DNA of 64,000 nucleotides from a virus: IMG/VR virus record IMGVR_UViG_3300042374_001687, positions 32,001 through 96,000 of that record; one strand, written 5' to 3'. Each line of letters starts with the position of its first letter. Within the stretch, counting starts at the first letter, position 1. The notes beneath the pieces were generated by a model. The model had not been told where the DNA came from and searched no databases. It saw nothing but the letters and a program-made list of their open reading frames with translations. A program made the position numbers and the translations under genes. This document shows positions 1 to 64,000 of the stretch, in pieces.

Positions 1-1
1 T

Positions 2-1189
2 CCGACGAAGGATCAAGCCCAACTGCTTGACAAGCATTTTGGATGCGTAAGGTATGTGTACAACCACTTCCTTGAAAGAAGGATCAAGTTCTACGCAGAG
101 AACGAGGAAAAGAAAGACCACAAGAAGTCCTTGAACTACTACGACGATGCCGGCGAGTTGACCAAGGTGAAGAAGGAACTGGCTTGGTTGAGGGAAACGA
201 ACGCTCAAGCCCTGCAATTCTCGCTCCGATGTCTGGAGATAGCCTACAACGGATTCTTCTCCAAGAAGACCAAGTTCCCGAAGTTCAAGAAGAGACACGG
301 CAGACAGTCGTTCACTGTCCCGCAGGCAATTTCTTTGAGTAACAGCAAAATCAAAATTCCAAAGTTCAAGGAAGGAATCAAATACGATAACCACAGAGAA
401 GTGCAAGGAAAGATTTGCCACGCAACGATAAGCAAGAACAAGGCGGGGCAATACTTCGTCTCAATCAATGTTAAAAAGGAAATCAAGCAACTTCCCAAGG
501 TAGAAAAAATAGTCGGAGTCGATTTGGGATTGAAACACCTTGCAATTCAGAGTGACGGCAAGAAACACAAAAACATCCGTCCATACAAGAGCCTCCGCTC
601 GCAACTCAAGAAGTTACAGCAAAGATTCAGCAGGACGGAGAAGAAAAGCAAACGGCACGAGAAATTGAGAGTCCGAATCGCCAAGCTGTACCAGCAAATG
701 GTCAACATCAGGACAGACCATCTCCACAAGGTCTCTACAAAGATTGTTCGTGAGAACCAAGCGATAATCCTCGAAGACCTTTCGGTGAGGAACATGATGA
801 GGAACCACAAAGTTGCAGGTGCATTCGGCGATGCGGCGGTTTCGGAGTTGACGAGGATGATTAAGTACAAGGCAGGGTGGTATGGAAGAACGGTTTGCAA
901 GATTGACCGGTTTTTTCCTTCAAGCAAGCAGTGCTACGACTGTTTATATATCAATGACTCCTTGACTCTCAAGGATCGTGATTGGACTTGTCCAAGATGC
1001 GGGGTGAGGCATGACCGTGATTTGAATGCCGCACGAAATATTCTGCGTCAAGGACTAAATAAACTAAACCGTGGGAACCACGGGGTTGGCTCGGGGAGCG
1101 GAAAGAAGACCTTAAAGGCGGATCAAGGTCTGCCGGAGGGGCATTCTGCGTTGAAGCGAGAAACCCACCCGTCTTTGGCGGATGAGTAG
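2..1189 (+). CDS. tnpB: IS200/IS605-family RNA-guided endonuclease TnpB (5'-truncated by the window edge)
   Basis: The frame is open from nt 2 (PTKDQAQLLDKHFGCVRYVYN, HTH_OrfB-like). RuvC-I GVDLGLK, RuvC-II LEDLSV, Zn finger CYDC...CPRC and RuvC-III DRDLNAARNI are present, so the D-E-D triad is intact. Confidence 0.96.
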   Translation, partial: PTKDQAQLLDKHFGCVRYVYNHFLERRIKFYAENEEKKDHKKSLNYYDDAGELTKVKKELAWLRETNAQALQFSLRCLEIAYNGFFSKKTKFPKFKKRHGRQSFTVPQAISLSNSKIKIPKFKEGIKYDNHREVQGKICHATISKNKAGQYFVSINVKKEIKQLPKVEKIVGVDLGLKHLAIQSDGKKHKNIRPYKSLRSQLKKLQQRFSRTEKKSKRHEKLRVRIAKLYQQMVNIRTDHLHKVSTKIVRENQAIILEDLSVRNMMRNHKVAGAFGDAAVSELTRMIKYKAGWYGRTVCKIDRFFPSSKQCYDCLYINDSLTLKDRDWTCPRCGVRHDRDLNAARNILRQGLNKLNRGNHGVGSGSGKKTLKADQGLPEGHSALKRETHPSLADE

Positions 1190-1210
1190 TTCATATAGGT
1201 TTTGTAGTTA
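1067..1210 (+). ncRNA. TnpB omega-RNA (reRNA) overlapping the tnpB 3' end and IS right end; guide about 1195-1210
   Basis: AACCGTGGGAACCACGGGG...TTGAAGCGAGAAACCCACCCGTCTTTGGCGGATGAGTAGTTCA matches the typical IS605 right end (subterminal hairpin then GTAGTTCA). It aligns by eye with the element at 44797-44910. Boundaries are approximate. Confidence 0.75.
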
Positions 1211-1226
1211 AACCAAAGGATGAAAG

Positions 1227-2048
1227 ATGGCATTTTTCCAGAATTTGTTTGATCAAGAGTACCAAGGATTTCTTGTTCTAGCCGACAGGAAGTTGGCGCC
1301 GACATTCAAGGTTGCTCCGAACAAGAACCTGCAATCCAACCAGGTTGCTTGGAACCCGGGACCGTACGATTTCTCGTCTTCTGGGGCTTTGGAGTTCAAC
1401 TTTGCTTGGGATCCCGAGTTCAAGAACTGGGTGTCTGTGTCCATAGATGTATCCGGGGCTGATCCGGCAAATACCAGCGCCCAAGAGGTGGTGGACAATC
1501 TGAACTCTGAGTCAATCTTTTCATCCTTGTTTATAGCCAGAGTCGTAAAGGTAGATGGGTCGGATTCTGTGGGCATCATGAAGAATCCTGCCAAGAAACA
1601 AAATGTAAGAATGTACTTTGGAAACTACGGAGCCGAGACAAAGTTGGGATTCAACAAGAAGGCTGGGGTCGCTGAACTCCCAGAGTACTTCGCAAGACAC
1701 ACCATACAAAATAGATCCAAGTACGAGGACTCGGTTGGAATGCTGATCATGCTTGACGAGTCGGATCCGGCCGATCAAGCCATCATAGAGAACGCGGGTT
1801 TTGTCCCTGCAGATATGAAGGAAGATTGGGAACTACTCAAAGGAAGGGGAGCGGGACTTTTCACTTTTCAGAAGTTAACGGTAGATCCTTCTGATAGGAT
1901 CACTCAGATAATAGAATACCCGGCCGGAAGCGTTGCTGGTGATTTTGCAAGGAAGATAAGCTACACATACACTTCGGCCAATAAGAATCCAAGCTCCATT
2001 ACCGAAGTTCCCTATGTCTTGCAAGAAGGCGATCTGATTACGCCGTAG
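1227..2048 (+). CDS. hypothetical protein, probably virion structural
   Basis: 273-aa ORF with a purine-rich RBS. Beta-rich composition, no recognised motif. Confidence 0.6.
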   Translation: MAFFQNLFDQEYQGFLVLADRKLAPTFKVAPNKNLQSNQVAWNPGPYDFSSSGALEFNFAWDPEFKNWVSVSIDVSGADPANTSAQEVVDNLNSESIFSSLFIARVVKVDGSDSVGIMKNPAKKQNVRMYFGNYGAETKLGFNKKAGVAELPEYFARHTIQNRSKYEDSVGMLIMLDESDPADQAIIENAGFVPADMKEDWELLKGRGAGLFTFQKLTVDPSDRITQIIEYPAGSVAGDFARKISYTYTSANKNPSSITEVPYVLQEGDLITP

Positions 2049-2081
2049 ATCCAAACAAACTTAACCGCAAGGAAACTGTTG

Positions 2082-2321
2082 TTATTTCTGATCCTTCTTC
2101 CTGGACTTCTTGGGTTTGTCTGAAGAACTGGATTCCGGGGCTTCTTTTTTGACGGCCTTTGAGCCCTCAACGAGCGCCTTGAGCCTTGACCGCTCCTTGG
2201 CGGCACCGATATCCTTTCCGAAGATGGAATCTAGATGTGCAATCTGATCCTTGTGGCTTCTCTTGGCCCTGAGTTGAGCTCTTTCTTCGGCTTCTTTCTG
2301 CTTTTCCAGTTTGCTTTTCAT
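2082..2321 (-). CDS. small basic helical hypothetical protein
   Basis: MKSKLEKQKEAEERAQLRAKRSHKDQIAHLD..., K/R/E-rich. ATG at 2321 preferred over the longer track start. Confidence 0.6.
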   Translation of the reverse strand: MKSKLEKQKEAEERAQLRAKRSHKDQIAHLDSIFGKDIGAAKERSRLKALVEGSKAVKKEAPESSSSDKPKKSRKKDQK

Positions 2322-2353
2322 GGAATAATATAGTCCCGGAAAATAAAAAAGAT

Positions 2354-2641
2354 TCAGTCTTTGGTTCGAACAGGCACTTCTGAATTGATTGGGCATATCA
2401 ACAATTGTGATCCTTTAATTTCAATGCGGTACCCGCCCGACTTCAGCGCGTCTTCGCCAAAAAGTTCCTTTTCTGCCGCAGTCCAGAACTCCTTGTCGCG
2501 TCCCCAAGGACATCCCGAATCCTCCCACTTCTTGTAGGCCAACTCTCGTATTTGTTGCCTAAGGGTCTCAAATGTTACGCCGTGGTCTTCTTTGGTCACT
2601 TTCGGCCTCTTAAATATTTTTTTAAGCACGGATGCGATCAT
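2354..2641 (-). CDS. DUF2934 domain protein
   Basis: QQIRELAYKKWEDSGCPWGRDKEFWTAAEKEL matches the DUF2934 pattern (I..RAY..WE..G.P.G.....W..AE.EL). Confidence 0.8.
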   Translation of the reverse strand: MIASVLKKIFKRPKVTKEDHGVTFETLRQQIRELAYKKWEDSGCPWGRDKEFWTAAEKELFGEDALKSGGYRIEIKGSQLLICPINSEVPVRTKD

Positions 2642-2705
2642 CCCAACATTGTATTCCGGATCCGCAATTTTGTCAAGAAAAAAGGAAAGGTTACTATTTT
2701 ATCAC

Positions 2706-3584
2706 ATGCAATATTTCGTGAGCGCAGAAAATTCAAGTTATTTTTACTGGCAGCTGGAACTGCTTATTGAAAGTTTCTTGATGCATGGGATTGAAAACAG
2801 TTTGGTCATAGGGCTGGCCGAGAACAACGACCAAAAAGTAAAGGATTATTCCTCCAATCTGGTTCGTTACGGCAAGAAGTTCATACACTCGAACGAGGGT
2901 CGAGAATTGGACTATCTGCCTATGAACAGGGTCTCGGCGCTAAGGTACGCCTTGGCATATGATATACTTAAGCCGCCGTTTGTGCTGATCCATTCCGACA
3001 TGATACTTAGAAATCCCATAATACTGGGACAGGACGACAAGGATTATGGCATCATAGTCAACAACTACGAAGACATATCGACCGCAGAAGAGAAGATGGT
3101 GAAGGAGCAGATTGAACCCAACCTCCAGAAGTTGGCCGAGGAGCGCGAGGTTTCGGTGGATGATCTTCCCAAGTTGCCCTTCGTTTCGGCTCCGATCATA
3201 TTCAACGAGCCTTCGGAATATGTATTAAACACATTCTTTTCCAAACTACAAGTGAACCTCATGCAGATTTTGAAGTCAAGGGACAAGAACTTTCCGTGCG
3301 AGCAAGCGGCCTGGGAGCTTACACTTACCGAGTCTTTCCAGCACTGCGGTATAAAGGGCAAGTTCTTGGCAGCTTCACTCCTCCACGGGGATGACAATCT
3401 AAACTTCATACACTACAAGAACGGGATACCCCCGGTCTTCAATAAGAAGTTCTACCAATTCGAGCAAGGAACCTTCTACAGCAGCCTAGGGCCGTACGAG
3501 ACGCTGATGGAACACAACCCTACCGTGAACACGAACTATTTGCAGCAGGTTATAAGATCATACAAGAGAAGGTATAACAAGTAA
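2706..3584 (+). CDS. GT-A glycosyltransferase resembling the HPAT/SRGT1 (hydroxyproline/serine O-glycosyltransferase) family
   Basis: SAENSSYFYWQLELLIESF, YLPMNR, LIHSDMILRNP and FIHY parallel the HPAT/SRGT1 motifs YxxWQ...SF, Y.xxNK/R, xDxDM.L and IHY. The DxD is altered to HSD. ATG at 2706. Confidence 0.55.
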   Translation: MQYFVSAENSSYFYWQLELLIESFLMHGIENSLVIGLAENNDQKVKDYSSNLVRYGKKFIHSNEGRELDYLPMNRVSALRYALAYDILKPPFVLIHSDMILRNPIILGQDDKDYGIIVNNYEDISTAEEKMVKEQIEPNLQKLAEEREVSVDDLPKLPFVSAPIIFNEPSEYVLNTFFSKLQVNLMQILKSRDKNFPCEQAAWELTLTESFQHCGIKGKFLAASLLHGDDNLNFIHYKNGIPPVFNKKFYQFEQGTFYSSLGPYETLMEHNPTVNTNYLQQVIRSYKRRYNK

Positions 3585-5081
3585 TCAAGAGCCGTGGGTA
3601 TCAAACATCTGCTGCAATTTGCCTTTGTTAATGTCTTTTATTACGGTGCCTCTGAAGTGCGGCGGCACATTATCCAGCCCCTTTTCCTTGATTTCGGGGT
3701 GTACTTCTTTGGTGGGATTTCCCTTTTCGTCCCTTGAATACCAACTAACCAATTTAGTTGGATCCGGCGAGAAGTCGGCGAACTTCTTAACGCTTTTAGC
3801 CCAGTCGGGTCGCGGGGTTTTCACCGTGTGCTTGTCAACGACATCAAAAAGTTCAACCCATTTTCTTATCTGATCCTTAGTTATGCCGAGTATTTTTCTC
3901 TTGTTAATAAGATCATCTAGTTGATCTTTGTCAAATTCCTTCAGTCTCAAAAGATAAACGACTGTGTCCCTTTCTTGATTAGACCATCCAGTTGGGGCCT
4001 CTTTTTCCCCAACCTTCCTGCTTCTTCCTAAAACTTGCCCAACCATTTCGGTTGGGTTTTCCTTAAGTATCCAAGCCAAGGCGAGGAACTTGTCTTTTTT
4101 GTCGCGCAACTGCAGTGGGACATCAACGCTCAAATGTACGCCCGGTAGGACTTTCTTCAATAGGCCGAGCCTAGAATACAAGGAGATGTATTTCCTTGGA
4201 TCTATATCAACATCCTCCAGACCCTTCAAGAACTCTTCACGAACCCTCTCTAGGGCTACGCCGTCAAGATCCGAGAATTTTGATATAGCATCCTTGATAG
4301 AGACATCCATCGGCTGCTTTCCGTATTTGGACTGCATCCTTATGGCTCTCATCACTCTGAGTTTGTCCTCGTCAAACCTGGCTTCGGCTTTTCCTACAGC
4401 TCTTATCGTGCCGGAGTGTATGTCGTGATATCCTGATTTGGTCGGGTCATAGAGTTTGTTGTTTTCCCCATCGGCCTTGTTCAATTCTATGTACATCGCA
4501 TTTATTGTGAAGTCCCTTCTTTCGGCATCTTCGTGGGGATTGTCCACAAAATCAACCTCGGACTGGCCGTTGACTGTCTTTGCGTCCTTCCTGAAGGTCG
4601 CTATATCAAATTCCTCTCCGTTCACAACGGCACCGACGACAAAGGGCTTGTCTGCGGAATCTCTGCCCTTCAAGTAGTACTTCTTATTGTCTTGATCGTC
4701 CGCCACCTTCGGCTTGAAAGGCAGATCCCAGCTGGGGTCCTCTCTGGTTATAGAAAAACCCGCGTTATGCAGAATGAGTGCTATCTGTTCCGGAGTGGCG
4801 TTTGTGGCAAGGTCCAAGTCTTTGGATTTTTTTCCGAGGAGAAAGTCCCTTACCGGGCCGCCGACGAGAAAAAGAGACTTCTTCGGCATCGTCACCTTGG
4901 AAGAAAGGTCGTTTGTCAACGATATGGATCCGCTGTCAAGGAAGGCTTGTATGACGGGTCGCAAATTGGAAGGCGGAACAAACCCCTTCTCTAGCTTCAA
5001 GTATTCCTTGCGCCAGTCTTTCTTTTCAATCTCCTCGGAGATTATGTTTTTTTCGGATACGAATTCCTTGAATGATTTCAT
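3585..5081 (-). CDS. cca: class II tRNA nucleotidyltransferase (CCA-adding enzyme / poly(A) polymerase family)
   Basis: VGGPVRD..LG...KDLDLAT, FDIATFR, EDAERRDFTINA, RFDEDKLRVMRAIR and ERVREE are present, with no HD domain. ATG at 5081 follows GAGGA and gives the N-terminus MKSFKEFVSE. Confidence 0.92.
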   Translation of the reverse strand: MKSFKEFVSEKNIISEEIEKKDWRKEYLKLEKGFVPPSNLRPVIQAFLDSGSISLTNDLSSKVTMPKKSLFLVGGPVRDFLLGKKSKDLDLATNATPEQIALILHNAGFSITREDPSWDLPFKPKVADDQDNKKYYLKGRDSADKPFVVGAVVNGEEFDIATFRKDAKTVNGQSEVDFVDNPHEDAERRDFTINAMYIELNKADGENNKLYDPTKSGYHDIHSGTIRAVGKAEARFDEDKLRVMRAIRMQSKYGKQPMDVSIKDAISKFSDLDGVALERVREEFLKGLEDVDIDPRKYISLYSRLGLLKKVLPGVHLSVDVPLQLRDKKDKFLALAWILKENPTEMVGQVLGRSRKVGEKEAPTGWSNQERDTVVYLLRLKEFDKDQLDDLINKRKILGITKDQIRKWVELFDVVDKHTVKTPRPDWAKSVKKFADFSPDPTKLVSWYSRDEKGNPTKEVHPEIKEKGLDNVPPHFRGTVIKDINKGKLQQMFDTHGS

Positions 5082-5089
5082 ATGATTCC

Positions 5090-5773
5090 TCAATCGTTTT
5101 CAAAATTTTGTCGCTTGATTCCGTCGGGCACATTGTCGCGGCGCTTGAAAGAAAACACGCATGTCAAGATGTTGTTGCTGTCGGCGTGCTCCAGTTCTGT
5201 CTGCGGGTTGTCAAAGTCATATTTTGAAAGTTCCTCGCTTCCTACTTCGTCGCTCCAAACATTCAAGGTCATAATATGTATAAGGGTCTTGGTGAAGGCC
5301 ATCGCGAAGCCAAATTCACTATTGTTTCCAGGGGCGGGAGCTATGAATTTTCCGGAACTCTCAGGCTCGCCCACCTTCCTGACCCTATTGTCGTTTTCAG
5401 GATCTTGGATGATGCTGCTTACCGTCTTCCAAGACGTGGATGTCATACTGTATTTCGGATTGCCATAATCGTCTCTTTCCAAGGCGGGAAGTTGTAGCGG
5501 CAGCGAAATTCCATTGGGTATCTTTCTTGAGACGGCCGTCGGTATTTCCTCAACCTGCGGCGATGGCCTTATATTAACGCCCATTCTGTCTTGGGCCCTT
5601 CTGACTCCCAATCCGATTCCGCCGCCAAGACCCGTGAGGGCAGCACTGATCGGCGCCTGTGTTCTCGAGCTGCCGAACGGGATGCCGTACATATTTCCCT
5701 TGTCCGTCACGGCGTCCGAAGGAAGCCTATTTCTTGTCGCTATTTCCGAAACCAGCCATTCTTTGAAGTTCAT
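5090..5773 (-). CDS. hypothetical protein with capsid-targeting-like leader (MNFKEWLVSE)
   Basis: ATG at 5773 overlaps the upstream stop (ATGA) and its stop lies just before cca, so it is operonic. Confidence 0.65.
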   Translation of the reverse strand: MNFKEWLVSEIATRNRLPSDAVTDKGNMYGIPFGSSRTQAPISAALTGLGGGIGLGVRRAQDRMGVNIRPSPQVEEIPTAVSRKIPNGISLPLQLPALERDDYGNPKYSMTSTSWKTVSSIIQDPENDNRVRKVGEPESSGKFIAPAPGNNSEFGFAMAFTKTLIHIMTLNVWSDEVGSEELSKYDFDNPQTELEHADSNNILTCVFSFKRRDNVPDGIKRQNFEND

Positions 5774-6111
5774 AACGGAGCCTGTAGTCCTAATTTTGTC
5801 AACAACCATGCGGCCATGGAAACCCAAACTAATTGTACAACGAAGTTGAGAACCATGTTCCAGTTGGCCCTCCTCTTGTCGTGATCCGACTCGAAGGATC
5901 TGACCTTACTATCTATTTCATATAGCTGCTTTTTTATGCCTTCTATATCATTAGATTCTAGGGACTTGACCCTTACCTCCAGGTCATGCCTTGTTCGCAT
6001 CAGATTGTCAACTTCTTTCTCAAGTTCAAGGTTTCTTTTCGTTACGGTTTTAACCCTGTCCGAAATTTTATCTATGGATTCCCAAAAAGATGGATCACCC
6101 TCTTTGTCCAT
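5770..6111 (-). CDS. coiled-coil protein with C-terminal transmembrane helix
   Basis: Heptad-rich body followed by WNMVLNFVVQLVWVSMAAWLLTKLGL. Confidence 0.65.
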   Translation of the reverse strand: MDKEGDPSFWESIDKISDRVKTVTKRNLELEKEVDNLMRTRHDLEVRVKSLESNDIEGIKKQLYEIDSKVRSFESDHDKRRANWNMVLNFVVQLVWVSMAAWLLTKLGLQAPL

Positions 6112-6145
6112 GAGTACCTTTGGCAATTAATTGTAAGAAGTCATT

Positions 6146-6153
6146 CTATATAG
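6146..6153. promoter_or_regulatory. palindromic CTATATAG, putative bidirectional late-promoter element
   Basis: Lies in the 47-bp gap between divergent ATGs at 6111 and 6159. The same core recurs before many genes. Confidence 0.5.
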
Positions 6154-6158
6154 TTGAT

Positions 6159-6599
6159 ATGGACAAAGAACTGGAAGTGGTGGAGGCGGAGGTAGAGAAT
6201 GGGGTGATGAATCCCAAATCCCAGGAATTGTCAATTATTAGCGACGAGTCCCTTTTGGGGGTGTACGGCGAGATAATGAACAATCTGCGCGACGATAGGA
6301 ACCAAGTTTCTGGTCTAGTTGATACTTTTTCAAACATGGTTCTTAACGATGGAGATTCATCGACCGCAAGCAAGGAGGCCCTTGTCAACCTTCTTAAGAC
6401 AAAGATTGAGACAAGCGACAAGATGGCAAAGATAGCCGATCTCATGACGAGAATCAAACTCAAGCAACCCGACACTTTCCAGCCTTGGATGGGAAAAGGA
6501 AAGGAAAAGGGCGGCAACACAATCAACATATACGACTCGAGCGGCATAAACAGAAAGTCGCTTATGGAGAAGATACAGAGGGAGAAGAAGGAACCATGA
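6159..6599 (+). CDS. helical protein, possible terminase small subunit (T4 gp16-like)
   Basis: Two long helices separated by DSSTASKEA, then GGNTINIY and a C-terminal helix. The architecture resembles gp16 but sequence identity is weak. Confidence 0.4.
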   Translation: MDKELEVVEAEVENGVMNPKSQELSIISDESLLGVYGEIMNNLRDDRNQVSGLVDTFSNMVLNDGDSSTASKEALVNLLKTKIETSDKMAKIADLMTRIKLKQPDTFQPWMGKGKEKGGNTINIYDSSGINRKSLMEKIQREKKEP

Positions 6600-7858
6600 A
6601 TCACAATCTTGAATTTTGGCTAGAAGCGGAGATGGATGCGGCGTCGGCTCAGACGAGCCAACAGCCAACAGAACAAGAGCCCTCCGAGGAAATGCAAGCA
6701 CAGGATCAAAATCTTGGGATAGAGCCGGAATCACAGCAGCAGAATGATGACGTGACGGAGGATCCAGAAGTTCCGGACATGCCCGAAGAGTCCGACTCAG
6801 AGTTGGATTTTGAAGTTTGGAAATCAAACTACTTCAAGGAAAGCATAAAGGGGGATGCGGCGAAGCTCATGGACATGCTTTCTCCAATGAGAGATCGGGA
6901 TGAAATGGAGCCCTACCAGAGAAAGTTCATCGAGGACAACTGGAACATACAGTTATTGAGAATGAACTCAAACATCGCGAGCGCATCCAAGAACATAAGG
7001 AAGAGCATTAAGGATCAGCTTGACAAGAACAATCCAGCAACGAGCGTTGTCAACCACATATTTCAAGGCCTGGAGCCGGTTCCCGGACTGAATGAGGCTC
7101 TCATAAGGATGATGGGATACAGCGGAAACAAGGGCGAGATACACAGAAAGTTCTTGGCCGCCCTTACAGGTTCGGTGCAAGTCAGCAGCAGTCCCGATAA
7201 AGAAAATATCATCTTCAACGAGAAGGAGTACTCAATAAAGATGTCTACCAGGCTCAACTCGGAATGGGGCGAGGTTGCTCTTGGCAGTTGGTGCTTGAGG
7301 GAGGATGATCCTGAGAGATATTTGTCGGAGCCAGAACTCAAGAGACTTTCAGACGGAAGTCCCGAAGAAAGAGATGTGCTAAGAAGAAGAATCGTGGTTG
7401 AATCAATTGCCAAGCAATTTGACGAGCAAGCATTCATTATAAATGTCGTGGATGAGGGCGGAACGATTTACTACTTGGGCTGGGACATGTCTAACGCTCT
7501 CAGGGGAGCCTACGCCGAAGGAAAGATTCTAGTTAAGACCGTGCGGTCTGAGAACTCAGAAGCCATGATCACGGACGACGGCCAAATAGTCCCGATGATA
7601 GACCTCAAGATTTACTTCGTCAAAGAAACAGATGGTCAAGATGAGTACGGCAACCCCAGGATGGACGAGATAGAGTTCATGGAAAAAAGAAACGGCATGC
7701 TCTTCTTAACGGCCGGCTTATCAACAATCAGGGAAGCGGCAGAATCTATGCAAGGCACGGAGTTCAAGGAGTTCGCATATCCTGGCAATCCGAGCGACTT
7801 GAAAGTTCTGAAGAGATGTGTTTACAGCGTACACGACCTACTGATGAGGCAATGCTAA
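6596..7858 (+). CDS. hypothetical protein with acidic disordered N-terminus (possible head/internal protein)
   Basis: ATGA overlap with the upstream gene. E/Q/D-rich N-terminus followed by a globular domain. Confidence 0.7.
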   Translation: MNHNLEFWLEAEMDAASAQTSQQPTEQEPSEEMQAQDQNLGIEPESQQQNDDVTEDPEVPDMPEESDSELDFEVWKSNYFKESIKGDAAKLMDMLSPMRDRDEMEPYQRKFIEDNWNIQLLRMNSNIASASKNIRKSIKDQLDKNNPATSVVNHIFQGLEPVPGLNEALIRMMGYSGNKGEIHRKFLAALTGSVQVSSSPDKENIIFNEKEYSIKMSTRLNSEWGEVALGSWCLREDDPERYLSEPELKRLSDGSPEERDVLRRRIVVESIAKQFDEQAFIINVVDEGGTIYYLGWDMSNALRGAYAEGKILVKTVRSENSEAMITDDGQIVPMIDLKIYFVKETDGQDEYGNPRMDEIEFMEKRNGMLFLTAGLSTIREAAESMQGTEFKEFAYPGNPSDLKVLKRCVYSVHDLLMRQC

Positions 7859-7859
7859 A

Positions 7860-8321
7860 ATGAGATTTTCAAGTTTTATAGACAAGAAAAACGCGAGAGC
7901 CAGAGAAGAGCTGGAGATCATACGAGATATACTGGGTGAGGGTGGGCTCAAGGTGGATGACTTCTTAAAGAGCGACAATCCTTATCTGTTTCTCAGCACC
8001 CCTCAGGAAGGACTCAACTTTGAGGGCGTCCGCATATACAAGGTGGGATCTAACCTTGCTTATAGAATACAAAACGAAAGCGACACAGAGCCGTACGGCA
8101 AGGCCTACTCATTGAACTTGGAGGAGGTTTTCTCGGATCTCATATCCGACATGACCGGCGAGGAGGCCGCCGAGAAGATAAAAGAGGCGGTAGTGGACGA
8201 GTTCAAGAACTTCTTTAAGAAAAGCTCCGAGGCTCAAGAAGAACTCAATTCCACCCCGAATGATCCACAGAACAAGATAATAGTCAACGGAAGTGCCGGA
8301 GACTTATCCAACAGCATGTGA
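7860..8321 (+). CDS. hypothetical protein
   Basis: 153-aa ORF starting 1 nt after the upstream stop. Confidence 0.7.
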   Translation: MRFSSFIDKKNARAREELEIIRDILGEGGLKVDDFLKSDNPYLFLSTPQEGLNFEGVRIYKVGSNLAYRIQNESDTEPYGKAYSLNLEEVFSDLISDMTGEEAAEKIKEAVVDEFKNFFKKSSEAQEELNSTPNDPQNKIIVNGSAGDLSNSM

Positions 8322-8390
8322 TCTGACCAAAATTTCCGCCAAAAAGCCTATATACGTAGCCCACCCCACCGGCTTACCCATAGGCTATAA

Positions 8391-8936
8391 ATGGCTTTTC
8401 AACCCCGAAATAGATCGAGTCTACTAGAGCAGTTCTTTGCTCCGGTTCGTCAAGATGTTGTAACCAACCCGAACCGAAGAATGAAAGGCAACTTTATTGC
8501 CGTGAGGGGAAGCCTTGTGAGCTTCAACTACACTTTCTGGCGTCATGATCCTTACCCACTCATCATAGTTGTGGAGAACAATCCCGCTTCTGACAAGATC
8601 TCAGGAATAAACTTGCACAGGCTTACCTTTCCTTCAATAAGGGATCTAATAGCCAGAACCGGCAAGATGGGGTTTTCCTACAAGTCGGTATCGGATGATG
8701 AGAACTTCAAGGCGGCATACAGATCCTACAAAAGGGCGGGTATAAGGCAAATGAAGGTTCTGGATAGCAAGTTCTTGCTGAGTGTGATGTCGGCCGTGCG
8801 GTCATATGACCCGGCCGAGGTTCAAATCATAAGACGACAAGTTCAAGAGCAGATAAGGCAGCAGATAAACCCAAAAGCAAGCCAAATGACTAATTTAAAC
8901 CAGCCCCAGCAAGGACAGATTAACACCGGAGAGTGA
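8391..8936 (+). CDS. DNA end protector protein (T4 gp2-like)
   Basis: FNY...DPYPLIIV......GINLHRL...YRSY matches the gp2 family pattern (D..PL.....G.NLHYL...Y). Confidence 0.65.
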   Translation: MAFQPRNRSSLLEQFFAPVRQDVVTNPNRRMKGNFIAVRGSLVSFNYTFWRHDPYPLIIVVENNPASDKISGINLHRLTFPSIRDLIARTGKMGFSYKSVSDDENFKAAYRSYKRAGIRQMKVLDSKFLLSVMSAVRSYDPAEVQIIRRQVQEQIRQQINPKASQMTNLNQPQQGQINTGE

Positions 8937-11900
8937 TGGCAGAGATAAATGATTCACGCGGAAGAGTAACCGAAATCAATAGTGCTGAATTTGAAAAATT
9001 ATCGGCCTCGCTGCTGTCTGCCACGAAGATAGTGATAGACAATGTGTCTAAAATGGCCAAAGATCAAAGTTTGAATTCGGAAATTGTCAAGGCATTGGGC
9101 GATCTAGGCGAAAATGTTAGCAATAATGTAGAAGCATTGCGGAACTTGGTCGCTCAGATTAAGGAAGTTGGGGATGAACTTGAGAAACAAAAATCTGCCT
9201 CCTCCGAAGCAAGCAAAGGCGATAGGCAGTCATTAAGAGAAACAAATAGCATACTTCAAAAAATACTGGCTAGCCATGAAAAGGCCAGACAAGAAGTGTC
9301 GGAACGCATTCTTTTGGGTGCCGGTGCGGCAACGGCAGCGATAGGCGCGGACAGCCGTGCGGAAAGGGCGGCTGCGGCGGCGTTGAGGCATGGATCTGGT
9401 GGTGGACGAAACGGAGGAGGGCCGCCCATTAACCCATCTTCGCCGGGAGATCCGGGCGATGCTGCAAGGTATAGAAAGCACGGCGAGGATCTAGCTGCCT
9501 ACATCAACCAAGGGTTCAATGACAATTTTAAGGTACGGATGGCCAAGCTTGCGATGGGCGTTAGCAGCATGATGCTTGGCGGGCATGGGAGTTTAATACA
9601 GAGCATCTTTGCGGGCTCCGTGGCCGATGCCACAGAGTTCGGACAAGAGATGAAGGAAATAGCATTTCAAACACAAGGCGTAACGGGTGAATTTAGAAAT
9701 ATGCAGAACGAGTTCGCCAATCTAGGCGGCTCGGTCGTCAGTGAGACAGGCAAGACTGTGGACGCTCTCCAAAAGGCAGTGACTACAAACTTCAAGAAAG
9801 GATTCAAGAATCAAAAGGATGGGTTAAAGGTTCTCAAGTCTGGCTTGTTCTTGTCTACGATGATCGGATCAGAGACGCAGCAGACGGCCGAGCTGTTTGG
9901 TGATTGGCACAGGACGCTCGGAATGAGCGCAAACCAAATGAGCGACCTCGCAAGAAGCATGAGGGATGTCGCTCTTTCAACGGGGGTGACCGGGGATGAG
10001 CTTTTGGGAGCAATGAAATCGTCCGAGGGAATCCTCAAAAACATGAGGAACCAAGGAATCCTCACATCCTCAGCGGCAAGATCAACGATACAGATGGTCG
10101 CCGAGTTCAAGAAGACCGGGTTTGAAGAGAACACAAAGTTCGTAGAGGCTATGTCCAGTTATGCCGGGATGATGAATGCCGATCAGCGTACTCAAGCTCT
10201 TCTTTTTAGCGTTGCTGCACAAGCTGGGGGCGATGCGTCGGAGAGGATGATTTTTGGAAATTTCGGAAAGACCAGAAAGGATCAATCGGTTTTTGCTTCA
10301 AGTTTGAAAGATATGGTTGCTGAGGCGATAGGAAGAGGTCCCGGCCAAGGAAAGAACTTGGATTTCAAAAATCTGTCCGAGGAAGAAAGACAGATATTGT
10401 CTGTATTTTCAGAAAGCTTGGGAACAAGCATAGCCGGGTTGGAGAGTTTGGCGTCAACATATGAAAAGTCCAGTAGGGGACTAGACGCAACATTAGAAGA
10501 GCTTGACAAGAAAGCCAGTTCCAAGTTTGGGACAGAAGAAGAGAAGAAACAAGCCTTACAGCAGAAGAATCAAGCGATAATGGGCGCTGGACAGAACGCC
10601 CTTGCGTCGCTCAGAGAAAAATCGGCTGAGGATATAAATCTAAAAGACGCAATGAAGCAGATCTACGAGAGTAGAGATTTTTCAAATAGTAAAGATGATA
10701 TGTCGTCAGCCATGATAAATCTCGCCTCAAATTCCGCCGAGATGGCCAAAAAGTTTGGCCTCAGCGGAACGAAGGAGCAGATGGCAGCACAAGTTGCTGG
10801 GATGGGTGAACAAAAGTTTTTTGAAAACAGCATGGTTGCGAGCGTAGAGGCCCTTATGAAGGGTCAAAAGGAACAAGGATTGGATGTCGGCGACTACAGT
10901 GCGATGCTCAAGGCGCTAAAAACGGGCGACACAAAGACATTCAATGAGATGTACGACAAGTTTGACAAGGATCAAAAGATTCTTGCGACAAAGACTGAGG
11001 CGGCTCTGGATCCGGCAAAGGCCCTCGCGAATAGCATGGCTGAGTTTAATGAGAAGGTCAGGAACTTTGTTTCTAAATTCGTATCTTCCTCTATGGCCTT
11101 GATAGGATCCATGGGCTTGCTTGCGCTTCAAATAGGACTAAACAGTGCGGCGTTGTGGGCGACGCTGGGAAGCCCAGTCAGAGGAATAGGATCGTGGCTC
11201 GCTGGTTTGGGGGGCATGGGCGGGACAGCGGCTGGGGCTGCGGGGGTCGGCGGCGCGGGCGGCAAGCGATTTAATCCGAGAGACATTTTTGGATCATTGG
11301 ATGAAACGGGAGATAGATGGAAAAACAACATTGTCGGATCATTAGAGGATGTTGGAGAAAGAGGATCTAAATTCTTCAATAAGGTTGGAAATGCTTTTGA
11401 AAATGCTTCACGATCATTCAAGGAGTCAAGAAAAGGAATTGATGCCTATTTCTTCAAATTGAAGCCCAAGGGAATTTTTGAGTCGCTTTTGAATTCTGGG
11501 GACGCTTTTTTGGACACATTTTCAAAGTCCAAGACGAAGCCGCTAACAAAGTTGTTGGACAGTTTCAAAAACACGAGACCTTATAAGACTACAGCTTCGG
11601 CACTGGATCATGTGAAAAAAGCATTTAAAGAAAGCAGCAAGGCATTCGCTCTGGCTAGGCGCGGAAATGCAGGGTTGGGTTTCAAGGTTCCCCCAAAGAA
11701 CATACTCAAATCGTCATTCCAGTCCGTGGATAAGTTTTTTGATGTTTTTACGGGAGGTAGAGTAGCCAAGGGCTTTAATTTCATTACAAACTCCTTCAAG
11801 AATGTATGGAAGGGTTTAAAAATAGACTTGGTGGGAGGACCCAATCCATTTGATTTAATTTCTAGAGCCTGGAAGAGCAAGGGGGGCTTCTCTGGCCTGA

Positions 11901-14900
11901 CGAAGGTGTTCTCTGGCGGCTTCGGGGGCTTCTTTAGAAACATCGGCGGAATATTCAAAGGTGGCATGATGGCCACCGCGAAGGGAGCAAGGGCGGCAAT
12001 ATTGGGGGGTACTGCCGGAACCGCCCAATTGGTCTTTACGGCTATCGACGCGGTGTTTGGTGCAGTCAGCGGATTCCAGAACACCGGAAAGAACTTTGAA
12101 GGACTAATGAAGGCCATGGGCAAAGAGACCCAAGACATGACATGGGGAATGTACGCCGCGTCAACGACCTCGGGAGCATTAGTTGGAATATTGGATGGTT
12201 TGACATTCGGCTTGCTGAGGTTCAGCGGGGCTGCTGAGTGGCTTGAGAAGTTCTTGTCCTTGACGCTTTATGGAGCGTTCACAATTTTTGAGGGAGTGCT
12301 CCAAGGTTTCTACGATGTTCTAAAACCAGTTGGCAGGGCGTTTTTATACATAGGAGAGCAATTCAAGGGAATCGGAGAATCGTTCCTGAAGGTTTTCAAC
12401 TCAATAGCCAGCATATTCGGTGCGGAAGCGGCCGATTTGAGCGGAGCATTTGCCTTAATTATTCCGTGGCTGAAGCCGATAGGAAGAGCAATTGGTTGGA
12501 TTGTTGGAGCACCAATAGGAGCCGCACTCTGGGTTGTGGTCAAGGCCATAAGCGCCGTAATAGGTGTTGTTGAAATTTTAGCAAATGTATTTGCTGCCGC
12601 AGTTAAATGGGTTACAAGTTTTGTAAAGGCAATAGGCTCTATATTTACTGGCGATTGGAGTGCACTAGGGAAGAACTTGACAGACATGGGCGGAGCAATG
12701 TTGGATGCGGTTACAGGCATATTCAAACCAATAGTCAATTGGATTTGGAGCATAGCCGCAGACATAATATCTCCTTTCAAATGGCTAGGTGATATTCTTA
12801 TATGGAATTCAATAATTCCAGACATGTGTTACGGAATAGCAGGCTTCTTTGCCGGAATGGCAAAAACCGTTTTGCTTGGACTTGGAAAGTTCGTGTTCAA
12901 TGTGGCGCGCTTTTTCTTAAAGCTTCCGTTCAAAATAATGAAGGGCTTGTTCAACACCTTTGTTAGGTCTCCCATAAAGCTCATGGGAAGATTCATAAAA
13001 GGAGCTGCTAAGGTGTGGCAGAACCTATCGCCGTATGTTGACGAATTCTTCTCGCTTTTTAAGAAAAACTTGTACGATTATGTCGGCATAGCGATAAGGG
13101 CTTGGAAGGGGTTGTTGGACTACATATCAGGAGGGTGGTTTAGCAAGATATTGGGTTGGCTTAAGGGATTTGGGAAATGGATAGACGATTATATCTGGCA
13201 ACCTTTGAAGGACTTGGGGGGCAAAGTTCTAAAGTGGGCGGACGAATACATATTGACACCTTTGAAAAATCTTGGGTCAAGAGTCGCAAAGTTAGCGGAT
13301 GACTGGCTCGTCAAACCGTTCGCCAGCGCAATGCAATCAATAAGCCAGAAGTTCAGCGACTATCTTTTCAAGCCCGTGACCAATTTCTTGCAAAAGATCG
13401 GCCTAATAGGAAAAGAGACTGCAAAGAGTGCAGGAAAAGCGGCTACTGCCGCAGCCAACCCAGTCGCATCCGCAGCGGATGATGCAGCAAAGGCTGCGGG
13501 GAAGGCTGCGGCTCAAAAGGGCGGTTGGTTCAGAAAGATTTTCGGAAATGCGGATGATGTGGCAAAAACCAATCCCTTCGGCAAAATGGGAGGCAGTATG
13601 GGTAAGGCCGCTAGAGCAACATCAAAGGCTGCTGTTGTTGATGATGCCGCGAAGGTGGTTTTGTCCAGTGCCGATGATATTGCAAAGGCGGCTCCCAAGG
13701 CGCTTGGCTTCTTAGGTAAGGCGTCTAAATTTGTCGGCGTTGCAGCAAAGAAACTCCCTGTCGTGGGCCCGCTGATTGATTTCGGCATTAGAAAGATGAC
13801 GGGCGAGAGCACAAGTAAGGCGGCAGTAGGGGCTGCCGGCGGGATGGCCGGAGGTCTTGCCGGGGCGGCGGCGGGCGCGGCTATAGGAAGCATAATTCCA
13901 GTTATAGGAACCGGAGTAGGGGCTTTTGTTGGGGGTATTGTCGGCAGTCTCGGCGGAGGATGGATAGCAGATACGATATATGACAATGTAGGAGGAGCAT
14001 TTAGCACCATTGGCAGCGGGTTGAAATCAACCTTCGTTGACTTTCCGATGTGGGTAGGAGGAAAGGTCAAGGACGGATTCAACTCTGTCGGTTCATGGAT
14101 AGGAGAAAAGGCGTATGGAGTCTATGAGTCGGCCGGGGGTGCGGTTGACTGGGCCTTGAAGAAATCCGAACAGCTCGGCAACTACATGGGCAAGATGCTA
14201 GATCCGGCAGCTTGGGGAACATGGCTGGGTGGTTTGCAAGAAGGATTGAATGGAATATGGGGATGGATGAAAGGATGGATTCCGGGGCTAGGGGCGGCTG
14301 CGGAGGGCTTCAGCCAGACGGCAGCCGAACAAGCCAGATCGATGGAGACCAACGGCCCAAGCACTGCACACGCAGTAGGTAGCGTCTATGGGGCTGGGGC
14401 GAACTTGTTGCAAGGTAATGTCTGGGAGGCCGGCTCTAAGGCTGGAATGGCCATACAAGAAACGGGAATGGCGGCAGTAGAGAATGCCAAGATCGTGGGA
14501 GCAGCAATACAAAAAGGATTTAGTTCGGCTTGGGGAGGACTGAAGTCGATGTTCGGCTATGGAGATTCATTGGACAAGCAAGTGGAACAAGGAAAGGCCA
14601 TGGAAAAAACCATGGAAATGGGACAAAACCCTGGGTCCATATATGTTCATGACACTCATACGGAAAAAGCCCTCAACGATTTGATGGGCAAACTGATGCC
14701 AGCAGCAACTTCCGGATCGGGTCTTGAAAACCTATTGAAGAAGACGCAAGTGGGCCTAGAGGACAGGGCGGTGGCACTCACCACGCCGGTTGGGCACCAC
14801 GCAATCCCGATGGTAAGGCCAGAAAGCGAATCGGAGGTCGGTGCAGTTCAGCCAGTTCACTTGCGCGACATAACCGAGTCCATACTTAGAGAAAAGACAA

Positions 14901-15181
14901 GCGCCCAAGCTGGGACGAATAAATTGCAGAGCGACGAGTTGGCAAGGATAGAAGAGGCATCCAAGGAGCAAGTTGACGAACTTGTCCAGATAAAGGAAGC
15001 CATCAATTCATTGGTAGATCTTATGAAGCCGAGGTCATCCATATTGCCGGGCGGAGGAGCAAATAGCCAAGGAAATACAAGGGATCCCAGAAGTCCCGTG
15101 CATGCGGCAATTTTTGGAAATAGCAGATATGGCCGAGTGGGAGATAGTGCAAATAGAAGTCTTGTAAATAACGGAAAGTAA
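8933..15181 (+). CDS. tail tape measure protein
   Basis: 2082 aa, A/G/K-rich and helical, with hydrophobic segments, aromatic periodic repeats (WIDDYIWQPLKDLG.. / WADEYILTPLKNLG..) and a glycine zipper (GAAAGAAIGSIIPVIGTGVG). It lies directly upstream of the baseplate genes. Confidence 0.88.
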   Translation: MMAEINDSRGRVTEINSAEFEKLSASLLSATKIVIDNVSKMAKDQSLNSEIVKALGDLGENVSNNVEALRNLVAQIKEVGDELEKQKSASSEASKGDRQSLRETNSILQKILASHEKARQEVSERILLGAGAATAAIGADSRAERAAAAALRHGSGGGRNGGGPPINPSSPGDPGDAARYRKHGEDLAAYINQGFNDNFKVRMAKLAMGVSSMMLGGHGSLIQSIFAGSVADATEFGQEMKEIAFQTQGVTGEFRNMQNEFANLGGSVVSETGKTVDALQKAVTTNFKKGFKNQKDGLKVLKSGLFLSTMIGSETQQTAELFGDWHRTLGMSANQMSDLARSMRDVALSTGVTGDELLGAMKSSEGILKNMRNQGILTSSAARSTIQMVAEFKKTGFEENTKFVEAMSSYAGMMNADQRTQALLFSVAAQAGGDASERMIFGNFGKTRKDQSVFASSLKDMVAEAIGRGPGQGKNLDFKNLSEEERQILSVFSESLGTSIAGLESLASTYEKSSRGLDATLEELDKKASSKFGTEEEKKQALQQKNQAIMGAGQNALASLREKSAEDINLKDAMKQIYESRDFSNSKDDMSSAMINLASNSAEMAKKFGLSGTKEQMAAQVAGMGEQKFFENSMVASVEALMKGQKEQGLDVGDYSAMLKALKTGDTKTFNEMYDKFDKDQKILATKTEAALDPAKALANSMAEFNEKVRNFVSKFVSSSMALIGSMGLLALQIGLNSAALWATLGSPVRGIGSWLAGLGGMGGTAAGAAGVGGAGGKRFNPRDIFGSLDETGDRWKNNIVGSLEDVGERGSKFFNKVGNAFENASRSFKESRKGIDAYFFKLKPKGIFESLLNSGDAFLDTFSKSKTKPLTKLLDSFKNTRPYKTTASALDHVKKAFKESSKAFALARRGNAGLGFKVPPKNILKSSFQSVDKFFDVFTGGRVAKGFNFITNSFKNVWKGLKIDLVGGPNPFDLISRAWKSKGGFSGLTKVFSGGFGGFFRNIGGIFKGGMMATAKGARAAILGGTAGTAQLVFTAIDAVFGAVSGFQNTGKNFEGLMKAMGKETQDMTWGMYAASTTSGALVGILDGLTFGLLRFSGAAEWLEKFLSLTLYGAFTIFEGVLQGFYDVLKPVGRAFLYIGEQFKGIGESFLKVFNSIASIFGAEAADLSGAFALIIPWLKPIGRAIGWIVGAPIGAALWVVVKAISAVIGVVEILANVFAAAVKWVTSFVKAIGSIFTGDWSALGKNLTDMGGAMLDAVTGIFKPIVNWIWSIAADIISPFKWLGDILIWNSIIPDMCYGIAGFFAGMAKTVLLGLGKFVFNVARFFLKLPFKIMKGLFNTFVRSPIKLMGRFIKGAAKVWQNLSPYVDEFFSLFKKNLYDYVGIAIRAWKGLLDYISGGWFSKILGWLKGFGKWIDDYIWQPLKDLGGKVLKWADEYILTPLKNLGSRVAKLADDWLVKPFASAMQSISQKFSDYLFKPVTNFLQKIGLIGKETAKSAGKAATAAANPVASAADDAAKAAGKAAAQKGGWFRKIFGNADDVAKTNPFGKMGGSMGKAARATSKAAVVDDAAKVVLSSADDIAKAAPKALGFLGKASKFVGVAAKKLPVVGPLIDFGIRKMTGESTSKAAVGAAGGMAGGLAGAAAGAAIGSIIPVIGTGVGAFVGGIVGSLGGGWIADTIYDNVGGAFSTIGSGLKSTFVDFPMWVGGKVKDGFNSVGSWIGEKAYGVYESAGGAVDWALKKSEQLGNYMGKMLDPAAWGTWLGGLQEGLNGIWGWMKGWIPGLGAAAEGFSQTAAEQARSMETNGPSTAHAVGSVYGAGANLLQGNVWEAGSKAGMAIQETGMAAVENAKIVGAAIQKGFSSAWGGLKSMFGYGDSLDKQVEQGKAMEKTMEMGQNPGSIYVHDTHTEKALNDLMGKLMPAATSGSGLENLLKKTQVGLEDRAVALTTPVGHHAIPMVRPESESEVGAVQPVHLRDITESILREKTSAQAGTNKLQSDELARIEEASKEQVDELVQIKEAINSLVDLMKPRSSILPGGGANSQGNTRDPRSPVHAAIFGNSRYGRVGDSANRSLVNNGK

Positions 15182-15195
15182 AAAAGGTAAAAACA

Positions 15196-15783
15196 ATGCC
15201 AGCAGCAACAATAACGGGCGGTCCTCTCGTTCCCATAAAAGATTGTTACATAATAATACCATGCCAAGACTGTTTCTCGTTGCGTGACTTTTCGGGAAGG
15301 TACTACAAGAACAATGAATTCACACTTCAGATGAAAGTTCTTCCCGAAATAACAGACACCAAGTCCGCATCTTATAACGACGAGGTGGTTATCGGAAGGT
15401 CTTCTCCCCTCAAAACCTACTCCCAGTCGGACAACAGGGCAATAACGATGACAATACACATGATCGTTTCAGAGCCCGAGGATATAAACTACAATATGAT
15501 GGCTCTCAGGGCGATTCAGAGTGCGACCTATCCCCAAATGGGTCAAAACGGGGCTCCCTTCGTGCCTCCCCCTGTTTGTCGCATGAAATGCGGACAATTG
15601 CTCGCCGAATACGAAGAATTATGCGTAATTCTGAAAAATTACTCTGTTAAATTTCCTACGGAGGTTGCTTGGGAAGAAGCGACCTTCGTGCCTTTCAAGT
15701 TTGACATAGAAACCAGTTGGGATGTGGTATACAAAAGTGCCGAACTGCCGGGGCAAGAGAGAATTTTCAAACTGGGGAAGTGA
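15196..15783 (+). CDS. tail tube initiator / baseplate protein (CIS-tube, gp48/gp54-like)
   Basis: IGRSSPLKTYSQSDNRAIT and PPPVCRMKCG...ILKNYSV motifs, positioned after the tape measure. Confidence 0.75.
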   Translation: MPAATITGGPLVPIKDCYIIIPCQDCFSLRDFSGRYYKNNEFTLQMKVLPEITDTKSASYNDEVVIGRSSPLKTYSQSDNRAITMTIHMIVSEPEDINYNMMALRAIQSATYPQMGQNGAPFVPPPVCRMKCGQLLAEYEELCVILKNYSVKFPTEVAWEEATFVPFKFDIETSWDVVYKSAELPGQERIFKLGK

Positions 15784-15786
15784 ACG

Positions 15787-16113
15787 ATGGCCAACAAAAT
15801 AGAATTCACAAATTTAAGCGCTATGGAATTCGTAACCAGAGTGAGCAGATATGCAGACAGCAGAATTATCTATTATTCAGATGAAAAAATAATCACATTT
15901 GAAACATACAAAAAAAATAAGTTTGTTGAATCTAGTGGAGATAAGGTTGCTGTAATTCCCCCAGGAATGGAATTCAGACCAGATCTGGTTTCAAAGGAAA
16001 AATATGGATTACCAGACTTTTGGTGGAAGATAATGGAGGTGAACAGCATAAAGGACATATTTGAATTTAAGGCGGGAAGGACGATAGTCCTACCGGAAAA
16101 CATATATGGTTAG
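15787..16113 (+). CDS. baseplate wedge LysM-like protein (gp53/tail X-like)
   Basis: RPDLVSKEKYGLPDFWWKIMEVN...GRTIVLP. Confidence 0.85.
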   Translation: MANKIEFTNLSAMEFVTRVSRYADSRIIYYSDEKIITFETYKKNKFVESSGDKVAVIPPGMEFRPDLVSKEKYGLPDFWWKIMEVNSIKDIFEFKAGRTIVLPENIYG

Positions 16114-17593
16114 TGAAAACTGCCTGGCGGGATGTGCGGCCAATTACGCATGTGGGGAGCTCCAATTGCCCGGTCCGGCAAGAGAACAAGCAGAGAGTTT
16201 TGCCCCGTGGGTTTGGGTGCAAATCGGCAACGGAGACCAGATAACGGTCGGCAACAAATCCTACCCCACAAATGAGAACAAGGCTTGCATAAAATCTTTT
16301 GAAATCGGATGGTCTGATACGCCTACTGTTGAGGTTGAAATTCTAGATGAATCCGGCGGCAGAATGGGCGCTATTTTAGATTCATTGGTGAAGTGTCCCT
16401 ATAGAGTTGGCCTTGATACTCAGATGAAATTCCAGTTCGGATGGACGATGATCACATGCGAAGGCCAAAAAAGGGTTGTCCCGTCTGTTCCTTTTAGAAC
16501 TATCATCAGAGACTTGGATGTAAATTACAGCGAAGGAAAAATAAAATATAAGATAACAGGGGCCACTGTCGTACCTCTACTTGAATCAATGAGAAGCAAT
16601 GAAACTTGGGGAACACAAGAAAACCCGATTGACATAGAAACTGCGATAAGGACTTTGTGTTCTAAAGAACCGCAAGTTAATGTCAGATTCATGAAAAAAC
16701 AACCTGACGGCAAATTCGTAGACACAGAATTTGATTGGAAGGGATACGGAAAAGGCGGGCCGAAAGTTTATTGGCAAGGAGACAATTCAAATAGGCTTGC
16801 GATCATAGTAAAATGGTTAGAGCCATATAGAATAAATGATGGGACTGCCGAAGGATCGGGCCTTGCGTTGGCGTGGTGGCCGACAGAACCCAACACATTG
16901 GTTATTTTTCCGGACGTATTGAAAGCAGAATTTAATGCTTGTAATAAAAGTGATGTGGATTCAAATCTTGGAACTTTTATAGTCAATGGAGGAAAGTGCA
17001 GTACGGTGATAGAATTTACTCCTAAATTTAATTGGACAAACGCACAATCAAATTTTTTGGCCGGCGGAGGAACATCCGGTCCCGGGAACACGGCAAATCA
17101 AAATTACATAGATGCCAAAGTAAGTGGAAAAGATGGAGATTGTGGCAATGAGGTTGGTTTGCAACAACAATTAACAATAACTCAACAAGCTTGGGAATCC
17201 TATGGACCCAAAAATGCATGGAAAGAATTGATGAAGTCTCAAAGGGCACATTTTCTTGCGGGAAGAATATCTTCAAATGGTCAAGGAATGAGGGCCGATT
17301 TAAAAATACTGGGGGATCCTAGGCCTATGTTTTGTCAAATGGCGAAAGGGAAACATGTTTCAATAGTTGCAATAAATCCATTTCATTTGGGAGGTGATGG
17401 TTGTGGAGTTTGGCTCGCAGAGCCCGGGTGTAATCCGATCATGAGCAACAGAAAATGGATGGTAGAAGGAATAAATCACTCCATTCAATCAGGATCTTAT
17501 ACAACTACTTTAAAGTTGCTCCTCGCCTTGCCGGGCGTGGATGTTCCTGTTGGAGAGCCACTTGGCGGAGCGGGGAGCGGAGGTCCGAGCTAA
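16106..17593 (+). CDS. baseplate hub protein (gp27/gpD-like)
   Basis: Lies between LysM and spike. C-terminal LKILGDP...WMVEGINHSIQSGSYTTTLKL is the hub signature. Confidence 0.78.
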   Translation: MVSENCLAGCAANYACGELQLPGPAREQAESFAPWVWVQIGNGDQITVGNKSYPTNENKACIKSFEIGWSDTPTVEVEILDESGGRMGAILDSLVKCPYRVGLDTQMKFQFGWTMITCEGQKRVVPSVPFRTIIRDLDVNYSEGKIKYKITGATVVPLLESMRSNETWGTQENPIDIETAIRTLCSKEPQVNVRFMKKQPDGKFVDTEFDWKGYGKGGPKVYWQGDNSNRLAIIVKWLEPYRINDGTAEGSGLALAWWPTEPNTLVIFPDVLKAEFNACNKSDVDSNLGTFIVNGGKCSTVIEFTPKFNWTNAQSNFLAGGGTSGPGNTANQNYIDAKVSGKDGDCGNEVGLQQQLTITQQAWESYGPKNAWKELMKSQRAHFLAGRISSNGQGMRADLKILGDPRPMFCQMAKGKHVSIVAINPFHLGGDGCGVWLAEPGCNPIMSNRKWMVEGINHSIQSGSYTTTLKLLLALPGVDVPVGEPLGGAGSGGPS

Positions 17594-17603
17594 GGATTAA
17601 TAT

Positions 17604-19727
17604 ATGGCAGATAATAAAATAAGGTCAGATTATAGTTCCATTCCTGAAAACATACAGATGATAGAGCAGAGACTCGCTCAAGTAGAGGAGCGATTTTCTG
17701 ACATGGGTTATGGAGTAAGATCATTAGTTACGACTGTAGTTAAGGATAATGTGGACATACCGGCCCAACAAGAGGCGATATATGGTATGCACACGGCAAT
17801 TTGTATAAGCACAATAGACCCATGGAAAATGGGAAGGGTCAGATATTTCAGTCCTTTGCAGCACATGATGAACAGTCAAGTAGACTCACTCCCTTGGGCG
17901 TATCCGATTTCTAATCAAGGTGGTTTTGACGACTCGGGCTGTACCTGGGTTCCGCCAGCCGGATCAAAACTGTGCTTAATATTTGAGGCTGGGAACAGGC
18001 AGTGGCCATATTATCTCGGAACCACATGGGATAGGGACAGGTCACCCGGATGGAACTTTCCCGTTCCTGAATATGAAAAAATCCACAGAGGCCACCGGGG
18101 AGGGTATCTTTTGGGTCCTGACGAAACACAAGTGTTTCCCCCTTGGAATACAGAGAACTACAACGGGATAGACATAGATTCAATCAATGATTTTGAAAGC
18201 GATCCCGAGGCGAGAAACAAGATAACATACCCAAACATATATGGATGGAAGACACCTCAGAAGCACATGATAAAGATGGTGGATGGGAATTACAAGTGTA
18301 ATTTTCGTTGGCAGAGGTTAGAGATAAAGTCGGCACAAGGCAATCACCTCATATTCAAGGACGACAGGGTCCATCCTGCCGCCCAGTGGGCAAATCCTAA
18401 GTGTGGATGCGGATCCGGAGATTTCAGCAAGTGCAACGAGGGAGACGAGCCCATAGAGCAGCCTGACCAGTGTCCAGCAAATGTGCAAGGCGATAACACT
18501 CCCGTTTCTCCAAGTGTGATGATGATAGGCGGTGGTGGTGCAAGCGGATCAAGCGGGGGAGGAAGTTCTGAGGGACAGTGTGCAAATCCTTATTTTAAAC
18601 ACAGAAGTGAATGCCGACCATATACAGGTCCCGGCAATCCTCAAAATAACAAGGTAGACAAGACTACGCTTCCGCAATCCGGAATACAAATGACCTCATT
18701 GAGCGGACATACATTCTGGATGGATGACTCGGTGAACGAACCCAAGGGCAAGAACAACTGGGAGCGGGGCATTCAAATGTTTGATTATGGATGCGACAAG
18801 GTCTTCAAAGGCAAAACAACATGGAAGTCGGCTCACGGCCATCAGATAATGATCAGCGATGTAGAGCCGGACGGGTTGCCCAACACAAGAGGCGATGAAA
18901 ATTTCATCAGACTCCTCACTGCCACAGGCAACAGAATAGAGATGAATGACGACACCCAAGGGGAAAGCTGCAAGGCAGGCCCAAGGAGAGGGATAGAACT
19001 CCACAGCACCTCAAACCACATCATTCAAATGATTGACGAGAATAACGATCAGTGTGGTCCCAAAAGAAGAGAGGGAGGGATGCCCATCAACAAGGCCACA
19101 AATGCATTTGTAAGGATAAGGACAGGATACGGTTTGGAAATGATGATGGCGGACGACAATCACCAAAAAGATACACAGACCCAATATATCCAGATAACCG
19201 CGCCTCAGTACGACGCTTGTTGTGGGCCTCATTTTATAAGAATGCAAGAAAGTGATTATTGCGGATACATCTTCATTCGTGCCGGAGGCGATTACATCTG
19301 CATGACTGAGGGAGACCATGTCACAGTCGTAGGGGTTGGAGAAACAACGCCGAAAGACGATTTTTGCAAGGGAGGATGCCTTGGCCCAAGAAACTGGATA
19401 ACCCTTGCGTCCCAACACTCGGTGCACTGGTCTTGCAATTTTTACTTTAATAAGGCGGAAATCCATGCATTCTTGGCGGACAAGTTCATACTATTGATGG
19501 CGGGAAAAGATTGCCCTCCGCCTCCTGATTCGGAGAGTATGGAATGCGTGCCTTGCGTCGGACAAGTGGCGGTTCTCTTGACAGACCCCATAACTAAGAC
19601 ATCAAGGCTCGTCGCAAGCGACAGAGTTTTTGCCTCGGCCTCGCTAGAAGCACCTTGCATAAGCATGCTTAGCATGATGCAGAAATGCGACGGCGTAAAC
19701 TGCCCTCCCCCTTACATAGGTAACTGA
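17604..19727 (+). CDS. baseplate central spike (gp5/gpV/VgrG OB-fold), Cys-rich
   Basis: DPWKMGRVR...LPWAYP...WVPPAGSKLCLIFEAGNRQWPYYLG OB-fold, followed by repeated SxxGHxxxxDD beta-helix units. Confidence 0.88.
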   Translation: MADNKIRSDYSSIPENIQMIEQRLAQVEERFSDMGYGVRSLVTTVVKDNVDIPAQQEAIYGMHTAICISTIDPWKMGRVRYFSPLQHMMNSQVDSLPWAYPISNQGGFDDSGCTWVPPAGSKLCLIFEAGNRQWPYYLGTTWDRDRSPGWNFPVPEYEKIHRGHRGGYLLGPDETQVFPPWNTENYNGIDIDSINDFESDPEARNKITYPNIYGWKTPQKHMIKMVDGNYKCNFRWQRLEIKSAQGNHLIFKDDRVHPAAQWANPKCGCGSGDFSKCNEGDEPIEQPDQCPANVQGDNTPVSPSVMMIGGGGASGSSGGGSSEGQCANPYFKHRSECRPYTGPGNPQNNKVDKTTLPQSGIQMTSLSGHTFWMDDSVNEPKGKNNWERGIQMFDYGCDKVFKGKTTWKSAHGHQIMISDVEPDGLPNTRGDENFIRLLTATGNRIEMNDDTQGESCKAGPRRGIELHSTSNHIIQMIDENNDQCGPKRREGGMPINKATNAFVRIRTGYGLEMMMADDNHQKDTQTQYIQITAPQYDACCGPHFIRMQESDYCGYIFIRAGGDYICMTEGDHVTVVGVGETTPKDDFCKGGCLGPRNWITLASQHSVHWSCNFYFNKAEIHAFLADKFILLMAGKDCPPPPDSESMECVPCVGQVAVLLTDPITKTSRLVASDRVFASASLEAPCISMLSMMQKCDGVNCPPPYIGN

Positions 19728-19728
19728 T

Positions 19729-20154
19729 ATGTCTTTTCTAGGACTTCCATACCCGATCACAAGACACCCCTTGGGACTTCTGAGAACCCAAGGAGGGGTA
19801 AATCAAGTAAAATCCGATCTGCTTGTTCTGCTCCTTACGGAACCTGGGGAGCGGGTCATGCTTCCCGAATTCGGAACTCCACTAAAACAGTTTTTCTTTG
19901 AACCCAACGATTCAATAGTAGTCGAAAATGTAAAACAAGCAATAGCCGATTCAATAAGAAAATGGGAACCTAGAATAGCGGTTACGCAGATAGATGTCAC
20001 AAACTCGTACGACAGTATTGGGCCTTCCTTGAGCGACTCGGACAAAAAGGAGGATATTGGGCACATACTTCTCATAAGAATTTTGTTTTCGGACTTTAAT
20101 AACATACAGAGTGTCCAAGAACTTAAATTAGAAATACCTCTCGGAGGCCAATAA
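19729..20154 (+). CDS. baseplate wedge/sheath initiator gp25-like
   Basis: LLLTEPGERVMLPEFGT.L..FFEPND...I..WEPRI. Confidence 0.93.
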   Translation: MSFLGLPYPITRHPLGLLRTQGGVNQVKSDLLVLLLTEPGERVMLPEFGTPLKQFFFEPNDSIVVENVKQAIADSIRKWEPRIAVTQIDVTNSYDSIGPSLSDSDKKEDIGHILLIRILFSDFNNIQSVQELKLEIPLGGQ

Positions 20155-20155
20155 G

Positions 20156-21730
20156 ATGCCCGAAAACTGTCCTTTTGAAATAACCCCATATTCTCAGTCC
20201 AATCCGATAAAGAACGACAAGATAATCAGCCTTAACTACACAAATCAGGACTTTTGGTCGCTCAAGACAAGGCTTGTTCAATTCATAAGGGAAAGGTTCG
20301 GCGAGACGGGAACGGTCATTCCCAACGCCTTCAATGACTTCGTGGAAAGTTCCATAGCCATAATGCTTGTTGAAAACTGGGCATTCTTGGCTGACACACT
20401 GTCTTTCAAGATGGATCAAATGGTCAACGAACTATTCATTGACACGGTGACCGAACCTGACAATGCCTTCAGGTTATGCCAACTTGTGGGCTTCAAGCCT
20501 ACCCCGCCAATTCCTTCAAGTTCCATGTGGACAGCAACAATAAATAATCCTCTAGACATAGACTTGGAAATAATTACGCCAGTCTCGGTGGATGTTGGCA
20601 CGGAAGATGGGCTTATATCAATAGAACTATTTGCGGCAGATGCCAAAAACAACCCAATGTTTGATGAGCCTATAATAATACCCGCCGGAACATACACGAA
20701 TTCTTCCGTGATCGGACTTGAGGGCAGAACATTTATAGACAATTATACAGGAACTGGACAGACGCTTCAGTCCTACCAGACCACAAAAGACTCTGTCATA
20801 TATGACTCAATCAGCGTGAAGGTGGATGGAATACTGTGGGAGAGGGTCGAATATTTCAGTGATTCTCAGCCCCGACGAGAATACAGAGTGGAGTTGGACT
20901 CCTCCTACAGGGCCTACATAATGTTTGGCAATAACAGGGCAGGCCTTTCTCCTCCAAACGGTTCGCAGATAGAAATAAAAGCCAGAACGGGAGGAGGAGT
21001 TAGGGGCAACATAGTCACTGGGTATGTGGAGTATCAGAGCCAAGCGACTGTTTTTGGACTTAGTTCTAATGTTCCCGTCACTTTTTCTAATTATACCAAG
21101 GGAGACCACGGCTATGACGGGGACTCTATAGAGGACATACGCCGCAAGCTTCCGGCCTATCTCAGGACGCAAGACAGGGCGGTAACAGGGCTTGATTATA
21201 AAACTCTGGCGGATCAATTTGTCACTCCATACTATGGACAGATAGGTAAGTCAACGGCCGTACTCCGCAATCATGGCTGCGCTGGCAATGTAGTGGATAT
21301 TTATGTTCTTGCCAGAAACGGGAACTCCGGTCTCCAGGAGGCAAGCGATGGACTGAAGCAAGAACTCGCGAATCTCCTAGAAACAAAAAAAATGATAACT
21401 GACTACATCTGCATAAAAGATGGCCAAGTAATTGAGGTTGATGTGTCGGTAGAGGTGGTACTGTCAAAGATTAACAAGAAGTTTGAGCAGGAAATAAGAG
21501 TAAACATAGAAAACAGCATACAAGACTTCTTTGGTTTGCAGAATTGGGAATTCGGACAATATCTGAAGGACAGTGACCTTGTTAAAAATCTGTCGTCTGT
21601 TAAGCAGGCCGAGGGGTTTGAAATAACATTCACAACAAATTATCCAAATAACTCAGGTTCTTTGGTGACTGCGAAGTTCTTTGAGATAATAAGGCCGGGA
21701 TCAATAGAAGTGGCTTTCATGTATGAATGA
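20156..21730 (+). CDS. baseplate wedge protein gp6/J-like
   Basis: YTNQDFWSLK, DTLSFKMDQ..NE.FIDT, IMFGNN..G..P and RTQDRAVT..DY. Confidence 0.92.
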   Translation: MPENCPFEITPYSQSNPIKNDKIISLNYTNQDFWSLKTRLVQFIRERFGETGTVIPNAFNDFVESSIAIMLVENWAFLADTLSFKMDQMVNELFIDTVTEPDNAFRLCQLVGFKPTPPIPSSSMWTATINNPLDIDLEIITPVSVDVGTEDGLISIELFAADAKNNPMFDEPIIIPAGTYTNSSVIGLEGRTFIDNYTGTGQTLQSYQTTKDSVIYDSISVKVDGILWERVEYFSDSQPRREYRVELDSSYRAYIMFGNNRAGLSPPNGSQIEIKARTGGGVRGNIVTGYVEYQSQATVFGLSSNVPVTFSNYTKGDHGYDGDSIEDIRRKLPAYLRTQDRAVTGLDYKTLADQFVTPYYGQIGKSTAVLRNHGCAGNVVDIYVLARNGNSGLQEASDGLKQELANLLETKKMITDYICIKDGQVIEVDVSVEVVLSKINKKFEQEIRVNIENSIQDFFGLQNWEFGQYLKDSDLVKNLSSVKQAEGFEITFTTNYPNNSGSLVTAKFFEIIRPGSIEVAFMYE

Positions 21731-21736
21731 GGATGA

Positions 21737-24700
21737 ATGATTAAAACAGTGGGCAAAGAAAGCGTGAAAATTTCCGAAAAGGCAAAGTTCGTCCTCGAGA
21801 CTAGAGACGGCGAGGGATGTCTACGCACTCCGTATCAGATAAAGAATGTAACCATATATTTCGTGAACAGAGAGTTCACAGATTCTACTGCAAGAGAATA
21901 CCAGCACGAAACAGCGGATGCTGAACTTAAAAATCAATACGAAGCTTTAAAGCGACAAATATGCTTGAAGGCCAAAAAAAGCGTTCGTGTTGCCACAACG
22001 GAAGAAATAATCCTGGTGGGCGAGCAAGAAATAGACGGTGTGTACATTGTTGAGGGTGAACGGGTTCTGGTTAAGGATCAAGTTGAAAGAAGTGACAATG
22101 GGATATATGTTGCAAAAACAGGGCCATGGACGAGGGCAGAGGATGCTAACAGTTCAGACAAGTTGGTGAGAGGAGCATATTTATTTGTAGATGAAGGAAT
22201 AGAGAATATAGAAACGGGATGGGTTCTTGAATCTGCCGGGATTGAGCTTGGTTTGTCACCTCTGGACTTCTTCAGATTTTCCTCTCCTCAAGATCCTGCG
22301 GACGCCCCGACGGAAAATTCCATGGAGCGGCTTGAATTTTTGAAATCCAAGCTTGACAGTTCCAAGTCCACATCACAGTTTTTCTACAAAGAGGCCACCC
22401 CGGTAAAGGTTTTCGGTGGCTACAAAGATCCTAAGACCGGAGAGCTGTTCCCGGCTTGGCTCAATCCTTCTTTGGTTCCGACCGAATTGAGAGCAAAGAC
22501 GGAGGGTGACAATATCCTTGCTCCCTACGAAGAAGGCAACGAAATAATAGAGGGCAAGTTTGAACTTGAATGGGACACGAGCGGATGCAGAGAGGGCGAT
22601 TATTTCATTTGCTGGTCTTGGATGCCCAACCTTGTTGGAGACACTGTTTCCGCCCATATGTTTTTTTCATTGGACGGAAGCACGCTTGTAACTACAAGCA
22701 TACCGACGCATTTTACAAATCCAGAAAAATACGAGACGCTTTTGGATCGGTATACGCCGGAAATGTTCAAGACGGTAATATCAGACACGGACTTGACCCC
22801 TAGGGTGATGAAAGGTTTAAACGGTGCGGTGGCGGCGGGATTCACATTCCTAGAAAACATGGCGAATCAAATAATAGACCTTCTTGATTCCAACGCTACC
22901 CACGAACAGCTTCTCCCGCTTCTTTCAAATTTTTTCAATTTGAGTCTTAAGTCCAACGATCCTACCTTGTGGAGAAGGCAGATAAAAAAGGCAATACCGA
23001 ACTTCAAGAAGAAGGGAAGCATAGTCGGACTAAAAGAGGCGTTCTCGGACGCTGGGATGAAGTTCTTGAAAATTACCAAGCTGTGGCAGGTGGTTTCAAA
23101 ATATACCTTTCAAGAGCACTTTAAATATGAGGGCAATTCAGTCTTCAGGCTGTCTAAAAACGCCCTTCTTCCAGTGGACTTAGACTTTGAGATTTGGATA
23201 AGGAAAGCGGGCGAGGGATCGGAGTGGGAGTCACTACGCCCAGAACTTCCTGCGGAGAACTGGGTCGAATCCTATGTCAATATATCAGGCGATGAAATGG
23301 CTTGGGTTGGTGCCGAGTTGCAATTGGGCGACTCAATAAGGATAATGTACAAAATCAGGGAAATTCCCTCGGGCGAGCGAAGCGTCGATGAGTACATAAG
23401 GCAGCTGCCTTTAATGGACGACAGGGACGAAAGGAGTCAGAGTTATCCTCCGAAAAACTGGAACACGCGTTTGATAGAAGAGGATGATGATCTTTTTGAT
23501 CTTGTGGTTCCCGTAAGACATCCTCTGGCAGATCCTATTGTGTGGGGGAGAATAAGGACGGAGTTTCCATACAGCGAAAATGCTTACAACATGGATGAAT
23601 ATAACGGATCCAAGCGTGATAGTTTCAACCCGTGTGACATAGACAAGGAATTTACAGATCCTTGCGGCCAGTGCCAGAGCAGCAAGTACAACTTAGACCT
23701 TGAGGTGGAGAGGCTTTCAAACGACAGCTTGCAAGAGGCAAAAAGGGTAGTGGAGGAATTCATGCCGCTCCATGCCGTAGTCCATTCATTCAATTTTTCA
23801 GGATCTGTTAATGAATTCATCAAGACAAACGAGGAGAGAATAGAGGCTCTAGTCACATATTCGGCAGAGGACACCATTCTCGCGGGAGAGGGCCAGAACA
23901 TATTCAACAGAGACATGGATCGCAGAGAGATGCAGAACATCAAGAGGGAGGCGCTTGCCAGCATGTCCGTGGTCGTTCCCGACGGGACCGGGAGCATTTG
24001 CAATCAGAGGATCGTACTCCAGTCTTCTAGCATAAACACAGAAGACGAAATGAATAACGCAAGCTTCCAAAATAAGACGCAAGGATTTGAGTTCAAAAAC
24101 ATCAACACCGGTTTTGCAGAATCCGATCCTTTTGACAGTGGAAATCTGCTGGAGGTTCTGGGGAATGTGGTTGCGAACTACACGATCTCAAGGTTTAGCA
24201 GAAACTCGGCCGAAATTTATGGATCCGTAAATGAATTGGCGATTGGTCCATTATTTGAATACAGAATATCCAACAAGATTGCAGATTTGAATGTGGACAT
24301 AGCTCAATCGGACAAGGTTACTTTCAATGATGAAAACGCAGACTTTTGGATGCTTGGGATAACGACACAACACGATATTGATGAGGGGCTTTCAGCTTCT
24401 TCTGTTTGGAAATTCAGACATGATGACAAAGAGTATGCGATTCAAAATATCATGCCAGATGGATCGTTGCTGCTGGGGGATGAATCGCCATCGTCGCCGA
24501 TAGTAGGATGGCAGCTTTTAAAAGACGGGGATGTGGTAAAAAGTTTGAATTCGGGAACAAAAACTGTGTCTAAATACGGTTTTGTGGAAATCAATTGGCC
24601 AGAAATAGAAATGAGAAATGTTTTGGCCATAGGAGATTATGTTTACCTCGGATGGCCGGACGAGACCAGAAGATACAAAATAAAGTCATTCAAGGGCGGC

Positions 24701-25270
24701 GATGAGAATGGATTTTATATTGAGGGGTACGATGAGGGATCTGTGGGGGGCCAGAACATAAAGGTTTACAGAAGGGTGGTGGAAAACAAGGTCGGACAGT
24801 TCGGCTATGAGGGAATAGTATTAAACGCTGATGCCAACATAGAGGAGCGACTTTTGATATCCAACGGTGCAAGTAAGGATCCCAACAACATAAGATCCGA
24901 CAATATTAAGGAAAACTTCTTGGTGTTATTTGACCAAAAATACTATTCTATTTCGGAGATAGATGGAGCCAGATTGACACTAGACGGACCGATGGGAAAT
25001 TACACCTTGGATGGCCAAGACATAAACTTCTTGGTCTATAAGTTTTCAAAGCTTGGTCTTTCGGTCTCCGAACGGCACATCCCGTCGGTTCCAGCGAATG
25101 TGTTTGAGATGGTAGATAGATCCGGAAAGGGAACGATCAAGGTGGTTCAAGACAACGCCTTGGCCGGAACCGTGTCTATGCTTAACTCGGCCAACTCTGG
25201 GGAGAAGATCGACATGGTTGGACAAAAAGAGGACATAGAATTCCAGATAGAATACAGAGAGGAAACATGA
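21737..25270 (+). CDS. baseplate wedge protein gp7/I-like with an inserted fibre-type domain
   Basis: LLPLLSNFF...WRRQIKKAIPNFKKKGSIVGL is the tail protein I motif. Follows gp6. Confidence 0.8.
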   Translation: MIKTVGKESVKISEKAKFVLETRDGEGCLRTPYQIKNVTIYFVNREFTDSTAREYQHETADAELKNQYEALKRQICLKAKKSVRVATTEEIILVGEQEIDGVYIVEGERVLVKDQVERSDNGIYVAKTGPWTRAEDANSSDKLVRGAYLFVDEGIENIETGWVLESAGIELGLSPLDFFRFSSPQDPADAPTENSMERLEFLKSKLDSSKSTSQFFYKEATPVKVFGGYKDPKTGELFPAWLNPSLVPTELRAKTEGDNILAPYEEGNEIIEGKFELEWDTSGCREGDYFICWSWMPNLVGDTVSAHMFFSLDGSTLVTTSIPTHFTNPEKYETLLDRYTPEMFKTVISDTDLTPRVMKGLNGAVAAGFTFLENMANQIIDLLDSNATHEQLLPLLSNFFNLSLKSNDPTLWRRQIKKAIPNFKKKGSIVGLKEAFSDAGMKFLKITKLWQVVSKYTFQEHFKYEGNSVFRLSKNALLPVDLDFEIWIRKAGEGSEWESLRPELPAENWVESYVNISGDEMAWVGAELQLGDSIRIMYKIREIPSGERSVDEYIRQLPLMDDRDERSQSYPPKNWNTRLIEEDDDLFDLVVPVRHPLADPIVWGRIRTEFPYSENAYNMDEYNGSKRDSFNPCDIDKEFTDPCGQCQSSKYNLDLEVERLSNDSLQEAKRVVEEFMPLHAVVHSFNFSGSVNEFIKTNEERIEALVTYSAEDTILAGEGQNIFNRDMDRREMQNIKREALASMSVVVPDGTGSICNQRIVLQSSSINTEDEMNNASFQNKTQGFEFKNINTGFAESDPFDSGNLLEVLGNVVANYTISRFSRNSAEIYGSVNELAIGPLFEYRISNKIADLNVDIAQSDKVTFNDENADFWMLGITTQHDIDEGLSASSVWKFRHDDKEYAIQNIMPDGSLLLGDESPSSPIVGWQLLKDGDVVKSLNSGTKTVSKYGFVEINWPEIEMRNVLAIGDYVYLGWPDETRRYKIKSFKGGDENGFYIEGYDEGSVGGQNIKVYRRVVENKVGQFGYEGIVLNADANIEERLLISNGASKDPNNIRSDNIKENFLVLFDQKYYSISEIDGARLTLDGPMGNYTLDGQDINFLVYKFSKLGLSVSERHIPSVPANVFEMVDRSGKGTIKVVQDNALAGTVSMLNSANSGEKIDMVGQKEDIEFQIEYREET

Positions 25271-25740
25271 ACGAAGAAAAGATGAAATGTAGAGGGGATG
25301 TCCAGGCAATTCTGGAGCATAGGGGTGGTGAAAAAGAGATCATAGAATTCCGAAACACGATATTGCAGACGGGAAGAGAGGCATTGGCACTTTCGCTTGC
25401 AAACATGATAGGAGACGACTTTGATTTCTTCATAAACAGAATGATATTCGGCGACGGAGGAACCACGGGCGGCGTGCCTAAGATGGTATCGGCCGACAGG
25501 AACGGTCTCTTTGGAGCCGCCAGGGTGAACAAGCCTGTGGTGGCAAATATAGATGCGGCCACTGGGACGCAGGTGATATTCACCTCGGTGGTCGCTTTTG
25601 ACGAGGGAAACGGATACGACTTGAACGAAATGGCGCTGGTCATGCAGAACGGGGACTTATACAGCATGGCAACTTTCCCAGGAATATCCAAAACTCCTCA
25701 GACACAAATAACTTTCAATTGGCGGCTTTCCTTTATATGA
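25267..25740 (+). CDS. baseplate/tail-fibre attachment protein (gpH N-terminal-like)
   Basis: NTILQTGREALA...IFGDGG...EGNGYDLNEMAL...F..ISKT. Confidence 0.75.
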   Translation: MNEEKMKCRGDVQAILEHRGGEKEIIEFRNTILQTGREALALSLANMIGDDFDFFINRMIFGDGGTTGGVPKMVSADRNGLFGAARVNKPVVANIDAATGTQVIFTSVVAFDEGNGYDLNEMALVMQNGDLYSMATFPGISKTPQTQITFNWRLSFI

Positions 25741-25985
25741 AAAAATTTGAAGTATGCAGGGTTGAGAATCAAAATGTGATAAAGATAGATGGTGATGTTT
25801 TTGACTGGGGTCTTGATGACGATGCACTAGCCCAAGCAAACCAGCATGCTTTAAGCAAAGACACTATGAAGGCCATACATTCCGACATAAAAAATCACTT
25901 TTTGGATTGCCTTTCGGAGCATCTTGGATTTAGGCCCACAATGAAACAAGTCAACAAGGCTTTAAAGGAGGGATTCATTGATTAG
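25737..25985 (+). CDS. hypothetical protein
   Basis: ATGA overlap with the upstream gene, 82 aa. Confidence 0.6.
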   Translation: MKKFEVCRVENQNVIKIDGDVFDWGLDDDALAQANQHALSKDTMKAIHSDIKNHFLDCLSEHLGFRPTMKQVNKALKEGFID

Positions 25986-26478
25986 TATAGAGGAAAAGGA
26001 CAATAGGTTCTATATTTCCGAATCCAGCCAGCAGAATGCCGGGTTAGGTTTGTTTGCCTCTGTGGATATAAAAAAAGGCGATAATCTTGAAGTGATCGGC
26101 GTAATGGTTGACAGAGGTTCGCCGGCCGATGTCTGCACGACTTATGCAAACACATTCAAGTTTGCGGCCGACTATTCTGACTCGTTCAAGAAGCACATCA
26201 TCCCTATGGGCTATGGAGGGATGGTAAATCATGCCAATGAAAAGAAGGATCAAAATGTAGAGATAAGGTACATTAAAAAAAATGACGATTTGGCGTGCGT
26301 GTACTACTTCATAAAGGATGTGAAGAAGGGCGACGAAATATTGGGCGATTATGGTGATGACTGGCGGAGCTTGCTGAATTGGACGCGGAATATTAATTCG
26401 GCAGATGAGGGCGACGACGAGGAGTGGATGAGTTTTCTTGAACTGGGTCTATATAATTTGGGAAAACTCAAGAGGTAA
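25978..26478 (+). CDS. SET-domain protein-lysine methyltransferase
   Basis: NAGLGLFA..DIKKG, MVNHAN and KDVKKGDEILGDYG correspond to the SET motifs GxG, NH(S) and ELxxDY. Confidence 0.88.
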   Translation: MISIEEKDNRFYISESSQQNAGLGLFASVDIKKGDNLEVIGVMVDRGSPADVCTTYANTFKFAADYSDSFKKHIIPMGYGGMVNHANEKKDQNVEIRYIKKNDDLACVYYFIKDVKKGDEILGDYGDDWRSLLNWTRNINSADEGDDEEWMSFLELGLYNLGKLKR

Positions 26479-26485
26479 GGAAAAA

Positions 26486-27676
26486 ATGCCGCAGATAAAT
26501 AGTATTCCGGAAGTCACATACCAGCCCGATCAGCCCTACCATTACCTCTACGACAATCTTCCTCTGAAGAACATCTTGACGAGGATCGGATTGGTGAACA
26601 TTCAAGTTGACACCAATACGGACATACTGCGTGGTGCGGGTGGTTCTGCCGGTTCACTCAGCAACAGGCTTGGAACCTCCCTGGAGGATTCGGGCGCATT
26701 GAAGGCGGCGGCGGTGGACGAGTCGCTACATAACATAGGGCACCATTCCGACGGCATGGGACCAGACGGGGTGGAGTATGTCAGAATGACCTCTGACGAA
26801 AGAAACAAGTTACTTGGCGTGTCCTCAGGAGCTAACAGTTTGCAAATTGAGATAGAGGATACCCTTCCGACCATAGGCTCATTTGTTAACATTGAAAACG
26901 GAATACTAAAGATAAGAAACTCTCCGACAATATTTTTTGATTTTGAGGCTCCGGACATATTGAAGGCCCATTCAATATTTCCACCAGACGCAGCCCATCG
27001 TCATCACTACGATTTGGTTCCGGCATACGACATTCCTTCTAATCCTAGCTTTCAAAATTTCAAGACAACTTCTTTTAACACCCCATTCGAGGAAGGATCA
27101 CTTCGTGTTTATGTCAATGGCATCAGGTTGGCTAAGCCTTCTGAAGGTGCCTTGAACTACTCGGTCGATGTTCCAGACTACGGCGATCCGAATGGCCCTT
27201 GGATCCCCACACATATTGAAAGTCAAGACCATTCAGCAGGCACATTCAGTCTAAATAGGGCCTTGACAATAGACGATGTGATACGGATAGATTTTGACGA
27301 GACATTTATAAATCCCTCCATTTCTGGTTCCGTGGTAGCGGATTACACAGTTCAGCCTGCCTCGTTAAGCATTTATGACGGAGAAGATGCGAACTTCAGC
27401 TTCACACTAGAATTAACAAATTCACTATACAACTTGCCACAAGTGGTGTATCAGTACTCAACTAATTTGATAGATTGGGCAAATATAAACGAAGGCACTT
27501 CCGGCTTTTCTTCAACTACACCAGGCGTGATAAATGGCTATCTTAACTTGACTAATGTATCCGTTGCCGTGCCATTCAGGCAATACAGGGTCATATGCAG
27601 CGACCCGAGGGAAGGATATAGTGTCATAAGTGAAGTGTTCACTCTGACAGTGAACCCTCAAAGTCAGATAGAATGA
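26486..27676 (+). CDS. virion structural protein with C-terminal Ig-like domain
   Basis: SLRVYVNGIRL motif. C-terminal TVQPASLSIYDGEDANFS...YQYS...W..I...YRVI..S....LTV is an Ig/I-set pattern. Confidence 0.7.
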   Translation: MPQINSIPEVTYQPDQPYHYLYDNLPLKNILTRIGLVNIQVDTNTDILRGAGGSAGSLSNRLGTSLEDSGALKAAAVDESLHNIGHHSDGMGPDGVEYVRMTSDERNKLLGVSSGANSLQIEIEDTLPTIGSFVNIENGILKIRNSPTIFFDFEAPDILKAHSIFPPDAAHRHHYDLVPAYDIPSNPSFQNFKTTSFNTPFEEGSLRVYVNGIRLAKPSEGALNYSVDVPDYGDPNGPWIPTHIESQDHSAGTFSLNRALTIDDVIRIDFDETFINPSISGSVVADYTVQPASLSIYDGEDANFSFTLELTNSLYNLPQVVYQYSTNLIDWANINEGTSGFSSTTPGVINGYLNLTNVSVAVPFRQYRVICSDPREGYSVISEVFTLTVNPQSQIE

Positions 27677-27695
27677 TTCATGTTTAAAACAACAG

Positions 27696-28256
27696 ATGCT
27701 TTCTAAAGAGACTGTGGATATAAATTTTGTGATAATATCTCCCGAGCCCAACATAGGAAGGCTCAAGGGAACTGTCAGATCAATATTCAACAACTACCGA
27801 AGTGATGCAAAGATAATATGCTCCGTGAACAAAACGATAAAAAAACCACAAATAGACGAGATGTGCGATGTTTGTCCAACCTTTAGGGGTGGTCAGACCA
27901 TAACATCTCTCATCAACAACGGCATGAAGCGTGCACACAAAGGGTGGAACATGATCGTTGTAGAGGGAGCGTGGGTGCCTAAAAACATTCAAAACAAGTA
28001 TTTGAGATGGATGTCAGATTCTAAGGATGTGTTGTTCCCTATTGTAATGAATTTGGATAGGCAAGGAATTCCCATGAGAATACTTAGCACTTTCAGCGAA
28101 TGCACGCTAAACGGGGTGCTCTTGGATAAAGACTTTTTTCTAGAGGTAGGCAATCTTTCTGAAAACCCCTTGAAAATATCAAGGGAATTTTGGGCTATGG
28201 AGGCCGCAGACAAAGGAGCAAGATTCAAGGCTATATTGGGCATCAAGATTTGTTGA
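27696..28256 (+). CDS. degenerate GT-A (GT2-like) fold protein
   Basis: FVII...L..TVRSI...LINNGMK...WNMIVVEG resembles a GT2 N-terminus but lacks DxD. Confidence 0.45.
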   Translation: MLSKETVDINFVIISPEPNIGRLKGTVRSIFNNYRSDAKIICSVNKTIKKPQIDEMCDVCPTFRGGQTITSLINNGMKRAHKGWNMIVVEGAWVPKNIQNKYLRWMSDSKDVLFPIVMNLDRQGIPMRILSTFSECTLNGVLLDKDFFLEVGNLSENPLKISREFWAMEAADKGARFKAILGIKIC

Positions 28257-28782
28257 TTTCAAAAAATCTCCATCTGCCCTCACAATTGATAAAAGTGTCT
28301 CTGTCAATGTGCGAGAGGTATTCTTGAACTTCCTCCCATGTTGAAAAAAACATGCTGTGGGGTAGCGTTCCAAAAAGCCAGTCGGGGGTGTGTTCCTTAC
28401 CTTGCTCCATGTGGACGACAACCGGCTTCTTAGATCTGTTCGCCAAGAATATCTCCTCCAGAGTTCCGCAAGGATGGGTATTGAGATCCAAGTTGACGAT
28501 CAAAAAGTCACTTATATCGACGAGTCTGAGGTCTATTGACCTCACATTTTTCATTATATTAGAAAATTCATCGTAATTGCCCTTCTCCTTCAAGAGCTTT
28601 TTGAGGATCGTAGAATCCTCATCCTCTAATCCGATATTGCTCGGTTTGTTGAGGGGATTGAAGACAATTACGCCCTTTTCCTCAAGGAAGGGGGTTATGC
28701 TGGATCGCCATCCCGCACCCCTGTCCGGTACGCGATCCATGGCGCCAGCGAGGTAAACTCTTTGATTTTTCAGCCTATTCAA
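28243..28782 (-). CDS. nucleoside 2-deoxyribosyltransferase-family protein
   Basis: VYLAGAM...WR...FNP...DL..V..SDFLIV...GTLEEI..A...KPVV. Confidence 0.88.
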   Translation of the reverse strand: MNRLKNQRVYLAGAMDRVPDRGAGWRSSITPFLEEKGVIVFNPLNKPSNIGLEDEDSTILKKLLKEKGNYDEFSNIMKNVRSIDLRLVDISDFLIVNLDLNTHPCGTLEEIFLANRSKKPVVVHMEQGKEHTPDWLFGTLPHSMFFSTWEEVQEYLSHIDRDTFINCEGRWRFFEINKS

Positions 28783-28855
28783 GGTGGAATCCTTTGTGTA
28801 AATTCTGACCGGAAAGTCCTCTACTAATACTAGAAGATATAGAAAGGAACTTTGT

Positions 28856-29518
28856 ATGTCAAGCGAAATTTATCAAAAAGCGTGCGATTTGGTGTCAAAC
28901 AATCCCGTCTGCACCAGACACACCTTTTATCAATTAAAGCACTTTGTCCTGGGTAAGGAGTTGACCACACAAGCGAAGCTTCAAAAGTGCCTCAGGGAGA
29001 TAGATGCAAGAAGAAGTTCCTTAAAATCTATGATTTTGGGCATAGAAGAGGCAGAGGACGAGGCTAGGGTTCTAGACTTGAAAATGACCGCTTTGGACAA
29101 AAAGAAAGCAAAAAACGAACTAGATAGTGAGTACAAGTCCATTCAAAAGAGGAAACTGATTAGAAAAAAGGACTCCCTCTTTGATTCAATCCGGGAAATG
29201 AAGCAAAAGCTCAAGGAAACGGAAGAGGAAATGAGTTTTTTCTTGAGTGCCTATCAGCAGCTGGAGAAGATAGAGCCACTCAAGAGGTACGACGACCCAG
29301 AGTCAAACGCCCAATTCTGGAACGAGAACTTTGCCCAAGAACTTCAACTTAGAATTCTTTTGCAGAAGCCTCTAGATCTGGAGCTTGTGAAGTGCATTCT
29401 GGCTCTAGACGATGGTTCGTCCACCAGAAAGGAGATGATAGGAATATTGGAGCAGATACAAAACCAGACAATTGCGGCAAGGAATCATTCTAGAATAGAG
29501 GGAAACAGAAATGGCTGA
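28856..29518 (+). CDS. coiled-coil hypothetical protein
   Basis: 220-aa helical ORF with RBS, heading the fibre operon. Confidence 0.7.
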   Translation: MSSEIYQKACDLVSNNPVCTRHTFYQLKHFVLGKELTTQAKLQKCLREIDARRSSLKSMILGIEEAEDEARVLDLKMTALDKKKAKNELDSEYKSIQKRKLIRKKDSLFDSIREMKQKLKETEEEMSFFLSAYQQLEKIEPLKRYDDPESNAQFWNENFAQELQLRILLQKPLDLELVKCILALDDGSSTRKEMIGILEQIQNQTIAARNHSRIEGNRNG

Positions 29519-30515
29519 TCGAGTTTCAAGTTTAGACAAGGGTTATGTATCAGGAAATCTGTCCCTTTTTCCCGATGTAATAGATGACAAAAGTAGTCTA
29601 TATGAGGTCAGAAACAATGCCGAATCTAAACTGATGGCGGGGTTGCCTTTCAACGGCAAAAAGATGATCGTTGAAAGTACAGCTTCCTTTCCGAGCCAAG
29701 GCTTGGTGAGGGTTGGACCTCCAGCGGGGCAGGCCGGCGAGGCTGAGTTGGTTTACTACGAGTCCAAAACGGAAACCACTTTCAAGGGTCTAATTAGGGG
29801 CTTTGCAGGATCAAGACAGAATCAATGGAATTCCGGGTCTTGGGTTACGAATGCGGTAACCGCTGAACCCCACAATGCAGTCAAGGACGCTTTGCTGAAT
29901 ATTGAAAAAAGGATGGGATTGAAGGAATCTCCCGAAGCAGGATCGTTGAACAGAAGGCTTAAAAACTTGGAGTTAAAGTTTTTTGCTCCGCGGGCAGTTT
30001 TTAGGGCGTTTCCAAAGAATATAAAGCCTGGAAAGTCGGTGAGGTTTCAGAGTTTCTGTGAGGGCGACATAATAAGATATTTGTGGGACTTTGGAGACGG
30101 TGGCCAAAGCACAGAGCAAAATCCATCGCACACATACACAAGCGAAGGAACATATACTGTAAAGCTGCATCTTATAACCAGTTCGGGCGCTCAAGGCATA
30201 TCCACGAAAAACAACTACATAACAGTTTCAAACAACGAGCAGCAAGCATTCTTTTATGCGGTTAGAACCGGCCCTAAAACTTATATGTTCGTAGATCAAA
30301 CTGATGGAGATGTTCTTGAACGATTCTGGGTTTTTGATGGCACGGTCAGTTTGGATGACAAAGAAGTGGACAAGCATGTGGAGCCTGACACAAACAAACA
30401 CTTCATAGAAGTTACCTATTTAAAGGCCGGATTGTACCGTCCTTCTTTATTGGTGGGTTTTGCTGGGGATGTGTTAAAAAGGGTGTTTTTGAGCGAATCC
30501 TTGGAGGTAACATGA
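29511..30515 (+). CDS. PKD-domain virion protein (paralog 1)
   Basis: YLWDFGDGGQSTEQNPSHTYTSEGTYTVKL is a canonical PKD motif. Confidence 0.85.
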   Translation: MADRVSSLDKGYVSGNLSLFPDVIDDKSSLYEVRNNAESKLMAGLPFNGKKMIVESTASFPSQGLVRVGPPAGQAGEAELVYYESKTETTFKGLIRGFAGSRQNQWNSGSWVTNAVTAEPHNAVKDALLNIEKRMGLKESPEAGSLNRRLKNLELKFFAPRAVFRAFPKNIKPGKSVRFQSFCEGDIIRYLWDFGDGGQSTEQNPSHTYTSEGTYTVKLHLITSSGAQGISTKNNYITVSNNEQQAFFYAVRTGPKTYMFVDQTDGDVLERFWVFDGTVSLDDKEVDKHVEPDTNKHFIEVTYLKAGLYRPSLLVGFAGDVLKRVFLSESLEVT

Positions 30516-32806
30516 CCAATATTCCCAAGACAAGTAACTTTCCGAACTCTTTTGACACTGACAATAACCTTTTTTTGGTTCACGACTCTTTGAGGGTAAG
30601 ACTGCTGGAGGATTACAATCCTGGCGATAAGAGCATTCTGATTGAGGGAGACACAGAGGTTATAAACAAGTTCCCTCCCACGGGAATAATAACTTTGACA
30701 GAACAGTGCAGCGATATAGACAAGCGAGCATTGAGCTTTTACTACAATTCAAGAACTGCGAGTAGTTTTGACGAGTTGGAACTGCTGCCTGAATTTTTGG
30801 GCCTTGAGATTGCCAAGCCGAAAAAGGCCACCAATGTGACGATGAATGTCTTGGATCTCCATCATAATCATTTAAAGGACGCCTTGATCTCGGTTGAAAG
30901 TTTTTTGGGAACAAAATACTCCCCAAATGAAAACAGCATATCGGGAAGGATAAAGTTTTTAAATGAATTGGTGCTTTCTCCAAAGGCTTGGTTTACCGTT
31001 GAAAGTCAAATTGGACTTTCCTCTCAAGGAAATCCATTCAAGGCCAAATTCAAGGATGAAAGCGTCAGGTTGGGAGACGGCCCCTTCACGCACCACTGGG
31101 ACTTCGGTGACGGATCCACGTTGGAGTTTGTTTCGGAAAGCATGGAAGAGTACAAATCGAGGCTGACGGAAATAGACGGGGTGAATATTTCGGGAGCTGA
31201 ATTAGTCAAGACATATGATTCTCCCGGGCTTTATACCGTCAAGTTGACTGTGAGCAACAAATACGGGGACAGCGATGTGGAATTCAACGATTTGATCAAT
31301 GTAAAAAACGAAGCTCCAGAGGAAGCAGTAATTAGAATAATCCCAAGTGCCTCTCAGAACTACAACCAAGGGGATGTGGCCAACGGCATATATCCGAGGA
31401 TAAGATCCATAGCAAACTCATTCATCAACATAGAGATACCGGAAGGAAACAATCCCGAAAATCCTGGCTATTCTTATGGAGGAGAATTGCTTAATGCCGG
31501 GACTCCTGTTGATCCCATAGAGGAATATACATGGTCTCTCGGCGACGATCTTCCTCATTCCAATTCAAGCTTGGCAAAGGCCTCGTACAGTCTTGGTGGG
31601 TATTACGACATAGTTCTTAGAGTTGATACAAAATACGGATCTTACCGAATAACACAATATAAGGATTCTGTTGATATTATTGAAGCCAAAAACCTATGGA
31701 TGTTTAATTTCAAAACTCTAAATAACAACGGAAGCGGTACGGTTCAGGCCTACGAGTTTTCTCTCGGCAGCGAGACATTCAAAACCTTGGGAAACCAAAC
31801 TCTTTCTGTGCAGAGGAGCGATGCCTTTTTGGATAGCAGTCCGCTTTCCTATAACGATGAGCAGTATTATTCAGACACGCTTGGAAGGGCGGTCAAAGAG
31901 TTCCGCAGAAATGTAGAGTTCACTCTTGCCGGAACGGCCAGTTCGGGAAACAAAGGCAACTCCTTGCTTTTTTGGGCATCTGGTGGCTCTGTCATAGATG
32001 ACAAGAACATAAAGATCGCAAAATACAACGCCTTTGATGACGCTTATGAAAGCGTAAATTCAATAACGAACAGACCATGGAACTGGGCCGCATTGAACTC
32101 ACCCGATAGAACTTATTTTATTTTTGGACAAGGACCAACAACAATTTCGGGTCAAAATCAAACTCTGGCCCAGAGGTTGGATTACAACATACTTACACAA
32201 TCAGCATCCGCTCCAATAGAACTAACGACCTCAAGTTTTGAAAATGGAGCGGACGAATTACTAGAACATCCTTCCTATTTTGATGAAGATGGGCTGGCTA
32301 CCAATGGCTACTTCGCCGTATACAGAACTGCCTGGAAGGATTCTGTCGGATACATACTCAGGAACTCTTCGGTCAATGAGTTCTTCAGACTTTCCGATTT
32401 CTACAAGACGAAAGGCACGGTATCGGATCCCTATGGAACTATAACCAAACTCCCCAGCATGATCGGTTCTGTCAAGTTGGAAGGGCAATTAGTCGCCTTG
32501 TACAATGGAATATTTATGTTCAACAACTCGGGCGAGATATGCGCTTGGAATGACACTTCTTTGACTTGGGAAGTGGGTCGGGCAAACTCATCATCATTGT
32601 CTTTCAGATCCGTCCAAGACACCAGCAAGTCAAACTTTGACGACAAATCAAACACGCTTCTGGCGGCGTCTGATAATGACAGAATCGCTTATTTAAGTTA
32701 TGACTACAGCGTAAAGGCCATGATAAAGTTCAACGGAACGGATCTCACTTTCTCCATGGCGAAAACAAGGCCTTCCGGCACCCAGTTCAAATTGGGAGTT
32801 TATTGA
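30512..32806 (+). CDS. PKD-domain virion protein (paralog 2)
   Basis: HWDFGDG...YDSPGLYTVKLTVSN and a second WSLGD..GYYDIVL. Beta-rich C-terminus. Confidence 0.82.
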   Translation: MTNIPKTSNFPNSFDTDNNLFLVHDSLRVRLLEDYNPGDKSILIEGDTEVINKFPPTGIITLTEQCSDIDKRALSFYYNSRTASSFDELELLPEFLGLEIAKPKKATNVTMNVLDLHHNHLKDALISVESFLGTKYSPNENSISGRIKFLNELVLSPKAWFTVESQIGLSSQGNPFKAKFKDESVRLGDGPFTHHWDFGDGSTLEFVSESMEEYKSRLTEIDGVNISGAELVKTYDSPGLYTVKLTVSNKYGDSDVEFNDLINVKNEAPEEAVIRIIPSASQNYNQGDVANGIYPRIRSIANSFINIEIPEGNNPENPGYSYGGELLNAGTPVDPIEEYTWSLGDDLPHSNSSLAKASYSLGGYYDIVLRVDTKYGSYRITQYKDSVDIIEAKNLWMFNFKTLNNNGSGTVQAYEFSLGSETFKTLGNQTLSVQRSDAFLDSSPLSYNDEQYYSDTLGRAVKEFRRNVEFTLAGTASSGNKGNSLLFWASGGSVIDDKNIKIAKYNAFDDAYESVNSITNRPWNWAALNSPDRTYFIFGQGPTTISGQNQTLAQRLDYNILTQSASAPIELTTSSFENGADELLEHPSYFDEDGLATNGYFAVYRTAWKDSVGYILRNSSVNEFFRLSDFYKTKGTVSDPYGTITKLPSMIGSVKLEGQLVALYNGIFMFNNSGEICAWNDTSLTWEVGRANSSSLSFRSVQDTSKSNFDDKSNTLLAASDNDRIAYLSYDYSVKAMIKFNGTDLTFSMAKTRPSGTQFKLGVY

Positions 32807-32827
32807 TAGATACCTAAAAGAGACATC

Positions 32828-35800
32828 ATGCCAACAGGATTCCCCCCTCAACCAACATTTCCATTAGCAATAGATTCCGACAGGACTCTATTCCTCGTCT
32901 ACAACACGAGCGAGGCCAAGACCATAAAAGAAAACCCGGCTTGGAGCGAAGAGATAGAAATTGAGCCCGTAAGGCCAGATCAACAAGAGATATGGGCAGA
33001 CAACGGATTTGCCAACATATCGGGGGAGATGTTTTATTATGACGCGGTAGAAAAGAACGAGGTTGTGGGCAGTGGGGCAGTTATTGGGCAAGTGAAGGTA
33101 AATGAAGATGGATCCTTGGTAAGCGTTTCCGTATTGAATGGCGGGTCGGGCTACAAGGTTCCAGCCATAAAGGTACTGGGAGCAGGGACGGGAGCAAAGG
33201 TTAAGGCCAATGTTGTAGATGGGTCGATACGCAGCATAGAGGTGGTCAGGGGAGGTTCCGGCTACAACGAAAATGGATTGACTTTTCAATTTGAGGGAAA
33301 AGTATTCAAACTAAAGAGATGCGCCAGAGGCCTAGGGGGCAAGCCCACAAAGTTCAATCCCGCCGGATCGTGGGTAAGAGGCTTTGTTATAGCAGAACAT
33401 CACAATCAGCTGGTTGATGCCACATTAGCTGTTGAGCAGTATATATTTGAAATAGAAGAAAGCATAACCAAACTTGAGAACGAACCTGTTTGCTTGGATG
33501 ATGCCTATTGCGTAGATGTCGTGCTTGAAACGAACGTGTTGACTGGGGGCTCTCCGAATTGCGAGGGAACCACCATAGAGTATTTCATAACAATAAACGG
33601 AACATTTGACACATTCAATCTTGACTTTGGAGATGGCCAATCCACAACATCCACGCAATCTGGGACTCACACCTATGCGGCAGGGGCGGTTATAGATCCT
33701 ATAGTAACTGTCATAAGTCCAGACTGTACAGTCGTACAGACCCCGATAACAAGATCTACAAGCAAAGTTCCAGAAGTTCCAACAGGACCTGATCCTTTCA
33801 TTGTTCCAATACCGCAAGTTCCTGCATTTCCGAACATAACAATACCCCAAATAAACCAAACCCCCCAGATAGAACTGCCTCAGATCATATTTCCGTGTCT
33901 GGACATAAATCCGATAAGTTTTCCAAGTATTGTCATACCAGCCCCCTCAATAACCATAAATGTTCCTAGTTTCGGACCCTTTCCAGGATTCGTTCCGACG
34001 GTAACATTCGGCCCTGCTCCCCAAGTGGGTCCGGCGAGTTTCACATTCGGCCCTGCTCCCCAAGTGGGTCCGGCGAGTTTCTTTTTCGGCCCGGCGCCAA
34101 GTGTTGGCCCAGCGAGCTTCACCTTCGGCCCAGCACCAAGTGTTGGCCCAGCGAGTTTTGAATTTGGCCCAGCACCAAGTGTTGGCCCAGCGAGTTTCTC
34201 CTTTGGCCCAGCACCAAGCGTAAGCCCAGCGAGTTTCACTTTTGGCCCGGCGCCTAAAATAAGCCCAGCGAGTTTCACCTTTGGCCCGGCGCCTAAAATA
34301 AGCCCAGCGAGTTTTGGCTTTGGACCGGCACCTAAAATGAGCCCAGCGAGTTTTAGTTTCGGGCCCGCACCAAAGATCGCCCCAGCCAGTTTCAATTTTG
34401 GCCCGGCCCCTAAAATAAGTCCGGCCAGTTTCAATTTTGGACCGGCACCTAAAATAAGCCCAGCGAGTTTTGGCTTTGGACCGGCACCTAAAATAAGCCC
34501 AGCGAGTTTTGGCTTTGGACCGGCACCTAAAATAAGCCCAGCGAGTTTTGATTGGGGCAAGGCTCCAAAGGTGGAAGGCGCAAGCTTCAACTGGGGAAAG
34601 GCTCCAAAGGTGGATGCATCCTTCAACTGGGGCAAGGCTCCAAAGGTGGAAGGCGCAAGCTTCTACTGGGGCAAGGCTCCAAAGGTGGAAGGCGCATCCT
34701 TCAACTGGGGAAAGGCTCCAAAGGTGGAAGGCGCAAGCTTCAACTGGGGAAAGGCTCCAAAGGTGGATGCATCCTTCAACTGGGGCAAGGCTCCAAAGGT
34801 GGAAGGCGCAAGCTTCTACTGGGGCAAGGCTCCAAAGGTGGAAGGCGCATCCTTCAACTGGGGAAAGGCTCCAAAGGTGGAAGGCGCATCCTTCAACTGG
34901 GGCAAGGCTCCAAAGGTGGATGCATCCTTCAACTGGGGCACGCCTCCAAAGATTGACGGAGCTAGTTTTAATTGGGGCAAGCCACCAAAAGTCGAAGGAG
35001 GGAGTTTCAACTGGGGGACGCCTCCAAAGATTGACGGAGCTAGTTTTAATTGGGGCAAGCCACCAAAAGTCGAAGGAGGGAGTTTCAACTGGGGGACGCC
35101 TCCAAAGATTGACGGAGCTAGTTTTAATTGGGGGACGCCTCCAAAGATTGACGGAGCTAGTTTTAATTGGGGGACGCCTCCAAAGGTGGAAGGAACTTCT
35201 TTTAATTGGGGAACGCCTCCAAAAATTGAGGGAGCCTCATTTAATTGGGGGACGCCTCCAAAAATTGAGGGATCCTCATTTAATTGGGGAACGCCGCCAA
35301 AGGTTGAGGGAGCCTCATTTAATTGGGGAACGCCGCCAAAGGTTGAGGGAGCCTCATTCAACTGGGGTACGCCGCCCAAGCTTGAGGCGTCATTTAGTTG
35401 GGGGACTCCTCCAAAGGTAGAGGGCGCGTCATTTAGTTGGGGGACTCCTCCAAAGGTAGAGGGCGCGTCATTTAGTTGGGGGACTCCTCCAAAGGTAGAG
35501 GGCGCGTCATTTAGTTGGGGGACTCCTCCAAAGGTAGAGGGCGCGTCATTTAGTTGGGGGACTCCGCCAAAGATTGAAGGGGCTTCTTTTACCTGGGGAA
35601 CTCCGCCTAAGATTGAAGGGGCTTCTTTTACCTGGGGAACTCCGCCTAAGATTGAAGGGGCTTCTTTTACCTGGGGCTCTGCTCCTACGGCTACAGGTAG
35701 TTTCACATGGGGCAACCCTCCCGAAGTCAGCGGAAGCTTCACTTGGGGAAACCCCCCAGAAGTTACAGTTAGTTGGGGAACTGCTCCGACTGTGGAGTGC

Positions 35801-36427
35801 GTGGTTACAGTGCAATGCCCATCGGCCTCCCCCGCCCCCTTCAGGAGAGGCATGACTCTTGATGAAAACTTTGTTGATGACTTTAACTCCCAAGACTATG
35901 ACATAGAAATAAATGATTTGGGAATACCTTCCGAAATCAGAGTCGTAGTTCCAAAGTTCCCCGAAATTCAAGTCAAACACGACATACCGGAATTCATAAA
36001 TATCAAATCGGACTTGCCCGAAAGAATAGAACTTTATCAGTCTGACGCTTTGCCAAAAGAAATAAAGATTGTCAATGAAGCAGTCATACCTCAACAAATT
36101 AAGGTTGACGCAACAGAGATACCTAATTCAATAAAGCTGGACACAAGCTCTTTGCCTGGAGTGATAAGCTTGGTTCCCATAGATTTGCCCTCTGTGATAA
36201 GGATTGACGGATCTGAGATACCGGAAACGATAAAAGTTGTGGGCATACCGGAGTCTATTGAGGTGAGGATGCCCAGCGAGATAGTTGCACGACTTGAAAT
36301 CCCAGAAAACCTAGAAATACCACTCGTTTACAGGGGAGGTCCTGTCCCTGTACAGTTTGACTCATCAAATTTGCTGGGAGGGGACGAACAAGCTTGTTTC
36401 GCCCTTGTTCCTTGCAATAAAAAATGA
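32828..36427 (+). CDS. PKD-containing fibre-like protein with long Pro-rich repeat tract (paralog 3)
   Basis: Shares the N-terminal module, has NGGSGY/RGGSGY repeats, an LDFGDG PKD and about 47 12-13-aa repeats. Confidence 0.85.
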   Translation: MPTGFPPQPTFPLAIDSDRTLFLVYNTSEAKTIKENPAWSEEIEIEPVRPDQQEIWADNGFANISGEMFYYDAVEKNEVVGSGAVIGQVKVNEDGSLVSVSVLNGGSGYKVPAIKVLGAGTGAKVKANVVDGSIRSIEVVRGGSGYNENGLTFQFEGKVFKLKRCARGLGGKPTKFNPAGSWVRGFVIAEHHNQLVDATLAVEQYIFEIEESITKLENEPVCLDDAYCVDVVLETNVLTGGSPNCEGTTIEYFITINGTFDTFNLDFGDGQSTTSTQSGTHTYAAGAVIDPIVTVISPDCTVVQTPITRSTSKVPEVPTGPDPFIVPIPQVPAFPNITIPQINQTPQIELPQIIFPCLDINPISFPSIVIPAPSITINVPSFGPFPGFVPTVTFGPAPQVGPASFTFGPAPQVGPASFFFGPAPSVGPASFTFGPAPSVGPASFEFGPAPSVGPASFSFGPAPSVSPASFTFGPAPKISPASFTFGPAPKISPASFGFGPAPKMSPASFSFGPAPKIAPASFNFGPAPKISPASFNFGPAPKISPASFGFGPAPKISPASFGFGPAPKISPASFDWGKAPKVEGASFNWGKAPKVDASFNWGKAPKVEGASFYWGKAPKVEGASFNWGKAPKVEGASFNWGKAPKVDASFNWGKAPKVEGASFYWGKAPKVEGASFNWGKAPKVEGASFNWGKAPKVDASFNWGTPPKIDGASFNWGKPPKVEGGSFNWGTPPKIDGASFNWGKPPKVEGGSFNWGTPPKIDGASFNWGTPPKIDGASFNWGTPPKVEGTSFNWGTPPKIEGASFNWGTPPKIEGSSFNWGTPPKVEGASFNWGTPPKVEGASFNWGTPPKLEASFSWGTPPKVEGASFSWGTPPKVEGASFSWGTPPKVEGASFSWGTPPKVEGASFSWGTPPKIEGASFTWGTPPKIEGASFTWGTPPKIEGASFTWGSAPTATGSFTWGNPPEVSGSFTWGNPPEVTVSWGTAPTVECVVTVQCPSASPAPFRRGMTLDENFVDDFNSQDYDIEINDLGIPSEIRVVVPKFPEIQVKHDIPEFINIKSDLPERIELYQSDALPKEIKIVNEAVIPQQIKVDATEIPNSIKLDTSSLPGVISLVPIDLPSVIRIDGSEIPETIKVVGIPESIEVRMPSEIVARLEIPENLEIPLVYRGGPVPVQFDSSNLLGGDEQACFALVPCNKK
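34007..35794 (+). repeat. tandem coding repeat, 39-bp (some 36-bp) unit, about 47 copies with a sequence gradient
   Basis: 14x FGPAPxxxPASFx, 10x WGKAPKV(EG/D)ASFx, 19x WG(T/K)PPKxxxxSFx and 4 degenerate units. Confidence 0.97.
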
Positions 36428-37284
36428 GAGTTAAAAAATTTAAGAACAATGAGTATGTTTTGGCAGAGGGGGTTTGGGTTAGAAATCTTTGCCTTCCTGC
36501 CAAACCCATAGACATAAATCAACTTGGAAAGAATGAAGTCCGGCTCCTTTTGGAAAATGAATGCTCCAATCAGAGGATTTCGGGCATGGCCACGGACGAC
36601 TTGGATGAGTTGAATTTAGAGAACCTCATTATTTTTTCGGACGGATATGGATGGAAGTCTAGGCAAAAAGTTCTCGCGTCTATTCCAAACACGCTGGTCA
36701 AGACTATAGGAGTGAATGGCAGCCTTGCCAAATGGGATATGGTGGGGGAATCGGCAGAATTAAAAAGGACGATGACATTTTATCTCATTAACAATCCATA
36801 TCCGGAGTCTTTGTCCTTCCTTCCTAGGAGGCACAGATACTATCCCAATATTTTGGCATCAACGAAGACCAATCCTAAATTTCTAGAGGAGTACCGGAAC
36901 CAGCCTTTTTTCTACAAAGCCTCGCCGGATGTGAATTATTCGGGTGTGAAAAGTGAAGAAAACTATATGTGTCTGGATGACTACAGAAACCCCATATGCG
37001 CCGCTATCAGTTTTGCTTGGAGAAAACGGGTCAAGAGGCTTGTGCTTTTTTGCTGTGATGAGGCTTTTGAGGATGAACGGCCAGGCGCGGTCAAAATGAA
37101 AAACGGGCTTTATCAGTACCCTCAGCAGATAATGTGTCAGAAAATAATAGACAAGCAGTTGTACTGGCTGAGAAAATCAGGAGTCGTTGTGGCCGATTGT
37201 TCTTCAGGAGTGGAATATGAAAATGCTGAGTATATAGAAGCAGAAAGATTGTTGTCTTTTTTTAGCAGGAAGAGCGATGAATGA
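36424..37284 (+). CDS. MAF_flag10/MptE-like (sialyltransferase-type Rossmann) protein
   Basis: LIIFSDG...TIGVNGSL...NPICAAISFAW...KRLVLFCCDEAF parallels the I.G.GPS...I.VN...A...A....K.I.L.G.D pattern, in degenerate form. Confidence 0.55.
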   Translation: MRVKKFKNNEYVLAEGVWVRNLCLPAKPIDINQLGKNEVRLLLENECSNQRISGMATDDLDELNLENLIIFSDGYGWKSRQKVLASIPNTLVKTIGVNGSLAKWDMVGESAELKRTMTFYLINNPYPESLSFLPRRHRYYPNILASTKTNPKFLEEYRNQPFFYKASPDVNYSGVKSEENYMCLDDYRNPICAAISFAWRKRVKRLVLFCCDEAFEDERPGAVKMKNGLYQYPQQIMCQKIIDKQLYWLRKSGVVVADCSSGVEYENAEYIEAERLLSFFSRKSDE

Positions 37285-37564
37285 TTTGTCCAATTTGAAT
37301 CCCGACAATTTCAAAAAATGGATGAGATCCCAGAACGACTTTGATGCCAACATGGAGCAAAATCTAGAAGGGGCTTCAGTGGAGACAAGATTTTCGGCAA
37401 AAAGAATAATAGCCCATATGATTCCAGAAGAAGGCAGGGTCTCCAAGATGGCAAAAGAGTTTGTTGAGTCTGGCGGCGCTTTGAGAAAAGTGGACGGAGA
37501 CGAGTATTTGATAGAAGTTGCGTCCGGATCTTTTTATATACACAAGAAATATGTTATCGTTTGA
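37277..37564 (+). CDS. hypothetical protein
   Basis: 95-aa ORF overlapping the upstream stop. Confidence 0.6.
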   Translation: MNDLSNLNPDNFKKWMRSQNDFDANMEQNLEGASVETRFSAKRIIAHMIPEEGRVSKMAKEFVESGGALRKVDGDEYLIEVASGSFYIHKKYVIV

Positions 37565-37922
37565 TGTCGGAATTTCTTCTGAGCATAGTTGAACTTTTTG
37601 TGACAAGAGCCTCTTTGTTTATATATGTAGAGGGCACATAACCAGAGAACTGGCTTATTGGCAAGTGAGAGTATCCTCTTTTTCTCAAGGAAGACTTGAG
37701 ATCGTCAAAGGAGTCGGCGGACTCTATGAATAATTCATATTGCATTCTGTTGTCGTAAGCCTCTTTGGCAATTGCAGAGCCAATCTGGGGGTTGAGGTTT
37801 AATTTATCTACATCGTTGATCCTTGTGGCATAAACCTTTTGGTCAAATGCGAAGGCGCTTATGACTTTTATGCCCTTTTTGTCCAGTCGCGCAAGATACA
37901 CATACAGATTACTTTTTGCCAT
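37554..37922 (-). CDS. hypothetical protein
   Basis: 122-aa ORF with ATG start. Confidence 0.6.
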   Translation of the reverse strand: MAKSNLYVYLARLDKKGIKVISAFAFDQKVYATRINDVDKLNLNPQIGSAIAKEAYDNRMQYELFIESADSFDDLKSSLRKRGYSHLPISQFSGYVPSTYINKEALVTKSSTMLRRNSDIKR

Positions 37923-38135
37923 TAATTAACTCCGCAAGCAATTCTTCCAAAATTATCTGGGTGTAGATATCCATATCCCCAAATTGCTCCATGAAGTCCT
38001 TCATTGCCTCTCCGACTTCATTTTTTTCAATTTCTTGATTCATAAATCACCTAGAAGGGTCAGACTAAGCGACCCAATTATATTGGCCCGGGAATGCACT
38101 ATATACTATTGCCTTTCACTTAAAAGAGGGAACCC

Positions 38136-38687
38136 ATGAGCGTTTTTAGAGTAAAACTCACAAATACTAGGCAAGGCCTTTTGGATGTTTACGACAATCA
38201 ACGAACAGCCTACATAACAGGCCCCAACAGGATAAACAGAAAGCTCAAGGACGGGGAAACCTTTGTGGATTGCAATTATTGGAAGAGGTTTGCCTATCCA
38301 AATGTGCCCTTGGAGGAGGCCTTCATAGAAGTGGTTGAGGATGACGGCACCATCTACAGTGACAAAATATCCGAAAACACCTATCCCAAGGTTTACGATC
38401 TGATTGCAGTTACAGGATCAACCTATGCGGACAACAAGGCCGACATAGTCAAAGACTCGGGAAGTTGGGCCCTTTTTGCCCAGATAACAAACAAAAGCGA
38501 TTCCGACGGGGTCAAGGTAAGGCTCAATGGATTGAACACGGCAATAATAGATCTTCCTGCCGGTAGCACTCAAGTTTTCAGCGTCGGAGATTTGACAATA
38601 GGCTCAATAGAGGTAGATAACGGCTCTGGATCGGCCGACGTGCAGGTTCAAATACTAGTATCGGTGAGTTCCATCGGAACTTCATGA
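38136..38687 (+). CDS. hypothetical, probably structural protein
   Basis: AGAGGG RBS, upstream CTATATAC, beta-rich C-terminus. Confidence 0.65.
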   Translation: MSVFRVKLTNTRQGLLDVYDNQRTAYITGPNRINRKLKDGETFVDCNYWKRFAYPNVPLEEAFIEVVEDDGTIYSDKISENTYPKVYDLIAVTGSTYADNKADIVKDSGSWALFAQITNKSDSDGVKVRLNGLNTAIIDLPAGSTQVFSVGDLTIGSIEVDNGSGSADVQVQILVSVSSIGTS

Positions 38688-38757
38688 TGCCCCTTAAAAA
38701 CACGAAAGTGTGACTATTATAGACTGGTGCGAATGCACCCAAACAACGGAACGATTC

Positions 38758-38985
38758 ATGCCAAATTTGATCAAACAAGGAGAGGCCAGGGTAATAACAA
38801 AAAACGGCGAGGTTTTTGTGAACATAGCCCTCGAGCTCACGATAAAATTGGACGGGTCGAATCTTCAAGTTCTGTCGGGATCGGGTTCCGGAACCGCCTC
38901 GCACGCGGCGAAGCAAGAAGAGGAAAAGGTCGACTGGGCTATTCAAGACTTTGCCCCTAGTAATAAGATAAAATTCGGCAAATAA
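38758..38985 (+). CDS. small hypothetical protein upstream of the actin gene
   Basis: MPNLIKQGEARV...KIKFGK, ending 10 nt before the actin ATG. Confidence 0.55.
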   Translation: MPNLIKQGEARVITKNGEVFVNIALELTIKLDGSNLQVLSGSGSGTASHAAKQEEEKVDWAIQDFAPSNKIKFGK

Positions 38986-38995
38986 GGAGAAAATT

Positions 38996-40015
38996 ATGTC
39001 AGCACGCGGATTCGATTGCGGTACCTATAATCTGGTTTGTTGTAAGCGTACTGCCGAGAATGAATTTTCGTACAAGAGAGAGGTGAACGCCTTTTTGCAG
39101 ATGCCCTTGGAAAACCGCTTCGTCTTCAATATGATGAAGAACGCCGGCGTGCCCTTGATAGAGCAGCCCGAAGCGAACTTGGCGTATGCCCTCGGCGAGT
39201 CGGCGGTCAACATGGCATACACCATGAACCAAATTGAATTGAAGCGCCCGATGAAGGATGGCTGCCTCAATCCGAAGGAAAGATACGCACAGCAGATCAT
39301 GAATGTGATGTGCCACAGTCTCATAGGAGAGGTGGAGGAGGATGGAACTCCCTTGTACTACTCGGTTCCCGCAAATGCCATAAACCAAGAGACGGACGCG
39401 GATTATCACGGAAAAGTCTTGGAGGCGATGTTCCGTTCCTACAAGAGTGAGAAGGGATACACTGTGGATCCGCATCCGATTAACGAGGCATTGGCTCTCG
39501 TCTATGCGGAACTTTCCAACAAGGCTTGGACCGGCGTGGGAATATCATTCGGTGCAGGAATGGTGAATCTTTGCTACGCGATGTACGGAGCCCCCATCTT
39601 CCAGTTTTCTATAGTAAACAGCGGCGACTGGATCGACAAGATGGCCTCCAAGGCCCTTGGGGAAGATACGACGACATATGTGAACAAAGAAAAAATGCAC
39701 GCGGACTTGACCGTGGAGAATCCCGAAAGCCTTGTGCAGCGAGCCATAAAGTCGCAGTACGAAATCATGATCCAGCATACCGTTTCGGGAATAAAGAAGG
39801 GCGTGGAAGAGGCCGGAAACAAGGCCCGTTCGGAACAGCCCATAGACATAGTGGTGGCGGGCGGAACCAGCATGCCCAAGGGTTTCGATGTCTTGTTCCG
39901 TAAGATTCTAGAGCAATCCAAGATTTCGATGAAGATAGGCGATGTAATCAGGCCCAGCGACCCGCTATACTCGGTGGCTCGTGGTTGCTTGATTGCCGCA
40001 GAAAACGCAAAGTAA
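38996..40015 (+). CDS. actin-fold ATPase, volactin-like
   Basis: Phosphate-1 GFDCGT, RPMKDG, YYSVPA, PINEALALVYAEL, phosphate-2 GISFGAGMVN, SGDWID, adenosine VAGGTSMP.GF and PLYSVARGCL. Strong AAGGAG RBS. Confidence 0.9.
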   Translation: MSARGFDCGTYNLVCCKRTAENEFSYKREVNAFLQMPLENRFVFNMMKNAGVPLIEQPEANLAYALGESAVNMAYTMNQIELKRPMKDGCLNPKERYAQQIMNVMCHSLIGEVEEDGTPLYYSVPANAINQETDADYHGKVLEAMFRSYKSEKGYTVDPHPINEALALVYAELSNKAWTGVGISFGAGMVNLCYAMYGAPIFQFSIVNSGDWIDKMASKALGEDTTTYVNKEKMHADLTVENPESLVQRAIKSQYEIMIQHTVSGIKKGVEEAGNKARSEQPIDIVVAGGTSMPKGFDVLFRKILEQSKISMKIGDVIRPSDPLYSVARGCLIAAENAK

Positions 40016-40034
40016 AAGAAAGAAAGAGAGAAAA

Positions 40035-40253
40035 ATGAAAAAGACAGTAAGTGACCTGGGTGCGGGAGCCTACCTGCTCATGCACGGGCACAAGGTGGTT
40101 GGAAGGCAAGGAAGGGATTTTATATTCGAGGTAGGAGAGCAAGAGGAGACGGAATTCGAGCAAAGAAAGTTAGAATACCTCTCGAGCGAGTTCCATAGAT
40201 TTGACTCTTATATAATGTCTTTGAAGAAGATTGGCGAATACAACCCGAAATGA
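40035..40253 (+). CDS. small DUF5659-like protein
   Basis: SDLGAGAYLLMHG.......FIFE......Y....F...I.SLK pattern. Confidence 0.55.
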   Translation: MKKTVSDLGAGAYLLMHGHKVVGRQGRDFIFEVGEQEETEFEQRKLEYLSSEFHRFDSYIMSLKKIGEYNPK

Positions 40254-40678
40254 AACCAGAGGGACTAGAATATTTTGTCGGGAAAATCTGCACTATTTTT
40301 ACTGTTCCGACGAACAGAGACTTCAAGTCAGAGAACCCCCAGACCTTTCCACAGCCCGTTTTTCACTATTTTGTGGGTAGAGTGCTTGAGGTAAATCAAA
40401 ACGGGATCTGCATAGAGCAGTGGAACAACAGGAAGAAGCTCAGAACTTTTTTCTTTATGGATCATTTGGTCTCTATTTCCGAGGAGGAGATACTTGACCC
40501 CTCAAATCCCGAGGATATAGAAGTAATAGAAGAATACAAAAAGGCGAACCAGCCGATCCACAAGGATCTTGGTTCGGGCGAAAAGGTCAAGGAAAAGATA
40601 GAACCAGCCGAAAGTCAATATGTTGATATAGATTCCTTGTCTAATCTTGCCAAGGAAAATTCAAAAATCAACCAGTAA
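40250..40678 (+). CDS. hypothetical protein (possible Sm/SH3-like fold)
   Basis: ATGA overlap. YFVGK.CTIF...FVGRVLEV...FF..HLVSISE. Confidence 0.6.
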   Translation: MKPEGLEYFVGKICTIFTVPTNRDFKSENPQTFPQPVFHYFVGRVLEVNQNGICIEQWNNRKKLRTFFFMDHLVSISEEEILDPSNPEDIEVIEEYKKANQPIHKDLGSGEKVKEKIEPAESQYVDIDSLSNLAKENSKINQ

Positions 40679-41723
40679 TGCTGTTTATGGCTATCCTTGT
40701 ACTTTCCCAATCTCCTCCGGCCAGAGAATTATTGTATTGCTTCTCTTGTGCGTTTATGTATCCGCGAAGGATCTTGTCGCCCTTTGCCATCAATAGGCCG
40801 TTCCAGTCCTTGAATTCCTTGCAAGGCCTCACATAATTAACTTTTTTGAATCCTCTGGCGAACAGAAAATTTGCCATTTTGGGAAGGGCTTGACTCCCGG
40901 CCTCGTCCGCATCAAGGCAAAGAACTGGGGTGTATTCTTCTATCATTCTCATTTGATTTTCTGTGATTGACTTTCCGCCTAGGGCGGCGGAATAGAAGCC
41001 GCACTGCGAAAGGGACATTGCGTCAAACTCTCCCTCCGTGATGTATATTTTTTCACTTTTGATTGGCCATTTTTGTACATACAGAACATCTCCCTTGCCA
41101 ATGCCTAGTTCCTTGGGAGGCCCCAAGTACCTCAAATTTGTTCCAGGATCTCCGATATATCTTCCGTTGTAGTAAATCAATGATCCTTTTTTGTCGTAAT
41201 ATGGTATTACTATCCTGTTTTTGTATCTTCCGGAAGTGCATATAAGAAGTCCGTCCGAGTTTATTCGGCGACCCTTGAGATAATCAGAAGCCTCTTTTCT
41301 CAAGTAGTTTGAAGAAGGAAGTTCGTCAAAAAGATAGCATCCAGAAGGTATCTCAAGACGATTCTCGACGGCAAGGGATGGCCGTTCTTGTTGATCATCC
41401 TTTGTCAAAAAAAGCTCGTGAACTTTTCTCTCCAGATCTTCGAGCGTTCCAGTAGACACGGCGTCCAATGTCTCAACGGCTTGCTCATATGAGCACTTGT
41501 CAACAAGCATCACCAATTTGACAAGGCTGCCCTTCTGGTCCGATTTCCAACAATGATACACGCCGTTCTGTATCTTGTTTTTTCCTCCGGAAGGATTGCA
41601 CCAGAGGTGGCGCTTGCGGTCTTCACAAAATATTGAGTTGACAAGCACCTCATCGCCCTTCACGGCGACATCGTCAAATCTGGATTCGGCCCAGGACAAA
41701 AATCTATCAAAATCAATTGACAT
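40668..41723 (-). CDS. DnaG-type DNA primase
   Basis: YHCW Zn-binding remnant, YLKGRRI, NRIVIPY, TOPRIM ITEGEFDA...LDADEAG and KDWN. Confidence 0.9.
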   Translation of the reverse strand: MSIDFDRFLSWAESRFDDVAVKGDEVLVNSIFCEDRKRHLWCNPSGGKNKIQNGVYHCWKSDQKGSLVKLVMLVDKCSYEQAVETLDAVSTGTLEDLERKVHELFLTKDDQQERPSLAVENRLEIPSGCYLFDELPSSNYLRKEASDYLKGRRINSDGLLICTSGRYKNRIVIPYYDKKGSLIYYNGRYIGDPGTNLRYLGPPKELGIGKGDVLYVQKWPIKSEKIYITEGEFDAMSLSQCGFYSAALGGKSITENQMRMIEEYTPVLCLDADEAGSQALPKMANFLFARGFKKVNYVRPCKEFKDWNGLLMAKGDKILRGYINAQEKQYNNSLAGGDWESTRIAINSITG

Positions 41724-41792
41724 TAGTCGTTCCTTTTGGAATAATCTTAGACAAAGGGATTGAAAAAATCAATCCCCATCTATGATAAACTT

Positions 41793-42599
41793 ATGAAGAT
41801 TGAGCACATATCTGTTTCCAGGGGTAAATCTTACGACCAGTGTCCCTACTACTACAAATTAAAATACCACGAGAAGATTCCGAATCCGGGCGAAGAGCAG
41901 TTTTATTTTGTTTATGGCAAAATCATACACAAGATCGCTGAGCAACATGTTCAAGAACGAGGAGCAAGAAGCCTCAAAGAGGTTTCTAATGATGTTCTCA
42001 AAGGCGCGATAGAAATAGAAGATGGCAAAAAGGCCCCGCCGTTGCCGGCCGACTATAAGAAAAGAATGCCGCAACACATAAAGGCGATAGACAACCTCAA
42101 TAAGAAGATAGGGTGCGACGGCATAACCGAATATAAATTCAAGTACGACTTGGATCCTCCTCATGGAAAGTTCGTAACGGGCTTCATAGATCGAATAATA
42201 TTAAGGAACTCCAAGGCATGGATATTGGACTACAAGACAACGAAGCCCGGGCCGTTCAGAGAAAACAAGCACACCATAAAGACCGATCCCCAGCTGAGGC
42301 TATACTCAAGGGTTGTTCAAAAAGAATTCGGGATTGATCCTGCGAACATAAAGGCAGCCTTGTATTACCTTGAAGGAGAACATCTGCTGCCCGCTTCATA
42401 TAGCGAAGATTCGCTAGACATGATAGAGAGGGAACTTCTAGAAGTTTATAATTCAATAAGTTCTCACGACCCGGACAAAGCGTTCGGCAAGACCGGTAAC
42501 CACTGCAACAGATGCGAATACAGGGACATGTGTCCATTCTTTAGGAATGGAAGTTCTAAAAAAAGAATAACCTGGGACGGCGACCTCGGAAGTCTCTGA
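41793..42599 (+). CDS. PD-(D/E)XK nuclease, Cas4/AddB-like with 4-Cys Fe-S motif
   Basis: S.S....Y.QCP, G..IH, GFIDRI, LDYKT, QLRLY and CNRCEYRDMCP. Confidence 0.9.
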   Translation: MKIEHISVSRGKSYDQCPYYYKLKYHEKIPNPGEEQFYFVYGKIIHKIAEQHVQERGARSLKEVSNDVLKGAIEIEDGKKAPPLPADYKKRMPQHIKAIDNLNKKIGCDGITEYKFKYDLDPPHGKFVTGFIDRIILRNSKAWILDYKTTKPGPFRENKHTIKTDPQLRLYSRVVQKEFGIDPANIKAALYYLEGEHLLPASYSEDSLDMIERELLEVYNSISSHDPDKAFGKTGNHCNRCEYRDMCPFFRNGSSKKRITWDGDLGSL

Positions 42600-42614
42600 T
42601 GCCGTCCCGGCTGT

Positions 42615-43475
42615 TCAGAACAATAAGAAATTCGGCACTGGGATGAGATTATTGTCGGAAATCTTCTTGAGTCTGTCCCAGTCATAAATGGGTATCAAGT
42701 CTAAGTCCATCTTCTTTTTCAATATCCATTCATGCTTGTTTTTAATAAACACAGCCTTTATTGAATTTAAGGGGGTGAAGAATCCTATGCCCCTGCCGGT
42801 TAATTCAGAGGTTCCCCAGCATATGCCTACAAGCTCTCCATCGTTTGTCAACAGACCTCCTCCGGACCTTCCCGGCCTGGGGCTGTTTTTTTCAGTGACT
42901 ATATCAGGATCTTTATACTCCAAAACTTTGACCTCGTATCTGGCGACCTCCCCTCCTCCGTCACAGCCCAATGAATTCAAAACCATTCCTTTCTTGATTT
43001 CAAAGTGAGGGGCTATAGGGAAAAATTGGGGGCTCCAGTCAGGCTGGAACCTCAAGAGGCTTGAGTCGAACCCTCTGTCGTTGCTCCAAAAAAGAACCTC
43101 TGCCTCATACGATTGAGTTTGCGGCAGTTTAAATCCATTTTTGTACCATACGACAATGCTGGCCTTCTCGGGCCTTTTGGGATCGTAGGACTTGTTCCCG
43201 TCCCACATATGGCCGCACGATATGACATACGCCCAGTTTGACTCTTGGTCATAGTGGCATATGGTTCCCGAACCAGAAGAAGATTTTACAGATATTTTAA
43301 CAGAAGCCGAGAGAAAATTTATATATCGCTTGTCCCTTTCTTCTTTGGGCAGCGAAAAGTCCACAAGCATAGCCGAATCTCTCAAGATCGGATAAAACGG
43401 TTCTTGAGAATATGACTGGTTGATACTTGTGAAGTAAAATGCTATAATACAGAAGACAATTGAAATCCTTTTCAT
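42615..43475 (-). CDS. secreted trypsin-like serine protease
   Basis: Signal peptide MKRISIVFCIIAFYF, then GSGT, SCGH (His), DSSLL (Asp) and GRSGGGL (Ser). Confidence 0.88.
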   Translation of the reverse strand: MKRISIVFCIIAFYFTSINQSYSQEPFYPILRDSAMLVDFSLPKEERDKRYINFLSASVKISVKSSSGSGTICHYDQESNWAYVISCGHMWDGNKSYDPKRPEKASIVVWYKNGFKLPQTQSYEAEVLFWSNDRGFDSSLLRFQPDWSPQFFPIAPHFEIKKGMVLNSLGCDGGGEVARYEVKVLEYKDPDIVTEKNSPRPGRSGGGLLTNDGELVGICWGTSELTGRGIGFFTPLNSIKAVFIKNKHEWILKKKMDLDLIPIYDWDRLKKISDNNLIPVPNFLLF

Positions 43476-43514
43476 TGTTAGCCTCCATGCTACAAGTATA
43501 TACTTCACAAGGAA

Positions 43515-44030
43515 ATGAATAATTTAGCCCTTTTCGTCACCCACAGTATATTTTTGACCGAAGAACAAATAGAGTCCTTGTTGAGAACTGAAGGATGTCT
43601 GGAGGTCGTGGGTCACTGTGTGCCCGTATGGGTGAATGCAAAAACGGGAGAAACAACGGAGCCGGGAAGCGAAGTTTTCTGTAACTATAAAATTCACAAT
43701 TCAGGAGAGAAGGTTGCTCAAATAAGCAACCTCAGGAAGAAAGGATTTGAAATATTTCTTCCCGGGGTTGGGGATTGGGTGCCTCCTGCTGATCTAGACC
43801 TTGAGCGGATGTCGGTATGGTCTAGTGAAGAAAGAATGTCATTTTTGAAGGAAAGGGACAAGTGGTGGTTCAACAACCCAAGGCCACCGTCGGCAGACCA
43901 ACTTAAGAATGGATACTTAAGGTTTGAAGTGAAAAAAATAAAGCAGAAGACGAAGAAGCATCAATATTCAGCCCAGCATATAGTGGAAATTGCTAATATG
44001 GGACGGCTGGTGGACTCTTTAACAATTTGA
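43515..44030 (+). CDS. hypothetical protein
   Basis: 171 aa with AAGGA RBS. Confidence 0.65.
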   Translation: MNNLALFVTHSIFLTEEQIESLLRTEGCLEVVGHCVPVWVNAKTGETTEPGSEVFCNYKIHNSGEKVAQISNLRKKGFEIFLPGVGDWVPPADLDLERMSVWSSEERMSFLKERDKWWFNNPRPPSADQLKNGYLRFEVKKIKQKTKKHQYSAQHIVEIANMGRLVDSLTI

Positions 44031-44528
44031 TAGTGCCATTCCCATTTTCATTGTGATTGTCTCTCCATCCGACACTGTTATGTTTCTACTTAATGGGGCG
44101 GATGATATTAGAACATTATTTGTTCCATAACCAAGATTTGTTGTAAGAAAAATATTCTTTACTGGTCCCCATGCTCCGCCGGTAGCCTTGAATAGTATGA
44201 CTGGGCTGTTGGCTTGACGATGTCCCGAATTGGTCGTCACAACATCAAAACTATCCGGCTGTATTTGTTGCCTCTCGTAGGCATTGTCTGTGGGTTCGAA
44301 GCCGAACAAGGATCCTATGCCCACCGAAGGATCCAAAAAGGTTCTAGAGTCTAGTCCGATATAGTATTTTTCAGGCACGGACAATCCGGCGAACAATATC
44401 TTTAAAATCAGTTCTTCGCCCGCGTAATGAAGAATGTTTTTGACATCCTTTTCTATGTGGAGCAATTCTCCATTCTTTGAAAGATGCTTGATCTCAAGAA
44501 CTTTCATTAAGCCGCGCCACTCTTTCAT
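44019..44528 (-). CDS. tail/baseplate-associated protein, distant paralog of 25267-25740
   Basis: NILHYAGEELIL...YYIGL...YERQ..F.A...WGPV......L......V..GETIT is a fibre N-terminal-type pattern. Confidence 0.65.
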   Translation of the reverse strand: MKEWRGLMKVLEIKHLSKNGELLHIEKDVKNILHYAGEELILKILFAGLSVPEKYYIGLDSRTFLDPSVGIGSLFGFEPTDNAYERQQIQPDSFDVVTTNSGHRQANSPVILFKATGGAWGPVKNIFLTTNLGYGTNNVLISSAPLSRNITVSDGETITMKMGMALSNC

Positions 44529-44568
44529 TGTATCCCCTTTATTAACTTTGTCCCACATATATACGATC

Positions 44569-44793
44569 ATGGAATTTAAAAGATGGCTGGCTGAGGTGGG
44601 TGGCTCTGGCGGAATCGGGGGAGGATTGACTCCACCCTTGGAAAAAGCCACCGGATACTCCGGGGCATTCGCCGACTATCATGGAAAGGGGGCGAGCGAT
44701 CCCAAAAATCCCAATGGCACTCTTCCGCCCGTACCTCAAAAGGTCTTCCGAAGGGATTTCAAAAAGAAAGCAAAAACCTTGAGAAAGGTCTGA
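44569..44793 (+). CDS. small protein with capsid-targeting-like leader (MEFKRWLAE)
   Basis: ATG 4 nt after CATATATAC. Gly/Pro-rich body and basic tail. Confidence 0.6.
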   Translation: MEFKRWLAEVGGSGGIGGGLTPPLEKATGYSGAFADYHGKGASDPKNPNGTLPPVPQKVFRRDFKKKAKTLRKV

Positions 44794-44796
44794 TAT

Positions 44797-44979
44797 GTGA
44801 ACTACCCACTCCCCTAAAGGGAGTGGGCTTCCTGCTTCAACCTCGGTTGCCCTTGATTGCTCTCAGGTCTTACACCAAGTCCACAGGCTATTCCCGTAGT
44901 TCCTGCGGTTCTTTTCGCTTCATTAACCGCCATCTATCCCAGCCCCTAAAGGGACTGGGTTTTCTGGCGGCGAGGATAT
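44797..44979 (-). mobile_element. non-autonomous IS200/IS605-derived element (PATE/MITE) carrying a TnpB omega-RNA scaffold
   Basis: On the minus strand: left-end hairpin CCCAGTCCCTTTAGGGGCTGGG, scaffold AACCGCAGGAACTACGGGAATAGCC...TTGAAGCAGGAAG and right-end hairpin CCCACTCCCTTTAGGGGAGTGGG then TAGTTCAC. No ORF. The left boundary is inferred from a flanking TTTAT. Confidence 0.85.
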
Positions 44980-44989
44980 ATAAAGAGCC

Positions 44990-46549
44990 ATGACAAAAGA
45001 CCAAATACTAAGACAGATAGACTCCATAATAGACGGTTGGGTCAACGACACAATTTCCAGTTTGACATCCGGCAAGTCAGAGGTTCAACCAAGAGGAATA
45101 TGGGACAGGCTCAAAGGCACATTCTATAACTTAAGGTATGGAAGAAACGACAAGCAAAACAACCCATATTATTGGAAGAACAGATTTGGCGATGAATTGG
45201 GAACAAAGCAAGAGTGCCACAACCCGTCATCCCTCACGCTTTCAGAGTATTGCGTCTTGAAATCTACGGTAAATGAGGCACAGACGATAATAAATGAAGC
45301 GTTAGATCCCGAGACGGAAAAGTTACGGCTTGTTCAACTTATTAGAAAGGCGGCGGAAGACCTTAAGGGTCGACTTCGCTCTGTTCTTTCCGCTTGGGAT
45401 ATGACCCAAGCCTCTTCCGGGAGCGGTATGGAGAAGGCCACCGCGGACAGAAATGTGGGAGGCGCCTCCGCGGGAAATAAAAAAGATCCCGAACCTGTTC
45501 CTAGCAGCGATGTAGACAATTCTCATGCTGGTGAGGAAGCGAAAACAGCAGCCGTGACCGGAGGTGCAGAGACGGCGCCCGTGAGCGGCGGTGTGGAGAC
45601 GGAGCCCGTGACCGGAGGTACGGAGACGGCACAAAGCGCTGCAAAATCAAGTGGCGGAAAATTGCCGACGGTTAGTGCGGCGGATGGCGGAAATGCAGTG
45701 GGGACAAACAAAGGTAAAAAAACAGAGACAGACTTAAAAAAGAGTATTCGAGAAGCTGCAAAAACCAGAAAAGAAAGTCCTAGCAATTTAACTCCTCAAG
45801 TTTCTTGGCTTAATTCTGGGGGGAGGTTAGTCAAAGAAAAAATGCCTTGGGTAATAGCTTGGATTTCTACCATGCCTCATGCTAGCTATGACGACGAAAT
45901 CATAGAGAGGGAATTAAAAAACAAGGATCGAGTTGGAGACAAATTCGCTTCCAAATTCAAAGGTCTGGCGTGGAAAAAGGAAGGTCACAGATCTTTGATC
46001 AGAGGCCTAAGGCAACACTTGGGCTTAATTTCTGACGAGGATTTCAAGAAAATAATTCACGACTTGACAGGTGGCGATACCGTAGATGCTGAAATTTCTA
46101 GATCAAAACAAGAAGTTAAGCCCGGGGCTGAGAAAAAGACCAAACAAAAAGAGGATCCTAAACAATCTGCGGTTTCTTCTAGGGGGGGCGAAAAGGAACA
46201 AGATCAAGATTCACCTAAAAAAGACGAAGAGAAAAAGAAGGATCTCCTCAAAACACTTTATGAGGGGAAGACAACAAAGGAGATACTTGACGGCATAAAA
46301 AGCAGATTGCTTTCGCCCTCGTGGATATTTCTAGGAAAGGACGAATCAATAGGCAGAAAATTCAACACACTCATGGGCAAGCTGAGGGCTCAGTATGGGG
46401 GTGACGACGACAAAACTCCGAACGCTCAAGAAGAAAGCAAGAATGGACTTATCATCAAAATTGCAAGTGGCGATCTATTAAAGGACATCCTGCAGACTGT
46501 TGGCTCGGGAAAGCTTAAAGAATCTGATCTGATTGGATTTTTAGGCTAA
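44990..46549 (+). CDS. hypothetical protein with low-complexity linker (possible internal head protein)
   Basis: 519 aa with short 10-aa repeats (TAAVTGGAE/TAPVSGGVE/TEPVTGGTE, ~45545-45630) and K/E-rich disordered stretches. Confidence 0.7.
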   Translation: MTKDQILRQIDSIIDGWVNDTISSLTSGKSEVQPRGIWDRLKGTFYNLRYGRNDKQNNPYYWKNRFGDELGTKQECHNPSSLTLSEYCVLKSTVNEAQTIINEALDPETEKLRLVQLIRKAAEDLKGRLRSVLSAWDMTQASSGSGMEKATADRNVGGASAGNKKDPEPVPSSDVDNSHAGEEAKTAAVTGGAETAPVSGGVETEPVTGGTETAQSAAKSSGGKLPTVSAADGGNAVGTNKGKKTETDLKKSIREAAKTRKESPSNLTPQVSWLNSGGRLVKEKMPWVIAWISTMPHASYDDEIIERELKNKDRVGDKFASKFKGLAWKKEGHRSLIRGLRQHLGLISDEDFKKIIHDLTGGDTVDAEISRSKQEVKPGAEKKTKQKEDPKQSAVSSRGGEKEQDQDSPKKDEEKKKDLLKTLYEGKTTKEILDGIKSRLLSPSWIFLGKDESIGRKFNTLMGKLRAQYGGDDDKTPNAQEESKNGLIIKIASGDLLKDILQTVGSGKLKESDLIGFLG

Positions 46550-46938
46550 TCATCCCAGTCATCGTCTTCATCTTCGTCGTCGTCTTCGTCGTCGTCCCAA
46601 TCATCGTCTTCATCTTCGTCGTCGTCGTCCCAATCATCGTCTTCGTCTTCATCTTCGTCGTCGTCCCAATCGCTATCCCAATCGTCGTCATCGTCTTCAT
46701 CGTCGTCATCCCAATCCTCGTCGTCTTCGTCGTCGTCGTCGTCTTCGTCTTCGGAGGCTTCTTTCCACTCCCACTCGGTTATGCCTTCACTATCGTCGTC
46801 GTCGTCATCCTCATCATCTTCTTCTTCATACTGATGATTTTCTTCGTCGTCATCAAGCCTACTGCAGGGGCTTGAGTACTCATCAAACCAGTCATTTCCG
46901 TAAATGTTTTCAACTTGACTCTCAAAATCATCACGCAT
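46546..46938 (-). CDS. extremely acidic D/E-rich protein with periodic Trp
   Basis: AGGAGG RBS. The C-terminal half repeats DDDWDDDDEDED. Confidence 0.75.
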   Translation of the reverse strand: MRDDFESQVENIYGNDWFDEYSSPCSRLDDDEENHQYEEEDDEDDDDDDSEGITEWEWKEASEDEDDDDDEDDEDWDDDDEDDDDDWDSDWDDDEDEDEDDDWDDDDEDEDDDWDDDEDDDEDEDDDWDD

Positions 46939-47025
46939 GGTTTAAAAGCCTCCTATTAATCGCCATTTTAGATATGGAACTTATTATAGTCAACCCCAAA
47001 AAACTCTCGGCCGATATATATTCAA

Positions 47026-48435
47026 CTAGGACAGAAATCTTCTTTGAAGCTTATTGTTTTCCACATACCACATCTTGCCTTTCCCAATGGAGTCGGATAT
47101 GCCCATGAGGCAAGCCGCGGTGGATTCTTTAATTTGATTTTCATCTGGCTTGATTTCGGCCACAAGTCTACCCTTGTTGTCAAATTCATAATACTCGTCG
47201 GATGGAATATCTATCTCAAAGTCCTCATTAGAGACGGATAGTCCCGAAACCAATGGCAATTCGCTAAATTTAATCGCCTTTTGGCCCTTGACGCAAACCG
47301 TCGTGATTCTGCTATTTTTAAAAACGCTGTCGTTCTTTTTGAGGCTTCTGGCAACATCCTTCCAGGACAAGTTAGACAAGGCCTTTATCTCATTTTGCTT
47401 TATCAAGCCCCATTCTACGAAAACATCCTTTACAATCTTTGAATATGTGGCCCCCTTTGAGGAGGCGACGGCAACCATCGCCATCGCCAAGTTGGAATAG
47501 TAGTCTACCACTCTTCCCGTGTTTGGAATTGCTTGGGCCATTATTGAAAATGAAACATCGCGGGCTGTTTTTGCAGCAGTAAGCTGATCGACCTTCAAAG
47601 ACATTTGTTGTTCGTATATCCGGACGAATATCTCGTACCAGGCGGCCGAAAAAACTCTTCCGAAACTGTGACACTCGGCTGCAAGCTGGTTGTTTGGGGC
47701 ATCTTTCGGGAGTCCGGCAGGATTGACATATTTGAATTTTTCTATGGCCGGATCCCTCAACGAATTGGGGAGGCATGTTCTGTCTTTGGATATTTTGCTT
47801 ATTAATATTCCGATTTCTTCGGCAAGTCTTGAAATTATATTGGAACTCCTCAAATCTCCATTGTTTTCCTTGAGGGCGGCGACCAAGGCCATTTCGTAAT
47901 TCATCATGTTGAACATCGCGACGATGTCCGAAAAAGCCTCGTGAAAAGACCATATCTCCAAGGATTGAACGCTCCAGAAATCGGGCCTCATGGAATCAAG
48001 AATAGCATGACCTAATTCGTGCGTCACTATATCTTGTGAGTCGCCGAAATAATAGTTCTTCCCTGAGTGCCTGTAGTAAAAGAACCTGAGCGAAGCTCTG
48101 TCGTAATAGGCATTCAAATCAGATCCGGCGGCGGGAATCACCTGGAGGAGGTTTGTGGCGGCCCAATTTTTAACCGGCGTCTTAAGATGGCTTTGGACTT
48201 TCTCTATGCAGTTCCCGACGGATATGTGGCAATTGGCGGCTCTTGTTTCATCCTCATTTTTGGGGACGGGATTAAAGCCTTTGACTGCATATTTAAGGAG
48301 TCCCGACTTTGGAAAAGTGAAATTCTCAACGAGGTTGGGAGTGGTCGGATCGTTGATCGTGTATTTTCCCAAAAATCGGGCCACATCAGAATGAATTCTC
48401 TCAAGTGCCGACAACTCAAACAGCTTCTTGAACAT
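47026..48435 (-). CDS. zinc metalloprotease (gluzincin, M4/M36-like)
   Basis: NAYYD, DIVTHELGHAILD (HExxH), FHEAFSDI (third ligand), LRD and ECHS.G.VF. Confidence 0.88.
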   Translation of the reverse strand: MFKKLFELSALERIHSDVARFLGKYTINDPTTPNLVENFTFPKSGLLKYAVKGFNPVPKNEDETRAANCHISVGNCIEKVQSHLKTPVKNWAATNLLQVIPAAGSDLNAYYDRASLRFFYYRHSGKNYYFGDSQDIVTHELGHAILDSMRPDFWSVQSLEIWSFHEAFSDIVAMFNMMNYEMALVAALKENNGDLRSSNIISRLAEEIGILISKISKDRTCLPNSLRDPAIEKFKYVNPAGLPKDAPNNQLAAECHSFGRVFSAAWYEIFVRIYEQQMSLKVDQLTAAKTARDVSFSIMAQAIPNTGRVVDYYSNLAMAMVAVASSKGATYSKIVKDVFVEWGLIKQNEIKALSNLSWKDVARSLKKNDSVFKNSRITTVCVKGQKAIKFSELPLVSGLSVSNEDFEIDIPSDEYYEFDNKGRLVAEIKPDENQIKESTAACLMGISDSIGKGKMWYVENNKLQRRFLS

Positions 48436-48485
48436 ACAACCTCCTTGTTTTTGTTCCCAAAGATATCTAGATACTAAGATCAAAA

Positions 48486-49028
48486 ATGTACAATCAATTT
48501 TCAACAATGTGCAAGAATCAAGAAGTAGAGGCGCAGATTAAATCGCTCATAGGAGAGAAGGAACTGCGAGAGTACAGAAACTTTGCCTTCAAGGATGACA
48601 TGTTGAAGTTGTCTGTGGGGATAATACTTGGGAACTCTTTCAATAAGGTTGTGCATGGGATATCGGATTATCTTGTCATGCCTATATTCACATTTTTGGT
48701 TTCAAAGACGGGGGATGGATGGAGGAATTGGACATTCACTCCCGTGAAGGGGCTGAATTTTGAGTTGGGACACCTTTTCGGCGTATTTTTTGACTTTCTG
48801 CTAATATCGATGCTGCTCTATGTCTTCTATATTAAGTTGATTGGGCAGATCGTAAATCGAGAAGTACCGAGCCTTAAGAACTGCCCTCACTGTTGTGGGC
48901 GCATAAATGCGGCTGCGAGAAAATGTCCGTTGTGTACGGGAGACATGATCGTAGAAGGAGATCCAATTGTCAAAACAAGAAGAACTAGAAGCAAGGATAC
49001 GAGAGCAAAGAACCGTAGAGGCAAATAA
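48486..49028 (+). CDS. mscL: large-conductance mechanosensitive channel homolog with C-terminal Zn ribbon
   Basis: LREYRNFAFKDDMLKLSVGIILGNSFNKVV..I...LVMP (S1+TM1), LG.LF..FFDFLLI..LLY (TM2) and CPHC...ARKCPLCT. Confidence 0.85.
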   Translation: MYNQFSTMCKNQEVEAQIKSLIGEKELREYRNFAFKDDMLKLSVGIILGNSFNKVVHGISDYLVMPIFTFLVSKTGDGWRNWTFTPVKGLNFELGHLFGVFFDFLLISMLLYVFYIKLIGQIVNREVPSLKNCPHCCGRINAAARKCPLCTGDMIVEGDPIVKTRRTRSKDTRAKNRRGK

Positions 49029-49581
49029 AAAAGGACTCATCGGTCAGAACGGAAAGATAGGGGTTGTGCTAAAGATGATGGGTCAGCCGATAGTGTCCCA
49101 CTCTGAGGGCGGAGCATATGTGGACACAAACTATCTAGAGTACGAGGAGGAAGCCGGTGAGCCTAGAAGTTCCGCTGAACTTCTAGAAAAAATCCCCATC
49201 ATGAACATTGATGGAAGCTTAAGGCCTGAAACTGCCGAGTGGGCTCAACTAGCCGATCCGGTTTCGTATGGGATATACAATGTGGGGTGGTATTTTGATG
49301 GCCTCAGTCGGGGAATGCACCTTGAAATAAAATACATGGACTCAGAGGCGGAACTTGTTGTCTTGCACAAGGGATATGTGGTGTACAAAGAGATAAAGGG
49401 AGAGATCGTTTCCTATGTTCCAAAAGATGAGTGGGAGGGCTGGGTAAACAATTTGTACAATAAGGCAAAAGACATGCAGAGAAAGATGAAGGAAAATGAA
49501 TTTGAGGAGCAAGTGAGAGAGTCGGAGAGAAAAAAGAAAAGTTGGTGGTCGGAAATGAAATCAAGGTGGGGAATAGAGTGA
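48967..49581 (+). CDS. hypothetical protein
   Basis: TTG start with AGGAG RBS, 204 aa, overlapping the mscL tail. Confidence 0.65.
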   Translation: MSKQEELEARIREQRTVEANKKGLIGQNGKIGVVLKMMGQPIVSHSEGGAYVDTNYLEYEEEAGEPRSSAELLEKIPIMNIDGSLRPETAEWAQLADPVSYGIYNVGWYFDGLSRGMHLEIKYMDSEAELVVLHKGYVVYKEIKGEIVSYVPKDEWEGWVNNLYNKAKDMQRKMKENEFEEQVRESERKKKSWWSEMKSRWGIE

Positions 49582-49584
49582 AAC

Positions 49585-49614
49585 AAAAAAGCCCAGATTT
49601 TGAAATCTGGGCTT
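49585..49614 (-). terminator. intrinsic terminator between convergent genes
   Basis: AAGCCCAGATTT-TG-AAATCTGGGCTT inverted repeat with an A6 tract (T6 on the minus strand). Confidence 0.75.
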
Positions 49615-49643
49615 GAAATTAAGCTACGGCCGTGCGTTGTAGG

Positions 49644-50036
49644 TCACATGAAAAAAATGATATACGCCAAGACCAAAACTTGTAGTCCCACGATGGCGCC
49701 AAATACATACATATCGTAGCGGGTCTTTGACTTAATCTTATCCTCAACGACTAGTTGCATGGGCGACTTGTGAGAAACCGACGCGGCGGACGAGAGACCT
49801 TCCGATCTGCCTTGGTCGCAGCACACTCTTTCCGAGATTCTGTTGATCACCTCTCCTGTGACCTCATCGAATGTTTCGGTCTCTCTTTCACAGACGCAAT
49901 AGTGCTCGATGACTCTCTGCGCCAGCTTTTTCTGCGGCTTGGGCTCAACAAATACTTCAGTAACCCTAGTCAGCGAATCAGGTGTATTCTCCACCTTCTC
50001 GGCCTTTCTTCCGTCATCAAGCGTGAATTCAGACAT
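49644..50036 (-). CDS. protein with C-terminal membrane anchor
   Basis: AAGGAGG RBS and C-terminal YVFGAIVGLQVLVLAYIIFFM. Confidence 0.7.
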   Translation of the reverse strand: MSEFTLDDGRKAEKVENTPDSLTRVTEVFVEPKPQKKLAQRVIEHYCVCERETETFDEVTGEVINRISERVCCDQGRSEGLSSAASVSHKSPMQLVVEDKIKSKTRYDMYVFGAIVGLQVLVLAYIIFFM

Positions 50037-50116
50037 TTAGTCCTCCTTGTTTAATACCCACGCGCCTTCTATGTGTATTTATAATTGATCGTCAAGAAAA
50101 AATTGAATTTTGGTAC

Positions 50117-50150
50117 AAAAAAACCCCCCTGGCCGAAGCCAGGGGGGTTT
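50117..50150 (-). terminator. intrinsic terminator
   Basis: AAACCCCCCTGGC-CGAA-GCCAGGGGGGTTT perfect stem, with a TTCG loop and T tract on the minus strand. Confidence 0.88.
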
Positions 50151-50173
50151 GTAACAATCAAAAAGGAGTCAGA

Positions 50174-50452
50174 TCAAGCACCGTGAACGATGAGATCGGT
50201 CAAGGTGTGCTTGCTGAGCGTGGACTTAACTCCTCCCTTAACCGGAGCAATTTCGCTCTTCTTAAAGGACTTGATGGGAGCATCCTGGAGCCGGGTGCAA
50301 ACCGTGTTGCCCCTGCGAAGGACATATCCCTTCACCACATCGCCCTTGTTCTCAACGACCGCAATGGTCGTGCGAATGGGCTTGCTGTGGGTTCCCTTGT
50401 AAAAGAACTTCCAGACCGGGAGGTTTCTGACCAAACAATAACCTGTCGACAT
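50174..50452 (-). CDS. small WYL/SH3-like protein
   Basis: FFY.G.....R.........GY.LR........IKSF..S.I is a WYL-like pattern. AAGGAG RBS. Confidence 0.55.
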   Translation of the reverse strand: MSTGYCLVRNLPVWKFFYKGTHSKPIRTTIAVVENKGDVVKGYVLRRGNTVCTRLQDAPIKSFKKSEIAPVKGGVKSTLSKHTLTDLIVHGA

Positions 50453-50509
50453 TGATTGAACTCCTTTCTTAAAGTTCAGGTATAGAGACATCTTATCAGA
50501 TCTGTTCTG

Positions 50510-50971
50510 CTAGTCAATAGCATTTTCTAGCATTTCAAGAATATTGTCAGCATCGCCCCTGCTGTCCAGGATCTGATCTTCCAGAAACAGGGCGACATAA
50601 GTGGCATCAACATCGCAAGAGCCGATATTTTCAGCCTGGCTATGACGAAGGACATAGTTATTCACCACATCGTTCTCCATTTGCAATGCGGCTTCCAGAA
50701 GAGCCTTCGGGCAAGTCATTCCGGACTTAAAAGATCCGACATCGGACGGGACTCCACCTGCGATGCCTCGCCTGGTCTTCAGGCCAGTGATGAGCCTTCT
50801 GAACTGCTCTATGTGCTTCATTTCGCTGGCGGCTTGCTCCAAGAAGAACTCGCTCAGTTCTTGCCGGTGCAATCCCCGCACATTAGTGGCCGCTTGCATG
50901 TAAAAATGCCAATGTGCATATTCATTAGAAAGATCTAAAGTTAGTAGATCCACGAGTTCTTCAATTGTCAT
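50510..50971 (-). CDS. ferritin/bacterioferritin-like protein
   Basis: L..DLSNEY.H..FY, EEMxH-like SEMKH and MENDVVNNY form a four-helix diiron pattern. Confidence 0.82.
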   Translation of the reverse strand: MTIEELVDLLTLDLSNEYAHWHFYMQAATNVRGLHRQELSEFFLEQAASEMKHIEQFRRLITGLKTRRGIAGGVPSDVGSFKSGMTCPKALLEAALQMENDVVNNYVLRHSQAENIGSCDVDATYVALFLEDQILDSRGDADNILEMLENAID

Positions 50972-51252
50972 TGGTCGCCTTTCTTTGTAAACATAGGTTC
51001 GCCATCCACATCGAATCCGCAGATTTCTACGGATCCCATTATGAAGTTTTTAAAAAGTATTTGGCCGATTCGCACATGGCCGCACCAGGCCACAACCTTC
51101 AGAACATCATCTAGTTCGGACATGCCTTGATTGAGACAAGCCGATACTATTTGATTGGTCTCTTCGTCTGAAAGGGACACATACCTTTTTTGATTATCGT
51201 CCCAGTGCAGGTCATCGGCGGGAATCAAATTGTTTAGAATATGATGATACAT
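50968..51252 (-). CDS. hypothetical protein
   Basis: 94 aa, with an ATGA-type overlap into ferritin. Confidence 0.6.
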   Translation of the reverse strand: MYHHILNNLIPADDLHWDDNQKRYVSLSDEETNQIVSACLNQGMSELDDVLKVVAWCGHVRIGQILFKNFIMGSVEICGFDVDGEPMFTKKGDQ

Positions 51253-51275
51253 GATTTGGCCTTGTTGCCAATATC

Positions 51276-51491
51276 TTATTGATTCCTTCCGTGCCGGTCA
51301 ATGTCAAAAAATTTAATAGAACGGGCCTTCCACTTTTCCCACCACTGCTTCGTGAAAAATGCCGAAGTTGCATATATCACGCCGCCCATTATGGTTTTAA
51401 TCAGCCAAAATGAAGCACAGGTCACGACGATAAACCTTCTTTTGTCGCCCAAATCGTTTTTGTTTTCCATACCAATATCTATTTTGGACAC
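51276..51491 (-). CDS. small membrane protein
   Basis: Hydrophobic FIVVTCASFWLIKTIMGGVIYATSAFF. Start uncertain. Confidence 0.45.
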   Translation of the reverse strand: MSKIDIGMENKNDLGDKRRFIVVTCASFWLIKTIMGGVIYATSAFFTKQWWEKWKARSIKFFDIDRHGRNQ

Positions 51492-51505
51492 ATATAATAG
51501 AATGT

Positions 51506-53320
51506 ATGCAAAATGGAAAAAATCAATTTCCCGAGGGGTTGGCCTATCCCACCGAGCCTTTTGAAGACTTTTATTTCAAATTTCGGAATACAAAGGAGAT
51601 GATCGAACATCCCGAATGGGATGAAATTTATTCAACTTATTACGAACTAGATCCCTACGAAATCGGAATTCCCGTGGGCGAGAAAGTTGAAGATCTTAAT
51701 TCCTTCCCCGCCGAGAAGCAGATAGAAGAGGTCATAAAGTGCGCAAAAAGTTTCTTCTATTTTTGCCACCGCTATGTGAAAATCCTACACCCAAAGTTCG
51801 GAACGATCCCATTTGTGCTCTACAAATACCAGCGGAGGGTCATAAAGGAGTACGAATCCAAAAGATTCAACATGATAAGCAAGTTCCGACAGGGGGGTCT
51901 AAGCACCGTCACGGTTCTCTGGGGACTTTGGAAGTGCATGTTCCAAAAAGACCAGCAGATATACTTTCTGTCAAAGACGGACCGAGAGGCTCTGGCCGCA
52001 GGTGATATAGCCAGAAGGGCCATGGACAACTTTCCTTACTGGATGTATGACAAAAATAACGCAGACATAACAAAGCACGAGAAGAGTTTCAACGATGTAG
52101 GGTCAAAAATATGTTTCTATACGCCCGAGGCGGCTCGAGGCAAGTCTGCCACATACATCATGATAGACGAGGCGGCATTCATAGAAAAAATGGACGAACA
52201 CTGGAAAGCGATGTATCCCGTGATCGCAACGGGAGGACACATAGAGATAATCTCTACCGTCAATGGTTTGGGGAACTGGTATGAGGAGACATACCATGAG
52301 GCCCAGGCCGGGAGAAATTTTTTTAACATCATAGACTTGGACTACTGGGAGCACCCCGTGTATGCGAATCCCGAATGGGCGGCTGCCATGAGGGCGAACT
52401 TGGGGGAAAAGGGGTGGCAACAAGAAGTGCTGCGAGATTTCTTGGGCTCGGGCGATACTTACATATCTTCAAATGTGATAAGCCAATACGACAGAGGAGC
52501 CAGAAGTACGGTTCCTGTCAGGACCGCCTTTTCTAAATGGACAAATGAATCGCAGCAAAAGCAGCAGTGGGATGACGGTGCCTTGTGGATATGGAAAGAG
52601 CCAATGGTGGGGCACGAGTACATAATAGGTGCGGACTGTGCCGAGGGAGTCGGAAAGGACGGCGACAACTCGTGCTTCCAGATAATAGACGCGGTTAGTC
52701 TAGAACAAGTCGCCGAATTCTACAGCAATTTGGTTCCTCCAAATGTATTCGCCCAGATAATAAACCAGATAGGCATATACTACAACACGGCGACCGTGGT
52801 GGTAGAAAACAATTCAGTAGGAGGTGCGGTCTTAAACAGCTTGAGCAACGACATGGGGTACGAAGCTCTCTATTATGAAAGTAGAAAGTCATCCACCAAG
52901 TTGGGAATCAAAATGGGCCCCTCTAACAGACCAATATTCCTGGAGGCTATGCAGAACAGACTCATGAATGGAACGGTCAGGATAAACAGTCATCGTTTAG
53001 TGAACGAGCTGAAGACCTTCATATACAGCCCCCAGAAAAAGCGAGCCGAGGCGATAAAAGGAAAGCACGACGACGCAATCATGGCCTTGTGCCTCGCTCT
53101 GTATGTCAGGGACGAAAGAATAAGGGGATTGCCTCTGGACATTGAGTACGCGGAACAATCTATACTTGCAAAAAACAGACCAGTAGATGACATAAAAAAA
53201 GAGATACTCGAGGGAGGAGTTTCTGACTGGTTTGAGATAAGATCTGGGGAGGACTCTTTTGCCGAGGATAAGCAAGACAGCAGAAAAAACAGTCCTATAC
53301 TCAAGGAATTTGGATGGTAG
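51506..53320 (+). CDS. terminase large subunit (T4 gp17-like)
   Basis: F.LYKYQ, KFRQGGLST (Walker A), MIDEAAF (Walker B), ISTVNG, GADCAEG..D, VVENN and HDDAIMAL (RNase H nuclease). Confidence 0.95.
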   Translation: MQNGKNQFPEGLAYPTEPFEDFYFKFRNTKEMIEHPEWDEIYSTYYELDPYEIGIPVGEKVEDLNSFPAEKQIEEVIKCAKSFFYFCHRYVKILHPKFGTIPFVLYKYQRRVIKEYESKRFNMISKFRQGGLSTVTVLWGLWKCMFQKDQQIYFLSKTDREALAAGDIARRAMDNFPYWMYDKNNADITKHEKSFNDVGSKICFYTPEAARGKSATYIMIDEAAFIEKMDEHWKAMYPVIATGGHIEIISTVNGLGNWYEETYHEAQAGRNFFNIIDLDYWEHPVYANPEWAAAMRANLGEKGWQQEVLRDFLGSGDTYISSNVISQYDRGARSTVPVRTAFSKWTNESQQKQQWDDGALWIWKEPMVGHEYIIGADCAEGVGKDGDNSCFQIIDAVSLEQVAEFYSNLVPPNVFAQIINQIGIYYNTATVVVENNSVGGAVLNSLSNDMGYEALYYESRKSSTKLGIKMGPSNRPIFLEAMQNRLMNGTVRINSHRLVNELKTFIYSPQKKRAEAIKGKHDDAIMALCLALYVRDERIRGLPLDIEYAEQSILAKNRPVDDIKKEILEGGVSDWFEIRSGEDSFAEDKQDSRKNSPILKEFGW

Positions 53321-53333
53321 AAAGGGGGCTTGA

Positions 53334-53624
53334 TTGAAAAACGAAGAGATGAAGAGAGTGATAGGAAGGGCTATTGAATGTTGCACGGGGCATCACATGC
53401 AAGGGGTGAAGCGAAAGTTGATTGGCGTATTGCATGAAATATCAGAAATAGAAGATAAAAAAGTGCGAAGAAGGTCTGTGGACGATATTTACAAGCAGTG
53501 GACGGCAGAAAAATCCTCATCGGTCGCCAAGATGAGCGAAGTTCAAGCTAAAAACGCTCTCGGCGAAATAGAGAACATGATCAATACAGAGCACAGAAAG
53601 ATCGGGGGGGGCGGAGAGCGATAG
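53334..53624 (+). CDS. hypothetical protein
   Basis: 96-aa helical ORF after TerL. Confidence 0.5.
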   Translation: MKNEEMKRVIGRAIECCTGHHMQGVKRKLIGVLHEISEIEDKKVRRRSVDDIYKQWTAEKSSSVAKMSEVQAKNALGEIENMINTEHRKIGGGGER

Positions 53625-53631
53625 AGGCACG

Positions 53632-53754
53632 CTAATGGACTGAGGCGGCGATCAGCCAGTCCCAGTTCAATCCAATCAAATAGCCCACAAGAAAAGCAAG
53701 AGCACACACAAAGACGACGGCGTTGTTGGCTAAAAATTTAAAAATATGTTCCAT
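53632..53754 (-). CDS. 40-aa membrane peptide (not in the ORF track)
   Basis: Hand-translated MEHIFKFLANNAVVFVCALAFLVGYLIGLNWDWLIAASVH. Confidence 0.45.
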   Translation of the reverse strand: MEHIFKFLANNAVVFVCALAFLVGYLIGLNWDWLIAASVH

Positions 53755-54001
53755 TGATGTCGTTTCCTATTCTTTTGGTCGTAATGTCACGGACCGTTTG
53801 CAACCACAAAATTTCTTTTTCTGACATTTCAACATTTGAAGTCAAGACGAAGTCGGCCCCGATCCATTCGCCTATCTGCTCCTTCGTTCCATCTTTGCGA
53901 CGCTTTAAGAGCACATATTTATCCAATGATTTCATTTGATAGTCTTCCATGAAGTAGTTGGTAGACTCAATATTGCCGAAATCGCACTTGTAGTGGATCA
54001 C
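53738..54001 (-). CDS. hypothetical protein
   Basis: 87-aa ORF, start uncertain. Confidence 0.4.
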   Translation of the reverse strand: MIHYKCDFGNIESTNYFMEDYQMKSLDKYVLLKRRKDGTKEQIGEWIGADFVLTSNVEMSEKEILWLQTVRDITTKRIGNDINGTYF

Positions 54002-54113
54002 ATTTTTTCCTATTCATCTAAAAACGGAATTATAGCAGAGATTGCGGCAATAAACAATGCCCAATCCGATATATATGAATAGAGATGATATCCATTAAAC
54101 AAGGAGGTTTAAA

Positions 54114-54416
54114 ATGGATGCAAGAACAAGACTTGAGATGGCCAGAGGCAAGGTGGCCAATGCAAAAAAAATGCAAGCGGAAATAATTTCCGCCACTCAA
54201 CAGATTCAAGATCTTGAAGACAGAACGATAGAAAACTCTTCTGCTCTCGTGAAATACAGACAAAATTTTACTGTGCCTGCGGTCTGGGTTCCTAAGCAAG
54301 GCATAAGAATATCAAACATACCTCAGATCCCAGCAGAAAAGATATCAAATATTAGTACATACATTCAAGCCAACGTTAAAAGAATTGACGGTGGCGATCT
54401 TGATGAGACTGGGTGA
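54114..54416 (+). CDS. small fibre-associated protein
   Basis: AAGGAGG RBS. Ends in IDGG, like the adjacent fibre (LDGG). Confidence 0.6.
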   Translation: MDARTRLEMARGKVANAKKMQAEIISATQQIQDLEDRTIENSSALVKYRQNFTVPAVWVPKQGIRISNIPQIPAEKISNISTYIQANVKRIDGGDLDETG

Positions 54417-54443
54417 TTTGCAATAACCAAGGAGAAAAAGAAG

Positions 54444-56420
54444 ATGGCAGCAGAAACAATTATTCAGATACGCAGAGGTCTTGCGGCAACATGGACGGAG
54501 CTCAATCCGGTCCTGGCGGCTGGCGAGATGGGTCTGGAGACGGACACAAAGAAGGCCAAGATCGGCAACGGCTCGACCGCTTGGAATAGCTTGGCCTATT
54601 CAATCGGCCAAGTTGACAACATCAATTTTAGCGGCAACACGATCAGCTCCACCGACGCGAACGGCGACATAACGCTCGATCCGAACGGAACGGGCGACGT
54701 CAGAATTGCCGACAGTGCTGACCTGTATGTCGGTGGCGATGTCTATGCGAACAACAAGAGACTAGCGACCTTGGAGTATGTTGACGCTGTCAAGCAAGGC
54801 TTGGACGTCAAGGATTCGGTCAGGGTTGCGACGACTGGAAACATCACATTGTCGGGCGAGCAGGAAGTTGACGGCGTATCCTTGGTCGCCGGTAACCGCG
54901 TGCTAGTCAAGAATCAGACCACAGCCAGCCAGAACGGCATTTATGTCGTTGCTGCTGGTTCTTGGACGAGAGCCGACGATGCCAACGCCGATGCCGATGT
55001 TACATCTGGTCTCTTCACATTCGTGGAGCAAGGCACGGTTAATCAGGACAGCGGTTGGGTTTTGACCACAGACGGGGCGATCACAGTCGGAACGACCTCG
55101 CTTGCTTTCGCGCAGTTTAGTGGTGCGGGCTCGGTTACAGCCGGCGCCGGCCTCACAAAGAGTGGAAACACTCTTGATGTTGGCGGCACTGCTGACAGAA
55201 TCACTGTCAATTCCGACAGCGTCGACATTGCCAGCACCTATGCCGGTCAGTCCAGCATCACCACGCTCGGCACGGTGACGACGGGAACTTGGAATGGTAC
55301 AACGGTCGGGCTCAGCTATGGCGGCACGGGAGCTACGGACGCCTCGGGTGCTCGCTCAAACCTCGGCCTCGTGATCGGAACGGATGTTCAGGCGTACGAT
55401 GCTGAGTTGGCGGCTCTTGCCGGCACAACCAGTGCGGCTGACGCTCTTCCGTACTTCACAGGTGCGGGCACAGCGACGACAACAACGATGACGAGCTTTG
55501 CTCGTGGCCTTCTCGACGACACCAGCGCGTCGGACGCCCGCACAACGCTCGGCGTTGTGATCGGCACCGACGTTCAGGCGTACGATGCTGAGTTGGCTGC
55601 TATCGCTGGCCTGACCAGCGCTGCTGACGCTCTCCCGTACTTCACGGGTGCGGGCACAGCTGCGGTGACCACGCTGTCCAGCTTCGGCAGATCGCTTGTT
55701 GACGACGCCAGTGCGTCGGACGCCCGCACAACGCTCGGCGTTGTGATCGGCACCGACGTTCAAGCGTACGATGCTGAGTTGGCTGCTATCGCTGGCCTGA
55801 CCAGCGCTGCTGACGCTCTCCCGTACTTCACGGGTGCGGGCACAGCTGCGGTGACCACGCTGTCCAGCTTCGGCAGATCGCTTGTTGACGACGCCAGTGC
55901 GTCGGACGCCCGCACAACGCTCGGCGTTGTGATCGGCACCGACGTTCAAGCGTACGATGCCGAACTCGCGGCCCTCGCGGGTCTGACAAGTGCTGCTGAC
56001 GCTCTCCCGTACTTCACAGGCACGGGAACAGCGGCGACAACGACGATGACGAGCTTTGCTCGTGGCCTCCTTGATGACGCAAGCGCGTCGGATGCCCGCA
56101 CAACGCTCGGCGTTGTGATCGGCACTGACGTTCAGGCGTACAACAGCACTCTTGCTGCTGTGGCTGCCGGAACCTACACGGGTGACGACAGCATCACGAC
56201 TGTCGGAACCGTGACGGCGGGCACATGGAATGCCAGCGTGGTCGGATCCACCTACGGTGGAACCGGGCTCTCGAGCTACGCTGCTGGCGATATCATCTAC
56301 GCCTCCGCGACGGACACCTTGGCCAAGTTGGCTAAGGGAACCGGCTACCAGTTCTTGAAGATGAACTCGGCCGGCACCGCTCCGGAATGGTCCAGCTCGC
56401 TGGACGGCGGCACCCCGTGA
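54444..56420 (+). CDS. tail fibre / head-fibre protein with Mtd-N-like N-terminus
   Basis: IQIRRG.AA.W...[28 protein letters not shown]-terminal motif, a [12 protein letters not shown]...RVLVKNQ...NGIY module and 62-aa repeats. Confidence 0.88.
55362..56145 (+). repeat. 186-bp (62-aa) tandem coding repeat, 4 full copies plus a partial
   Basis: Units LG(L/V)[15 protein letters not shown]... start at 55362, 55548, 55734, 55920 and 56106. Copies 2 and 3 are nearly identical in DNA. Confidence 0.95.
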
Positions 56421-56447
56421 TTTGACTCACGGAGTTGATTCAAAAGG

Positions 56448-56481
56448 CGGCTCGCCCCGAAAGGGGCGGGCCGTTTTTTTT
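56448..56481 (+). terminator. intrinsic terminator after the fibre gene
   Basis: CGGCTCGCCCC-GAAA-GGGGCGGGCCG followed by T8. Confidence 0.9.
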
Positions 56482-56542
56482 GCTAGATAACCAAAGCAAT
56501 GGAGTGTTGTAAAACTAAATATGTTACACGAACAATCCAAGG

Positions 56543-56917
56543 ATGCAAATGTTTGAATACGAATATAATACAAAGATAAGGATCGTAGGTTGTGCTGAGA
56601 TAAAGTTAAAGAAAAACTTTTTGGCTTTGTTTCAAGTCGGATCAAAAGTTTATATTAAGAAAAATGCGAGGATCGGAGAAATGAGGTCGGTGGTCATAAA
56701 AAGATTCTCCAAGTCTCTGGCTCACAGTCTTAATGTGGAAAGCAATCCACAAATCATGTACACAGACACATTCAACAGGGTGTGGGCGGAGAATGAATTG
56801 TTATCAGAAGAAAACGCTGCGGATCAGGCGCTGTTGTATTTAAAGAACATACAAGAAGAAGGAAGGAGGCTATTTGAAGAAAATGGATGCTTCCCAATTA
56901 ACCCAGAAAACTGCTAG
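56543..56917 (+). CDS. hypothetical protein
   Basis: 124-aa ORF. Confidence 0.55.
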   Translation: MQMFEYEYNTKIRIVGCAEIKLKKNFLALFQVGSKVYIKKNARIGEMRSVVIKRFSKSLAHSLNVESNPQIMYTDTFNRVWAENELLSEENAADQALLYLKNIQEEGRRLFEENGCFPINPENC

Positions 56918-57657
56918 ATCAAAAAGCTTTCTTTGAAATTCTTGGTTATGTTCGCACGACCCCATTCTATGGAAGAATTGGCGACATAGTTTTTGCTAGT
57001 CGCAGCGTCTTCGCATATATTCATGCTCAAGTCTCTGGTGACCTCTATCTGCTTGAGTTGGCAGTTTTTTGTTCTAATTTCATTGGGATGGGGTATGCAC
57101 GAACAAATTTTCGGTGGGGTAAAAAGTTCTAGATTGTTTTGCATTCTCACCCTGAACTGATAGTTCATGTCGTCATAGCCCCAACCGAGATGAATACTTT
57201 CATCGTAGCCGTTGACTGAGTAGAAGTCCTTCCTTGTCGCAGCGACGAGGCCGGCACAACCATTATTTCCATACATATCCTCACTTTCAAAAGCCATCAC
57301 CATTCTTTTGCCCGAAGAAAATGCAGAATCCAAGTATTCGCAAAAACCTTCTGGGATGAATATGTCGCAGTCCAAATTCATAAGAATGTCGCCCGTGGCG
57401 ACCTTGTGGGCTATGTTCTTTGCATGAGCCGCCACCCAGTACCTCGGCTCTTTTGTTTGAACAAAAACTACTCTTCCTGATTCAATATATCCAGAAAGAT
57501 TTTCTTTTACCCAGTCTTCTAGCCCGTCTTTGCTATTATAGTCGAGAAGGACGAACTCCACATTTGATAACGATTTGGAACTTTCTATGTTGTGAACATA
57601 AGTCTGTTCCAGATGAAACAGCCTGTCCATGGATGTGGTGCAGAATGATATCTTCAT
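56914..57657 (-). CDS. glycosyltransferase (GT2 N-terminus with GT7-C-like motif)
   Basis: ISFCTT..DR, VLLDYNSKDGL, AKN.A, NLDCD (DxD) and NGYDE...GWGYDD. Confidence 0.9.
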   Translation of the reverse strand: MKISFCTTSMDRLFHLEQTYVHNIESSKSLSNVEFVLLDYNSKDGLEDWVKENLSGYIESGRVVFVQTKEPRYWVAAHAKNIAHKVATGDILMNLDCDIFIPEGFCEYLDSAFSSGKRMVMAFESEDMYGNNGCAGLVAATRKDFYSVNGYDESIHLGWGYDDMNYQFRVRMQNNLELFTPPKICSCIPHPNEIRTKNCQLKQIEVTRDLSMNICEDAATSKNYVANSSIEWGRANITKNFKESFLI

Positions 57658-58283
57658 TTTTGCTTAAAAAATCCAACGACTGTCGCTCTGCAATGGTCGC
57701 CGGCATCGTTATCTACTCTGTTTATGGAGTGCCAAACGCCGGGTCTGGTGAGGACAAGCCTGTTGGGCTTGCAAGTTATGTATGTTCCGGCTCCAAAATG
57801 GGACAAGAAAACATCCTCGTTCTTGTGGTCCAAATGAGGGGGGCTCACGCTGAATCCGGAAGGGGTCCTGGCCAGCATCAGTTCTCCGCCCCATGTGGAG
57901 GCCCATTCGGGATGGGCGTAAAAGATCGCGGCCCCAGAATACCCGAGGTCATTGTGCCAGTTCAATTTTGTTCCGCGCGGGTAAAGGTATGATCTCAAGA
58001 CAAGTTCGTCGCAACTCAATATTATTTGGGGATGCATCTTGGCAGCCTCCATGATAATAAACTTCATTAAGTCCATGTAGTTGCCAAATGAATCCGGACC
58101 CACATTGTAATCCCTAGTGCCCACCGGAGATCCGTCCGTTATTCTCCAAACCTTGGACCAGTTATTGATGTGCGGGATTAGAAATTCGTCGGACTGTATG
58201 GCCATCCATACCTTTTCAAACTGTTCGTTGTCCAGAACTTCGTCGTATATTGCGTAGTCGTTCGTTTCTTCAACTCTTATCAT
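57654..58283 (-). CDS. 2OG-Fe(II) oxygenase (prolyl-hydroxylase-like)
   Basis: WHND (HxD), WGGEL, PNRLV, WHSINRV and a distal R. Confidence 0.88.
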   Translation of the reverse strand: MIRVEETNDYAIYDEVLDNEQFEKVWMAIQSDEFLIPHINNWSKVWRITDGSPVGTRDYNVGPDSFGNYMDLMKFIIMEAAKMHPQIILSCDELVLRSYLYPRGTKLNWHNDLGYSGAAIFYAHPEWASTWGGELMLARTPSGFSVSPPHLDHKNEDVFLSHFGAGTYITCKPNRLVLTRPGVWHSINRVDNDAGDHCRATVVGFFKQK

Positions 58284-58879
58284 AATGATCTTCTTAGTTT
58301 TAGCCTGTTCAAATAATAATAGTATCTCTCGTAAGCGTCTTGGCACTCCTCTATCAGATTTTCCTTAAATATGTCATTCATCCCAGAGGAAAAATGATTA
58401 AATTCGGTCTTTAATTGCGTGGACAGCCCCAAGTAATGTTCTATTATAGGAAATGCCGTTCCTTTCGCAAGATCATCCCAAGTGAGAAGCACCGAATCTG
58501 GGGATCGTTTGGCCATCTCGCAGATTCTTCTGAGCCTAAACCTATAGTATTTTGCCGCATCTTCTTGTGTGTACTTCTTGTCTCTAAGCGTCATTATCTC
58601 GTTTAATGACGCTCTGGCGGGCCTTATCACATATATGAACTTGCAAAAATCAAAGAAGGACTTGTGAGAAAGGGACATGTTAAAGAGGAGGTGATCCCCG
58701 TAAACGGCCGAACTGTCGCGGCACTTGTGTCCTGCGGCAAACATCCACTCCAGCGAAGAGGGATTGTTGTACTGGGCTTCGGAATCGTGTATTTGGCATC
58801 TCGGGTTTTTATTGAGCACATCCACCAGATCAGCAGATCCGGATCCGAGATGGCTGACGATAAAACAGACTCTTTTCAT
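58280..58879 (-). CDS. sulfotransferase-family protein
   Basis: FIVSHLGSGS..L..VLN.NP (PAPS loop variant), KFIYVIR.A.ASL and LLTWDDL. Confidence 0.7.
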   Translation of the reverse strand: MKRVCFIVSHLGSGSADLVDVLNKNPRCQIHDSEAQYNNPSSLEWMFAAGHKCRDSSAVYGDHLLFNMSLSHKSFFDFCKFIYVIRPARASLNEIMTLRDKKYTQEDAAKYYRFRLRRICEMAKRSPDSVLLTWDDLAKGTAFPIIEHYLGLSTQLKTEFNHFSSGMNDIFKENLIEECQDAYERYYYYLNRLKLRRSL

Positions 58880-58963
58880 GGCGCGATGGCTTAGTATTTA
58901 AGCCTTTTTGGGGCGGGTTCGACTATAATAGTAGAGTCGGCGTATAGATAAACCAAAAGAGAG

Positions 58964-61459
58964 GTGTCGATGGCTTGGTGGGATTTTTACAAGTTGTGGA
59001 CTTATCAATTTGAGAAAGGTCCCATAGAAAGAATGGACACCGCCCAAATAACCGGGGCGGGCGTTGTGGTTCCGGACGCCATGCCGGATCTGCGGGGGGA
59101 TTCCTTTGGCCTGACTCAGTCACAGATCAGGCTGTATGACAGCAACGACTTTATAGACCTGTCTACTGTTACCAACAGGCAATCCAGGTACAAGGAATAC
59201 GAAAGGCTCAGAAGCGTGGCTGAGATGGAAATGGCCATGACCGTGATCAGCGACGAGGCTTGCGTATCCGGCGATACAAAGATAGCCACACTTTTTGACG
59301 GCCAAAAAAGTATCAAGTGGCTGACCGAGAGATGGAGGAAGGATCCTAGTCCCTTCCTTGTTTACTGTTGGGATTTTGAAAAAGAAGATTATTCCTTGGG
59401 CTGGGCGTACGATCCTAGGGTTGTAAAGACAGAAAAGACGATCAGGGTGCTTCTTGACGACGGAAGCAGTTTCGTAGTGACGCCCGACCACAGAATACTG
59501 ACGAGGGATCAGGAATGGGTTCATGCAGAAGATCTTGAGGTTGGGAGCGAACTGATGCCGTTCTACCGAATGGATCCGAACAAGAAGATAAATAGCTTCA
59601 AGTCAAGGCAATTCCCCAGAATATTCACATTTGACGGATGGAAGCACGAGCGCCAGTTCATAGACGAGTGGAGGGACGGAAAGTCAAAATACAAGAGGGT
59701 GAGCGAAGCATCCAGGCTTATAGCTGCGGGTGCCACATGTCGCTCCGTGGAAAGCATGATGAAGCACTCATGGAAGAGCATAGATTCATGGATCAGAAAA
59801 GAAGGGTTTTGCACCAAAGAACTCAAGTGGCTGGGGAAGAGGAAGGACAGGCGGAGAGTGGTCGGAATACTACCCCATAAGGAAATGGAGGTTTTTGATC
59901 TTAGCGTAAAAGACCACGAGAATTTCTGTACTGACAGCGTTGTGATGCACAACTGCCAGAAGAACGAAAAGGGAAATGTTCTGACAATAACGGTGGAGAA
60001 CGAGCAGATAAAGAAAGAACTTGAATTCTTATGCTTCAACAGGAAGATGCTCAATCTTAACCGTAAGGCTTGGCAGATGGTAAAGAAGCTCTGCATATTT
60101 GGCGACGGCTTCTATGAACTCATAACCGACCCTAAGAATCCAAAGTACGGAGTGCTCAAGATCCAAGAACTACCCCCTGACAGCATGTACAAGATAGTAA
60201 CAACTAAGGGAAGGGTGGTGGAATTCCAGCAGAGTAAAGAGGGGCCGGACTATCAAGCCCTGACACGCAGCGAAGTCTCAAAAGCAACTGACCAGGAGTT
60301 GATGCAGTCCACGGCGATCAGGTTCGCCCCCACACAAGTAATCCACATGTACCTGGGTGACGACAGAAGGACGTTTTATCCATACGGACAAAGCCTTATG
60401 GAGCCGGCCAGAGGGCCTGCCCACCAGTTGAGACTTATGGAGGACGCGATGATGGTATATCGCCTCTCCAGAGCTCCCGAGCGTAGGGTTTTCTACATAG
60501 ATGTCGGACAGTTGCCGCCATTCAAAGCCGAGGCGTTTGTGGAAAGGATGAAAGATCAATTCCGGAAAAAGAAGGTTCCGGCCGCAAGGGGAGCGGGAGC
60601 AAATGCGGTCGAGGAAAGATGGCACGCACCGGCGGCTGACGAGGACTACTGGATTCCGATCCGACCGAGTGCGAATACTAGGATAGAAACCCTCCCCGGA
60701 GCCCAGAACCTTGGCGAGATCGATGATGCCCTATATTTCAGGAACAAGCTTTTCACAGCACTCAACTTCCCAAAGAACTACCTGAGCAATGAGGATGTGG
60801 GGGCGACAAGAATAACGCTGAGCGCCCAAGACGCAAGGTTTGCAAGGATGGTAGAAAGAATACAATCAAGCATGGAGGATGCAATACTTGAAATATGTGA
60901 GCGTCACCTTGAAATGAGAGGGTTCCCATCAGAGGCCTATGAAGACCTTAAGATAGAGATGACGCCACCGAGCAGCTGGAGGGAACTGAGCGAGGCCGAG
61001 ATCATGAACAACAGGATCAACGCGGTAACGACGCTGAAGTCCTCCATGCTCATGAGCGATTTTGACTTGCTTACTAAATTCCTCAAGATCAGCGAGGAGG
61101 AGGCCGTTAGAATAATATCAAGGAACAAGATTCAGAAACTAGAAGACCTCAAGATCCAGATAATAGGACAAAACCCGCAGCTTTTGGGAGTAGGTACGCC
61201 AGGAATTCCAACCGGGGAGCCTGAAATTGGAGCCGAACGAGGCGGCCCCACGCCAAACCTAGAGGCACCCGAAGAGTCCGAAAGCGAAATAAACCAGACG
61301 GAAGAGGAAAGTCCCGAGGCGGAAACGGGAGAAGGCCAAGAAATAACGGCCGAACTCCCAGACCCCAGCGAAGAGGACATCAAAAAGTACGATTTGGGCA
61401 TAGAGAACTACAGCAAGGATATAGACAACGAGGACATAGACTGGAGCGAAGAGGGATGA
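58964..61459 (+). CDS. portal protein (T4 gp20-like) with intein
   Basis: QLRLMEDAMMVYRLSRAPERRVFYIDVGQLP..KAE, EDYWIP, IETLPGAQNLGEIDD..YF..KL..AL and D.RFAR. The start may be the ATG at 58970. Confidence 0.96.
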   Translation: MSMAWWDFYKLWTYQFEKGPIERMDTAQITGAGVVVPDAMPDLRGDSFGLTQSQIRLYDSNDFIDLSTVTNRQSRYKEYERLRSVAEMEMAMTVISDEACVSGDTKIATLFDGQKSIKWLTERWRKDPSPFLVYCWDFEKEDYSLGWAYDPRVVKTEKTIRVLLDDGSSFVVTPDHRILTRDQEWVHAEDLEVGSELMPFYRMDPNKKINSFKSRQFPRIFTFDGWKHERQFIDEWRDGKSKYKRVSEASRLIAAGATCRSVESMMKHSWKSIDSWIRKEGFCTKELKWLGKRKDRRRVVGILPHKEMEVFDLSVKDHENFCTDSVVMHNCQKNEKGNVLTITVENEQIKKELEFLCFNRKMLNLNRKAWQMVKKLCIFGDGFYELITDPKNPKYGVLKIQELPPDSMYKIVTTKGRVVEFQQSKEGPDYQALTRSEVSKATDQELMQSTAIRFAPTQVIHMYLGDDRRTFYPYGQSLMEPARGPAHQLRLMEDAMMVYRLSRAPERRVFYIDVGQLPPFKAEAFVERMKDQFRKKKVPAARGAGANAVEERWHAPAADEDYWIPIRPSANTRIETLPGAQNLGEIDDALYFRNKLFTALNFPKNYLSNEDVGATRITLSAQDARFARMVERIQSSMEDAILEICERHLEMRGFPSEAYEDLKIEMTPPSSWRELSEAEIMNNRINAVTTLKSSMLMSDFDLLTKFLKISEEEAVRIISRNKIQKLEDLKIQIIGQNPQLLGVGTPGIPTGEPEIGAERGGPTPNLEAPEESESEINQTEEESPEAETGEGQEITAELPDPSEEDIKKYDLGIENYSKDIDNEDIDWSEEG
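59261..59953 (+). mobile_element. intein (231 aa) in the portal
   Basis: Begins CVSGDT, has block B VTPDHRILT, block F VFDLSV..HENF, ends VMHN and is followed by a +1 Cys. No clear homing endonuclease. Confidence 0.93.
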
Positions 61460-61632
61460 CGGAACACGAAATAAGGAACAAGCTTAATGAAATACGGGAG
61501 TATGTGTGCTCCAAGTACTTCACGACAGATCAAGCCAAAGCCCTTTATGCCGAAAAAGAGAAACTGGAAAAGATGCTGGAGGTTTTGTCAAATGATAAAG
61601 AGAAAGCCCGGGATAAGCGCAAAGAAGATTGA
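61456..61632 (+). CDS. small hypothetical protein (not in the ORF track)
   Basis: ATGA overlap with the portal stop. Reads MTEHEIRNKLNEIREYVCSKY..., 58 aa. Confidence 0.5.
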   Translation: MTEHEIRNKLNEIREYVCSKYFTTDQAKALYAEKEKLEKMLEVLSNDKEKARDKRKED

Positions 61633-61786
61633 AAAGCTCGCAAAGCAAGGCCGGCTGAGGGATAATTTTGAAATTTGGGTTGACAAGCACAACCACAAGA
61701 TGGAACTTATTAGAACCTTAACAAGCGTTATGGGTCTCATAGTTTCTTCAATCGTGATGCTTAAGGTTTTCGGGCTGATTAAATAG
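61592..61786 (+). CDS. small membrane protein
   Basis: GGAGG RBS, basic N-terminus and C-terminal TM LIRTLTSVMGLIVSSIVMLKVFGLI. Confidence 0.55.
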   Translation: MIKRKPGISAKKIEKLAKQGRLRDNFEIWVDKHNHKMELIRTLTSVMGLIVSSIVMLKVFGLIK

Positions 61787-61793
61787 ATATAGC

Positions 61794-62420
61794 ATGACCA
61801 ATTTCAAAGAATGGCTCATCTCTGAGGCCGCCATAGTGCCGGAGAAGATCCAGTATGACGAAAAAGGAAGACCCAACTTCCGCGTGTACTTCATGAATGA
61901 AGGCCAGACGATAGGGCTGGAGGTGCTGCAAGGGGGAGGATACAAATTTGCAGGCGATCTCATAAGCGATGTGTTTGGAAACACGCAAATTCTACAAGGC
62001 TACAAGTTGTTTAATTGGCACAACGATCTACCCAAGGACGGAGGCTACAGCCCGATGTTCTACGACATCGCCATGGAACTCGCGACAAAGAAGGGCGGAT
62101 ATCTGGTGTCCGCAACCTTGGTCAACAGGCTTGTCGGAGCAAAGAACGCAAAGGAAAACAAGGGCTACGCGGGAGGAGACACCAGCGATGGAGCAGAGGC
62201 CATCTACAAGTTCTACTACGAAAGAAGAGGCGATGTTGAGAAGGTGCAGCCCAATCTGATTTTGATGAACGAACCAGACCAAGCCAACAAACCATATCTG
62301 TACGAACTCTATAAGAAAAGCCCGACAGTCATACCCAAACTGATCCAGATGAATTCAAAAGGACAGCCTGTGCTAGTGTCGGGGATGGGCATACATGCGA
62401 AGCCCATCATGAGCCTTTAG
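61794..62420 (+). CDS. possible GNAT-fold protein with capsid-targeting-like leader
   Basis: N-terminus MTNFKEWLISEA. GGYSPMFYDIAME...TSDGAEAIYKFY resembles GNAT motifs A/B. Confidence 0.55.
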   Translation: MTNFKEWLISEAAIVPEKIQYDEKGRPNFRVYFMNEGQTIGLEVLQGGGYKFAGDLISDVFGNTQILQGYKLFNWHNDLPKDGGYSPMFYDIAMELATKKGGYLVSATLVNRLVGAKNAKENKGYAGGDTSDGAEAIYKFYYERRGDVEKVQPNLILMNEPDQANKPYLYELYKKSPTVIPKLIQMNSKGQPVLVSGMGIHAKPIMSL

Positions 62421-63538
62421 AATCCGACCTTTCTCTTCTCTTCCTCCTCGTGGAAGTTGTCGTCGTCATTGTATATTTCGGCAAGGGTCATGGGAGAATC
62501 TGTCCTTCTCGAGGATCCCATGGACTCCAACACTCGGTTCGCATCCTCGGCGGACAAGGCTTTGAAGCAGTGCTCAAAAAGGAGCCTCCCCTTCCTAACA
62601 AGCGCCGAGTCTATGTTCTCGCGCTCTATGTTGAAGGTTGCGATGATCATGATGTTGAGGCAGTCGCCCAGTATGCCGTCGGTGATGTTTAGTATGTTGC
62701 TGACAGCACCGTTGTCTCCCGAGTCCCGGCTCCTTATTACCTTCTCGGCGTCCTCCAGCAAGAGTATGGAATTCCTGTGTCCCATCATAAAACTCAAAAA
62801 ATCGGGACTTGTGAGCTGCTCGGCGGCGGCGGAGGAAAGATATATCACCTTCCTGTTGGTCTTAGTTGTGAGATACTTTATGAATGTGCTCTTGCCAGTG
62901 CCGGGGTCTCCTGAAAAAAGAACAAGGCCGTTCTTGTTTTTGGACAGAAGATCCACGACCCTTCCGAGTTTCTCGGAATAATCGCGGCCATAGTTGAGTT
63001 CAATGTCCACGGAGGGAGGAAGCTTTATATTAAATCTCTGGAGCGATAGCATCCCGTCAGAGGCGCAAAGCAGATAAACATTACTGTGCTTCCTGGGTTC
63101 GGGTTCCAATTCAAAACAGCCCTTGACCTTTTCTAGGGTCTCGGAAGAAGCATAAAGTATGCGACCTCTGTAATTGGTGAAATCTTTGTCCTCTTCCTCC
63201 TCCTCGTCGTCGGCCTCGTCAATGTGAAAATAATTCCTTCTCAAGAGGCTTTCTTTTCTGTATATCAGGATCATGGAGTCCTCGTACTCGTAGCAAATTT
63301 CCGTGTTGTCCACGAGTTTTTTGCCGTCTATAAGCGTCTCCAGTTCGCACTGAAAAAACCTCTTGGCGCCCATCTTTTCAAGGTTTTCCAGCGTGGAAAC
63401 GCTTATGGGCGACTGGTACTCGTAGACCGATGGCTGTTTGGAGTGACGGTCCACATAGTTGTAGAAAAAATTAAGGTATGTTCCGTAGTCGCCCGAGTTA
63501 GTCTTGCGACCGTAAGGATTGGAATTTAGGTCTTTCAT
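62417..63538 (-). CDS. AAA+ ATPase
   Basis: GDPGTGKST, LLLEDAE, ILNITDG, ATFN and IDSALVRKGRL (SRH). Start chosen at ATG 63538. Confidence 0.9.
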   Translation of the reverse strand: MKDLNSNPYGRKTNSGDYGTYLNFFYNYVDRHSKQPSVYEYQSPISVSTLENLEKMGAKRFFQCELETLIDGKKLVDNTEICYEYEDSMILIYRKESLLRRNYFHIDEADDEEEEEDKDFTNYRGRILYASSETLEKVKGCFELEPEPRKHSNVYLLCASDGMLSLQRFNIKLPPSVDIELNYGRDYSEKLGRVVDLLSKNKNGLVLFSGDPGTGKSTFIKYLTTKTNRKVIYLSSAAAEQLTSPDFLSFMMGHRNSILLLEDAEKVIRSRDSGDNGAVSNILNITDGILGDCLNIMIIATFNIERENIDSALVRKGRLLFEHCFKALSAEDANRVLESMGSSRRTDSPMTLAEIYNDDDNFHEEEEKRKVGF

Positions 63539-63662
63539 TCCATTATCATAATCCCGACTGTTAAAAAAATCAAGGCCTTTCAGGGATTTTTGAGTTATCA
63601 AGCATACTATACAGATGACGTTGGGTCGCTATGCCAATTCGTCGAAAAAAAGGCCTGCCCGA

Positions 63663-63670
63663 CTATATAG
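63663..63670. promoter_or_regulatory. palindromic CTATATAG in a divergent intergenic region
   Basis: Same 8-mer as at 6146-6153, between the AAA ATPase and the gene at 63721. Confidence 0.45.
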
Positions 63671-63720
63671 AACTATGTGCCACGGTTTTTAGGGCTGAAA
63701 AAGACTAGGAGTATATTGAC

Positions 63721-64000
63721 ATGAAAAGAAAACTCATCGAGTACGATGCATTCAACAAAATAAAGACGGAGTCGCTGTCGAACGCCCAGAAGGAATTGGA
63801 GGCGGCGTCCAACCTTCTGGCCGTGGCTCTGGAGATGGAAGGACTTTCCTTGGACTCATTCGGGCCCAATGAAGTACTGTTCGAATCGCTGGACGGTGAT
63901 TTCGTCCACGCAAACTATGAAATAAAGAATGGTTATGTGCAGTTTGACAATGTCGAGCAGCTCGTGATCAACGAGGAGAGTGAGGCTGCCAAGTCGAAGG
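63721..64000 (+). CDS. hypothetical protein, 3'-truncated by the window edge
   Basis: AGGAG RBS. MKRKLIEYDAFNKIKTESL... stays open to the window end. Confidence 0.7.
   Translation, partial: MKRKLIEYDAFNKIKTESLSNAQKELEAASNLLAVALEMEGLSLDSFGPNEVLFESLDGDFVHANYEIKNGYVQFDNVEQLVINEESEAAKSK

Follow-up and report, generated by a model that had tools for sequence, protein, structure and literature searches.

Does the 183-bp stretch between two co-oriented phage genes act as a guide RNA gene for a nuclease encoded elsewhere, or is it what remains of an insertion sequence? An initial annotation took it for an IS605-type mini-element that is essentially a stand-alone TnpB guide RNA gene. We analysed it within a window of 64,000 nucleotides, bases 32001-96000 of a 143,618-bp IMG/VR virus record whose CheckV completeness is 28%. 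The element is very likely a PATE that keeps an omegaRNA module. Its origin as a PATE-like mini-element, by insertion followed by internal deletion, is very probably the best explanation overall. This copy is more likely a recent, idle passenger; its activity as a trans guide, which would follow by analogy with known systems, is possible but doubtful. The features discussed below are listed in Table 1.

Table 1. Positions, strands and supporting evidence for the mini-element, its parts and its surroundings (window coordinates)
Feature	Position	Strand	Basis
Window's only tnpB, 404 aa; possible non-cognate partner	1..1188 (starts 28 nt before the window)	+	Pfam HTH_OrfB_IS605, OrfB_IS605 and Cas12f1-like_TNB
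OmegaRNA scaffold of the window's tnpB, with decayed right end	1055..1194	+	covariance model R1, 101 bits
Upstream flanking gene, 74 aa (MEFKRWLAE...)	44569..44793	+	translation; ortholog of the 68-70-aa gene in L043, L046 and L048
Predicted 16-nt guide, the right-end flank ATATCAGACCTTTCTC	44781..44796	-	assigned by position and by analogy with TnpB omegaRNAs (PMC10055086)
Whole protein-less IS200/IS605 derivative (PATE-like), 183 bp	44797..44979	-	13 + 183 nt spacing compared with relatives; both end hairpins; no supported ORF
Complete omegaRNA-type scaffold (stem 1, long-range stem, right-end hairpin)	44797..44922	-	covariance model R1 and covariation
Tail TAGTTCAC after the right-end hairpin	44804-44797	-	
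Right-end hairpin CCCACTCCC-TTTAG-GGGAGTGGG	44805..44827	-	inverted repeat I2, 9-bp perfect arms (44805-13/44819-27); same right end in 20 IMG/VR loci
Internal-deletion junction, microhomology TAA	44925..44927	-	left end fused here to the final ~127 nt of the parent IS
Left-end imperfect palindrome	44927..44970	-	inverted repeat I1, 21-nt arms (44927-47/44950-70), 76% complementary; near-identical to left ends L011-L027
Left-end core hairpin CCCAGTCCC/GGGGCTGGG	44938-44959	-	lies within the longer imperfect palindrome
TATATA promoter-like box across the left-end junction	44977..44982	.	top-ranking hexamer in front of ORFs; relatives have it in their empty sites
TTTAT target, the TAM-position motif flanking the left end	44980..44984	-	precedes 14/15 other left ends in IMG/VR
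Downstream flanking gene, 519 aa, no known family	44990..46549	+	homologs of 42-47% identity in syntenic loci

The window encodes a large terminase, baseplate wedge proteins and tail fibres. DNA of this phage is present in lake-water metagenome runs from 2018 to 2024, and contigs syntenic at the mini-element locus reach 147, 248 and 386 kb. Taken together, these observations indicate a large tailed lake-water phage. The gene order in the syntenic contigs is PD-(D/E)XK nuclease, trypsin-like protease, a 170-aa gene, a Gp80-like gene, a 130-137-aa gene, a 68-70-aa gene and a 52x-aa gene. The 130-137-aa gene lies between the Gp80-like and the ~70-aa genes of the relatives (L043:2371-2784, L046:2386-2778) and is missing from the window (44528-44568). 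No relatives were obtained when IMG/VR was searched for related loci with the 519-aa protein alone or with the window's TnpB alone. The 519-aa protein was found in none of five IS-bearing phage records, a blastn search of the mini-element locus against the phage collection gave no matches, and no family was matched in an Rfam gathering scan of the window.

The sequence between the two genes is as originally described, 183 bp with a hairpin at either end, the element's own orientation being the minus strand. Read on that strand, it consists of the left end preceded by TTTAT, an interior of ~70 nt, the right-end hairpin and the tail TAGTTCAC, followed by the flank ATATCAGACCTTTCTC. The left and right hairpins repeat each other in direct orientation (79% over 33 nt) and are not inverted ends; there are no terminal inverted repeats. 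Such mutual direct repeats are expected for the ends of IS200/IS605 elements. The internal loop of the left end has two substitutions private to the mini-element (GATAGATGG versus GATGAATGG). The open reading frames inside are chance ones only, and the interior corresponds to the last ~40 codons of a tnpB without a start. Thus the claim that the coding sequence has been lost and the scaffold kept holds, with no supported ORF and a full-length covariance match.

The same end architecture is seen in non-autonomous tnpB-only IS200/IS605 elements with a TnpB of the ISDra2 type. In these the hairpins are subterminal, cleavage falls ~20 nt upstream of the left hairpin and 8 nt downstream of the right one, and the omegaRNA overlaps the 3' end of tnpB; the mini-element, unlike them, retains nothing of tnpB except the last ~40 codons. 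The motif at the TAM position, TTTAT, presumably differs from that of ISDra2.

Comparison with the syntenic contigs defines the insertion. In five of them (L043-L048) the distance from the TGA of the small gene to the next ATG is 13 nt (...CCTTGATAT ATACATCGAC ATG), whereas in the window the same gap is 196 nt, that is, 13 + 183 (...GGTCTGATAT, 183 nt, ATAAAGAGCC ATG). The insertion length equals the element exactly, and there is no target duplication. The dinucleotide AT is present at both edges, so that the boundaries are ambiguous by 2 nt. At the left tip the mini-element has two extra bases compared with its closest relatives. TTTAT had been proposed as the candidate TAM, and indeed, among 15 further left ends of the family in IMG/VR, 14 have it directly on their 5' side.

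An empty site in relatives had been suggested as a check. The uninterrupted 13-nt arrangement was found, in relatives whose proteins are 42-47% identical; however, no isogenic empty site was recovered. The syntenic relatives have TGTAT and not TTTAT at the TAM position and differ at six of the 16 guide positions, and they are best read as displaying the ancestral arrangement rather than an isogenic empty allele. The exact empty joint had no matches in JGI metagenome contigs. Contigs of four lake-water runs either carry the filled allele only (X1 has it whole; a contig of X6 covers 44566-44940 without differences) or break at the hairpin repeat. No contig joining across the mini-element was found in these four runs, where coverage in X5-X7 is thin and broken at the hairpin repeat.

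The parent of the mini-element can be identified. Over the last 127 nt (AATGAAGCG... to ...GTAGTTCAC) the mini-element shares 96.9% identity with the 3' end of the tnpB-only element L024 and 93-95% with L020, L038, L041 and L058, while full-length copies of the L024 type differ among themselves by 2-5%. The left end is also closest to that of L024. Alignment with full-length L024 and L020 demonstrates how the two parts were joined: the left end ..GGCGGTAAAC.. and the 3' part ..ACTTAATGAAGCG.. became ..GGCGGTTAATGAAGCG.., the join reading ...GGCGGT/TAATGAAGCG... with TAA present in both parental sequences. The deletion took the promoter region of tnpB together with all of the gene except ~40 codons at its end. 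As noted initially, the interior also aligns with the 3' end of the window's tnpB, with ~71% identity over 1055-1194, which is far beyond chance. However, derivation from that gene, which had been implied, does not follow: the scaffold is 71% identical to the window's at the nucleotide level and ~97% identical to that of L024, and the TnpB proteins of the two lineages share 52-53% of amino acids. The mini-element is thus not derived from the window's tnpB, and these comparisons identify it as an internal-deletion derivative of the L024-type tnpB-only IS lineage.

The scaffold was analysed with the covariance model R1, built from nine scaffolds at the ends of intact tnpB genes, with all mini-elements left out. 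The mini-element matches model positions 1-132 of 132 with 126 bits (E 1e-40), compared to 101 bits for the scaffold of the window's tnpB and 25 bits for a solo hairpin. A scan of the 143.6-kb record yielded no match beyond the mini-element, the tnpB's own scaffold and this 48-nt solo hairpin, which lacks a scaffold. Hence, in place of the several dispersed guides of the initial annotation, the model finds one orphan scaffold in the record. Three helices make up the consensus fold: stem 1 (6 bp), the long-range stem (5 bp) and the right-end hairpin. Over 12 family members 96% of the cells pair, and five pairs have compensatory double changes; the observed values were reached in none of 500 shuffles, and slid controls gave at most two such pairs.

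The mini-element and the window's scaffold differ by compensatory double changes at three pairs, two of which belong to the long-range stem and one to stem 1. The covarying stems described earlier are to this extent confirmed, but the stem-1 pair quoted as an example also holds a C.A mismatch private to the mini-element. This mismatch, which replaces a conserved U-A of stem 1, is the sole private substitution in the scaffold, and with it the predicted minimum-energy fold has no stem 1. Since the divergence of the mini-element is close to the range of functional copies, the intactness of the scaffold is uninformative about selection after the loss of tnpB; as far as the sequence can tell, it indicates only that the deletion is recent.

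Which nuclease could use such an RNA? The product of the window's tnpB matches the ISDra2 TnpB structures over the full length (E 2e-77), and its RuvC D/E/D motifs GVDLG, LEDL and HDRD align with identical catalytic residues in an alignment to a homologous designed nuclease. The right-end hairpin of this tnpB has two mismatches compared with L007 and L053. The left-end hairpin is absent upstream of it (genome positions 31868-31971), whereas the 91%-identical L053/L054 have TTTAT followed by the left end, plus an intact right-end hairpin. By this comparison the tnpB element of the window looks immobilised, with its ORF intact. It encodes the only TnpB found in a search of the 143.6-kb record, which is 28% complete; no L024-type TnpB was detected there. 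A genome scan for the latter produced one 97% match, located on a 7.9-kb contig that is binned as a proteobacterial MAG and is too short to name a host. Given the shared TTTAT motif, the three helices and the conserved single-stranded motifs, cross-use is conceivable, that is, the window's TnpB might load the RNA of the mini-element.

No Y1 TnpA was found in the 143.6-kb record. On the other hand, the complete 215-kb phage G003, which holds L008, has 13 TnpB TNB-domain matches and one Y1 TnpA, the latter adjoining a tnpB with a right end of the same family; another TnpA occurs in L043/L044. Judging from these matches, TnpA exists in the gene pool of these phages.

The guide proposed in the initial annotation is the right-end flank ATATCAGACCTTTCTC. 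Its position, by analogy with TnpB omegaRNAs, supports this assignment. The flank overlaps the TGA stop codon (44791-44793) of the upstream 74-aa gene. No other match with at most two mismatches was found in the rest of the 143.6-kb record; since the predicted guide matches its own site only, the sole predictable target is the element-free version of that site. This corresponds to the published model of homing and retention.

The mini-element is antisense to the two flanking, co-oriented genes, and the region that separates the left end from the tnpB start in the parent has been deleted. No promoter was found upstream on the mini-element strand in a scan with the sigma-70 consensus. With the parental upstream region deleted, no sigma-70-like promoter and an orientation antisense to the neighbours, the description as a stand-alone guide RNA gene is not supported. 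There is, however, the TATATA box at the left-end junction. In the whole record TATATA is the top hexamer within 60 nt upstream of ORFs (11.8-fold enrichment), often 10-19 nt from the start codon, and is probably the main promoter box of this phage. Its occurrences have almost no flanking consensus or directional context, and the junction copy faces the 519-aa gene on one strand and the mini-element on the other. More generally, the TTTAT target of this IS family overlaps TATATA boxes, and once an element has inserted, its left-end terminus re-creates a TATA-like box.

The deletion junction was not seen a second time in the record, in IMG/VR or in JGI metagenome contigs; thus mobility as a mini-element is not supported.

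The mini-element shares its ends with a family of more than 30 IMG/VR loci. Scanning IMG/VR for the left-end motif yielded 15 true copies, and the right-end scan yielded 20 loci. The tnpB-only elements with these ends (L020, L024, L038, L041) are ~1.29 kb long, and the same ends also bound elements whose TnpB is of a second or third type (L024b, L026, L015). A composite of cargo, tnpA and tnpB occurs in L043/L044, a relative syntenic at the mini-element locus. Protein-less mini-elements with these ends are L012, L013, L028 and L056. Among protein-less elements of related big phages, L028 (80 bits), L013 and L056 retain scaffolds, whereas those of the shorter mini-elements L012 (24 bits) and L027 are degenerate.

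Further variants were observed in the same family. In the cargo elements L011, L014, L018 and L026 the ends enclose unrelated ORFs behind a (CA)n-ACTATATA-RBS module. This module follows the left end and precedes an ORF starting with MKSFNEW or MKSFNEY; the bodies after the leader differ between elements (see also L043:340-720). The CACTATA motif found inside the cargo-bearing relatives occurs at chance frequency in the present record and is absent from the mini-element. Solo hairpins of 48 nt stand directly after TTTAT in L027 and, outside the window, at genome positions 123965-124012 of this record (minus strand). They fuse the 5' half of the left end (CCGCCAGAAAACCCA...) to the tail of the right end (...GGGCAGTTCGC); they are REP-like and appear to have arisen by recombination between the left and right hairpins, which are direct repeats. 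In L017 a right end finishing in GTAGTTTAT is directly followed by a left end, an arrangement that identifies the right-end terminus of one element as the TTTAT target of the next, producing a tandem insertion. Phage G003 contains at least two orphan scaffolds (L056, L057); one of these belongs to an element that is protein-less, ~200 nt long and has a TATATT box ahead of its scaffold. A 91%-complete relative was considered as an example of a cognate pair and rejected: the scaffold of its mini-element L028 is only ~67% identical to the best TnpB-linked scaffold there, and hence that record provides no clean example of an orphan guide together with its own nuclease.

These comparisons give the history of the mini-element. 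An L024-type tnpB-only IS entered, in minus-strand orientation, just 3' of TTTAT, its site being the 13-nt spacer with the TATATA box that separates the 74-aa gene from the 519-aa gene. A deletion through the TAA microhomology, which probably happened at this site, then took out the sequence between the left-end hairpin and the last ~127 nt, leaving the left end, the full omegaRNA scaffold and the right end. Following the published TnpB model, the minus strand, if transcribed (e.g. from the junction TATATA), would yield the scaffold joined to the guide ATATCAGACCTTTCTC. A compatible TnpB could load this RNA in trans. This TnpB might be the immobilised, 52%-identical one of the window or an L024-type protein encoded in the ~70% of the phage genome that has not been sequenced; it might also come from the host or from another phage infecting the same cell. 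The loaded TnpB would then cut element-free alleles having TTTAT and a match to the guide, and recombination would copy the element in.

It is moderately probable that only the early part of this history applies, the L024-type IS having decayed in place and the scaffold surviving only because the deletion is recent and chanced to spare the 3' end, so that the remnant is not transcribed, loaded or mobilised. The single copy, with a junction seen nowhere else, points to an inert relic, as do the loss of the native upstream region, the lack of a promoter match, the antisense orientation and the private changes in stem 1 and the left-end loop. Moreover, the same record holds both the 48-nt solo-hairpin relic and a tnpB with decayed ends, which suggests that in-place decay is common here, and shorter mini-elements with degenerate scaffolds are known from other loci. 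However, both hairpins of the present element are intact, the right one being a perfect 9-bp stem, and the full-length scaffold is retained. Facing into the element is a TATATA box such as is enriched ahead of this phage's genes, and full scaffolds are kept by independent protein-less elements elsewhere. That the insertion persists because of an effect in cis on the flanking operon seems highly improbable. In that reading, the hairpins and a T-run on the plus strand could terminate or attenuate transcription between the 74-aa gene and the 519-aa gene, with the junction restoring TATATA in front of the latter. There is a terminator-like site on the plus strand (44894-44908), and TATATA keeps the position that it has in the empty sites, 7 nt ahead of the ATG. 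However, terminator-like matches in the region are at chance level (two found, 1.2 expected), and a TATA-like box is preserved in most copies of the family because of the left-end terminus (A, then T or C) together with the TTTAT target.

The initial annotation suggested phage-phage competition, with one TnpB, perhaps that of the window, serving several dispersed guides. In this reading the window's TnpB would be directed by the present RNA and by further guides dispersed elsewhere, a multi-guide weapon against rival phages. This TnpB is indeed intact, with three domains and the RuvC motifs, and the ends of its gene are decayed, so that it is not simply a mobile IS; its lineage uses TTTAT, and the two scaffolds share three helices and conserved single-stranded motifs. 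Nevertheless, such a weapon is improbable. The scaffold is closer to that of the lineage whose TnpB is 52-53% identical (~97%) than to the window's (71%), the orphan scaffold is the only one in 143.6 kb, and the guide matches its own insertion site, a configuration of selfish homing, and not a gene of a competitor. Distant relatives differ from the guide at 6/16 positions and have TGTAT for TTTAT. With a single orphan scaffold from a non-cognate lineage in a self-site configuration, the competition scenario finds no support here, the idea itself extrapolating from the published homing model. A related proposal, that a domesticated, immobilised TnpB is armed with guides carried on gene-less mini-elements of other IS lineages against co-infecting relatives, is very improbable. 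If it were true, one nuclease would serve heterologous orphan guides, driving loci into co-infecting relatives or destroying them.

An internal-deletion derivative of an L024-type element finds its closest counterparts among the PATE-like minimal elements described in Geobacillus stearothermophilus by Meers et al. 2023 (PMC10055086). PATEs often encode omegaRNAs that would need a TnpB from another IS in trans (PMC10055086, Discussion); the trans-omegaRNA idea for such elements is therefore already published. Like the Geobacillus PATEs (PMC10055086), the mini-element is protein-less, has ends in common with tnpB elements, a TAM 5' of the left end and a guide corresponding to the right-end flank. 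Unlike them, it resides in a phage and not in a bacterial chromosome, and as a single copy; the TnpB of the parental lineage is absent from the same record, and the origin is readable as a deletion of an L024-type element.

Two further groups provide more distant parallels. REP sequences and MITE-like relics of IS200/IS605 elements are likewise short palindromic remnants of ends, and the solo hairpins of this record and of L027 are of that form. The 183-bp element, on the other hand, has two distinct ends and a structured interior of 113 nt. The homing endonuclease genes and mobile introns of T4-like phages offer a functional analogy only: the predicted cut of the element-free allele in a co-infecting relative would be followed by copying through recombination. 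Unlike in these systems, recognition would here be RNA-guided and the nuclease encoded elsewhere.

If active, the mini-element would be a minimal selfish unit composed of two hairpins and a guide RNA and relying on a nuclease encoded elsewhere, a situation resembling intron homing during co-infection. As it stands, it is a well-documented phage example of a class noted in bacteria, whose deletion origin can be read and for which both the TTTAT target and the empty-site arrangement are defined. More interest than in this copy probably lies in the wider family, in which tnpB-only, tnpA plus tnpB, cargo, mini and solo-hairpin forms share one type of left and right end across large lake phages.
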